Assembly: GCA_043739185.1 (NCBI GenBank)
Contig: JAYUEN010000224.1
Location: forward strand, 1-43,536
Direction: 5' to 3'
Source: Bdellovibrionales bacterium
Lineage (GTDB): Bacteria > Bdellovibrionota > Bdellovibrionia > Bdellovibrionales > JAMPXM01
Length of the DNA stretch: 43,536 bases
Shown: piece after piece, positions 1-43,536 of the stretch
How positions within the stretch are numbered: position 1 is the first letter of the stretch
Layout of the letters: every line of letters starts with the position of its first letter
Position numbers and translations under genes: made by a program
Notes under the pieces: model-generated
Told to the model about the DNA's origin: nothing
Databases searched by the model: none
The model's input: only the letters and a program-made list of their open reading frames with translations

Positions 1-1233
1 TTGAAAATATTTTTCATTTTTCTCATCGCGCAAAAAAAATGATAAGTTATCCGCTGAAACTGTCACGCGATTTCGATTCGAGGGACCTGAGCAGTTACCT
101 ATTTTTTTAAAAGCGGCAAAACCATGATCCTTTAAAGAATGCACCTGATTTGTAGTATCCGAAATCGGAGGAGTTTGCAAAAAATCGATTTTGACTCCCC
201 CATTTCCTAGGATAAATTCCGGAGGATACTTTTCATTGAAATTTACAAAGGCCCCAATATGAGTATGCGAGGCTAGGACAGCTTGCAGTGCCCCCGACTT
301 ACTTAAATCTTCTCCGAGCTTGGGTGCTGTTTTTGGATCCACATCGCGACTTTTAGCCAAGAAGGGTCGATGAGTGAGAATCCAACGGAAGGTCACTCCG
401 GCATCTACTAGACTAAATTTCTGCAATTCTGCTCGTAGATGCTCTTCTTGATTTGAATCGATATTAATAAGTTGAAGGCCAGGCAGCTTAACAAGAAATG
501 TCGGGGTCTCTTCGCTACAGTTATTGATAGAGTTATAAGGCGAGGGCGAGAAAAACTGAAACCACTGCTTCCCAAAAGAATTGCAAGATTCGTGATTGCC
601 TCTTACGAAGATAAAGGGAGTCGTTTGCAGAAGTGCCTCCATTGGGATGATTACATCCTCAAGCCATGTTTGCCAACTCGGATGAGTTGACAAACCCTCG
701 CAGCGGGCATCGTTCGGAGCGCAATCGGCATCTCGATAACTATAATCACCTAGGTGAATGGCTACAGTCGGCTTTAAAAGTGCGGCGGCATGACTTAATT
801 TTTCAAGTGGCCACTCATTGGGGTTTTTGCAATTCTGAAAATAAATAGATTTCATTCGGCAACCCGAATCACCTAAAGCAACAATCGCCTCGAGATTCTC
901 ATGCAACACAGGCAAATGCCGTCCTTGTACAATAGCTGACTTAGTATTTTGACTTGCATTCCATTCGCATAAAATTTGACCTTTCTCAATTTCAGAAGTC
1001 CTCAAGGTCATTGTTTGGATTTTTTGATCTACTTCAATTTCAGGGCACGAATCCGAAATACTTATAACCCGAAAACTAATTTGACCATCGGCAATCAATT
1101 GGCTCCAATAATAAAGAATTTGAGCCTCATTGCTTCGTGCTGGATCGCGACTTTTTACCGATTGCTTTATCCTTAATTGTGAACAAGCAAAAAGTGAAAA
1201 GGCCAGAAATGCAGTCCAGATTATCTTTAGCAC
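1..1233 (-). CDS. Calcineurin-like metallophosphoesterase lipoprotein (3' end truncated by the window edge)
   Basis: Not in the ORF track. Hand translation of the minus strand shows an open frame from GTG 1233 (RBS GAGGAG) to base 1. It starts with the lipobox MLKIIWTAFLAFSLFAC and has the ordered motifs ALGDSGCR, IHLGDYSYR, FVRGNHE, WILTHRPF, LASHTH, FILGNGG. Confidence 0.9.
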   Translation of the reverse strand, partial: MLKIIWTAFLAFSLFACSQLRIKQSVKSRDPARSNEAQILYYWSQLIADGQISFRVISISDSCPEIEVDQKIQTMTLRTSEIEKGQILCEWNASQNTKSAIVQGRHLPVLHENLEAIVALGDSGCRMKSIYFQNCKNPNEWPLEKLSHAAALLKPTVAIHLGDYSYRDADCAPNDARCEGLSTHPSWQTWLEDVIIPMEALLQTTPFIFVRGNHESCNSFGKQWFQFFSPSPYNSINNCSEETPTFLVKLPGLQLINIDSNQEEHLRAELQKFSLVDAGVTFRWILTHRPFLAKSRDVDPKTAPKLGEDLSKSGALQAVLASHTHIGAFVNFNEKYPPEFILGNGGVKIDFLQTPPISDTTNQVHSLKDHGFAAFKKIGNCSGPSNRNRVTVSADNLSFFLRDEKNEKYFQ

Positions 1234-1312
1234 AAGCTCTCCTCACTTAACCCAACTATTCTTAGCTTCAAGGATATCAAATTTGGGTTTTTCAGAGGAG
1301 ACTAGTTTCTTG

Positions 1313-1338
1313 AAAAAAAAGGCCCTTTTATCAGGGCC
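1313..1338 (-). terminator. Intrinsic terminator after the lipoprotein gene
   Basis: Minus strand GGCCCT-GATAAA-AGGGCC followed by T8, 8 nt after the stop at 1347. Confidence 0.75.
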
Positions 1339-1346
1339 CCGGACAC

Positions 1347-2519
1347 TTAGAGGCTTGGCGGAATCACGATAGACATTTGGTAAAATACCGAAGGCGCTAT
1401 CCAATTTGCATTGGGCAAAAAGGCTTGGCTAGCAACATTTGGTGAAAGACTATGACAATCCGAATTGAAGGTCACAGTCGAGGTACCACGCTGAACACAG
1501 TATGGATTGCTCATGCCAGCAAGGTAGGCGGCAATCGCAGAAGGTGTCGTAGAACCTGATGTGGCAAGTGCTTGGCAAAGATCAGAATAATTATTGCACA
1601 GGCCATTGAAACCAAAATTTTGAATCGATGCTGTATTGGCTTCTGATCGTTTCATCATATAAAGGGCGGCTTTGGCGGCAATATGATCCGCAACAAAATC
1701 AGTATAGATTGCAAGACCTGTATTATCATTTGGAATCAAGCTGCAAGTTTTAGTGGTCGCTAAGGCTCCTGCAATTCCATTGTAAAACATCGACTGACCA
1801 CTCCACATATCAGCATTTCGAGTTACTGAAATTCGGGCTGAAGTCGGATCATCTGGCTTCTTCACATTGCAACTCATATCGGTAACTGTGATTTGTGAAT
1901 GCCAGTGTGTGATATCTGTAAAGTTAACTTGAATATCAAGTTTTCCGCCACGACTCCCTGGCTTTCCTTGATCGAGTACTCCGGCATCTAACTGAATATC
2001 ATACAATGTTGGGCTTGCCGAAACTCTACCGACAGGAATATTTCCAGAAAGTATGAGAAAGTCATAATCAAGTAGAGATCTTTTTTTGTATTGAATAGTT
2101 AAATTCTTATCCGGAATTTGCACCGTACCTGATGAATTATTTGGTGTCTGAGCTAGATCTTGCGCCACTTGCTCAACCATCTGCTCAGTTAAAAAGACGG
2201 CAGCTTGACCAAAAAGAAGATAGGCTCGAATCAGTCTGGGCTGACAAGCGGTGAAGTCTAAACCTGCGCAAATATCCTTGCTTCCGTCTGAAGAAATCGC
2301 AGATGAAGCAGGAGCACCGGCTGCTGCGGTTTGGTTTTTGTCTCCGTTATCCTTGATTGACTCAGGGACATAGTCATTTTGTACGGCTTTTAAATTGGCA
2401 GAAACTACCGACATAGCAGCATTGTTATTTGCGCTGTCATCTAATTTCGAATCGCAGCCAAAAAACAATCCCGACATCAAAAACGTAAGACACATTTTAT
2501 TAAAATTCTTGATCAACAT
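1347..2519 (-). CDS. Uncharacterised Cys-containing lipoprotein, probable ECF target
   Basis: 390-aa ORF, RBS AGGAGG, lipobox LFFGC, multiple Cys; no family recognised. Confidence 0.85.
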   Translation of the reverse strand: MLIKNFNKMCLTFLMSGLFFGCDSKLDDSANNNAAMSVVSANLKAVQNDYVPESIKDNGDKNQTAAAGAPASSAISSDGSKDICAGLDFTACQPRLIRAYLLFGQAAVFLTEQMVEQVAQDLAQTPNNSSGTVQIPDKNLTIQYKKRSLLDYDFLILSGNIPVGRVSASPTLYDIQLDAGVLDQGKPGSRGGKLDIQVNFTDITHWHSQITVTDMSCNVKKPDDPTSARISVTRNADMWSGQSMFYNGIAGALATTKTCSLIPNDNTGLAIYTDFVADHIAAKAALYMMKRSEANTASIQNFGFNGLCNNYSDLCQALATSGSTTPSAIAAYLAGMSNPYCVQRGTSTVTFNSDCHSLSPNVASQAFLPNANWIAPSVFYQMSIVIPPSL

Positions 2520-2542
2520 AAATACCTCCTATTTATTACTCC

Positions 2543-2573
2543 ATAAACGAATTGAGCCCGTAATTTGTGCCAA
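2543..2573 (-). promoter_or_regulatory. Putative ECF-sigma promoter for the lipoprotein
   Basis: Minus strand TTGGCACAAA-N14-CGTTTAT; same architecture as the + strand copy at 2639-2669. Confidence 0.7.
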
Positions 2574-2638
2574 AAATATTATGACGCAACATATTGAGAT
2601 CACTGTGCTTTTAAGAAATAGCTTTTTTTATTAGAAAA

Positions 2639-2669
2639 TTGGCACAAACTAACTGGATAAGACGTTCAT
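2639..2669 (+). promoter_or_regulatory. Putative autoregulatory ECF-sigma promoter
   Basis: TTGGCACAAA-N14-CGTTCAT upstream of the sigma gene; a CGT -10 core is typical of ECF promoters. Confidence 0.7.
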
Positions 2670-2743
2670 AAGTTAGACAGACCCAAGAACATCTTTTAGA
2701 CGTCGGCAAATTTGATTAATACATTATATAGAGGTGCTCTTGA

Positions 2744-3262
2744 TTGGATGATGGAGAGATTGACTGCGGAAATGAAAGGACCATTCATATGCTTTATTTA
2801 AAGCTTGCGCGTCCCGCTTTGGGAAAGACCATGAATCTTGTCAATTCATCTGCGGCTGAAGAAATCCTTCAAGAGGTATTCACCAAGCTTTGGCATAATA
2901 AAATGAAATTTCCCAATATAAAAAGTGCATATGCATTTGTATATAAATGCTGTACCAATGCCGCCATCGATTATATGAGAAATCGCAATCATTCGCATTC
3001 AGTCCTCGATGATGAAATCAAGAGTTCGTCAATCTCCCCGGATGATCTTGAACAAAAAATGCTGATTCGAGATCTTTGGGCAAAAACCGTAAAACTCCTC
3101 ACTGCGGACGAAGCAGCTCTTTTTATTTATCGGCAAATAGAGGGGCTTAGCCAAGATGAAGTCGCAGAAGTCATGCACATATCTAGAAGATCCGTCAATC
3201 GTCTGCAAGAAAAACTCGATTTCAAACTTGAGAAAATAAGGAGTATAAATCATGTCGGATGA
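2744..3262 (+). CDS. ECF-type RNA polymerase sigma factor
   Basis: Region 2 (AEEILQEVFTKLW...NAAIDYMR) and region 4 HTH (EGLSQDEVAEVMHISRRSVNR); RBS GAGGTG. Confidence 0.92.
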   Translation: MDDGEIDCGNERTIHMLYLKLARPALGKTMNLVNSSAAEEILQEVFTKLWHNKMKFPNIKSAYAFVYKCCTNAAIDYMRNRNHSHSVLDDEIKSSSISPDDLEQKMLIRDLWAKTVKLLTADEAALFIYRQIEGLSQDEVAEVMHISRRSVNRLQEKLDFKLEKIRSINHVG

Positions 3263-3935
3263 CTCACTTTTCTCAAAACATTTACGAATCATTTCGGAGG
3301 ATCCTCAAACTTGGTCACCTGAAGTTCGCAAAGAATCTGAATATTTGCAAAGTCTAAGATTGCCTGAACTTGAATTAAAAACCTCATGGAGAATGAAGTT
3401 CAAAAGTGAAATACAATTAAGTCTTGGCGCTTTGCTTATGGCTTCTTTTGCACTCATTTTCTTTTTACCTCGCCATGAAATCTTAACGCCAAAGGGAGCC
3501 TTTCAAGTCTCGGTTTTCGTAGAACATGAAGGCAAGCTTTCTCCTTTAAAATCAGAAAGCCTATTAAAAGATGGCGACAAAGTCGCGGCAAGTGTTAACA
3601 GTGCTGAAGATTCTTATGCTTACTGGGCTATAACTGATCACCAGCTCAAAGTCTTAACGCCAAAAGAAGATATCGAATCGAGTCGTCTATTTTTACCCGC
3701 AGGGGTTTCAAAATCTTTTGAGTCAAGTTTTGTATTGGTCGCGCCCAATCAAGGCGAGCATTTGGTTGTGGTGGTTTGTCCGAAGTCTGAAAATAAAACG
3801 CCTGAGAAATCGGATTCGAAAAAACCCATTGATTCACTCTTTAATCATGATTTTGTTACTCAACTTCAAGCTGGCGGCCCATTGCAATCAAGCCAATGTA
3901 TTTTCGTTGGGTATCGCCTGAGGAGGCTACCGTGA
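3252..3935 (+). CDS. Putative single-pass membrane anti-sigma factor with a DUF4384-like extracytoplasmic domain
   Basis: Overlaps the sigma stop, RBS AGGAG. Short N-terminal domain, TM LGALLMASFALIFFL, then TPKG and a beta-rich domain (LKDGDKV...GEHLVVVVC). Confidence 0.7.
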   Translation: MSDDSLFSKHLRIISEDPQTWSPEVRKESEYLQSLRLPELELKTSWRMKFKSEIQLSLGALLMASFALIFFLPRHEILTPKGAFQVSVFVEHEGKLSPLKSESLLKDGDKVAASVNSAEDSYAYWAITDHQLKVLTPKEDIESSRLFLPAGVSKSFESSFVLVAPNQGEHLVVVVCPKSENKTPEKSDSKKPIDSLFNHDFVTQLQAGGPLQSSQCIFVGYRLRRLP

Positions 3936-5476
3936 ACTTAAGAATTTGCGGCTTCACTCTAGTTTATTTATTGAATAATTCATTGGCTTTTTTCTTTGCT
4001 TTTTTTCTGGGCTCGCCCTTAGCCTTAAGCGAATCCAATTCTGATTTGCAGGCACTCGTAATCAGTGCTGACAATTCTTATATCGCAAGCGAGAAGAGTT
4101 TGGAGTTTGCCTCAAAGGATGCTGAAAGAGTCTCGCGAGCTCTCATCTCAGCTTCAAAGGTTCCAGAAGCAAATATCACCAATTTAAAAAACCCTCAAAT
4201 GATTGAGGTCGACCGAGCCATAAATAAACTTGCAAAAAATCCCTCGCAAAAATTTATGCTTTATTTTTCTGGGCACTCTGACGAAAATGGCTTACATCTC
4301 AAAGATGGCTCTATTACCAAAACGAAATTTCATGAATTGCTTTCGAAAATAAGTGCAAAGGTTAAAATTGTCATTTTAGATAGCTGCTTCTCAGGAGCAC
4401 TAAAGTCAAAAGGTGCCGAAAAAGCAAAGCCCATAGATTTGGTACAATACAATTTTGACGAACCCACGGGAAGTGTTGTACTCACCTCGAGTTCCGGAAC
4501 TGAATTGTCTTATGAAAGCGATCGGCTCAAAGGAAGTATTTTCACCTACCACTTGGTGTCTGGCCTTTACGGACAAGCTGACGCCAACGGAGATGGTGTG
4601 GTGACAATTGATGAACTCTATCAATATGTTTACGCCCAAACAAAATTTCAAAGTATGGTTTCTGGTGGAAAGGTTCAAAGTCCTGAATTTGAATCCAAAC
4701 TAACAGGTCAAGGGGCTTTGGTGGTATCTTATCCGGCGCGAATCAATGGCCAACTTGAACTTGCAAAGCCGGTTCAAGGAGAACTTACTTTGACCGCCTC
4801 TAAAGGAATTAATTTTTTTAAATTTTATAAAAACAAAGATGATCAAAAATTTATAAGCATCCCAAAAGGCCAATACGACGTAACTCTTCTTGAAGAAAGC
4901 CGCATTGGTACCGGCCAAATTGAAATCGAAGAGCATAAGACGCAGTCTCTTAATCCCGACTCATTGGTTTGGCAAAAACGAGATGTGCCCCCGGTTCGCG
5001 CCAAAGGAGCTCAACCTAAATTTTTATTTGGACTTAATATTTCTTCTCACCCCGGCTTTCATGACAATGAACAAAGTGCTGCAATGGCAGAACTCTTTTT
5101 GTTGTCACCCTCGACTGAGGCCCTTTATGGCCGATGGCGACTAGCTGCCTATCTTGGAGGTGAAAGTCACAATCTTCAATATTCCAATCAAAAAGTAGAC
5201 TACAATCGCATGAGTATCGGCGGCGAGGGCAATTATCGCGGTTGGAACCGCTGGAACAACGAGTGGTTAATTGGATTGGCTGTCGGAGTCCTAACTTCAA
5301 ATAATAATTCAAATGATCCTTCAGGTGCATCACTTACGCATTTTCTTATTGGTTCGCGTTTTTATCCCAGTAGTATGAAATTCAATTGGGATATTTTATT
5401 TGGCGTTGATTCTATGAAGAGCGGAAATTCCGAACCACGAAGTGTAAATACATTTGGCTTTGGAATTAGTTTTTAA
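3932..5476 (+). CDS. Exported caspase-family (peptidase C14) protein with EF-hand-like loop and C-terminal beta-barrel-like domain
   Basis: His/Cys dyad YFSGHSD and ILDSCFSG; GSIFTYHL; ADANGDGVVTIDELY; hydrophobic N-terminus; ends FGFGISF. Start moved to GTG 3932 (RBS AGGAGG 3921-3926, GTGA overlap with the upstream stop). Confidence 0.9.
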   Translation: MNLRICGFTLVYLLNNSLAFFFAFFLGSPLALSESNSDLQALVISADNSYIASEKSLEFASKDAERVSRALISASKVPEANITNLKNPQMIEVDRAINKLAKNPSQKFMLYFSGHSDENGLHLKDGSITKTKFHELLSKISAKVKIVILDSCFSGALKSKGAEKAKPIDLVQYNFDEPTGSVVLTSSSGTELSYESDRLKGSIFTYHLVSGLYGQADANGDGVVTIDELYQYVYAQTKFQSMVSGGKVQSPEFESKLTGQGALVVSYPARINGQLELAKPVQGELTLTASKGINFFKFYKNKDDQKFISIPKGQYDVTLLEESRIGTGQIEIEEHKTQSLNPDSLVWQKRDVPPVRAKGAQPKFLFGLNISSHPGFHDNEQSAAMAELFLLSPSTEALYGRWRLAAYLGGESHNLQYSNQKVDYNRMSIGGEGNYRGWNRWNNEWLIGLAVGVLTSNNNSNDPSGASLTHFLIGSRFYPSSMKFNWDILFGVDSMKSGNSEPRSVNTFGFGISF

Positions 5477-5641
5477 TTTCTTCACACAATGTGATTTTCT
5501 GTAGAGTGAAATTTTTAAAGAAAACTGTAATTAAAAAAGACAAATTTAATTTGTAAACAGATCTCATCCAAAATCTTTTTTTTCAAAAAGATAAAACCCA
5601 AATAAAATTAGGCCTTTAATTTTTCAAGGAAAAATTCACCA

Positions 5642-5657
5642 TGGCCTTTGGATTGCA
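5642..5657 (+). promoter_or_regulatory. Putative sigma54 (-24/-12) promoter
   Basis: TGGCCT-TTGGA-TTGCA with correct GG-N10-GC spacing, upstream of the Pro-Thr lipoprotein. Confidence 0.55.
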
Positions 5658-5695
5658 ATTTTCTATAGGTGAGTTCAACTTCACTGGGAATACAT

Positions 5696-6652
5696 ATGAA
5701 ATATGCACTACTGATCATCTTCGTAGCCTTGGCGACTTCTTGCAATCCTGTGAGCTTCAAACCGTCCAATCAATCGTCAAATCCTAATGATTTAGCTGGA
5801 CCATCGCCCAGCTCACAACTTCTTTGCCCAGACGGCAGCATCCCACTCTTAGATAGCGCAAATCCATGCCCGACACCTACTCCGACACGGACACCTACGC
5901 CTACACCTACTCCTACTCCGACACCAACTCCTACTCCGACACCAACTCCTACGCCTACATCTACTCCTACGCCTACTCCTACTCCTACGCCGACTCCTAC
6001 GCCGACACCGACACCTACTCCTACGCCGACACCTACTCCGACGCCGACACCAACTCCTACGCCAACTCCGATTTCGGCGCCACCAATTATAAGTATTGAA
6101 TCCGGCGGGCCATTTTTGGAAGTTGTTTCTTCAGGCTTTGGATATCCTTGGCAATCGAGCGATGGCAGCTGTTGGACTCTAGGTATAGATTATACCAGCT
6201 TCGCGGTTTACCCAATTTGCGAAATGCCAACTGTTTTAATTGCAAATTCAAATAAATACTCAGTACTTTATTTCGATATAAATGAAGTGGGACTCAGTAG
6301 TTTGAATCAAAGTATTTTAGGAGTTTGGATTAATCATGCCAACCTAGCTTTTCAGAATATGAAGTTTCAAGTCGCCGGATTTATATCGAATGATAATATT
6401 GATGGCACTTTAGAAAATCAAATTATGGGCCAAAGATTAGCGTCGATCTTAAATCAATTGGTACATCAGTCTAGTCACAAACAATTGGTAAATGTGAATA
6501 TTGGTATCCGAGGAGTCAACAAATTCAGTTGTCAAATAGATCTCAATCAGATTTCAAATAGTGCTTCAAAATGCTTAAGCCAAAGCAGACATTATCCCCA
6601 GAGCTTCATTTCATCCGGATTTTTTATTGATGAAATTGAAATTAAATGGTGA
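5696..6652 (+). CDS. Lipoprotein with a long Pro-Thr linker
   Basis: [16 protein letters not shown] lipobox from ATG 5696 (track start GTG 5669); about 67-aa (PT)n linker; unknown C-terminal domain. Confidence 0.85.
5870..6070 (+). repeat. Coding hexamer repeat (CCN-ACN)n encoding Pro-Thr
   Basis: About 33 units with variable third positions. Confidence 0.95.
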
Positions 6653-6837
6653 AGAATAATTGCTAAGGTCTAGTTATTCAAATTAATCTGAATTAATTCG
6701 AGCAAAATAATAAGACCTCTTGCGCTTTTACTTCATAGATATCAGCACTATATATCCCGCCCTGTCCTTGGTCGAGTTGAATCAAAAAATTTGAATATCC
6801 TCAACAGCTTTTGATTCGAATTGCCGAACAGTAACCT

Positions 6838-8022
6838 ATGAGCGTTAATCAAATTCGTCGCCTAAAGCCAAATGAAATGATCTTCAATGAAAATGACGTG
6901 GGTGAATGCGCCTATCTCATTGAGCGCGGACGAGTTCTGATCTATATCAAAAATAAAAATGATGAAATTCCGTTGAAGGTATTAGATAAAGGCGAAGTCT
7001 TTGGTGAGATGTCCTTGATTGACGGCAGCCCTCGATCCGCGGCATGCCGTGCAATTGATGATGTGCAACTCTTGATTGTAACCAAAACTCAACTCACAGA
7101 TCGAATTGTTGCCGCTGATCCAGTTGTGCGACTATTGATGCAAGCACTTCTTGAACGTTTACGAGCACAAAACGATCGCCTGCGCGGAAAGATTTCTTCA
7201 CACTCAATCCCGTCAATTGAAACTTTGACTGCAGAAAAAAAGGCCGCGGTTGAAAGAATCGGATTAGAAAACCGCATTGCTCAAGGAATTGAAGACAAAG
7301 AATTCATACCATTTTATCAACCCATTTATGATTTAAATACTTGCGAAGTCCGAGGCTGCGAAGCCCTCCTCAGATGGCTTACCAAAGATCGTGGCATCGT
7401 CTCCCCAGCAGTTTTTATGGATATTATGGAGGACTCTTCGCTCATCTTAGATGCCGGCAAGGCAGTAATTGAAGACAGTGCCGCCGACCTTGATAAAATG
7501 TTAAGTCACTTTGGAGCAGATTTTTTTGTGAGCGTGAATGTGAGCGGACGTCAATTTATGACCCCTGACTTTATTGATCATCTAAAAGCTACCTGCGAAC
7601 GCTTCAAAGTATCGCCCTATCAAATTAAGCTTGAGCTTACAGAACGCATAATGACCGAAGGAAAAAATGTTTTAAATACCTTGCACGAATGTCGTGCCTT
7701 AGGTTTTCAACTTGCAATTGACGATTTTGGAACCGGTTTTTCAAGCCTACAATATCTTGCCAAGATGCCAATCACTCACCTTAAAATTGATCGTGCCTTT
7801 GTCATGAATTTATTTACAGACAATAAGAGCCTCGTTGTCGTGAAATCAATTATACATATGGCAAATTTGTTAGGTCTAAAGCTAATTGCAGAGGGAATTG
7901 AAACTCGCGAGCAGCTTAACCTTTTGAGAAGTCTGGGCGTTGATCAGGGCCAAGGATTTCTCTTTTCAAAACCCCTCCCTCTTCAAGATTTCAACCAACT
8001 TGCATTAAAAAGTGCTGCATAA
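6838..8022 (+). CDS. cNMP-binding + EAL c-di-GMP phosphodiesterase
   Basis: GEVFGEMSLIDGSPRSA; EALLRW, SVNVS, LELTER, IDDFGTGFSSL, KID, AEGIE and QG motifs all intact. Confidence 0.93.
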   Translation: MSVNQIRRLKPNEMIFNENDVGECAYLIERGRVLIYIKNKNDEIPLKVLDKGEVFGEMSLIDGSPRSAACRAIDDVQLLIVTKTQLTDRIVAADPVVRLLMQALLERLRAQNDRLRGKISSHSIPSIETLTAEKKAAVERIGLENRIAQGIEDKEFIPFYQPIYDLNTCEVRGCEALLRWLTKDRGIVSPAVFMDIMEDSSLILDAGKAVIEDSAADLDKMLSHFGADFFVSVNVSGRQFMTPDFIDHLKATCERFKVSPYQIKLELTERIMTEGKNVLNTLHECRALGFQLAIDDFGTGFSSLQYLAKMPITHLKIDRAFVMNLFTDNKSLVVVKSIIHMANLLGLKLIAEGIETREQLNLLRSLGVDQGQGFLFSKPLPLQDFNQLALKSAA

Positions 8023-8101
8023 GCGCCTTAATTTTTTAATCTAGACAAGCTCTAAATCTCTAAGCTAGCATCTTCTTAAATCAATTTTAGGAGGAGATAT
8101 T

Positions 8102-8506
8102 ATGAAGTTTCAATTTATTGTGTTCTCAATCGCAATCATTGCATCGTCTCTAGCAAGAGCCAATTTCAGTACAGATTGCAAATTCGCCTATCGCACCTCT
8201 TCTCAAGATTTGGTAAAGGCGATATTAGAGTTCAAAGATAAAAAAACCCTCTCTCGAGATCTGGGGCTTTCTGCCGCCGCCATTGATTTTCAAGTGGCTG
8301 GCTTAAGAGGCGCTTGTTATTTTGCCGAACCATCTGAGAATCGCCCATGTGTCGAAAAGTATTTGAAAGTTTACAATGCCCTTAAAAGCAAAATTAATGC
8401 TGCAGATTTGATGAGTGGCAAGCAAACAGATGTTGACTATTCAAGTGTCGAAAACATTATTGTCGCTGCCAAAATTAAAATTACCGATATTCAATGTAAC
8501 TTCTAA
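8102..8506 (+). CDS. Secreted hypothetical protein
   Basis: RBS AGGAGGAG, Sec signal ending ARA, 4 Cys. Confidence 0.8.
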   Translation: MKFQFIVFSIAIIASSLARANFSTDCKFAYRTSSQDLVKAILEFKDKKTLSRDLGLSAAAIDFQVAGLRGACYFAEPSENRPCVEKYLKVYNALKSKINAADLMSGKQTDVDYSSVENIIVAAKIKITDIQCNF

Positions 8507-8515
8507 TACGCGCTT

Positions 8516-9154
8516 TTAGAGCAAAGGACTGGCCAAAGCCTGAGTCTTCAGATCAATCATATATGGTTTATTTGAAGGCTCTTTTTCATCGAGCTTTTTA
8601 AGTAAAACAAAGGCTCGTGCGCGTTTCAAATCAAAATCAAGCGAAGTAAGATCTAAATTTTCAGGAGTTATAATTTTAATTCCCGTTCCGTCTAAATGGG
8701 CAATACTCAAACGCCTTGGAGCTTCAGCATTAGTTTTGGTGATCAAAAACATTAGCTTTGAAATTTCTGGGTTTTCTTTATTCAATTTAGGATCCAAGAT
8801 TAAAAAACTTTCAATTTTTATGGGTGAATCAAATAGTGGCTTTGGCTTTAAATTATTCTTATCTACTAAAATAATATTTTCACAATTGCAATTTCGCATA
8901 CCAATAAATGAATTATAAGCAAGTACACTATCCCCTCCTCCTGCTGAATAACTCATGATTGAACCAAAGCCTTTGCCTGAATCGCCGCTCAATTGCGGAA
9001 TATAATAAAAATGACTTTGTTCGTGATTGATAACTTGTCCATAATTTTTGACTTCGCTTTTTTTCTCAACGTCCTTACCAAACATATTTAGACCCCAAAA
9101 AATTATGTTTAAGAAAACAAAAAGTACTTTTGTCACATCAACCCCAGTTCTCAA
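8516..9154 (-). CDS. Hypothetical, probably exported protein
   Basis: 212-aa ORF with a hydrophobic N-terminus; IAHLDGTGIKIIT resembles a TolB-like propeller blade; start uncertain. Confidence 0.65.
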   Translation of the reverse strand: MRTGVDVTKVLFVFLNIIFWGLNMFGKDVEKKSEVKNYGQVINHEQSHFYYIPQLSGDSGKGFGSIMSYSAGGGDSVLAYNSFIGMRNCNCENIILVDKNNLKPKPLFDSPIKIESFLILDPKLNKENPEISKLMFLITKTNAEAPRRLSIAHLDGTGIKIITPENLDLTSLDFDLKRARAFVLLKKLDEKEPSNKPYMIDLKTQALASPLL

Positions 9155-9209
9155 TGTTCTAAGATTTTAAATTCTAAATCCAATCAAAATAATGGTCAAC
9201 GATGATAAG

Positions 9210-10577
9210 CTAAATTATCGTGTCGGTGGGTGGACTTGAGGGCTCAAGTGTAGCACTCAAAGCTTGCCAAATTTTTCTAAAAGGTCCTGCGTTATACGAG
9301 GATTCCATTTTTTTAAGAAAATCTTTGAGATTGAATTTTTCTGCTTCTTGCTCGATTGCATCAATCATATCGTGACCTATGATCATAACGGCTGCAAGCG
9401 GCGCAATTTGACTGGCCCGAATTCCCCTCGGGAAGCCATTGCCATCGGGTCGCTCATGATGCTGCAAAATAATCACATCGACATCACTCGGAATCTCGCT
9501 CATTTCCTTAAGCAATTCCGAACAACGAGCAGGATGATTCTTTACCGCCGTATAACTCTCTGTGCTCAACCTGGTTTTGTAGGACTCAAGCTCTTTCTTA
9601 GTAGAAATTTTTGCTAATTCTACGTTTTGCAAAACCAAATCATGAAACAGCGCTGCCATCGACAACTTTTGAAAAGTTGATTGTGACGGCCAACTCATAT
9701 ATCCAGCTATTGAACAAGCCACATGGGCAAGAAGCACGCTATGAGAAGAAAGATAATTCTTCACCTTGAGTTTTGATAAATCAAGTACCTTTGCAATTTT
9801 AGCACTTTCACCAATTGCTTTTAAGGTCATATCCACATTTAATTTGGCAATTTCTTGAACTTCTTTAGTAAAGCCAATGCGATTAATAAGTTCCGTCACC
9901 ATTTCTTGCGACTCAGAAATTGTACTCCACGATGATGCGCTTTCAGGGGTAATCGCTTCAGACATTTGTTTTAGATCTACTAAAAACTTATTTACAAACT
10001 CTTTTGACTCGGCATTCTTCAAATAAAAGTATTCGACCTTTCGACTGAATAAGTACTTTTCGCAATCTTCTTTGGTGAATTGCGCGCCTTTTCCAAAGAG
10101 TTTTATATATTTCACATTTGATAATCGAATATAGACATCCGACTTTAAAGGCACCACCCGGGGCAAAAGCTGCGTACTGATTCGACAATATTCTTCGCTT
10201 GCCCCTGAGTTTGATGAGGCAGACAAGACGTGAGAAAAATTTTCTTTTATCAAAGAAAGTAATTTGGTGGGCACCTCTTTCATTGAAAGTTGTCCCAGTA
10301 AAATTAAGTCAGGAAAGCTAACAGTTCCGATCGTAGTATCTTCTGAAATGAGAATAATCGGCACCCGTGCAGAGGTCGAAAGCAAAAACCGAAAGAGCTT
10401 ATCCGTGCCTGGTAGCGGAGCCGCAATCAACAAATCAATAGCCCCTTCTTCTAAAAAAACATCAATGACCTCTTGATAGGTTTGAGCCTGAGTAATGTTT
10501 TGTCCAATTTGACTTTCAAGACAAAAACTTAAGATCTCTCTTTGATCGGGCTGGGGATGAAACAACAAAATATTCAT
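9210..10577 (-). CDS. Degenerate receiver domain + HD-GYP-family phosphohydrolase
   Basis: SHS, ALFHD, NHP and HHERPDGNGFPRG motifs; the REC-like N-terminus lacks the canonical acidic residues; ATG 10577 preferred over TTG 10583. Confidence 0.85.
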   Translation of the reverse strand: MNILLFHPQPDQREILSFCLESQIGQNITQAQTYQEVIDVFLEEGAIDLLIAAPLPGTDKLFRFLLSTSARVPIILISEDTTIGTVSFPDLILLGQLSMKEVPTKLLSLIKENFSHVLSASSNSGASEEYCRISTQLLPRVVPLKSDVYIRLSNVKYIKLFGKGAQFTKEDCEKYLFSRKVEYFYLKNAESKEFVNKFLVDLKQMSEAITPESASSWSTISESQEMVTELINRIGFTKEVQEIAKLNVDMTLKAIGESAKIAKVLDLSKLKVKNYLSSHSVLLAHVACSIAGYMSWPSQSTFQKLSMAALFHDLVLQNVELAKISTKKELESYKTRLSTESYTAVKNHPARCSELLKEMSEIPSDVDVIILQHHERPDGNGFPRGIRASQIAPLAAVMIIGHDMIDAIEQEAEKFNLKDFLKKMESSYNAGPFRKIWQALSATLEPSSPPTDTII

Positions 10578-10732
10578 AATCAAAATATCGGATTATTTAA
10601 AGATAAAGTGAAATTTCATAGTGAAAACCACTTCATAATCAAAATCGCCCTCACTCGACTCGACCTAATGCTGCGACAGGAAAGTGCAGGCGGCTTTACT
10701 TGGTCTTTTGAATATGATTTGGGTTTGCCGGT

Positions 10733-11464
10733 CTAGGCTTTAGCTATCACTTCAATAAGCCTAAGGCACTCGCGAACCAAAGACTGAACAGCCAGCGAAA
10801 AATTCTTTTCAAATTCTTCTGGCGAGTTGGGATTGAGATCAATCAAATTGGTAACTGACTTAATTGCAAAAAAAGGAGTCTTTGTAGTCGATGCAAGCCA
10901 CGCGATACCGCCGGCCTCCATTTCTTTTAAAATGGCGCCACTCTCAGAAATACGCTGTAAATCAATTTCCGTAAAATCAAGAGAGTTTCCTGAGCTTATA
11001 TTTGCTTGATCAAGCCCAAGTTCTTTGGCAAAAAAAGTCGTATCAAAACTTGGATATCCCCCTCGGCCAAATTGCTCCCATCCAGAAATTGGAATGCGAT
11101 GATCATGGTAGTAAAAATGAGATTTACTCAAATAAACCTTCCCAATTTCAGCACCCTCATTTGCAAAGCTACCTGCGGTTCCTGCGCTAATCAATAGGTC
11201 GGGACTAAATTCGAGAATACTGGCAAAGGCTGCCACCGCTGCCGGCTCTGTGCCAATTTGATCAACTCCAAAACGCGAATCCAGACCCGGAATGGCAATG
11301 AATATTTCTAACTTTTCACCTACCGATCCCTTGAAGAAATTCATTGGCAGCTTTTCGTAAAATGGCCTTGGAATAATCGGCTCAAGATTCAATGCGTGGA
11401 TAAGCTGATCCGCTTCAGCTTTCATGGCCATTATAAAAACGATTCTTCTTTTCTCTTTCTTCAT
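10733..11464 (-). CDS. mtnN: 5'-methylthioadenosine/S-adenosylhomocysteine nucleosidase family protein (plant-like subtype)
   Basis: IMAMKAEA, ISAGTAG, SSGNSLD, KEMEAGG, IKSVTNLID motifs. Confidence 0.85.
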   Translation of the reverse strand: MKKEKRRIVFIMAMKAEADQLIHALNLEPIIPRPFYEKLPMNFFKGSVGEKLEIFIAIPGLDSRFGVDQIGTEPAAVAAFASILEFSPDLLISAGTAGSFANEGAEIGKVYLSKSHFYYHDHRIPISGWEQFGRGGYPSFDTTFFAKELGLDQANISSGNSLDFTEIDLQRISESGAILKEMEAGGIAWLASTTKTPFFAIKSVTNLIDLNPNSPEEFEKNFSLAVQSLVRECLRLIEVIAKA

Positions 11465-11724
11465 TGACCCACATATTTCTTTTGCTAATATTTCATTTAC
11501 CCATGCTCAACCAAGGTATGATGAAAAAGAGAATGCCACCTGATTCGTTTTTTGAAGTTCAGCCAGGAAATTACTACGAGGTACAAGTTGACCTCGCAAA
11601 ATTTTTTAATACTCCAAAAGACGCGAAAATATTAAAGATTCAATTCGAAAACACAAATCATTTCTCGCCCGAAAATGTGGCTCTGATTTCAAATATTCTC
11701 AGTGTAACTCTCGCACATTAAATA

Positions 11725-12021
11725 TTATTTTGTTTCTTCATTTGAATCTGTCTTGCCGGCAGCGACTTCCCACTTTTCGTGTTGAGCAAAACAATTGCTC
11801 TTTTTAAAAGTCTCTGCATTTGCGCCGTATTCTTCTTTCTCTACCCAATCCGCATATTCTTTCGCGGTTTTCTTCCCCTTTACAGCCTCAGGAAAATCTT
11901 TTTTACAAGCACTCATCATTGCCGTCTCGGCTTTCTTTGCATCTTTCGCAGCCAAGGCTAAACTTCCGACAGATAAAGCTCCCGCCAGCAAAGCAATCAC
12001 TAACATTTTTTGATTTTTCAT
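11725..12021 (-). CDS. Small secreted protein with two Cys
   Basis: RBS AAGGAGA before ATG 12021; signal peptide MKNQKMLVIALLAGALSVGSLALA. The track start at 12141 overlaps chrF. Confidence 0.8.
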   Translation of the reverse strand: MKNQKMLVIALLAGALSVGSLALAAKDAKKAETAMMSACKKDFPEAVKGKKTAKEYADWVEKEEYGANAETFKKSNCFAQHEKWEVAAGKTDSNEETK

Positions 12022-12064
12022 AATTTCTCCTTTTGTTGTTAATAGTACTTTTTCAAAACCAATT

Positions 12065-12526
12065 TCATAACTTAATTTGATCGGGCTGCCAGCCATGCTT
12101 CTCAGAAACCAAATTCTCGCACCAACTATAAAGCGCTTCATAGATGTGCATTCCCACTTTCAACATTTCATGATCGTCAGAAAAATTAAAAGATAAGCCC
12201 AGACTAATCGCAAGTAGGCCTGCGGCTTCTTTCGAATTTTGTAAATTGTCAGTGTCTGCTGCGCGCACAATTTCGGCCATTTTCGTAAGGGCTTTACTCT
12301 TTAAATTATATTTTTTAATAAAGCTATCAAAGCTGCAAAGCTCATTTTCGTGCGTTAATTCTGCGCCAGGAATATCATAAGGAATGGCTCCAGTTTCTGC
12401 AGCTACTTTAAATACCTCAATGGATGGCACATACAAAAATTCAGCCCTCTCATCGATGAATTTCTGAATGAGCCAGGGACAGGCTATACGATCTATTTTT
12501 GGCCGTTCACGAGTGATCCATTTCAT
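12065..12526 (-). CDS. chrF: Chromate resistance protein (ChrB C-terminal domain only, ChrF-like)
   Basis: MKWITRERPKIDRIACPWLI, CSFD and EIVRAADT signatures; overlaps the chrA stop. Confidence 0.85.
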   Translation of the reverse strand: MKWITRERPKIDRIACPWLIQKFIDERAEFLYVPSIEVFKVAAETGAIPYDIPGAELTHENELCSFDSFIKKYNLKSKALTKMAEIVRAADTDNLQNSKEAAGLLAISLGLSFNFSDDHEMLKVGMHIYEALYSWCENLVSEKHGWQPDQIKL

Positions 12527-13692
12527 AAGCTACTCCAGTTATATTTGAGCACGAGCCCAATCAAACCAGCGAAAAAAATAAGAACTGGTTCTGGTATTTT
12601 TTTTACTTTGAATAAAATTATAAAAGCTAAGCCACAAAGTACTAGTGTCACTTTGTCCGTCAAGGCGCGCTTACCCAAAATGATCGTTGCGCCACCAATA
12701 GCCCCTATTGCAGCTGCGGTAACACCATCTACAAAAGCACGAATTGAAAGATTCTTTGCAAATTTATTGAAATACGGAGCCGGAATAATTACAAAAAGAT
12801 AGCATGGCAAAAAGACACCGAGTGCCCCTGCAAGCCCACCCAAGGGACCACTTACCAAATAGCCAATAAAGGCAACAGTAATGACCACAGGTCCTGGGGT
12901 GATCATTGCCACAGCAACTGCATCTAGAAATTGGTGTTCGGTTAGCCATTGATGCTCAAGTACAACACCACTATGCAAGAAAGGAACAATTGCCAAACCA
13001 CTTCCGAAAACAAAGGATCCGGCTTTTGCAAAAAAGAGAAAAATCTCAATCAATTTTGAATTTGAGTCTTCAGTGAAAAACTTTAGCGCAAGCCAAGAAG
13101 GCACAATGCTTGTGAGCACCAAGCCCGGAGAACGCCTTGCGAGAACAACCAAGACTCCCGACAGTAAAAATAAAAATACATTTTCTGACTCTGTCCACAC
13201 GGTTAAACCCGCGCTTAGCATTGCGAGCGTCCAAAGAATTTTATCTTTTCTTAATGATTTGTTGGCAAGCTTATAAGAACTCAAAGCCATAATTGCAATT
13301 ACCGCCGAACCAATGCCATAAAAGGCACCTTGAATCCACGGCAGGCCACCGAATGAAACATAAAGCGAGGCCAAGCCGAGCACCATTAGAAATGACGGCA
13401 ATACGAATGCAATTCCAATAAGAGTTGCACCCAAATTCTTAAATCGAACCCATCCTAAATAAATCGCAAGCTGAGTTGCCATCGGCCCTGGTGCCAGCTG
13501 ACTCAATGCCATTCCTTCAGAAAATTCTTCAGGGCTTATCCATTTTTTTTCATCAACAAGATCTCGCCTCATGCTTTCACATAAAACAACGGGACCGCCA
13601 AATACGACACTCCCTACTTTTAAAAAATACAAAATCAAATTTTGAAGTGTGGGCACTTCGTTAATGTTTGAGTCAGATGAGCCTTCATTCAT
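12523..13692 (-). CDS. chrA: Chromate efflux transporter (long-chain CHR)
   Basis: FGGP...QLAPGP and FGSG...MITPGP motifs in two homologous halves. Confidence 0.95.
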   Translation of the reverse strand: MNEGSSDSNINEVPTLQNLILYFLKVGSVVFGGPVVLCESMRRDLVDEKKWISPEEFSEGMALSQLAPGPMATQLAIYLGWVRFKNLGATLIGIAFVLPSFLMVLGLASLYVSFGGLPWIQGAFYGIGSAVIAIMALSSYKLANKSLRKDKILWTLAMLSAGLTVWTESENVFLFLLSGVLVVLARRSPGLVLTSIVPSWLALKFFTEDSNSKLIEIFLFFAKAGSFVFGSGLAIVPFLHSGVVLEHQWLTEHQFLDAVAVAMITPGPVVITVAFIGYLVSGPLGGLAGALGVFLPCYLFVIIPAPYFNKFAKNLSIRAFVDGVTAAAIGAIGGATIILGKRALTDKVTLVLCGLAFIILFKVKKIPEPVLIFFAGLIGLVLKYNWSSL

Positions 13693-13694
13693 AA

Positions 13695-14588
13695 TTATTG
13701 TTTTTGCACATCAAGCGCTGCCCTGATTCCTTTTGACAAATCACCTAAACTTCCTATCCCCCAAAAGTGAAGAAAAACCATTCGTGGAGACTCTTCTGTC
13801 ATATGATTGTGAATAGCCACAATATTGAGGTGATGAGAGCGAAGACTTCGCAGTACCGCTTGCAGCTCATTCTCCTTCATTGCAAAATCACCATCTACCA
13901 AGGCTTCATCGTCTGAGCCCGCAAAGGCAGCCCAAGTATTTACTCCCATTGCAGCGCCCATTACTTTGCCATGCATCTTGGTTTCGCGGCCAATTACGAC
14001 TTTATAGACCCCATCCTTCATTTCTCCTTTTTCAGGCAAATTTTTCTGAATAATTTCTGGATGAAGCGTAGTCTTTGATGGGTCGATCGTCGAAGTCTGA
14101 AAACTCACTTTATTGGCAATTGTATCTTTTAGCTTCTCATATACTTTCCCTACTGCTCGAGCGAGCTTTTCTTCACTCCCCATCCCACTGATATGCATAA
14201 ACATAACTTTTGGAGCATCGTAAAAAAAATGATTATGTAACGCTGTTACCTCAAGACCATTATCAAGTGCTACTGACATAACAGGATTGACTTGGTCCTC
14301 AGTCAAAACCGTATCTCCCATCATCATCACCTGCCCATTTGATTCAGTAAATGCGGCCCACGAAGTGAGCCCTAAAGCTGGAGTTAAAATTGCGCCGCTA
14401 GCAACCGACTTGATATCTCCCCTTGGAAAACTAACTTTAAAGACAGCCTCCTTTTCGTTATAGTTTCCCTTTAATCCGGTCAGAGCCTCTATTTTTTCAG
14501 GATTGAGCTTTTGTTTTGCTGACGCAGACGCGATATTCATGTCGATTTGACATATACTGACCGCTACTAAGATTAATTTAAAACGCAT
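13695..14588 (-). CDS. DUF1259 (LppY/LpqO-like) exported protein, two domains
   Basis: Tandem WAAF...GD...A(L/I)HNH...P..(M/V)F(M/L)H repeats; signal peptide; RBS AGGAG. Confidence 0.88.
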   Translation of the reverse strand: MRFKLILVAVSICQIDMNIASASAKQKLNPEKIEALTGLKGNYNEKEAVFKVSFPRGDIKSVASGAILTPALGLTSWAAFTESNGQVMMMGDTVLTEDQVNPVMSVALDNGLEVTALHNHFFYDAPKVMFMHISGMGSEEKLARAVGKVYEKLKDTIANKVSFQTSTIDPSKTTLHPEIIQKNLPEKGEMKDGVYKVVIGRETKMHGKVMGAAMGVNTWAAFAGSDDEALVDGDFAMKENELQAVLRSLRSHHLNIVAIHNHMTEESPRMVFLHFWGIGSLGDLSKGIRAALDVQKQ

Positions 14589-14741
14589 ATAGGCTCCTCA
14601 GAGAATTATTCTTGATAAAAGGATTTCTTCAACAGAACTTTTTTAGCATTTTTCAAAGCTTCATTCAATTCATTGACAGCTTCAAATAATTAAATAGGAT
14701 CGAAAATGGGTAAAAAACCAATATTAAGAAAAGGAAATAAA

Positions 14742-15323
14742 ATGAACTCTCTCAGTGCCAAAGCTTTGCTTACGATTCTACTTTTAATTTCTTCTAATCT
14801 GTTTGCACTTAACTCAACAAATACAATTTCAAAAGAAAGAGCCGACCAAATTGCGGCTGATTATTTGAAAATGAGCTATAACCACCCGGCAAAAAACTTT
14901 GAATTGAAGACCGAATTAAACCCAATTTGCCCACCATATCCAGATCAAACTTCGTGCCTGAAAGTTATTTGCGATAAAACTGGTGACTGTGCATTCGATT
15001 CATCAGTTCGGGAAATTGCCCAAGCCTGCCGTGGAGTCAGTGGAGATTGTCTTGAAGTATTGTGCGCGAAAACCAATGATTGTGTTTTTAAAAGTTCTGC
15101 CATTGCACTTGCCGAAAGCTGTAGGGCTTCAAACGGCATGTGCACGCGAATTGGCTGTGAGAAAACCGGCGACTGCGTTTTTAGTTCAAATGCAAAAGAA
15201 ATTGCTCAAGCCTGCTCAGGAGTCTATGACGGAAATTGTGTTAGCTATGCCTGCGATCGCACCGGTAGCTGCAGTCAAAGATCAAGCTTCATTGCTTTGG
15301 CGAGAAGCTGCGCAGGCTACTAA
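14742..15323 (+). CDS. Secreted Cys-rich protein with four ~31-aa repeats
   Basis: Repeats C.KTGDC.F.S....IA.AC; signal peptide; ATG 14742 after AAGGAA (track start 14706). Confidence 0.85.
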   Translation: MNSLSAKALLTILLLISSNLFALNSTNTISKERADQIAADYLKMSYNHPAKNFELKTELNPICPPYPDQTSCLKVICDKTGDCAFDSSVREIAQACRGVSGDCLEVLCAKTNDCVFKSSAIALAESCRASNGMCTRIGCEKTGDCVFSSNAKEIAQACSGVYDGNCVSYACDRTGSCSQRSSFIALARSCAGY

Positions 15324-15433
15324 AAGCTAATGCAGAGCGCAAAGCCAATTAGAACAATCCTCTGCGCTTTTTGTTTGCTCTCAATCACCTGGCTAAGTAG
15401 ATTGGTTTCAGATTTATTTTTGAGGGGGAATCA

Positions 15434-15952
15434 ATGAATAATCTTTCTATTCTACTTTGCTTTTTATTTACCTACATTTTTTCAAGCATAGGATTCTCAA
15501 CCTCTTTAGATACGCCAAATCTTCACAATGTTGAAACCGGTTTATATCGCTCAGGCCATCCGACTCAACAAGGCCTCAGGGATTTGAAAAATAATCTTAA
15601 AATCAAAACCATAGTTGATCTTGAAGAAAACACAGATGCGATTTATCAAGAAAAACTTGATGCCAATAATCTCGGCATTAACTTTATTTCACTGCCGATG
15701 TCTGCGTTCTATAAGCCGAGCGACTCTGAAGTGAATCAAATTGAAACTTTGATTCGCAATCCAAACTTAAGACCACTCTTGGTTCACTGTCGCCTGGGAA
15801 TGGACAGAACTGGCCTTATCGTTGGTTTGCACCGCGTTTCAGATGATACTTGGTCGTCTACAAGAGCCTATAATGAGATGTTGCAGTTTGGATTTCATCC
15901 GGAATTTTTTGAGCTCTACAAATACTTTAAAATAAAAACTAATTTACCATAA
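15434..15952 (+). CDS. Exported dual-specificity/tyrosine phosphatase (Siw14-like)
   Basis: LYRSG, KTIVDL and CX5R motif VHCRLGMDRTG; signal peptide. Confidence 0.9.
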   Translation: MNNLSILLCFLFTYIFSSIGFSTSLDTPNLHNVETGLYRSGHPTQQGLRDLKNNLKIKTIVDLEENTDAIYQEKLDANNLGINFISLPMSAFYKPSDSEVNQIETLIRNPNLRPLLVHCRLGMDRTGLIVGLHRVSDDTWSSTRAYNEMLQFGFHPEFFELYKYFKIKTNLP

Positions 15953-16129
15953 TTTGAAACACTTTTATGACGAGCCCTTAGCGTCTCATTTTGGCGCAAT
16001 TTGTTTTATAATTGAAAATAAGATTCCTCGTATTTGAAAATTCGATTTCAGAAAAGCGAGTTCACAACAAAAACCAGGATCAAAGACCAATCTGGCTCGA
16101 AATTATCGAGTTGTTTGGCCTATTTATAT

Positions 16130-16156
16130 TTAAGAAATTATTTATAAAGCCGAAAA
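16130..16156 (+). promoter_or_regulatory. Putative sigma28 (FliA) promoter
   Basis: TTAA-N15-GCCGAAAA versus consensus TAAA-N15-GCCGATAA. Confidence 0.45.
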
Positions 16157-16160
16157 GTTC

Positions 16161-17162
16161 ATGAGACCAAATGTAGCTGCGTTGGAGACCACTCTAAATA
16201 TGCTATTCGATAACTTACTTAAGAACGCTTTCAACAAATCTTACCAGAGCTATTTTGCACATTGCCTGGCTTGCTTCTGCGCCCTTTTCATCTCAATAAT
16301 TGGCTCCTATTCGCTTGCTCAGAGTCAGGTTGAAATTGAAAACGAACTGAGCGTCGGAGATTCAGACGCCGCTTTAGCCGAAGAAAAGCAAATTCAAGCG
16401 CGCCTGCAAGAGGATCAAAAGAAGGAAGATGAAAGCAAAAATGCAGCTGCCACTCACTATGAAAACACCAAGAAAAAAACCGCCCAGATAAGAGCTCATA
16501 TTGAAGAAATGAAAGTCCTGGCCAATAAATCCGAAAAAAAACGCAATGAATATTTGACCCAAATCAAAATTGAACAGAAACAACTAAGCAGGCTTGAAAA
16601 ATCAGAGACCGATCAACAAACCCAATTGACCGAATCTAAAAAGAGACTCGAGGTCACTCAAACCAAGCGCGATCAAATTCGTGCCCAAATCACTCAGACC
16701 AAAGAAGCGATTCAAAAAACAAAAGATGATATTTTAGCCTTCAAGGGCCATGAACATCTTGCAAAGTCAGAAGTTAAAACTGCGACTGCCAACCTTGCCA
16801 AGTCAAAAAAGTCTTTAACCGAATCTAAAAAATGGCGCGACCAAGAAGTGAAACGCATGTCTGCCTTGATAAAACAATTGGCAAAGGATCAAGCTGTAAT
16901 TGAAGGAAAGATAAGAGTGACTTCAAGCCAAATCAAGAAGCTCCAAGATGAAGTTAATGCTTCTAAGAAGAAAAATATCTTAGCCAGCGAAAATCACGAG
17001 CGCGCGGCAGCTCTTAAAAATGAAAATGATCTTGAACTAGCTCGCCTTCAAAAACTAAAGCGTGCTCCAGCTGGAGTTAAACCGAGCCCAGCAAATGCGC
17101 ATATGCAACCTACCGCAAAAAAACCAGCGACAGTTCCGCCAAAGACCTCAACGTCGAATTAG
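16161..17162 (+). CDS. Exported long coiled-coil protein
   Basis: Hydrophobic signal ending SLA, K/E/Q-rich heptads, Pro-rich tail; the true start is probably downstream. Confidence 0.8.
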   Translation: MRPNVAALETTLNMLFDNLLKNAFNKSYQSYFAHCLACFCALFISIIGSYSLAQSQVEIENELSVGDSDAALAEEKQIQARLQEDQKKEDESKNAAATHYENTKKKTAQIRAHIEEMKVLANKSEKKRNEYLTQIKIEQKQLSRLEKSETDQQTQLTESKKRLEVTQTKRDQIRAQITQTKEAIQKTKDDILAFKGHEHLAKSEVKTATANLAKSKKSLTESKKWRDQEVKRMSALIKQLAKDQAVIEGKIRVTSSQIKKLQDEVNASKKKNILASENHERAAALKNENDLELARLQKLKRAPAGVKPSPANAHMQPTAKKPATVPPKTSTSN

Positions 17163-17257
17163 AGCCTAAAGCGAAAATAATTCTATTTTATAGCTAAAAA
17201 GTCGATTGCATCCCTGCCATATCAGAGTTGAAATAAAGTCTCAATTTGGAGGACTTT

Positions 17258-17593
17258 ATGAAATTTTTGATTTGCATATTAACACTTACAATCTGTAACC
17301 AAATAGCTTTGGCTGCGCCACTTTCATGCGAAATTAAAATAAATGGCGCGAGTGAATTGAATAAGACTGTCGAAACAAGCCTAAATCAAAAAATGATAAT
17401 CGGAGAAACTGATAGCTTTCGTTCTTTTGTCACCGAAAAAGAAAATAACTTTTTCAGTCTCGAAGTTTTTTTAGGCCCCTATGAAGCTAGAATTTATAGC
17501 GAAGCATATTTAAAAGAACCAGGTGATAAGTTGAATTTAAACTTCTGGGGTCGGGATATGTTATTAGAGATTCAATGCCAAAACCACGAGTAA
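17258..17593 (+). CDS. Small secreted hypothetical protein
   Basis: RBS GGAGG before ATG 17258, signal ending ALA, Cys near both ends of the mature part. Confidence 0.8.
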   Translation: MKFLICILTLTICNQIALAAPLSCEIKINGASELNKTVETSLNQKMIIGETDSFRSFVTEKENNFFSLEVFLGPYEARIYSEAYLKEPGDKLNLNFWGRDMLLEIQCQNHE

Positions 17594-17649
17594 AATGAGG
17601 TATTTTTCTGACTTCACTTAATGAAATACTTATGCTGTTTCGGTCCATC

Positions 17650-17714
17650 TTCAACTCCGATTTTAAATCAGTTTTAACGGCAGCAGCGGCAGTTAAGCGT
17701 CTGGCAGTTTCGGT
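17650..17714. repeat. Dispersed intergenic repeat, copy 1
   Basis: Aligns with 42596-42662 (core 28/36 identical); contains the imperfect palindrome TTAACGGCAGC-A-GCGGCAGTTAA. Confidence 0.6.
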
Positions 17715-17889
17715 GGTCGGTCTGGTGTGTGCGCTGTCTTAAGAGCGACTTCTTCATTCACACGAGCCTAAAATTTTAGATTTTCGATATTTAGGGAGTA
17801 ATTTTCAGACGAGAAATTACAATACTTGAGCTTCATCTTGCTTTTAGGGCTCAGAGGGAGGAAACCAGCTTACTATCCAAAGGACTACT

Positions 17890-19005
17890 ATGAGCTCATT
17901 TTCTGATTTCAATCTTCTCCCTAGCCTACAATTAAGCCTTGAAGAAAAGGGCATTAAGATTCCAACTGAAATTCAAAAGCGGGCCCTCCCAGTCCTCCTT
18001 GCTGGCGAATCAGTCGTTGGGGTTTCAGAAACTGGCAGCGGTAAAACTTTGGCCTATGCATTGCCAGTTCTGCATCATTTAAAAAATCTTGAAAACCAAG
18101 GAAGCGCAATTACTGAAAGTGCTCGCCCAAGATGTATCGTCTTAGTACCGACTAGAGAATTAGGAGAACAGGTATCAAAAGTTTTCAAACCCTTCACGCA
18201 CACTACAAGATTAAGAGTACGCACCGTTTTAGGCGGCACCTCATTTGATGTTGCAAGACGAAATATCAGTGGTCCATTCGAAATTCTCATAGCAACCCCA
18301 GGGCGCTTGGTTCAACTTCTTGATCGCAAATTATTAAATTTAAATGATATTCGCATTTTAATATTTGATGAAGCCGATCAAATGCTAGATCCTGGCTTTC
18401 TTGAAGATGCCTTGAAAATTTCAAGCCTGTGCACAGAAAAGCCCCAGCTCGCACTTTTTTCAGCTACCATCTCTCAGAAGGTGCAAGCTCTCATAGATCA
18501 AAGTTTTAAAGCTGCCAAAGTTCTACGAAGTGCTGGCAGCCACAAAGTTGTGCCGACGCTTAAGACTTTGAATCGCAAAATTGAAGATGGCAAACGCCTG
18601 CCAGTTCTTGAATCCCTCTTAACCAAAGAATTTGATACGCAAGGTACATTGATTTTTACCAATACTCGCGATCAATGTGACAAACTCGCTCTAGCACTTA
18701 AAAAAATTGGTAAGACCTGCCTTATTTATCGTGGCGAAATGGATAAAGTTGAAAGACGAAGAAACCTCAATAGCTTTCGCGAAGGCAAAGTTCGCATTTT
18801 GATTTCGACAGATCTTGCATCGCGCGGTTTAGATGTTGAAAATATCACCCGTGTCATCAACTACCATATGCCAAATCAAATGGATAATTATTTACACCGA
18901 GTCGGCCGCACCGCTCGCGCCGGCAGAAATGGCCTGGTGATCAATTTCATCACTGAGCGCGATCAAGCCATTTTTCAAAGCCTACATTCGGTAAGCTCTA
19001 CTTAA
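17890..19005 (+). CDS. DEAD-box RNA helicase
   Basis: Q motif, ETGSGKT, PTREL, TPGR, DEAD, SAT, SRGLD, HRVGRTAR. Confidence 0.96.
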   Translation: MSSFSDFNLLPSLQLSLEEKGIKIPTEIQKRALPVLLAGESVVGVSETGSGKTLAYALPVLHHLKNLENQGSAITESARPRCIVLVPTRELGEQVSKVFKPFTHTTRLRVRTVLGGTSFDVARRNISGPFEILIATPGRLVQLLDRKLLNLNDIRILIFDEADQMLDPGFLEDALKISSLCTEKPQLALFSATISQKVQALIDQSFKAAKVLRSAGSHKVVPTLKTLNRKIEDGKRLPVLESLLTKEFDTQGTLIFTNTRDQCDKLALALKKIGKTCLIYRGEMDKVERRRNLNSFREGKVRILISTDLASRGLDVENITRVINYHMPNQMDNYLHRVGRTARAGRNGLVINFITERDQAIFQSLHSVSST

Positions 19006-19912
19006 TACTTTCAAATCCGATCGTCATTGAATCCATTGGCGACTGAACCATAATCGAAAGTGAAAGCGGCTCTAGAGAAGTGGCTTTGAATGGAGTCGTC
19101 GGAATCGGATTCGGCAAAGCCACAATGGCAGCCGAAACCATGGTTGGCACCCAGGCAATTCCTTGGGCGAAGTCTTCAACTCCAATTCCGGTGCCAGTAG
19201 CAGGTCTTGTAAAAACGTGAATTCCCGTTATATTTACGATCGCCAGATTTCCGACAATCTTTGGATTTCGAATGCGGTATTCGGTGGCATTGATCATCTG
19301 AACTTCAACTTCAAAAATGGCAATCGCAACTGATGCCACTGCCGGACTTAGTTTTGAAAGAGGAAAGCGAATAACACCTGTATTAGCTGAAGTAATACTA
19401 GGAATCGCTGTCGGAAAAGTTAGGGTTTGAGTGAAGATTGTCGGCATCGCCATTCCTAGCGGTGGCGTCGACATCCCACCACCTACAACTGGAGCTGCAA
19501 GTTCAGCCGAAGCCCAAGTTTGAAGTAGCCCCTGAACAACTTGACCATTTGCGGGATTTGAACAAGGAGTATCCGAGCAATGGTTATTGCCGGCATAAAT
19601 AATAAATGGCGAAGAGGTTGGATTTGTAAAATCAATAAGGGCTTGAGAATTGAAACGACTCTTGGCATTTAAATAAGCTTGCGCCACATCTGTCAAAGCG
19701 AACTGCGGGCTTACAGTCGTACCATGACAATTCACACAGCCTTGCGTATTGGCGAAATTATAAAAGCCAGTTTGAAAAGCCTTAAATCCTGGCGCATTCA
19801 TATCGACCGACAATGACGCCATATTTGCCTGTGGCTCAAGCTTTCCGTCACCACAACCGGCAATAAGAAAGCTCAATAAAAAAAGCACGTCACGCCATTT
19901 GAATTGCAACAT
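18998..19912 (-). CDS. Lipoprotein with a single CxxCH (putative c-type cytochrome)
   Basis: Lipobox LIAGC; GCVNCHG; second His/Cys motif NNHCSDTPC. Confidence 0.8.
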   Translation of the reverse strand: MLQFKWRDVLFLLSFLIAGCGDGKLEPQANMASLSVDMNAPGFKAFQTGFYNFANTQGCVNCHGTTVSPQFALTDVAQAYLNAKSRFNSQALIDFTNPTSSPFIIYAGNNHCSDTPCSNPANGQVVQGLLQTWASAELAAPVVGGGMSTPPLGMAMPTIFTQTLTFPTAIPSITSANTGVIRFPLSKLSPAVASVAIAIFEVEVQMINATEYRIRNPKIVGNLAIVNITGIHVFTRPATGTGIGVEDFAQGIAWVPTMVSAAIVALPNPIPTTPFKATSLEPLSLSIMVQSPMDSMTIGFESIK

Positions 19913-19945
19913 ATTTATTAACTACCCCTAATGAACGAATGCTTT

Positions 19946-21436
19946 CTAAATAACAATAATATTTGATGGATTACTTGCCACACCGGTTGCTTGCAGCGCT
20001 GAAAGTGCACTAGCTGGCAAATTGCCATTGTTGATCCATTGAAGTGCCGAGAGATAAAGTCCAGCCACGGCTTCTTTTGAAGAACCTACTTTAGAATCAA
20101 TTTTAGCATCTCCATTTGTTGAATCTACAGTGCCCGTGAATTTTGCCATTGGAGGCGAGCCCTTTGGATCATAAAATATAATCAAACCCGCATTGTAAGA
20201 TCCTCCGGCATCGTCTGCAGCTACCGGAGCATTCATGCCGACATTATTACCATTAATTGTGATATTTACTGCCTGTGTGCCATTGGCAATGGCTTGGCCG
20301 TTTGCAAAGTACATAAGGGATCCTGGCGCTTGAGCTGCATCACAAGCTGCTAAAAACATGACAATGGCTCGTGCCTCTTCAACATCTGCAGGTGCAATAT
20401 CATTTTGCGGATCACCGCCATGATAGTCTCTGCCGTCAAATTGTAAAATCACGCCACCAGCAACGCCATTGGCTGACTGATAAAATGAAGATAATTGCGC
20501 TTGCTCGGCTTTCGAAAGATTGGCCACCGTCATCTTTGAAGAAAGAGCTACGATATTAGCTGGATTAAAAAGCGAGGCACCATACGCAGGATCAGCCAAG
20601 GCGGAATTACCGTAAAAAGCACAATTCGCATTGGTTTGTAATTGCTGGGCTCCTTTACGAGCTGAATTATTAAAGATTGGTCCGAGGGCTGCGGCTAAAG
20701 CATTGGTCGTATCTGAAGCAAAGGTGAGGGCTTGAGAATTGATAAGGCCTGAAGCAGCCGGAGTTAAACTAAAAACATTTGAAAGACTTGCTGGAGACAA
20801 ATTATTTCCTGATATAGATGTGGCTGGCAGTCCATTTGCCCAACTAGCTAAAGCATTTGATACATTGATTCGTAAATCTTTGCCAATTTGTGAAGTCTTA
20901 AATGGACTCACTCCACCTAAAAGACCTGTATCTGATCCCGCGCCATCATCAGCGTTGAACGGTCCAAGATGCCCGCCTCCGCTAATTTTATTTAATACCG
21001 AACTCTGCCAAGCAGCCATACCACCCGGAAAGCCAGGTGGGCCTTGCAAAAGGGTTGCGCCGAAGGGGCTCGTCGAATCAATATTCATATTGGGTCCAAG
21101 TTTTCTCAAATTAGCTTGGCCGCTTATACCGTAATTTGCAGCCATATTTGAATTCATCGAGGCAGCCTGAGCATCACTGATAAATCTGGCTCCCATCGTA
21201 GGACCGCCTTCAGCAAAGATTTGTCCGATCGCACCTGGATTGCGAACTGGCCCTGGGCAGGTCCCGGCAGCGGCCGCCATGGCTTGTTTTATAAAACCTC
21301 CAGCAACAAAATTGGACATCAAAACGCTGAGGGTACCGGTGGCTAAACCGCGGGTTAAGAGTTCTCTTCGCGAAATACTATGATGACTTGAGAATTCTGC
21401 AAAATCTTTCCAATTCTTTTTAGTTTTGATCAGCAT
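19946..21436 (-). CDS. Tat-exported uncharacterised protein (DUF1501/DUF1552-like)
   Basis: SRRELL twin-arginine motif, hydrophobic stretch and AMA cleavage site; FAEGGP and RDYHGG motifs; family assignment tentative. Confidence 0.75.
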   Translation of the reverse strand: MLIKTKKNWKDFAEFSSHHSISRRELLTRGLATGTLSVLMSNFVAGGFIKQAMAAAAGTCPGPVRNPGAIGQIFAEGGPTMGARFISDAQAASMNSNMAANYGISGQANLRKLGPNMNIDSTSPFGATLLQGPPGFPGGMAAWQSSVLNKISGGGHLGPFNADDGAGSDTGLLGGVSPFKTSQIGKDLRINVSNALASWANGLPATSISGNNLSPASLSNVFSLTPAASGLINSQALTFASDTTNALAAALGPIFNNSARKGAQQLQTNANCAFYGNSALADPAYGASLFNPANIVALSSKMTVANLSKAEQAQLSSFYQSANGVAGGVILQFDGRDYHGGDPQNDIAPADVEEARAIVMFLAACDAAQAPGSLMYFANGQAIANGTQAVNITINGNNVGMNAPVAADDAGGSYNAGLIIFYDPKGSPPMAKFTGTVDSTNGDAKIDSKVGSSKEAVAGLYLSALQWINNGNLPASALSALQATGVASNPSNIIVI

Positions 21437-21489
21437 AATTTTTCCCCCGAAAAATTCTCTCAGTTCATTCTCAGTAATTAGCTATTCAA

Positions 21490-22203
21490 TTAAAACCCCA
21501 TCATACTTGAACCCGCAGTATTGGCCGCAATACAGACCGACATAAAAGCAATGGTGCTGGTATTGCCTGCCACACCTGCAATTTGTGAAACGAGCGTCAT
21601 AAAAGCCGAGTTTACTTTAGCACTCGTCGGCCCTTGTGAGGCTAGACCCGCGACATGCTGATCTAACATTTTCACGCCGGCTGCGACGAGTGCCGCTTGA
21701 TTTGAAACAATTGAGTTTGCGGCAATTACATTATATTTTGATTGCATAAGTACACCCCCGTTTGCGGCTAGATCCGAGCAAGCTCCATACACTAAGAGTT
21801 GCACCTGATCGTATCCGGTGGCTTTTGTTGGGTCAGTGGTTTTAGGTAAATTTGTTTTAATTTGACTGAGTGCTTTTGCAAAATTGCCTGAGGTTGAAAG
21901 CACATTGTTTTGCAATCCGTTTTGAATTCTGGCCACAATCGCTTCTGCCGTCGGCACACTAAATGAGCCTTGTCCAGCAACTGCAGATCCCCCTCCTGCG
22001 CCCAAAGGATTGACCGCCCCCGTACCGGTTGAGGCCGAAGTAGCACTAGACTTGGCCTTGAAGACTGCAAAATCACCACAGCCAGAGAGCAGAAAAAACA
22101 TCGCAAAGATCACGAGTAGTGATTTGACCATATTGAGCTTTGCTCTTTCGGCAACCAATTCAAAATTAATATCTTCTCGAATTCTGATTCCAGATCTGAT
22201 CAT
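21490..22203 (-). CDS. Uncharacterised lipoprotein
   Basis: Lipobox LLSGC; helical domain with GAC and SVC Cys. Start is 22203 (ATGA-coupled), 22209 or 22131. Confidence 0.8.
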   Translation of the reverse strand: MIRSGIRIREDINFELVAERAKLNMVKSLLVIFAMFFLLSGCGDFAVFKAKSSATSASTGTGAVNPLGAGGGSAVAGQGSFSVPTAEAIVARIQNGLQNNVLSTSGNFAKALSQIKTNLPKTTDPTKATGYDQVQLLVYGACSDLAANGGVLMQSKYNVIAANSIVSNQAALVAAGVKMLDQHVAGLASQGPTSAKVNSAFMTLVSQIAGVAGNTSTIAFMSVCIAANTAGSSMMGF

Positions 22204-23513
22204 TGACAACTCCCATTGCTCGCCACCAAGCTCACAATTGTTCGAATATCATCAGTTCCAGGCGGAGCAGCATTTGGATTTGCCGCTGCAGCTATACTAT
22301 AAACATCGTCCGGAGAAAATGTTCCCATCGGGCAAATTTCGCCGACCACTCTTCTCACCAAATTTTCATAAACAATTTTAGCTTTACCTAAAGCCATTCC
22401 CAATTGATTGAGACCTTGTCCTGTGGTTGGTCCTGTCCATCCAAAATTAGCTAGAACACCTGAATCACTCCAAACCGCCCCGACATCCCAGGCCTGGTTG
22501 GGATCTGCACCCAAACTATCGGGATTGCAAACTGCGGTTGGCGTCTGAACCAAATTGCAAGCGGCATTGGTCGCGCGTTTATTAGGGTCAGAGCCTAATG
22601 ACTTCATGGTATTTGTAGTTGGTACATCGATAAAGACAAAACCATTTGCTGGATCAAAGTCAAATTTGTCTGCGACCGCGGCATAACCATGAGTCAAGGA
22701 AGACATCCCGCCACCATGACATGAAATGCACGCAGGCTGACCTTGGCCATGAAAGAAATTAGGATTCACCTCTGGCACAAACCTCGGCACGGCATTGGCA
22801 CCAGCTTGTGCAGACTCAACCTGCACCAGAGAGTAGCCAGTAGCCACCTGCCAGATACCCTCGATCATACGAAGATTGGTTCCTGAAGTAGCTCCAAAGG
22901 CTGCAAACGAGGTATCTCCTACACGGTCACTCAATGTAACATAGCCGCCGACATGCTTTACAGGAATTGCCACGGGCCCGCCACCTGGGTTAACATTGCT
23001 CTTAGCCTTTTGCCCTGGAACTTGAACAAGTGAGGTGGTCCAATTGACCGCTGCCAGTTGAGCCGCAGTGAGATCAGCGGAATGTGTAGGCGTGGACGCA
23101 CCATTCACTGTCATATTGATTAGGTAAGTCGCGTTTTCGGACCAAATACTACTGATGCTGGGCTTGATAGCACCAGCCCCAATGAAATGGGCAATTAAAA
23201 AACTGGATGCATCGCTATCCATACTGATACTCGCATCAAGTGCTGGATTTTGCATTTGCAGTGCAAGCCTTCTTGCCAAATATTTAGCAAAATAATTGCT
23301 GCTCGCGGCTAGATTTGCAGCCCCTACTAGGTTTCCACCTTGAATCTTTGAAACCATTTGAGCAAAAAGCGGGTCAGAAGTAGGAAGCAGCCCTCCCGTA
23401 ATTGTATTCGACATACGAAGAGCCTTCGATGTGGCATCCACATCCAAAGCGAAACTCAAATTCGCATATGCAATTACAATGAGTAAAAAGGAGAATAAAA
23501 AATGTCGAATCAT
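22200..23513 (-). CDS. Secreted CxxCH protein (putative c-type cytochrome, DUF1585/DUF1588-like)
   Basis: Sec signal ending SFA; ACISCHG; C-terminal GLNQLGMALG...VRRVVGEIC pattern. Confidence 0.8.
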   Translation of the reverse strand: MIRHFLFSFLLIVIAYANLSFALDVDATSKALRMSNTITGGLLPTSDPLFAQMVSKIQGGNLVGAANLAASSNYFAKYLARRLALQMQNPALDASISMDSDASSFLIAHFIGAGAIKPSISSIWSENATYLINMTVNGASTPTHSADLTAAQLAAVNWTTSLVQVPGQKAKSNVNPGGGPVAIPVKHVGGYVTLSDRVGDTSFAAFGATSGTNLRMIEGIWQVATGYSLVQVESAQAGANAVPRFVPEVNPNFFHGQGQPACISCHGGGMSSLTHGYAAVADKFDFDPANGFVFIDVPTTNTMKSLGSDPNKRATNAACNLVQTPTAVCNPDSLGADPNQAWDVGAVWSDSGVLANFGWTGPTTGQGLNQLGMALGKAKIVYENLVRRVVGEICPMGTFSPDDVYSIAAAANPNAAPPGTDDIRTIVSLVASNGSCQ

Positions 23514-23576
23514 AATTTTCCCCCCGGAAAGTTCGAATGTCCCCGCAAATTCTTGTTGCTTCTAAATATGAGTAAA

Positions 23577-23593
23577 AGCAATTGGAGTGCCAA
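23577..23593 (-). promoter_or_regulatory. Sigma54 promoter of the four-gene operon
   Basis: Minus strand TTGGCAC-TCCAA-TTGCT, an exact match to TGGCAC-N5-TTGCW. Confidence 0.8.
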
Positions 23594-23676
23594 TTTGAGG
23601 CACTTTTCTTATTTCGAATCAGAGCCCTGCACTTGATCTTTAGAACTTGATTTTAGATGAAAATGTCGAAACTCAA

Positions 23677-23715
23677 GTCACATTTTGAGACATTGCTGTG
23701 TATACAAAATGAGAC
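23677..23715. promoter_or_regulatory. Tandem GTCTCA-N3-TGAGAC-like sites (candidate activator sites)
   Basis: GTCACATTTTGAGAC 23677-23691 and TATACAAAATGAGAC 23701-23715; perfect copy at 41560-41574. Confidence 0.5.
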
Positions 23716-23876
23716 AGTGCTAGAAATATAACGGGGTGATTTTTGATTACACAAATTTCGCAATAGTTACGCTCACTATGTCTTTAATTCAAATTGGAGA
23801 CAAATTTGAGAGATTTTAAAAGAATATAAATTCTCAGATAGAATACATTGGCCGTCGTGGCGGCACTGATTTTGAA

Positions 23877-25136
23877 ATGTGTGCGATCATGTACAGTTTT
23901 CGGGGTTTTTATAAATTCATTTTGATCATGGCTTTAGCCTTAAGTTTTTATCCAGTTGATCGGGCAATGGCTTCGAATATGGTCTCTCCCGGCTCCGCTG
24001 AAAATCTCATCGCTGATACTGAATACCTCACAGAGATGTCTGAGTTGCTACTCGAACACATTAATCAGAAGCTAAGTGAAAAACCTCCCATAGAGTCTTT
24101 AAGCAAAGTCAGACAAATGATTCGCAGAGCGGCTTATTTAGTGGCGCGCTCGTCTAATTATTCGGAGTCTTTTTTAAATGCCAGCCTCATCAATTATCCT
24201 GATGTTGCCAAAGTAAATTTAGGACTTCATATCACGACCGCTATCATAACACCTATTTTAATTTATACTGGAAATTCGGCTTGGCTTGCCGTTATTCACT
24301 TTCCGGGCCTTGAGGGAATGTTTACCGGAGCCTATTTCCTCACCAGAAAATGGGCCGAGAAAAGGGCCGAGATTAAAAGATTCAAAATGAATCCGTCCGA
24401 CATAAAGGATTTTAAAAATGAAGTGTTTACGGATGCAGAAGTCAAAACCATCAATCTTCATATTTTAAGTGATGATTTCAGCAATTTAGAAGTCCCAATC
24501 TCACGACCCAAATTCAAATTGTCAAAAAAGCAAATCAAGTCCGACGATTTCATTACTCTAAAAGAGCTTGAAACTTTAATAAACGACGAAGATTTTTTGC
24601 ACGAAGCTCGAGGCCTGAGACTTGATACGAGTTTGTATGAAGAAATCCTAATTCAAAAAATCATTTCTGAACCCAATCTCAAGATTAGTTTCTTTCAAAG
24701 AGTACAGAGCTTAAATAAAAGCAAAGTTGATCCCTGGTCTGAATGGATAAAATCTTCAGAATCCTACTTAAATAAAGTAAGATCTGAAGCCATGCTCCAA
24801 GGTTTTGATCGCAAACGCCTCGTTGCAAAAGATCGCATAGAATATTTGAAGAGCTTTTGGGCATCCCGTGAAGCACGAAAAACTCTTTATTCTCAAATTC
24901 GTGATATTGAATTGCTACAACTCGATACCCTTGCACTACACTTAAGAGGAGAAGCTGTCGACTTATCCTTAGCCGAGGCTAAATTCAGTGAACAACGACA
25001 GGCTTTGATTAGTGGATTTAACGACTATCAAGCTCGCTATCCACTTTTAAAGAATAATCTGCTGCAACCTGCCTACAAACCTGCTCAATATATTTGCCGA
25101 GACCTATTCCTTATGCCTTATAGCATTGGCTTTTGA
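23877..25136 (+). CDS. Hypothetical membrane/exported protein
   Basis: 419-aa ORF with a signal-like N-terminus and an internal hydrophobic segment; no family recognised. Confidence 0.75.
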   Translation: MCAIMYSFRGFYKFILIMALALSFYPVDRAMASNMVSPGSAENLIADTEYLTEMSELLLEHINQKLSEKPPIESLSKVRQMIRRAAYLVARSSNYSESFLNASLINYPDVAKVNLGLHITTAIITPILIYTGNSAWLAVIHFPGLEGMFTGAYFLTRKWAEKRAEIKRFKMNPSDIKDFKNEVFTDAEVKTINLHILSDDFSNLEVPISRPKFKLSKKQIKSDDFITLKELETLINDEDFLHEARGLRLDTSLYEEILIQKIISEPNLKISFFQRVQSLNKSKVDPWSEWIKSSESYLNKVRSEAMLQGFDRKRLVAKDRIEYLKSFWASREARKTLYSQIRDIELLQLDTLALHLRGEAVDLSLAEAKFSEQRQALISGFNDYQARYPLLKNNLLQPAYKPAQYICRDLFLMPYSIGF

Positions 25137-25191
25137 GACTTACTTTCATCTTCCTTGCAACTTCGAATTCTGAGGAGTAGCGTTTTGATTC

Positions 25192-26238
25192 ATGAACAGT
25201 CGCGCAGCACTCGTTACATTTTTGGGTATCCTATTCATTCTGCTTTTCGTATTTTTAAGAATGATTGAGCCTTTTGTAATGGCGGTCATGATCGGAGCCA
25301 TTCTTGCTCTCCTGCTAGGACCCCAATTTGAAAAATTACAAAAACTGCGTTGTTCTCCACAACTCTCAGCCGTTGCCATCACCTGTTTGATTAGCCTAGG
25401 GATAGGACTCCCTCTAGGTAGTTTTTCGGTTTTAGCAATCCACGAAGCGAAAGCTATAGGTGAGGGGCTTGCTAAAAACTCTAATTTCTCTTACTTAACT
25501 TTTTCAGAAAAACTAGCCAAACTTCCTTATTCTGAAAATCTAGTTGGCGATCAGGCCAGCATCGAGCTCAAGATTCGCGAAGTTTCTGAAAACATTGGAG
25601 AACTCATCAGTTCGGCCGCTCTTAAATTTTTAGCTCACCTTCCCGACCTCCTACTTCATATGGTATTAGCACTTTTTGCCTGTTTTGTTTTTCTTTTAAA
25701 CGGGAAAAGACTTTCACACTGGATATTTAAAAAAATACCCATCGATCAAGATGTCGAAATTGAAATCATAACATCTTTAAAGAAAACTTCCCGTTCCGTT
25801 GTTCTATCCGTTTTAGCCGCCGCTGGTGTTGAGAGTTTTCTTATTTTTTTCGGATTTTTATTTTTAAATGTTCCCGGAGCTTTTTTTGCAGCTGGGGCCA
25901 CTTTTATTTTCTCATTTATTCCAATAATTAGCTGTAGCCCAGTATGGATTTCTGGCGCTCTCTATTTATTTCTTCACGCCATGCCTTTGAAGGCAGTGCT
26001 CATGATCGGAATTGGCATCCTCACCGGAATTGCTGAAAATTCAGTAAGGCCTCTCGTACTTAGAGGCAGCAGTAATTTGCATCCCTTACTTGGCCTCATT
26101 GCAATCTTGGGTGGACTTAAAATGTTTGGTCTCTTTGGCGTATTACTAGGACCAATCTTAGCTAGTTTATTGGTTTCTCTTTTAGAAATTTGGCCCATCG
26201 TTGGGAAACGTTCAGGCATCAAATTTGGTGAGTCTTAG
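25192..26238 (+). CDS. AI-2E family transporter
   Basis: SFIPII, ENSVRPLV, LHPLLGLIAILGGLKMFGLFGVLLGP. Confidence 0.9.
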   Translation: MNSRAALVTFLGILFILLFVFLRMIEPFVMAVMIGAILALLLGPQFEKLQKLRCSPQLSAVAITCLISLGIGLPLGSFSVLAIHEAKAIGEGLAKNSNFSYLTFSEKLAKLPYSENLVGDQASIELKIREVSENIGELISSAALKFLAHLPDLLLHMVLALFACFVFLLNGKRLSHWIFKKIPIDQDVEIEIITSLKKTSRSVVLSVLAAAGVESFLIFFGFLFLNVPGAFFAAGATFIFSFIPIISCSPVWISGALYLFLHAMPLKAVLMIGIGILTGIAENSVRPLVLRGSSNLHPLLGLIAILGGLKMFGLFGVLLGPILASLLVSLLEIWPIVGKRSGIKFGES

Positions 26239-26246
26239 CAAACCAA

Positions 26247-26504
26247 TTACTTCTGGTTGAATGAAAATGAGTGACGTTTTTTATCGTTGTCATAGACTAT
26301 AAGGTTTTGGCCGTCGCGAATTTTCTCCAAATTTTCTTTTGAGATACTGACCTGATGTTTATGCTTAAAGATTAAGGAGTACTCAGAACTTGTCACTAAT
26401 GTGATTCCTTCTGCAGGTAGATTATCAAATAATTTGGCATCAAGACTTAAAGTATGCGTATGCGGAAAAAGCCCGCCCTTTGATTTTACAATTATTGATG
26501 CCAT
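26247..26504 (-). CDS. Small HxH-motif protein, putative metal binder
   Basis: RBS GAGGAG; HTH, HKH and RH motifs. Confidence 0.7.
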   Translation of the reverse strand: MASIIVKSKGGLFPHTHTLSLDAKLFDNLPAEGITLVTSSEYSLIFKHKHQVSISKENLEKIRDGQNLIVYDNDKKRHSFSFNQK

Positions 26505-26551
26505 TATTTAGCTCCTCATTTCAATAATTTAATTCGTCGCAATACGAAATC

Positions 26552-27205
26552 CTAAGTGGCACCCTGACCATAATTTTCGTCGATTAAGATGAATTTATTA
26601 TGGTTTTTTTCATAGGAATAGACATCAGCTTTGGCAATATCAAACCACCAACCATGTATCTTAAGTGTACCATCTTCGAATCTTTTACTAACTGCAGGAT
26701 AGGATTTTACGTTCTCCATTTGTAGCAAAACATTGAGTTGCGACAATTGATTCTCTTCACTTACTTTTTTATCAAGTGCTCCGCCCGATCTAAATTCTTC
26801 GACTGCAGGATCTCCATGACGAAGCCAACTTTTCAAATTTGGCAAAGTTACGTTCTTACGATTCTCGTAAAGCTGTCTCATAGCTCCACATTCTGAATGC
26901 CCACATACAATGATATCTGAAACATTAAGTGTTAAAACTGAAAATTCAATAGCGGCGGCTTCTGCTTCATCACCTGTTGATCTACCATCGTGTCCACAGG
27001 GAGGAATTAAATTTCCTGGGTTCCGTAACACAAATAGATCGCCTGGATTAGTCGAAGCAAAGGTATTTGGCACCACTCGGCTATCTGAACAGGCGATAAA
27101 AAGTGTATCTGGCGCTTGCCCCTGAGCAAGCCAGCCAAAGGATTTTCGATAATCCTTCTGCCCGTTTCTTCGAAATTCAATTATGCCTTCGATTAGTTTT
27201 CTCAT
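26552..27205 (-). CDS. Beta-class carbonic anhydrase
   Basis: ACSDSRV, PGDLFVLRNPGN, VCGHSECGAM. Confidence 0.95.
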   Translation of the reverse strand: MRKLIEGIIEFRRNGQKDYRKSFGWLAQGQAPDTLFIACSDSRVVPNTFASTNPGDLFVLRNPGNLIPPCGHDGRSTGDEAEAAAIEFSVLTLNVSDIIVCGHSECGAMRQLYENRKNVTLPNLKSWLRHGDPAVEEFRSGGALDKKVSEENQLSQLNVLLQMENVKSYPAVSKRFEDGTLKIHGWWFDIAKADVYSYEKNHNKFILIDENYGQGAT

Positions 27206-27264
27206 TCAAAGAAAGCCTAGCTTAATTTTCTTGGGGCGTCCATCAAAGATGCACCTCTTAGCCC

Positions 27265-28326
27265 TTAATCAGCGTCAACGTCAAAGCTTTCAAACGCGCC
27301 AGGAGTCAAAGCTGTTAAAAAAGTCTTCATCTTTTCAAAAAATATGGGCAGCTGGGGATTGAGGTCAAGAATTAAGAATTGATGTGGAACCTTAAATTCT
27401 TTTGCAATCACAAAAGTCTCTGATTTTTCAAAGTGATCACTCACAAATTTACTGGCCTGCTCCTTACTTATTGTAATATCAGAATCAGAGTAAGCAAGTA
27501 GTACGGGTATTTTACTGACTCCCTTGGTGTGATCTAGAATATCATCACCGTACTTTAAAACATTTCGAGCCGTCGTGAGTGGCATAATGCTATTATAAAA
27601 TTGCGGGAATCGCGAAATCGCCTCGAGATCAGCAATTTTGGTATTCCTGTACATGGATTTGGCATCAAGACTAGGAATCAAAGTTTGAAGGATTTCGACG
27701 ATAAAGGGCGGAATATGAATTCCCAATTGAAAAAACGGTGAGGCCAAAACAATTTTTTCAATTTGCACACTGCCACCATTTGGCAATTTATAAATTCCCT
27801 CGGGACTCATATTGGGATCATTTAAGACTAGATCTGAAATGAGAGTCCCGCCCAATGAAAAGCCAACCAAACTAAGCGATTTCACACAATGCCCTACCGC
27901 TTGAATAGCGGCTACTACACTTTCCTTCCACTGCTTTGAGTTGGAGCTATTTGCAAGACCCACCGAAGAACCAAAGCCATGTATGAGCGGTTGCAAGGTC
28001 GTATAACCAAGTTCTTGAAAAACTTCAGAGATCGCATTCACTTCAAATGGCGAAGCTGCATAGCCATGCAAAATGATGGCGGCCCTTCCGTTTTGACCAA
28101 TATGGACGCGTGACTCATTGAACTCTCGCACCTTACCGCTTTGTGGATCATCAAGTGAATACTGTGCCTCCAATGTCCGCGATTCTTTTTGGACAATTGC
28201 CTGCATCTCTCCCAAACAGGTCGATTCTGCGATCAACTGAGCCTGTAAGTGAACGGAAAAAGTAAGGACAAAAAAAACACAAAACAAACACACCAGCGGC
28301 GCACTAAAAATTCTGCTTTTGATCAC
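27265..28326 (-). CDS. Exported alpha/beta hydrolase (esterase/lipase)
   Basis: ILHG, HG, GFSLGG nucleophile elbow, later Asp and His; signal peptide. Confidence 0.88.
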   Translation of the reverse strand: MIKSRIFSAPLVCLFCVFFVLTFSVHLQAQLIAESTCLGEMQAIVQKESRTLEAQYSLDDPQSGKVREFNESRVHIGQNGRAAIILHGYAASPFEVNAISEVFQELGYTTLQPLIHGFGSSVGLANSSNSKQWKESVVAAIQAVGHCVKSLSLVGFSLGGTLISDLVLNDPNMSPEGIYKLPNGGSVQIEKIVLASPFFQLGIHIPPFIVEILQTLIPSLDAKSMYRNTKIADLEAISRFPQFYNSIMPLTTARNVLKYGDDILDHTKGVSKIPVLLAYSDSDITISKEQASKFVSDHFEKSETFVIAKEFKVPHQFLILDLNPQLPIFFEKMKTFLTALTPGAFESFDVDAD

Positions 28327-28431
28327 GAATTTCTCCCTGAATGAGAATCTAAAAATGGGTTAATTCGCAATGAAATATCCCAGACTTTGGTAATTGACAA
28401 TTTAAATTCGTACTATCAATGAGTAGCCGAA

Positions 28432-30351
28432 CTAATGACTAAATTTTCTTCGATTGAGGATCACTGAAAATTCTTCTGAATTGCGGATAAACTTAAGCCC
28501 AATCTTGGTGTTTTCAGGGCCGCGAATTCGATTCAAAATTTCACTGATTGGCAAACCCGCTACTGCTAGCCATTCCTCATTCGAATTGGCTTGAATGGCA
28601 ATGAGTTCGTCACCGACATGTATTTTTTTACTTTGAAATGCCTCGGTATTTGGTAAAACCTGCTTTACAAAGCACAGAGCGTTTCTGGTGTCTAAAACCA
28701 GACCCACCCCTATCCATTCTTTTTTCTTCGCAGTATCAGTATTGTAAAGAATGGGCGCAATTGAAGAATCTATTTCTTTATTTTCTTTAACGATGGCAAG
28801 TGCACCGAGCCCAGTATCAATAATTCCGCTCTGTATGGTCTTAATATTGTGTTTTGAAAGATTTTCAACGATTTCTTTATCAATTCGCGGATCCAACCAC
28901 AAGGCTCCTGCACTTTCGTATTTTGTAGGATCAAAATTCCAGGCTTCATCACCAAATCTTGGTAGACTCATAGCTTCCATGGCGGACAAACGATAATCAA
29001 CCACATTCACAATGAACTCAAATGCGGCAGGTATGAGCGAAGAATTAAAGGCTCCACTTGCAAAGGCAATATGTTCATCTTTGATGCCGATCTCCATCGA
29101 AAAGCCGCTGAGCCTGCGATCTCCTGGTCTGGTGCTGAAATATTTTAAGTTTCTGGCGCCAGTGAGAGCCACGCCGTCTACGAAAATTCCCTGCGCCCAA
29201 GGCATCGATTCGATGGTATTGGTGCCGGTAATGGCATTGCCTTCTTTATCGATCACCACCACTTGATAGCTATGGGTTCCCATTGAGCGCTTAAGTGGTA
29301 AGGATGCCTTTGCCTTTATTTGAGCCTGCACTTTTTTAAAGATGAGATCAGCATTTTCCTGAGATAGGGCTTGCTCAATAAACTTTGCATTGTCGAGCTT
29401 CTTAAAATCTTTCAACCACGCTTGGGTTTTGACTTCATTTTCAATGCGAATGAGTAATTCAAGTGCTTCAGCTGATTTTGAAAAATGCTTACCGTACTTT
29501 TTTAAATCTTCATGCTCAAGGGCTTTAAGCGAAAGCAAAGTATTGAGGCCCCCAAATGCGCGCCCTCCTGACGAATAAATTTCTAGGTTTCGGTAGTGAA
29601 TGTGTGGCGGCATCCACCAAATAACTTTGTAGTTAGCTAAATCTTTTAGACTGAGATGGCCGCCTTGGGCCACAATCTTTTTGACAAACTTTTTGGCCCA
29701 CTCTCCGGTATAGGCATAACTCGATCCTTCATCAGCAAGTCTCTCTAAAAACTCGGCTAGCTCAGGAAGTTTTAGCCAATCCCCTTCTTTTAAAGCAATC
29801 CCCTTTGGATAGAAGGTATCAGCGCCATACTCACTGCGCTTAAGTACCGCTTGATAAATAGGGCTCGCCAAAACATTTGCAAACATCTGATTCAATGTAA
29901 ATCCGTTTCGCGCAAGGCCGATCGCGGGTTCAAGTACCTTTTTAAACGGGAGCTTGCCATATGATTTCGAAATGGCTTCAAGGCCTGCTATAGCACCTGG
30001 TACTAAGACAGCGTCTCCTGGTTTTCCTGAGAATTCATCGACTTCAAGTGGATCATTGAATTCGGCATCCATATAAAAAGCACTCTTAGATTTGGCGTCG
30101 TACAAAAGAGCTCCTAATGGCCCCCCAATACTCGTAACCCCTTCGCTCAAAACATATTGTGCTGCGGTTGTTGCCACAAAAGCGTCAAAGGCATTACCAC
30201 CTTCATCTAAAATTTGTTCGCCAATTTGACTTGCTTGTGGATGATAGCTCACCACGCTTTGAAATGAATTTTTGGCTTTTCCCGACTGAAGCGTATGCTG
30301 TACGCAGCTGCTTGCAATTACTAGAAGAATTAAAATAAATAGATTTCTCAT
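28432..30351 (-). CDS. Gamma-glutamyltransferase-family lipoprotein fused to a C-terminal PDZ domain
   Basis: Lipobox ASSC; GGNAFDA, VPGAIAG, LEPAIGLARNGF, VIDKEGNA; PDZ motifs GVGLVL...VGDELIAI...IRGPENTKI. Confidence 0.88.
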   Translation of the reverse strand: MRNLFILILLVIASSCVQHTLQSGKAKNSFQSVVSYHPQASQIGEQILDEGGNAFDAFVATTAAQYVLSEGVTSIGGPLGALLYDAKSKSAFYMDAEFNDPLEVDEFSGKPGDAVLVPGAIAGLEAISKSYGKLPFKKVLEPAIGLARNGFTLNQMFANVLASPIYQAVLKRSEYGADTFYPKGIALKEGDWLKLPELAEFLERLADEGSSYAYTGEWAKKFVKKIVAQGGHLSLKDLANYKVIWWMPPHIHYRNLEIYSSGGRAFGGLNTLLSLKALEHEDLKKYGKHFSKSAEALELLIRIENEVKTQAWLKDFKKLDNAKFIEQALSQENADLIFKKVQAQIKAKASLPLKRSMGTHSYQVVVIDKEGNAITGTNTIESMPWAQGIFVDGVALTGARNLKYFSTRPGDRRLSGFSMEIGIKDEHIAFASGAFNSSLIPAAFEFIVNVVDYRLSAMEAMSLPRFGDEAWNFDPTKYESAGALWLDPRIDKEIVENLSKHNIKTIQSGIIDTGLGALAIVKENKEIDSSIAPILYNTDTAKKKEWIGVGLVLDTRNALCFVKQVLPNTEAFQSKKIHVGDELIAIQANSNEEWLAVAGLPISEILNRIRGPENTKIGLKFIRNSEEFSVILNRRKFSH

Positions 30352-30369
30352 ATAAAAATTATTCTTTAT

Positions 30370-30741
30370 TTATTTAGATGTCAGCCAAACTCGTACAGCT
30401 ACAATAAATAAAAAAATTGAAAACATTTTAGCTAAATGATCACTGGTTAATTGTATTGCCAACTTTGCTCCAAAAAAGGTTCCGAATAAAATGCCCAGCG
30501 CAATGAGTCCACCAAACTTAAAATTCTCAGGGCCAATAAAACCGGACTGATAATATTGCCAAACCCCAAGCGCACCTACTGGCAGCAATAAGGCCACAAG
30601 CGAAGTTGCGCTTGCCGACTGTTGGGATGCTTGAAAAATAGCGGCAACGAGCGGAACTATGATGATGCCGCCGCCAATGCCAAAAAGTCCCGAACAGACA
30701 CCTGCTAATAATCCTATCCCAATTGCAATTGCATAATTCAT
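30370..30741 (-). CDS. TauE/SafE (TSUP) family transporter, half-size
   Basis: SGLFGIGGGIIIVP, ATSL; 4 TM segments. Confidence 0.88.
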   Translation of the reverse strand: MNYAIAIGIGLLAGVCSGLFGIGGGIIIVPLVAAIFQASQQSASATSLVALLLPVGALGVWQYYQSGFIGPENFKFGGLIALGILFGTFFGAKLAIQLTSDHLAKMFSIFLFIVAVRVWLTSK

Positions 30742-30753
30742 AATTGACCTCCG

Positions 30754-31203
30754 TTAAGAACAAGTTGGACATTGTCCCGAAAATTCAAGACGATGTGATA
30801 ATCCGGTATAACCCATTTTTTTTAATTTGCTTTCTTGGTTTTCGACCAGGCAAAAATCGAGTGATTCAACTTTTTTACATTTTCTGCAAACAAAATGATG
30901 ATGGTGGTGCCTCTTAGATTTCCCTAAAGACCATTCGTATTTTGCCATATCATCTGAAAAATCACATTTTTCAATAATTCCTAATTTTTCAAATACCGGA
31001 AGGCTTCGATAAATTGTAACCGGATCGCAAGAAGCTTTATAGGCAAATATACGCACCAATTGCGGAGCCGAAAAGGGACCTTTTTGCAGATTCATGGCTT
31101 TAAGAAGTGCGTGTCGAGTTTTGGTCATACGAAATTTCGAATCAGCCAATAAGTTCAAAGCAGTCTTCAATTGACCACGATTTCTTTTTTCATTCAATGG
31201 CAT
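30754..31203 (-). CDS. Fur-family regulator, probably Zur
   Basis: TIYRSL helix, HHHHHFVCRKC, C-terminal CPTC; in an operon with a ZIP transporter. Confidence 0.9.
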   Translation of the reverse strand: MPLNEKRNRGQLKTALNLLADSKFRMTKTRHALLKAMNLQKGPFSAPQLVRIFAYKASCDPVTIYRSLPVFEKLGIIEKCDFSDDMAKYEWSLGKSKRHHHHHFVCRKCKKVESLDFCLVENQESKLKKMGYTGLSHRLEFSGQCPTCS

Positions 31204-31240
31204 CGAAAGACCTCCCTACGGCTCGTTGAAAAATGAGCCC

Positions 31241-31987
31241 TTACAAAACAAACATTACAAATTGCGTAAGCAAGAGTCCTACGATCAACCACTTCAAATC
31301 CTTTTTTGAATGTCGCAAATGACTTAAAGTGGGTAGCCAGAAATCAAAAACCAAACAGCCAAGCAAAGTCCCTGCGGCAAGGCTTGTTGCTATCATCGCA
31401 ATACTTGGGCTTAAGTCATGCCGAAACACAAAGCTCAAAATCACGCCCGCAGGAAGAGATAGCGAATAGGCAATGAGGGCTAGCCCTGCTTTGGCGCGTG
31501 AATTCATTTTTTCAACTACTACGGAAGAGACAGTCAAGGCTTCATAAACCTTATGCGCACATAATGCGTAAAAGACATTTCTTGCAAGTCCAGTTGAAAT
31601 TTCAGCAGAAACTGCAAGTAATACTCCACTTGCAAAGCAATGAGCGATCATTGAACTCAAAATAAACAATATTGAACTCTCTTGAATATGCCCAACCGAT
31701 GTATCTTCGGTATTTGCTGGGATTTCGTGATGATGGGTTCCGATGTGAAAATAGTGAGCTACCGAATAGGTAAACCAAACCGCCAGCATCATGCAAATTG
31801 TTTTAACTCCGCCTAAGATCCATAAATCGGGCAATAAATCAAAGATGACGATGCCGGTTAAGGCACCCGTGCCAATGAGAAACATGACTGAGTTTTTTTT
31901 ATGTGTTTGCCGCCAAAAGAAGGGCACACTTGCCGAAACAGAAATTGTTAGAGTTAAAATTGTGGCTTCGGCCAATAGGCCCATCAA
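31241..31987 (-). CDS. ZIP-family metal transporter
   Basis: DLLP, His-rich loop, AHCFASG, AHKVYEA, AAGTLL; ATG 31984 is a likely start. Confidence 0.85.
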   Translation of the reverse strand: MMGLLAEATILTLTISVSASVPFFWRQTHKKNSVMFLIGTGALTGIVIFDLLPDLWILGGVKTICMMLAVWFTYSVAHYFHIGTHHHEIPANTEDTSVGHIQESSILFILSSMIAHCFASGVLLAVSAEISTGLARNVFYALCAHKVYEALTVSSVVVEKMNSRAKAGLALIAYSLSLPAGVILSFVFRHDLSPSIAMIATSLAAGTLLGCLVFDFWLPTLSHLRHSKKDLKWLIVGLLLTQFVMFVL

Positions 31988-32046
31988 ACGCCTTAGGTAA
32001 GTAATTTTTAAATGAACTTTTAGGTTTTAAATCAGAATTTATCTTT

Positions 32047-32063
32047 TTGCAACTCAGTTGCAA
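32047..32063. promoter_or_regulatory. Palindromic operator (Zur/Fur-family box)
   Basis: Perfect 8-1-8 inverted repeat TTGCAACT-C-AGTTGCAA, 60 bp upstream of ZIP-Fur-TauE. Confidence 0.75.
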
Positions 32064-32080
32064 TAGAATGGCTGCAATAA

Positions 32081-32695
32081 TTATTCAGGCTCTGAAGCTT
32101 GAGGCTCTTCATTGAAACGAGGCTTCAGGCTATCTTTGAGCTTAACGGCTTCTTTAAATCGATGTTGAAGTGACTCTTTTACTTGATTTAACATTTGCAT
32201 GAGCTTTGGACTTTTTGCTTTTGGAATGAGTTTTTCATTTAAAATTTTGAGATCTTCTTGCAGCTCAGATACTTGAGACGTCATATAATCCAAATCAAAA
32301 ATTCGCGCTTTTACCTTTTTTAGACTCTTAATATTTTCAGCCGCGATTTTTTTAAAGTGATCTGAAAAATCAGTTGATTCTGGCCGAAGCTTCAAATCCT
32401 TCTTAAGCTTTTGAAGGGCTTTGTTATCTTGGGAGTGCTCATCAACCATTTCTTCAGCAAAAGCTCGTACCTCCTGATTACTGGTTTTTTGTTTAGCCAA
32501 TCTCCCTTCTAAAATTTCAGAATTATTCAGGTTGACCATAATATTCAAGATTTGAGAATCTTTCAAATTAGACTCTGACTCCTGAGCAAGCGCTACACCT
32601 ACGCTCAAGAGGCCAACGAAAATCGAAATAACATTTTTTATGTATCTAAAATTCATTTCGACAAGCGCCTCTCTTGCAATTTTTAAAGCTGACAT
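32081..32695 (-). CDS. DUF4142 domain exported protein
   Basis: EILEGRLAKQK...VRAFAEEMVDEHS, FDLDYM; signal peptide; the start is probably downstream. Confidence 0.85.
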   Translation of the reverse strand: MSALKIAREALVEMNFRYIKNVISIFVGLLSVGVALAQESESNLKDSQILNIMVNLNNSEILEGRLAKQKTSNQEVRAFAEEMVDEHSQDNKALQKLKKDLKLRPESTDFSDHFKKIAAENIKSLKKVKARIFDLDYMTSQVSELQEDLKILNEKLIPKAKSPKLMQMLNQVKESLQHRFKEAVKLKDSLKPRFNEEPQASEPE

Positions 32696-32839
32696 TCGCT
32701 CAATTACTTGGGCGAATCATCTAACTCACTATATAATCTATTAGTTTTCATTTTTTTTCATCTTAAAACTCAAGCTATCAATAAAGGAAGCCGGAGAATG
32801 TACCAAATCAGGACAATGGAACATCATAATATAAAACAG

Positions 32840-33523
32840 CTAATAGTTTATTTGATAGGCCAAATTAAAAATTTTTTGCCAGACTTCGTCCTTTTCGTCT
32901 GTAAAAACAAAATCTTGTTCATCAAATTTAAACTTAAGTGAATAGGCCCATAAGCACAAGTGAGGAATATTCATTTGCTCTCTGAAAAACCTATTGTGAT
33001 GAGAATCTCCGTGTTCGCGATCACCAATTATAGGATGTGAAATTCGATTCAAATGTCTTCGAATCTGATGATATCGTCCCGACTTTAGCTCCAATTCAAG
33101 TAGCGAATAGCGCGAGCTTTTATGTTTTTTCCCAACTGCAAATGGCAATTCAAATTGTTTGAGACTTATAAATTGAGTTTTGGCCGGCACAAAATCTCCG
33201 GTTGTATCATTTTCTAAGTCGATTTCAATGCTCCCCTCGGCTTCAGTCCAACCTCTAACCAAAGCAAAATATTTCTTTTCAATCAAAGCTGAATTGAGTA
33301 GGGATGCAGCCTTGGAAGATAAACCAAATAGCAAGAGCCCTCTTGTTGGAGCGTCCAGTCTTTGAGCTGGATAAATCGTCTCTTGACCTAATATCTTTTT
33401 TAATTGGCTTACCAAAACCAACTGAGATGGCACCCAATAGTCGTGGTTTTCAGGCTGGTGAACGTGCTCCCCCCAGTCTTTTCGAACAACAATAAAATTT
33501 TCATTTTTAAATACGATTTTCAA
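32840..33523 (-). CDS. truC: RluA-family pseudouridine synthase, TruC-like
   Basis: QRLDAPTRGLLL, KYFALVRG, SRYSL, GRYHQIRRHL, HPIIGDREHGD. Confidence 0.85.
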   Translation of the reverse strand: MKIVFKNENFIVVRKDWGEHVHQPENHDYWVPSQLVLVSQLKKILGQETIYPAQRLDAPTRGLLLFGLSSKAASLLNSALIEKKYFALVRGWTEAEGSIEIDLENDTTGDFVPAKTQFISLKQFELPFAVGKKHKSSRYSLLELELKSGRYHQIRRHLNRISHPIIGDREHGDSHHNRFFREQMNIPHLCLWAYSLKFKFDEQDFVFTDEKDEVWQKIFNLAYQINY

Positions 33524-33532
33524 AGAATTATG

Positions 33533-34804
33533 TTACCAAAAATCTCCACAAGGTCCTTTGACAGGTAGTTTACCACTACACTGTTTGCCTTGCGAAGATG
33601 GCATTCGAGTTGGTAAAATCCATTGGCCATTGGCTCCACACATTTTTCGAATACAGCTGACCTCTTTTAGATCCGTTCGACATTTGCCTTCGTTTTTAGG
33701 ATTGCCCTCACAAAACCAAGCACATTCTTTAAATTCAGCACTTGGCGTATTGCAGACCGAATTTGAAGCTTGCAAGCCTTGGCCTTTTACAGAGTCTTTT
33801 GAAGCAGCTCCCTTAAATTCCTTCACTTCAGTGGCTTGATCTATCAATCGCAAGGACTTGGCATCTAATTTCTTTACGCTCATCAGCTCTGAAATTTCAG
33901 CTTTGTATGAAGTTTGACATTCTTCTCCTGCTGTAACTAAGACCGGAAGGCCATTGGTTTCACTTGCATTTTGTGCGCTCAACTCAACTGCCCCTGTTAA
34001 AGTCTGAAGACCTGAAGCCTTGGTGACTTCGTCATAACTCATTACAAAGTCAGTACCGCGTACTCCGGCAACTGCCGTCTTAGTTTTAATCTCAAAAGTA
34101 TTCTTTACTCGATCATATTTTTCAGGCCCGGGCGAAACTCGAATTCGGATTTTACCTAGATCGAGCTTGATAAGAGTTTTTTTGTACTCAGGATTTTCCT
34201 CTAAGTCGGTGGGATGCAAATAATGTTGGATAAAAATATTCGAATTTGCATTGATATGCAGTTCGTCTTTGGTTTTCGTAAATTGAATTTTTAACTTTGA
34301 ATCATTGTCAGTTAGAATACGATCATCTTCAAATATATTGAAACCCTTGGTGGCAAACTGTGTCTTTTGGTTGGTTCGAATAATTTGTGGTTTACCAAAA
34401 CTGGTTTCAACAAAACCTATTGGTAAAACATCGCTTGCTGGTGTTCGAGAACGTAGCTCAGGCGTCTGTGCTTTTTTGAAATTATTTTGCTCAATTCCCA
34501 AATCTGAAAAACACTTATCTTGATTTGCTACAGCTTCGCACACTGACTTTTTGCAGGACTTCATGCGCGTTAAATTATCTCCGCACTTTTCAGAATAAAA
34601 TTTGATGTCAATTTCAGTTTCACAGGGGCCGCACTCAAGAACTTCACATTTGCAATCGACAACAGGAAGAGTCCCGGCAAATAGTCTTTCTGCGAGCACT
34701 ACAAAAATACCAATTAATAAAATTTGTCTCATTTTATAAAAATATTTATTGTTTCTCATAGCTTTGCTTCGGAAGAAAACTAAAAAATCATTGCGCTTTT
34801 TCAA
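33533..34804 (-). CDS. FecR-domain exported protein with Cys-rich termini
   Basis: FEIKTKTAVAGVRGTDF; probable start ATG 34732 before the signal peptide. Confidence 0.85.
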   Translation of the reverse strand: MKKRNDFLVFFRSKAMRNNKYFYKMRQILLIGIFVVLAERLFAGTLPVVDCKCEVLECGPCETEIDIKFYSEKCGDNLTRMKSCKKSVCEAVANQDKCFSDLGIEQNNFKKAQTPELRSRTPASDVLPIGFVETSFGKPQIIRTNQKTQFATKGFNIFEDDRILTDNDSKLKIQFTKTKDELHINANSNIFIQHYLHPTDLEENPEYKKTLIKLDLGKIRIRVSPGPEKYDRVKNTFEIKTKTAVAGVRGTDFVMSYDEVTKASGLQTLTGAVELSAQNASETNGLPVLVTAGEECQTSYKAEISELMSVKKLDAKSLRLIDQATEVKEFKGAASKDSVKGQGLQASNSVCNTPSAEFKECAWFCEGNPKNEGKCRTDLKEVSCIRKMCGANGQWILPTRMPSSQGKQCSGKLPVKGPCGDFW

Positions 34805-34979
34805 GGCTTTTGAGCAAATTTTTATTCATGAGCTGAGCATCACTTGGTCCTTATCGATGAAAGTCGAGTTTTATGATTTTTGAGAGGCCCTCCTCGTTGA
34901 TTCATCTCAAAATGAACCAACAAACAAAAGCTTTCAAAGAAGCTCATTCTTGATATATAGTTCGTAATGAGATGAGCCC

Positions 34980-36200
34980 ATGTTAATGATTTCAACCCAG
35001 AAGAGTTCAAACAAGTGCCTATATTTTATGTTTAGGGCACTTTGCCTTGATCGCCTTGTTCTTTTGTTCCTGCTGATTGAGATCTGCCTGATTTCGTCCC
35101 CATCCTTGCTCCTTGCTGCCAAATTACCCGGTGATTTTTTTGCGATTTGCGATGACGGCGGTGAGCCCCTTACCAATAATCAAAATGATTTCGTAAGTGC
35201 TCCACCTGGGGTTCTAAAAATTTGGCAATTTGACAGCGATAAAGCGCAGATCATAAATCTTCCTTTTGCCTGTCATTCTATTTCCCAAAACTTAATCAAG
35301 CCAAATGAATTGGCTGTATTCTCATTGTGGAGCGACCAAGCAGCCATTCTCGATATCAAAGAAAAAAAGCCCCCCCGATTGATAAAAGAAGAGGCGGGTC
35401 ACCGCTTTTTTGGTCACGGCGTCTTTTCGAAAGATGGCAAACGTCTTTTTACAACAGGACAAAACGATACAACTGGAATTGGCGAAGTGTCTTTATGGGA
35501 TGTGACTTCTCAAAAGTTAGTTTCTAGATTTTCCGTATTTGGATTTTATCCCTACGATATTAAACTCTCTAACTCAGGAAACGAACTCATTGTTGCCGTT
35601 GCCGGACGAAGCAAAGATTCTGCTAGCACAAAACCCAAGCTGACCCTTCATATGAGTGAAGAATCAAGTCTCACATATTTAAGCTACCCAAATGGCGAAT
35701 TCATAAAACGAATTGAGTTTACAGAGCACGACAAATCTATTCTGCATTTTGAAATAAGTTCGGATTCTTGGATTGTTGGTGCCGGACAATCAAAGGGCCT
35801 CGATGTCTCAGGTCAAAAGAGTTTTGCAGTATCCATTTCTCCTTCAGGCATAGCAAAAAATTTAGTCTTGCCCGATGACTTCTTAGGAAACTTCACTGGA
35901 GAGACGTTGGGCATTGCACTCTATGAGAAAAAAAGCTTGGCCTATCTTACCAATCGTAGCACCAAACTCATCATTGTATGGAATTATAAAAAACAAGAAC
36001 TACAAAAATATTTTTATATTCCCGATCGACCTAAAGCAATTTCAATTACAAATGATCAAAAACAAATATTAATTTCTGAAACAAAAACGAAATCTTTTCT
36101 TTTAATTGATCCTATCAAAATGGATATTGTTGGGCGCGCCTCAGGAAATGAGCTCTCTGGCTATGGAGCTCATCTCATTCGCATCAAAAATTTTAACTGA
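34980..36200 (+). CDS. DUF1513-like exported beta-propeller protein
   Basis: GHRFFGHGVFSKDGKRLFTT, SSLTYL, WD-like repeats. Confidence 0.75.
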   Translation: MLMISTQKSSNKCLYFMFRALCLDRLVLLFLLIEICLISSPSLLLAAKLPGDFFAICDDGGEPLTNNQNDFVSAPPGVLKIWQFDSDKAQIINLPFACHSISQNLIKPNELAVFSLWSDQAAILDIKEKKPPRLIKEEAGHRFFGHGVFSKDGKRLFTTGQNDTTGIGEVSLWDVTSQKLVSRFSVFGFYPYDIKLSNSGNELIVAVAGRSKDSASTKPKLTLHMSEESSLTYLSYPNGEFIKRIEFTEHDKSILHFEISSDSWIVGAGQSKGLDVSGQKSFAVSISPSGIAKNLVLPDDFLGNFTGETLGIALYEKKSLAYLTNRSTKLIIVWNYKKQELQKYFYIPDRPKAISITNDQKQILISETKTKSFLLIDPIKMDIVGRASGNELSGYGAHLIRIKNFN

Positions 36201-37422
36201 CAATTAAATTTTTAATTGAACTTCTGTCTTGAACTCCAAGCAGCCAAAAGGCTCCTGATAAAAAGACCATGGGTGCACACCAAACCAAACCTGTGCGTAA
36301 AGCCCCCGTTTGATCCGAAATCCAACCAATGAGTGGTGAGGAAATGGCATCTCCAAAAATATGACATGCAAAAATTGAAATTGCCATTGCCATAGTACGA
36401 AGCGCACTCGGAACACATTCCATAATTAAAACATTAATCGGACTCGTCGGGAGAAAAAATAAAAACTGGGTGAGAGACATAAAGGCAATAAACAAAATTA
36501 AATGCGTAGTGAAAAAGCATGCAATAAAACACGGGACCACCAAAAACATACAAATCGCACAAAAGTAAAGATAGCCAAAATCATATTTGAGTTTTAAACG
36601 CCCACTCCAAAAGCCTCCAAGGAGTGTGCCTAAGAATCCGTTTATGACAGCTATTCCGCCAAAAAGCATATTGGAATCCTGAGGCGAATATGAAAATGTT
36701 CGTTGAATATAGGTTGGCATCCAGTGCGCCAGGCCGCCAACGACAAAAGTAAACGCAGTATAGCCAATCACCGCGCAAATAAAGGGGCGATTTTTTCGCA
36801 GTTCTCTATAAGCGTCACCGACGTGAAAACTCGTAGCCCTTATTTCGCCACTTGGCTCGGGCAATTTATAAATGAAAAATGCCAAAATAAAACCTGGTAT
36901 TCCGGCAATAAAAAATGAATTGCGCCAGCCAACATAACCTCCGAGTAGCCCGCCTATGACATAACCAAGGGCAGCACCTGCGGTCGCGCCAGAAGCAAAA
37001 ATCGAAAAAGCGCGGGCCCGTCTTTCAGGCTTATAGTAATCCGTTAAAAATGGAGCGGAAACCGTGGTAAACATCGACTCGCCTACACCTAGCAAAAAGC
37101 GAGAAGAAAACATCAAACTAAATTGACCAGCTAAACCGGTAATGAGGCTTGCAAAACTCCAAAGACTCACACCAATTGTTAAAAGCGATGTTCGTTGATA
37201 TCTTTGAACTAGCCAGCCAAATACTGGGGACGTCAAAATATAAGCGAGCATAAAAGCAGTGGCAAGTAAGCCACCTTGAAAATCTGAAAGATGTAAATCT
37301 TTTTGGATCGAACTGAGTAAAGCAGCGAGCATAAAGCGGTCAATATAATTAAGGTAATTGACCGCTGTTAAAAGATTGAGCGCCCGCCTTGCTTGAATTG
37401 AATCAGAGGCTTGGGGAGTCAC
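36193..37422 (-). CDS. Spinster-family MFS transporter
   Basis: NYLNYIDR, QGGLLATAF, RFLLGVGES, GALGY-like and HIFGDAISSPLIG motifs. Confidence 0.88.
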   Translation of the reverse strand: MTPQASDSIQARRALNLLTAVNYLNYIDRFMLAALLSSIQKDLHLSDFQGGLLATAFMLAYILTSPVFGWLVQRYQRTSLLTIGVSLWSFASLITGLAGQFSLMFSSRFLLGVGESMFTTVSAPFLTDYYKPERRARAFSIFASGATAGAALGYVIGGLLGGYVGWRNSFFIAGIPGFILAFFIYKLPEPSGEIRATSFHVGDAYRELRKNRPFICAVIGYTAFTFVVGGLAHWMPTYIQRTFSYSPQDSNMLFGGIAVINGFLGTLLGGFWSGRLKLKYDFGYLYFCAICMFLVVPCFIACFFTTHLILFIAFMSLTQFLFFLPTSPINVLIMECVPSALRTMAMAISIFACHIFGDAISSPLIGWISDQTGALRTGLVWCAPMVFLSGAFWLLGVQDRSSIKNLIVS

Positions 37423-38275
37423 TCACTCCTCTTACTTCCGGTAGCGGAATTTTAACATATTTTTCTTCAACCATGGTTTGCGCTTTCAAAGCAATATCTC
37501 GTCGATCTGAAACGCTATCCACTTCAATTTCCTCTAGGTATTCCCAGTCAACATTGCAAGAATGAATTGCAGATGCATTCCAAAGAACTCCCAAGAGTGG
37601 GGTCTTCTTATACCAGAAAACAATGTCACGCCATTTATCACTCATTGGTTCATCGTTTACAAAGCGAAAATTCAATACCGTCGGGAGTAGATTGGCTTCG
37701 GTTGCAGCACAGCTCATCAAGAGTGTCTTCTTAAATGGCCAAACTTTCTCGCCGTTTGTGGTCTTTGCCTCAGGGTAAAGTACGACATTAAAACCTTGGT
37801 TGAGTGCAGATTCGATGTCTTTCATTTCGTTTGAAATATTCGCGGCATTTCTGGCCTCAACATAAACACAGCCCGCAAATTCACTCAATAGACCTAATAC
37901 CGGCGCTTCACGAAGTTCAACTGAGGTCACAAACATAGTTGGCATATGAGCTGCGATAATAAAATCATCGAAAAATCCCAAATGATTTGAAATGACCAAA
38001 TGATTTTTTTTCTCTTTCGGAAAGCCCACCAAATTAACTTTTACATTAAAAAGTTTGAGCAAAATACGACTCCAAAAAGAAACACTTGCGGTAAATAGTT
38101 TTCTTCTTTTTACAATGTCACGAGTGGTAAAATGGATACCAAAGCCCATCGTTAAAAAGCCAACAACCATACCCAGAAAAATTGCAATTTTACTTGACCT
38201 GCGTATAACATCAAAAAGTTTATTCATAATCATATCTCCCCCAAACCAAAGACTTTCTTTGGTATTGGGCTGCAA
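37403..38275 (-). CDS. Lysophospholipid acyltransferase (PlsC-like)
   Basis: SNHLGFFD (HX4D), LYPEAKTTNG, PFK; the start may be about 40 nt downstream. Confidence 0.9.
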   Translation of the reverse strand: MQPNTKESLWFGGDMIMNKLFDVIRRSSKIAIFLGMVVGFLTMGFGIHFTTRDIVKRRKLFTASVSFWSRILLKLFNVKVNLVGFPKEKKNHLVISNHLGFFDDFIIAAHMPTMFVTSVELREAPVLGLLSEFAGCVYVEARNAANISNEMKDIESALNQGFNVVLYPEAKTTNGEKVWPFKKTLLMSCAATEANLLPTVLNFRFVNDEPMSDKWRDIVFWYKKTPLLGVLWNASAIHSCNVDWEYLEEIEVDSVSDRRDIALKAQTMVEEKYVKIPLPEVRGVSDSPSL

Positions 38276-38419
38276 TATAGACTGAAAGCACTATAAGAAA
38301 AAAGTAAATTATTACTCAGCTTAAGAAAAAAGCCTGAATTCGATTTTAAGCGATCTGAGGTCCGCAAAATTGAAAAAATCAGCATTGTAAGCCAGCCATT
38401 TTAGAGGCAATCTTTTTTT

Positions 38420-39268
38420 ATGAGCTCAAAAAATTACTTTGAAATTCAAAAGTCTCGCAAACTGAAATTGTCTCAGTTACCAACAGTGACCGAGCTCATC
38501 TATAGCTCTGATCTAGATTACCAATCAAAACTCATCGAAAATCAGACTAAAATCGAAGAGTATCAGAGTCTATTATATGCTTCTCGAAAAAAGTCTTTGC
38601 TTATCATATTTCAAGGAATGGATACTTCAGGAAAAGATGGCGCCATTAAACATGTTATGTCAGGCGTAAATCCGCAAGGATGTTCAGTTACAAGCTTTAA
38701 GACGCCAACACTCTTAGAGCGCGATCACGATTTTTTGTGGCGAAGCAATTTGAAACTGCCTGCTCTTGGTCAAATTGAAATCTTCAATCGCTCATATTTT
38801 GAAGATGTTTTAATTACCAAAGTACATCCGGAATTAATTGGTGAAAAGACCAATCCTGATTTTTGGCTCAAACGATATCATGATATTTCAAATTTCGAAT
38901 CCTATTTGCATCGCCAAAAATTTGAAATTATTAAAATTTTTATACATATTTCATTTACTGAGCAAAAAAAACGTCTGCTCCTGCGTTTTCAAGATCCAAA
39001 AAAACAATGGAAGATATCAAGCAGCGATATTCGTGAGAGAACTTATTGGAAAGAATATCAAAAAGCCTACGAAGAATGCATCACCGAGACATCTTCAAAA
39101 CATGCCCCTTGGTATATCGTACCCGGAGATGACAAAAAGAATGCTCGCCTTGCGATTTCTAAAATTTTGGCGAAGCGACTCAAAAAATTAAACCTATGTT
39201 ATCCAGAATTGAGTCAAGCTGAATCTCGCAAGCTCAAAAAACTGCGGACCTTACTTAAAGGCCAATAG
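38420..39268 (+). CDS. ppk2: Polyphosphate kinase 2 family (class III-like)
   Basis: FQGMDTSGKDG, GVNPQG, HDFLWR, FNRSYFEDV, APWYIVP. Confidence 0.92.
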   Translation: MSSKNYFEIQKSRKLKLSQLPTVTELIYSSDLDYQSKLIENQTKIEEYQSLLYASRKKSLLIIFQGMDTSGKDGAIKHVMSGVNPQGCSVTSFKTPTLLERDHDFLWRSNLKLPALGQIEIFNRSYFEDVLITKVHPELIGEKTNPDFWLKRYHDISNFESYLHRQKFEIIKIFIHISFTEQKKRLLLRFQDPKKQWKISSSDIRERTYWKEYQKAYEECITETSSKHAPWYIVPGDDKKNARLAISKILAKRLKKLNLCYPELSQAESRKLKKLRTLLKGQ

Positions 39269-39701
39269 CGCGCCCTTGCAGTTGACTGGTGCAATGCGGA
39301 CAGCGCGTGGCTTGTGGATTGACCGGCATATAACAATAGACACAGATGGGCTCACTGGTTACGGCATCTGTCGAGTATTTAAATTTTGCAATCAATTTCA
39401 TAAGCAGAAAAATGCAAATGCCCACGATGAGAAAGTCGAGTACTTGATTTAAAAACAGGCCGTAATTAAGCGTTGGCGCCCCAGCTGCTTTGGCTTCATC
39501 TAAACTATTGTAAGCAGTCGAACTGAGATTGATAAAGAGTTTTGAAAAATCAATCCCCCCAACAAGTAAACCAACTGGGGGCATAATAATATCATTTACA
39601 AGTGAGCTTACAATTTTTCCAAAGGAGGTGCCAATGATGATTCCGATGGCCAAGTCCGTAACACTTCCTTTTAGAAGGAAGGCCTTAAATTCTTTTAACA
39701 T
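39255..39701 (-). CDS. mscL: Large-conductance mechanosensitive channel with a C-terminal CxxC pair
   Basis: MLKEFKAF, DLAIGIIIG, SLVNDIIMP, YGLFL; CVYC...RCPHCTS. Confidence 0.95.
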   Translation of the reverse strand: MLKEFKAFLLKGSVTDLAIGIIIGTSFGKIVSSLVNDIIMPPVGLLVGGIDFSKLFINLSSTAYNSLDEAKAAGAPTLNYGLFLNQVLDFLIVGICIFLLMKLIAKFKYSTDAVTSEPICVYCYMPVNPQATRCPHCTSQLQGRAIGL

Positions 39702-39729
39702 TCACGCTCCATAGATCATTTTTATGAGC

Positions 39730-40968
39730 TCAATATGCCCAATAAGGGCCACTTGCGAGACTTGAAGACTTGTTTTCAATTCCTGAATAGATCGTTCTTC
39801 CCAAATAAAACGGAAAGCCCCAATCAAACTGCAAAGCACTGCCATTTCCAGCTAAATTATTTAATACGCCATTGGCGCCAGTAAATCCTGCTGTGATTTT
39901 ATCAGTATTGCCGACGTTAAAATTGATACTTGCTGAAACCGAAGTTGATTGCGATTGCTGAACGGCCGTTAAACTTAGCTGAGAAGCCGGACAAAAGAAT
40001 CCTGCAGCATCACTGCATTGGGTAATACTTGAGTCCGGAAAATACAAGCCGTTGGAGCCACTATCTATAAAACTTTGACTATCCGTTGTGCCTTTATAAA
40101 CTGTGGTAAAATTAGCACTGAGATCGGCTGCAAATACTTTCACATTGGTCGGAATATTGTTCGTACTGGTACCAATTCCGATGGTCATGGTTCCACTTGC
40201 AGTTGTGACTCCGCTTGAAGATACTCCGGCAAAGCTTAAGATCACTCCGTTATTATCAACTGGCAAAACGCTTACTGGATTCACCACTTGAGAAGCCAAA
40301 GGCAATGAGGTGCTCGCGCAAGAACTTGTGGTCGGACACGAAAAATAGACGCCGAGATTTGATTGCGTGACACAATAACTGCCGCAATCATACATTAAGA
40401 CTCCAACTCCCAAAATTCCGTTATAACCAACCGCAGGACTAGTTTGCAGATTCGTGCAAGCACCACTTGGCACTGTATAAGCCGCGTTTATCACTTGAAT
40501 GGGCACATAAACCTTGGGCTCACCACCCAAAGCCACATCGGCTCTCTGCACAGGTCCCCAGGTACTTCCGGAGCCAAACTGAGCGCATTCTACGACGGGA
40601 TTTGAACCTACCAAAGTCGTCACCTGAGTGAGCGTGGTTGTACCAAGTGCTGAGCCAAAAACTCTTAACCCATAGCTGCCAGTATCAAGTAAAATATTTG
40701 GAATCGTCGTACAACTTGTTGTATTGTGCTGACATACGGTGACTGAGACACAGGGCTCATTGATATAGCCGTTGGCACCGCAGCTTCCGACTGATACAGC
40801 CATAACATTCGCAGCTGATGAACCTGAATTGAGAGGTGTACTGACGCCAGGAATATTAGTAGCAACCGCATTTACGGTATCTGTACTCCCCGCACAGTTA
40901 ACAAAGCTCAAAGTCTGTAAAATAAATACCAAACCCAAAATGAGAAGTGAGCAAAAATTTTTCTTCAT
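39730..40968 (-). CDS. DUF3443 family protein (pepsin-like aspartic protease motifs)
   Basis: VSVTVC, LLDTGSYGLR, NGILGVG, VDNNGV, FIDSGSNG, FDWGFPFYLGR. Confidence 0.88.
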   Translation of the reverse strand: MKKNFCSLLILGLVFILQTLSFVNCAGSTDTVNAVATNIPGVSTPLNSGSSAANVMAVSVGSCGANGYINEPCVSVTVCQHNTTSCTTIPNILLDTGSYGLRVFGSALGTTTLTQVTTLVGSNPVVECAQFGSGSTWGPVQRADVALGGEPKVYVPIQVINAAYTVPSGACTNLQTSPAVGYNGILGVGVLMYDCGSYCVTQSNLGVYFSCPTTSSCASTSLPLASQVVNPVSVLPVDNNGVILSFAGVSSSGVTTASGTMTIGIGTSTNNIPTNVKVFAADLSANFTTVYKGTTDSQSFIDSGSNGLYFPDSSITQCSDAAGFFCPASQLSLTAVQQSQSTSVSASINFNVGNTDKITAGFTGANGVLNNLAGNGSALQFDWGFPFYLGRTIYSGIENKSSSLASGPYWAY

Positions 40969-41414
40969 TTTAAATCCTGGATTGAAAAGCCCGCAGGCAA
41001 AAGACTTGGATCATACGCCTCGCCGCGCACATCTCTCATATGCCCTGACATTTTAACTGAAACTTTTGAAGAGCTCACATGAATTGGAGCACGCCCGACC
41101 GCTTTTACTTTTTGATTATTTAGTTTTTCATATTCGGCGTGATAATTTCCTAAAACTTGCGAAAGATCTGGATGTTTTATTCCTCGCCAAGTCACCGCAA
41201 ATACCACACCACTAGGAAGAACGAATTCACGCACAGTAATGCCATTCACAATACTTTCTTGAATATTATAGGTTACCTGACTTAAAATTTTTTTACTCGA
41301 AGTTGCCGCAGTCGCATTTACACTTGCTTGTTCGCCTAGCGTAGCAAAGCTAAAACTTGAAAAAAATAGGCTGATCCAAATTGAAATAGTCATCGATATG
41401 CGAACTATCTTCAT
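40965..41414 (-). CDS. DUF2844 family exported protein
   Basis: ATLG, VREFV..SGVVFAVTWRG..HPDLSQVLG, SGHMR..RGEAY; ATG 41414 preferred (track start 41444); coupled to DUF3443. Confidence 0.88.
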   Translation of the reverse strand: MKIVRISMTISIWISLFFSSFSFATLGEQASVNATAATSSKKILSQVTYNIQESIVNGITVREFVLPSGVVFAVTWRGIKHPDLSQVLGNYHAEYEKLNNQKVKAVGRAPIHVSSSKVSVKMSGHMRDVRGEAYDPSLLPAGFSIQDLK

Positions 41415-41559
41415 TCCCCTACCCCTATAACCTGAATTAGACATCTAGTTCGAAACTGGATTTCATTAGTTTACGCCACAAACGCCGTAATTTCTCTATA
41501 TTATATTTTTTTATCATTTCGAAATATAGATAATAATATTTTCTTATAGAACAAAGTCT

Positions 41560-41574
41560 GTCTCAAAATGAGAC
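41560..41574. promoter_or_regulatory. Palindrome GTCTCA-AAA-TGAGAC
   Basis: Perfect 6-3-6 inverted repeat upstream of DUF2844; variants recur in other intergenic regions. Confidence 0.55.
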
Positions 41575-41845
41575 GCTTTTTGTTGTTGAGAAATTCTGCG
41601 GCTCCTGCACCAAAGTATGATTTGGTTGGAGCTGGGGTTTTGAGATCCCGAGCTTTGATTTCATTATGAGGACCGACTACTCGAAGGTCTCGATTAGAGT
41701 TTATTAATAGTATTCACACAAGCTCTAAGTCCTGCATTTTCTTCGGATGAATTCAACACTTTTTGACTGGTTGCCTGAGCCTGAGCTTCGGCGGGAGCTG
41801 AGACATTATTGTGCGCGCTGCCATTATTGGGCTGAAAAAGTTGAA

Positions 41846-42373
41846 TCAGCCCGAATAATTTTTAATAATATCAATTGCAGTGGCCCGAGCCCAGCCATAA
41901 CCTTCAAGTTGATTGATCCTAATATAATCTCTTAAATTCAAAAACTCTCTGAAGCTCGCTATGACTCTCGTAAAGGGCCGATAATTCCAAAAATGTTTCT
42001 CGAGTTTTTTCTTGCGACTTACTTTTGTCACCGCCATTACAATTGCCGAACTGATCGCTCTGATAAACTTTTTGTACGTATAGCGATTCGACAATTTAAT
42101 CTGAAAGTGCAAATGATTGCCGACATTTGCCATTGATAGCACCTTCACTCCATATTTATGCGAAAACTTCGAAATAATTTTGGCGATATTCTTGCGATTC
42201 TCTCTTCGCGCGAACGACCATTCCCCCACAGCTTGCGTCGAGCGCATCGTGAGATGCATTGTATGTTTGGTAACGAGCGGCCTTGGTCCCTGACGAGCTT
42301 TTCTCTTATTAAGTAAGTCACCGCCATAAGCTTTCGGCTGATCCTTTAGGAATTTGATTTGTGGATTTTTCAT
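41846..42373 (-). CDS. HUH Y1 tyrosine transposase, REP-associated (RAYT-like)
   Basis: HLTMRS, NHLHF (HUH), FW..RPFTR, catalytic Tyr in DYIRIN; no tnpB or terminal inverted repeats seen. Confidence 0.85.
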   Translation of the reverse strand: MKNPQIKFLKDQPKAYGGDLLNKRKARQGPRPLVTKHTMHLTMRSTQAVGEWSFARRENRKNIAKIISKFSHKYGVKVLSMANVGNHLHFQIKLSNRYTYKKFIRAISSAIVMAVTKVSRKKKLEKHFWNYRPFTRVIASFREFLNLRDYIRINQLEGYGWARATAIDIIKNYSG

Positions 42374-42382
42374 TCTTGGAGT

Positions 42383-42411
42383 AGCTTAGTGAACGAAGGT
42401 TAATTCGTCAA
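42383..42411 (-). promoter_or_regulatory. Sigma70 promoter of the transposase (near-leaderless)
   Basis: Minus strand TTGACG-N17-TAAGCT, ending 9 nt before the ATG; no RBS. Confidence 0.55.
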
Positions 42412-42563
42412 GAAAAATTTGGGCGGATTCAAGTCCGAAGTGCAACGATATTATGTTCGGTTTTGAAGTAGATCGCCGCTGCTTCATAGGGTGTCAAGAA
42501 GCCAGTATATTTAAGAATTAAACGCCCCGAGGAAATTTGGATCGGTGCTCCGGTTACCCAATC

Positions 42564-42584
42564 GAAGACCCCTGTCTTCTTTTT
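42564..42584 (+). terminator. Orphan intrinsic terminator
   Basis: GAAGAC-CCCT-GTCTTC-TTTTT, with no + strand CDS upstream. Confidence 0.55.
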
Positions 42585-42595
42585 ATGGGCCTAGT

Positions 42596-42662
42596 TTCAA
42601 CTCTAGATTTTGAATCTGGTTTTCGTGGCAACAGCAGCTGTTAGCCGCTTGGCAGTCTCGGT
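42596..42662. repeat. Dispersed intergenic repeat, copy 2
   Basis: Aligns with 17650-17714. Confidence 0.6.
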
Positions 42663-42741
42663 CTCTGGGTGTTAGTGGACCGAATCTGGTTCTGGATCCG
42701 CGCCCGTTAGCTGAGTCCAGACTGCCCGAACCTGAAGTTTT

Positions 42742-43281
42742 CTATTGGCAAAGTACTGATTGGCCAGAAGAGTTGATCAGAGTATATCCACTGCAATTAT
42801 TCATCGCGCCGATTGTTTGGCACATGCCCATTACTGGGCCCGCTGGGCCCAACCAAGTATACTGACCAATACAAACTTGAGCGCCTGTGTTCGTACCACA
42901 ATAAGCTGTCGATGGAGCAATTTGGCCAGTCGCCAAAAGCACACATTGACCAAGACCATTCAATCCGTAACCTGCAGTTGCAGTTGTTGTGGTAGCAGCT
43001 GAACAATAAGTTGGTGAAGCAGCAGGTTGTTGAGTCGCGATATTGATACAAGCTCCGAGATTATTATAAGCGTATCCGTTAGTACCACAAAGATTTGAAG
43101 CAACAGGTACTGTTGGAGCAGCACTAGCTACGCAAACATTGTTTGATATATAGTAAGGAACAACTGGTGTTGCGGGTGCTGCAGTTCCACCGCCTCCTCC
43201 ACTTGAGCAGCTCATGAAGAGTGCTGTGATTTGAAGAAGTGAAGCGATCAGACACAATTGTTTTAAAATAAGTGTTTTCAT
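42742..43281 (-). CDS. Cys-repeat lipoprotein
   Basis: Lipobox-like FMSC, Gly linker, three Y..N..G.C...AT.Q......YC-type repeats. Confidence 0.85.
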   Translation of the reverse strand: MKTLILKQLCLIASLLQITALFMSCSSGGGGGTAAPATPVVPYYISNNVCVASAAPTVPVASNLCGTNGYAYNNLGACINIATQQPAASPTYCSAATTTTATAGYGLNGLGQCVLLATGQIAPSTAYCGTNTGAQVCIGQYTWLGPAGPVMGMCQTIGAMNNCSGYTLINSSGQSVLCQ

Positions 43282-43294
43282 ACTTTACAAATAG

Positions 43295-43310
43295 AGCAAT
43301 CAAAGTGCCA
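43295..43310 (-). promoter_or_regulatory. Sigma54 promoter
   Basis: Minus strand TGGCAC-TTTGA-TTGCT, an exact consensus match. Confidence 0.7.
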
Positions 43311-43536
43311 TCAAATGCCAATAATTAAATACTTGGTATTACTTGAATAAAATGCTTTTTCAGCAAAACCTGAAGCCTTTGCTATGTATAAGTGACAATC
43401 AGATTGCCGCTAATTGGCGCCTGCACGGAGCTTACTGGAGGGTTCTCGGTAAAGTAGAAGGGTCCGAGTTGTGCCAATGGTCTTTGGTCTAGTTTTATTG
43501 ATTGAAGTTAAGGTAACCCATCCCAGACCTTAAGCT

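Follow-up and report, generated by a model that had tools for sequence, protein, structure and literature searches.

A conserved ECF sigma factor cassette with a predicted outer-membrane-anchored caspase homolog as candidate site-1 protease in a Bdellovibrionales bacterium

The window, a stretch of 43,536 nucleotides from a Bdellovibrionales bacterium (assembly GCA_043739185.1, contig JAYUEN010000224.1, forward strand), contains four open reading frames at the positions given in an earlier note on this DNA. Three of them overlap on the forward strand: a gene for an ECF sigma factor (2744..3262, +; TTG start with GAGGTG upstream), a gene for a putative anti-sigma factor (3252..3935, +), which overlaps the former by 11 nt, and a gene for a C14 protease (3932..5476, +; GTG start), whose overlap with the anti-sigma gene is GTGA. 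The fourth, a lipoprotein gene (1347..2519, −), is divergent. The 172-residue sigma factor consists of the sigma2 and sigma4 domains only (Pfam sigma70 r2 and r4, PF04542 and PF08281, above cut-off) and scores 65.8 bits against the superfamily model TIGR02937 (cut-off 42.9), the short architecture of group 4 (ECF) sigma factors; a conserved bipartite, putatively autoregulatory promoter upstream agrees with this class at the level of motif conservation.

The sigma factor, the putative anti-sigma factor and the caspase form a conserved cassette. In a gene-neighbourhood survey of 43 related loci, distributed among Bdellovibrionota, Fibrobacter, a spirochaete and Myxococcota, the putative anti-sigma gene adjoins the caspase gene in 40, the remaining three being contig edges, and the sigma gene is present in 34, every miss again being a contig edge. 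Neither gene was found beside distant C14 genes (0 of 12 loci). Tree distances of the three cassette genes correlate at 0.86-0.94 over 29 loci, a figure that still includes host kinship. The conservation of the triad, postulated previously, is supported.

Two ECF-type promoter-like motifs sharing the pattern TGGCACA-N16-CGTT are arranged back-to-back, one facing the sigma operon (TGGCACA-N16-CGTTCA; 2640..2668, +), with predicted autoregulation, and the other facing the divergent lipoprotein gene (TGGCACA-N16-CGTTTA; 2544..2572, −). With a matrix built from relatives only, they are the top two matches in the 4.85 Mb genome; across 14 gaps, the sigma-facing site scores higher than every one of 200 shuffles in 12 and the lipoprotein-facing site in 11, and six of the seven pattern matches in five relatives are located at the cassette. 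A reading of TGGCAC as a sigma-54 promoter was discarded, since GG-N10-GC occurs in 2 of 21 sites and CGTT at N16 in all 21.

The lipoprotein belongs to an unnamed family and is predicted to be exported, with a lipobox (FFG-C22) whose Cys is invariant in 6 of 6 sequences and conserved in at least 90% of 100 sequences, and with eight further conserved Cys. Its confident model (pLDDT 86) shows a 12-strand beta-meander plus helices, and no clear match was obtained in Pfam, PDB or fold searches. Just past its stop codon, a terminator-like hairpin with a T-run (1319..1340, −) represents a consensus match only, of which four were found in the region against 3.9 expected. A divergent sigma gene adjoins 9 of 10 close lipoprotein homologs; no cassette genes lie beside the distant homologs (7/7), and the promoter-like motif was absent upstream of all six orphan homologs tested. 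Because the motif is present at the cassette and absent at orphan homologs, the lipoprotein is very likely the output, as the earlier note had suggested and as the conservation of the twin motifs also indicates. The targets of the sigma factor are likely its own operon and this divergent gene. The cassettes of other clades are accompanied by different lipoproteins, which places this one outside the wider cassette.

The putative anti-sigma factor comprises a 53-residue cytoplasmic part, a single transmembrane (TM) helix (residues 54-72; 3411..3467, +; mean hydropathy 2.2) and a DUF4384-like periplasmic beta domain. This is the layout of class I membrane anti-sigma factors, with the gene at +1, one TM segment and a periplasmic C-terminal domain, and the protein is likely the membrane inhibitor of the sigma factor. 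Its short cytoplasmic part has no zinc motif and the first helices of its relatives are absent; weak zf-HC2 matches were found in 3 of 21 scanned relatives, and a modest likeness to another sigma-linked TM protein was detected (hhalign probability 64.6%). A Pfam search of the protein itself gave no match to DUF4384 (PF14326), which was matched by 18 of 60 relatives at E <= 0.01 (best, 4e-6), and its atlas neighbours include DUF4384 clusters. No FecR domain was detected among 60 family members, nor any TPR or CHAT match in the 227-residue protein.

For the C14 protease, GTG 3932, with AGGAGG 5 nt upstream, is a likelier start than ATG 3896, which opens the longest reading frame. The predicted Sec signal peptide (about 32 residues, ending ALS; 3932..4027, +) was assigned heuristically from a hydrophobic N-terminal helix, and an N-terminal 11-mer with hydropathy of at least 2 occurs in 104 of 117 parsed homologs, in agreement with the export previously proposed. 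The caspase domain (residues 34-270; 4031..4741, +) matches PF00656 (E 9e-15), and its model superimposes on caspase-7 with Z 22.1 and rmsd 2.6 over 197 aligned residues. The catalytic dyad was correctly located by the earlier note: neither His115 (codon 4274-4276) nor Cys152 (4385-4387) varies among the 117 aligned sequences, and the combination of caspase fold and His-Cys dyad is that of peptidase C14 orthocaspases. The proposed EF-hand-like loop (4580-4615, +; DANGDGVVTIDE) holds in part, as it forms a helix-loop-helix in the model and D217 and E228 are invariant, but it is a single, unpaired loop whose Pfam EF-hand score (17.6 bits) lies below the cut-off of 25.9. Conserved as the loop is, nothing points to sensing, and the idea of Ca2+ or a ligand as the perceived signal finds no backing. 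An all-beta domain follows (residues 272-349; 4745..4978, +), probably Ig-like, which would make a caspase plus Ig arrangement like that of MALT1.

The protein ends in an 8-stranded barrel of the OmpA/NspA type (5012..5473, +) with Phe as last residue. Eight long antiparallel strands are modelled at pLDDT about 90 in these 154 residues; the best fold match is NspA (Z 17.2, rmsd 2.5, 144 aligned), followed by PagL (Z 16.6), OprF (16.0) and OmpA (15.4), and 76 of 117 parsed homologs, a set that includes fragments, end in F or Y. The outer-membrane barrel anticipated earlier is thereby supported, and the caspase is predicted to be anchored in the outer membrane and to face the periplasm. At the sequence level, nothing was encountered of what the earlier note had named as contradicting its scheme, namely a cytoplasmic protease, a missing barrel or a triad lacking conservation. 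Long family members carry a beta-repeat stalk between caspase and barrel, which short forms lack.

A Lys/Arg-Gly motif is near-invariant at three places: after the anti-sigma TM helix (K81-G82; 3492..3497, +), after the catalytic Cys (K160-G161; 4409..4414, +) and in the linker before the barrel (K358-G359; 5003..5008, +). The first, eight residues past the TM helix, is invariant in 28 of 28 and 60 of 60 sequences and supplies two of just three invariant columns among 60 anti-sigma proteins of 12-63% identity; among 36 neighbours chosen by position, KG lies 7-38 residues past the TM helix in 34, RG in one, and one is a miscalled ORF. Located at the start of the periplasmic domain, K81-G82 could be a structural or binding motif; it is also a concrete candidate for the site-1 cut by the caspase. 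Within the caspase, 116 of the 117 parsed homologs carry [KR]G at +8/+9 after Cys, compared with 8% of random 15-residue windows. A related count of 120/120 is biased by a profile that contained KG and by sequences that were mostly near-duplicates of one clade. In the same positions the pair was found in none of 12 other C14 proteins of the same order; of ten parsed distant C14 proteins that lack the cassette, seven nevertheless have a basic-Gly pair 6-9 residues after Cys. K160 is thus characteristic of the lineage at large, and the mechanism is favoured by K81 and K358 only. All 38 full-length cassette caspases have the pre-barrel [KR]G 198-209 residues after Cys, irrespective of what comes next. 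Both K160 and K358 fall in low-confidence loops of the model, predicted as disordered.

The predicted specificity is compatible with this motif. Of the two S1 acids, D150 never varies in the aligned caspases and D63 is kept in at least 90%; both align, weakly (E 0.25), with acidic positions of metacaspase 4, and an acidic S1 pocket of the Arg/Lys type, as in orthocaspases, would match Lys/Arg-Gly sites. According to the relevant part of PMC5756287, every C14 enzyme characterised so far, the caspases aside, favours Arg/Lys at P1, MaOC1 requires self-processing and an extra Cys in the specificity pocket supports metacaspase activity; the latter is Ala in the window protein.

On these grounds the predicted outer-membrane caspase is probably a dedicated site-1 protease that would cut both itself and the anti-sigma factor at Lys-Gly and thereby free the sigma factor. 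The protease would be exported and its barrel inserted with the caspase domain on the periplasmic side, since barrels of eight strands leave no lumen through which a domain could pass; some trigger acting on the barrel or the envelope, for which clustering is plausible, would lead to cleavage at K160 in the inter-subunit loop, by analogy with caspase and orthocaspase activation. Cleavage at K358 would then free the caspase together with the beta domain as a unit of constant size, about 330 residues, which would cleave the anti-sigma factor at K81 and remove its DUF4384-like domain. RseP, encoded in the genome (match above cut-off), and cytoplasmic proteases would liberate the sigma factor, as for RseA and DdvA, and transcription from both conserved TGGCACA-N16-CGTT sites would yield positive feedback and the lipoprotein. 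In the earlier proposal, a protease tethered to the outer membrane had to reach a site eight residues from the inner membrane; release at the conserved pre-barrel Lys/Arg-Gly offers a solution to this problem. A more elaborate version is advanced tentatively, with somewhat less than even expectation: in a distinct class of envelope signalling, the caspase would act as receptor and site-1 protease at once, one Lys-Gly code being read three times (for activation, for detachment of the barrel so that the caspase diffuses through the periplasm as a messenger, and for anti-sigma cleavage) in a self-amplifying switch with a two-unit regulon and an exchangeable lipoprotein cargo.

The Lys-Gly linker and the DUF4384-like domain might instead bind the caspase as pseudo-substrate or docking partner. 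The signal would then be transmitted across the envelope by altered binding, in the manner of FecA-FecR, and the sigma factor would be freed conformationally or by a different protease. DUF4384 is often fused to proteases, suggesting a binding module (10.1101/2022.08.17.504292, in the part concerned), the repeat stalk of long family members could span the periplasm, and PCi both inhibits PCaspase and is cut by it (10.1101/2023.06.23.546230, likewise in part). We nonetheless regard this reading as unlikely, given that the dyad is invariant (117/117), that stalkless short forms still keep the pre-barrel basic-Gly and that a P1 Lys followed by Gly looks cleavable rather than resistant. The FecA/FecR/FecI type of cell-surface signalling itself was set aside for the locus, with its 8-strand barrel versus a 22-strand TonB-dependent one and no FecR match among 60 family members.

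A lower probability still is given to the caspase being no more than an output of the sigma regulon, as an envelope-maintenance, maturation or damage protease acting on the lipoprotein or other substrates, with housekeeping proteases removing the anti-sigma factor and Lys-Gly being structural. Its gene is the last of the operon under the sigma factor's own predicted promoter and the post-Cys basic-Gly is general in the lineage, both of which speak for it, but K81-G82 outlasts nearly all other anti-sigma positions at a TM spacing that varies from 7 to 38 residues, no well-conserved basic-Gly exists in the lipoprotein family (best column, 34/100), and the lipoprotein is exchanged between clades while the anti-sigma factor is not. 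It appears very improbable that the barrel serves, like an autotransporter, to expose or secrete the caspase on the cell surface for action on prey, phage or neighbours, with the sigma pair doing no more than controlling its expression. The order of parts, in which a signal peptide and a passenger-like domain precede a conserved predicted cut site in the linker and a barrel with Phe at its C-terminal end, recalls such a design, as do the beta-repeat stalks of long forms; the barrel, however, resembles NspA, OmpA and PagL instead of the 12-strand autotransporter type, and the motif shared with an inner-membrane protein would be left unexplained. Membership in type Va autotransporters, which have a 12-stranded barrel with a threading helix, was rejected on the strand number and because the model shows no helix before the barrel.

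In the DegS/RseP pathway, RseA undergoes a site-1 cut followed by RseP action, sigma release and autoregulation, which is also the predicted logic of the cassette; DegS is an inner-membrane PDZ serine protease, whereas the candidate would be an operon-encoded, outer-membrane-anchored and self-releasing cysteine protease. The arrangement is less unprecedented than the earlier note stated, since the operon type has already been published (PMC3501461) and, for DdvA, cleavage of an anti-sigma factor by a caspase fold in a site-1-like manner has been proposed (PMC11506125), as far as the pertinent parts of both reports go. Sigma-70/metacaspase operons were listed in M. xanthus DK1622, Anaeromyxobacter, Haliangium, Sorangium, Ralstonia and Fibrobacter (Asplund-Samuelsson 2012, PMC3501461), with a sigma gene co-operonic with a C14 protease as in the window and overlapping taxa (Myxococcota, Fibrobacter); by description and taxa they probably belong to the same cassette family. 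The section of that article on these operons reports co-occurrence only, with no anti-sigma factor, barrel, cut sites, promoters or mechanism. In M. xanthus DdvS/DdvA, as outlined in part of PMC11506125, an ECF sigma factor is likewise paired with a single-pass anti-sigma factor, whose periplasmic caspase-fold His-Cys domain is proposed to make a site-1-like cut in the linker near the TM helix before RseP acts. There the protease (TPR-CHAT) resides within the anti-sigma factor and the output is CBASS/CRISPR, in contrast to the separate C14 protease on a predicted outer-membrane barrel and the predicted lipoprotein output of the window, whose anti-sigma factor (227 residues, no TPR or CHAT match) was accordingly not assigned to this family.

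In the Craspase Csx29/Csx30/RpoE (10.1101/2022.08.17.504292) and SAVED-CHAT/PCaspase/PCi/PCc-sigma (10.1101/2023.06.23.546230) systems, the target of the caspase-fold protease is either the sigma factor or a protein that binds it; some Csx30 C-terminal domains are DUF4384, and PCaspase is a C14 protease activated by cleavage. Both systems are described, in the portions concerned, as linked to CRISPR or CBASS, with RNA or cyclic nucleotides as trigger; among ten ORFs scanned in positions 1-10.6 kb of the window, none of these genes was found. The promoter of ECF41 (TGTCACA / CGTC) is close to TGGCACA-N16-CGTT and its regulon comprises two units, itself and a neighbouring gene, as predicted here; according to the same partial account (PMC7826278), control of ECF41 lies in a SnoaL-like extension fused to it, unlike the 172-residue window sigma factor, which has no extension and is followed by a TM-protein gene. 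The part of the 2021 ECF classification supplement that was searched contained no match to "caspase" or "C14".

The cassette supplies a bacterial C14 protease with a named candidate substrate, three residue-level predicted cut sites and a reporter promoter, by which a non-death signalling role for such an enzyme becomes directly testable. To our knowledge, no substrate has been identified for most caspase homologs of bacteria, and those studied are tied to phage defence or cell death. If correct, the proposed mechanism would constitute a third route for signals from the outer membrane to an ECF sigma factor, beside DegS/RseA and the TonB-dependent transducers, and would explain the sigma-metacaspase operons noted since 2012 in M. 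xanthus and Fibrobacter. In the Bdellovibrionales clade the twin promoters would define the regulon, and the output that they indicate is a lipoprotein family not yet characterised, with 150 representatives at 50% identity.

All four open reading frames proposed in the earlier note were present in the window: a sigma factor gene (2744-3262, +), whose ECF type was borne out by domain matches, a single-TM putative anti-sigma gene (3252-3935, +), an exported C14 caspase gene (3932-5476, +) and a divergent lipoprotein gene (1347-2519, -). The gene overlaps were also recovered, the sigma and TM genes sharing 11 nt and the TM and caspase genes sharing GTGA. GTG 3932, which has AGGAGG 5 nt upstream, was taken as the caspase start and as the origin of residue numbering, and the catalytic dyad is intact (His115 at 4274, Cys152 at 4385). 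The window is one entire contig of a 4.85 Mb genome with 41.8% GC, and a placement in Bdellovibrionia/Bdellovibrionales is inferred from the closest named homologs. In this genome the caspase is the sole PF00656 match, the anti-sigma and the lipoprotein occur in one copy each, and RseP is encoded. A second match to the caspase profile (C358:32118-32717) was discarded as covering the repeat region only, and PADLOC gave no more than a weak caspase match.

The triad proved to be conserved among relatives. Out of 55 loci compared (49 from the first neighbourhood search plus six more), 43 encode a family caspase, defined by a profile E < 1e-40, and the remaining 12 encode distant C14 proteins. The anti-sigma was detected in 40/43 family-caspase loci and the sigma factor in 34/43, with profiles that derive from many of the very loci counted; every locus missing either gene is at a contig edge. 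Neither the anti-sigma (0/12) nor the sigma factor (0/12) was found at the distant C14 loci. Gene order differs in L021, L022, L025, L027 and L028, the three genes remaining together. Distances in the three gene trees correlate at 0.86-0.94 across 29 loci (uncorrected for the host tree), after exclusion of six near-duplicate or partial loci. Cassette record titles include Bdellovibrionales, Oligoflexia, Fibrobacter, Spirochaetota and Myxococcota, and the distribution is patchy: among 401 genomes from the phylum 7 carry the cassette, as does one of three other genomes searched in the window's genus, and a strong anti-sigma match was found in 12 of 301 genomes of the order. Weak anti-sigma matches in five genomes were rejected as longer sigma-linked TM proteins, similar at the N-terminal part only. 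At L116-L119 and L121, the gene after an ECF sigma gene encodes a large TM protein (700+ aa) that is similar to the cassette anti-sigma at its N-terminus; the 3.3 kb examined showed no caspase. Two different cassettes (L024, L025), both of an Oligoflexia-like clade, occur in one assembly titled Polynucleobacter, reflecting either mis-binning or transfer.

The AlphaFold2 model of the caspase, built from 27 sequences (mean pLDDT 79, pTM 0.53), predicts an N-terminal helix, the caspase domain, an all-beta domain (residues 272-349) and eight long strands (365-513), with low-confidence loops at 154-175 and 353-360. Structurally, the caspase domain matches caspase-7 (Z 22.1), and a Foldseek alignment with MALT1 (437 columns, rmsd 22.6) suggests a caspase plus Ig arrangement. 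The outer-membrane barrel expected at the C-terminus was supported by the matches of modelled residues 361-514 to NspA (Z 17.2), PagL (16.6), OprF (16.0) and OmpA (15.4), soluble avidin-type barrels scoring lower (Z 10-11). Barrels of the NspA/OmpA type leave their N-terminal domains in the periplasm. Longer family members insert a GxQxGxxN repeat stalk ahead of the barrel, and the window's phylum holds both stalked and short types; caspases of 730-790 aa with the stalk between the predicted release site and the barrel were seen at L059-L063, L030, L032, L033 and L036-L038. As for the EF-hand-like loop, its conservation held, its Pfam EF-hand score fell below threshold, and the loop is probably structural. 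Residues D63 and D150 are conserved and align, weakly (E 0.25), with acidic positions of metacaspase 4. C14 enzymes other than caspases are described as cleaving after Arg/Lys owing to an acidic pocket, in which a second Cys is important for activity (PMC5756287); the position of this second Cys is Ala in the window caspase.

A Lys-Gly motif recurs at three places in the cassette: K81-G82 of the anti-sigma, K160-G161 in the caspase loop past the catalytic Cys and K358-G359 in the linker before the barrel. Among anti-sigma neighbours picked by position, KG lies 7-38 residues past the TM segment in 34/36, the other two being one RG and one miscalled frame. K81 and G82 are among four invariant columns in 28 sequences and among three in 60, and the motif was present in 120/120 of the best 120 of 1009 profile matches, a biased and redundant set. 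In the caspase, [KR]G stands at +8/+9 after the catalytic Cys in 116/117 parsed proteins among the best 120 of 139 homologs (three were unparsable, and the single exception is a parsing artefact with the motif present in its sequence), against a background of 402/4954 windows. Twelve other C14 proteins from the window's order all lack this motif; with a looser definition ([KR]G at +6 to +9), it was found in 7/10 parsed distant C14 proteins, so that the K160 site appears to be a general activation feature and the substrate case depends on K81 and K358. The pre-barrel [KR]G occurs 198-209 residues after the Cys in all 38 full-length cassette caspases; of the distant C14 proteins it occurs in one of the 12 that could be parsed, some of which lack the necessary length. 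K358 keeps its position whether or not a stalk is present, suggesting that a caspase-plus-beta unit of constant extent is released. A cut at K358 would free this unit from the barrel, offering a putative answer to how an outer-membrane protease could get to K81, which lies 8 residues away from the inner membrane. Two C14 proteins with the post-Cys Lys-Gly (L045:5348-6517 and L049:6740-8473, the latter locus carrying C14 genes as a tandem pair) have neither anti-sigma nor sigma nearby. A separate C14 family of the same order (L123-L127, L129, L130, L132, L135), of about 320 aa and devoid of a signal peptide, may be defence-linked; most of its genes adjoin a small gene of 120-180 aa.

The gap 2520-2743, between the lipoprotein and sigma genes, carries TGGCACA-N16-CGTTYA twice, back to back, and the strict pattern occurs nowhere else in the genome. 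A promoter matrix built from nine sites, all from relatives, ranked the two gap sites first and second in the genome (25.4 and 25.3 bits; next 21.5). In 14 lipoprotein-sigma gaps, sites were scored against 200 base shuffles: every shuffle was outscored by the sigma-facing site in 12 gaps and by the lipoprotein-facing site in 11, and the remaining sites gave p 0.005-0.045. A locus that belonged to the training set was left out of it for its own test, and L010 and L011 are nearly identical. CGTT is invariant across 21 sites. Reading TGGCAC as a sigma-54 promoter was dismissed, sigma-54 spacing being found in 2/21 sites, and a sigma-70 scan stayed at chance level (11 found vs 9.8 expected). In five relatives the cassette holds 6/7 pattern matches, so the regulon looks like two units, as in ECF41, for which the supplement of PMC7826278 gives a two-unit regulon with a TGTCACA/CGTC promoter. 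One weaker candidate for a wider regulon occurs in genome G471. The matrix found no convincing site in more distant cassette clades, indicating that the motif is clade-specific. The only other candidates in the window's genome, third and fourth best with the matrix (C286:904, +, L102, 21.5 bits; C287:1777, -, L103, 20.5 bits), each closely precede an ORF whose N-terminus is of the export type, possibly an additional regulon member.

Judged from these sequence features, the lipoprotein is very probably an output of the sigma factor. An independent search with the lipoprotein gave 18/301 genomes; a divergent sigma gene accompanies 9/10 close homologs, several of which coincide with loci of the set of 49, and the tenth, at a contig edge, has both motifs. 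The distant homologs (L085-L091) had a cassette gene in 0/7 cases within 8-14 kb, one of them lacking upstream DNA, and matrix scores upstream of the six testable ones were <=9 bits; thus, the lipoprotein family also exists independently. In other clades different predicted lipoproteins adjoin the triad, suggesting that the cargo is exchangeable. The family comprises 150 representatives. The query had no Pfam match, and no Pfam family was common to >1/100 members; its sequence found nothing in the PDB under E 0.1, and its confident model (pLDDT 86) nothing with Foldseek at E <= 0.001. The best VIA match (Z 8.3, rmsd 6.5) is to generic curved sheets and the atlas neighbours are unnamed, an absence of fold match that does not establish a new fold.

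The cassette, barrel and motifs are evident from sequence and modelling; that the caspase would act as site-1 protease of the anti-sigma is the specific step that we infer. The overall model, in which the barrel-anchored caspase would activate and release itself and cut at K81, with RseP then freeing the sigma factor, is moderately probable. Its predicted working resembles regulated intramembrane proteolysis, and the cassette belongs to none of the DegS/RseA, FecA/FecR, DdvA and autotransporter families. Passages of PMC3501461 describe, giving no mechanism there, four sigma-70/metacaspase operons in M. xanthus and similar operons in Anaeromyxobacter, Haliangium, Sorangium, Ralstonia and Fibrobacter. 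For the DdvA anti-sigma, a site-1-like self-cut by its own CHAT domain has been proposed, and RseP action on truncated DdvA demonstrated (PMC11506125). In the relevant portion of PMC8999054, CHAT neighbours are mentioned for ECF54 alone. The defence systems of Craspase (10.1101/2022.08.17.504292) and PCaspase (10.1101/2023.06.23.546230) connect proteins of caspase fold with sigma factors. A search confined to open PMC and bioRxiv showed no description of a barrel-anchored C14 protease acting on an anti-sigma.

Among neighbouring genes of the window, one 190 nt past the caspase (5669-6652, +) encodes a predicted lipoprotein with the lipobox ATSC, in which a long linker of Pro-Thr repeats leads to a C-terminal domain with no Pfam match; it was not found beside the cassette in relatives. 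Two genes of c-di-GMP-type signalling lie near the cassette and are not conserved next to it: one (6838-8022, +) encodes a cNMP-binding/EAL protein, the other (9210-10583, -) a protein that combines an HD domain and a degenerate receiver domain. Downstream of the output lipoprotein, a gene truncated by the contig end (1-1233, -) encodes a calcineurin-like phosphoesterase with a lipoprotein-type N-terminus.
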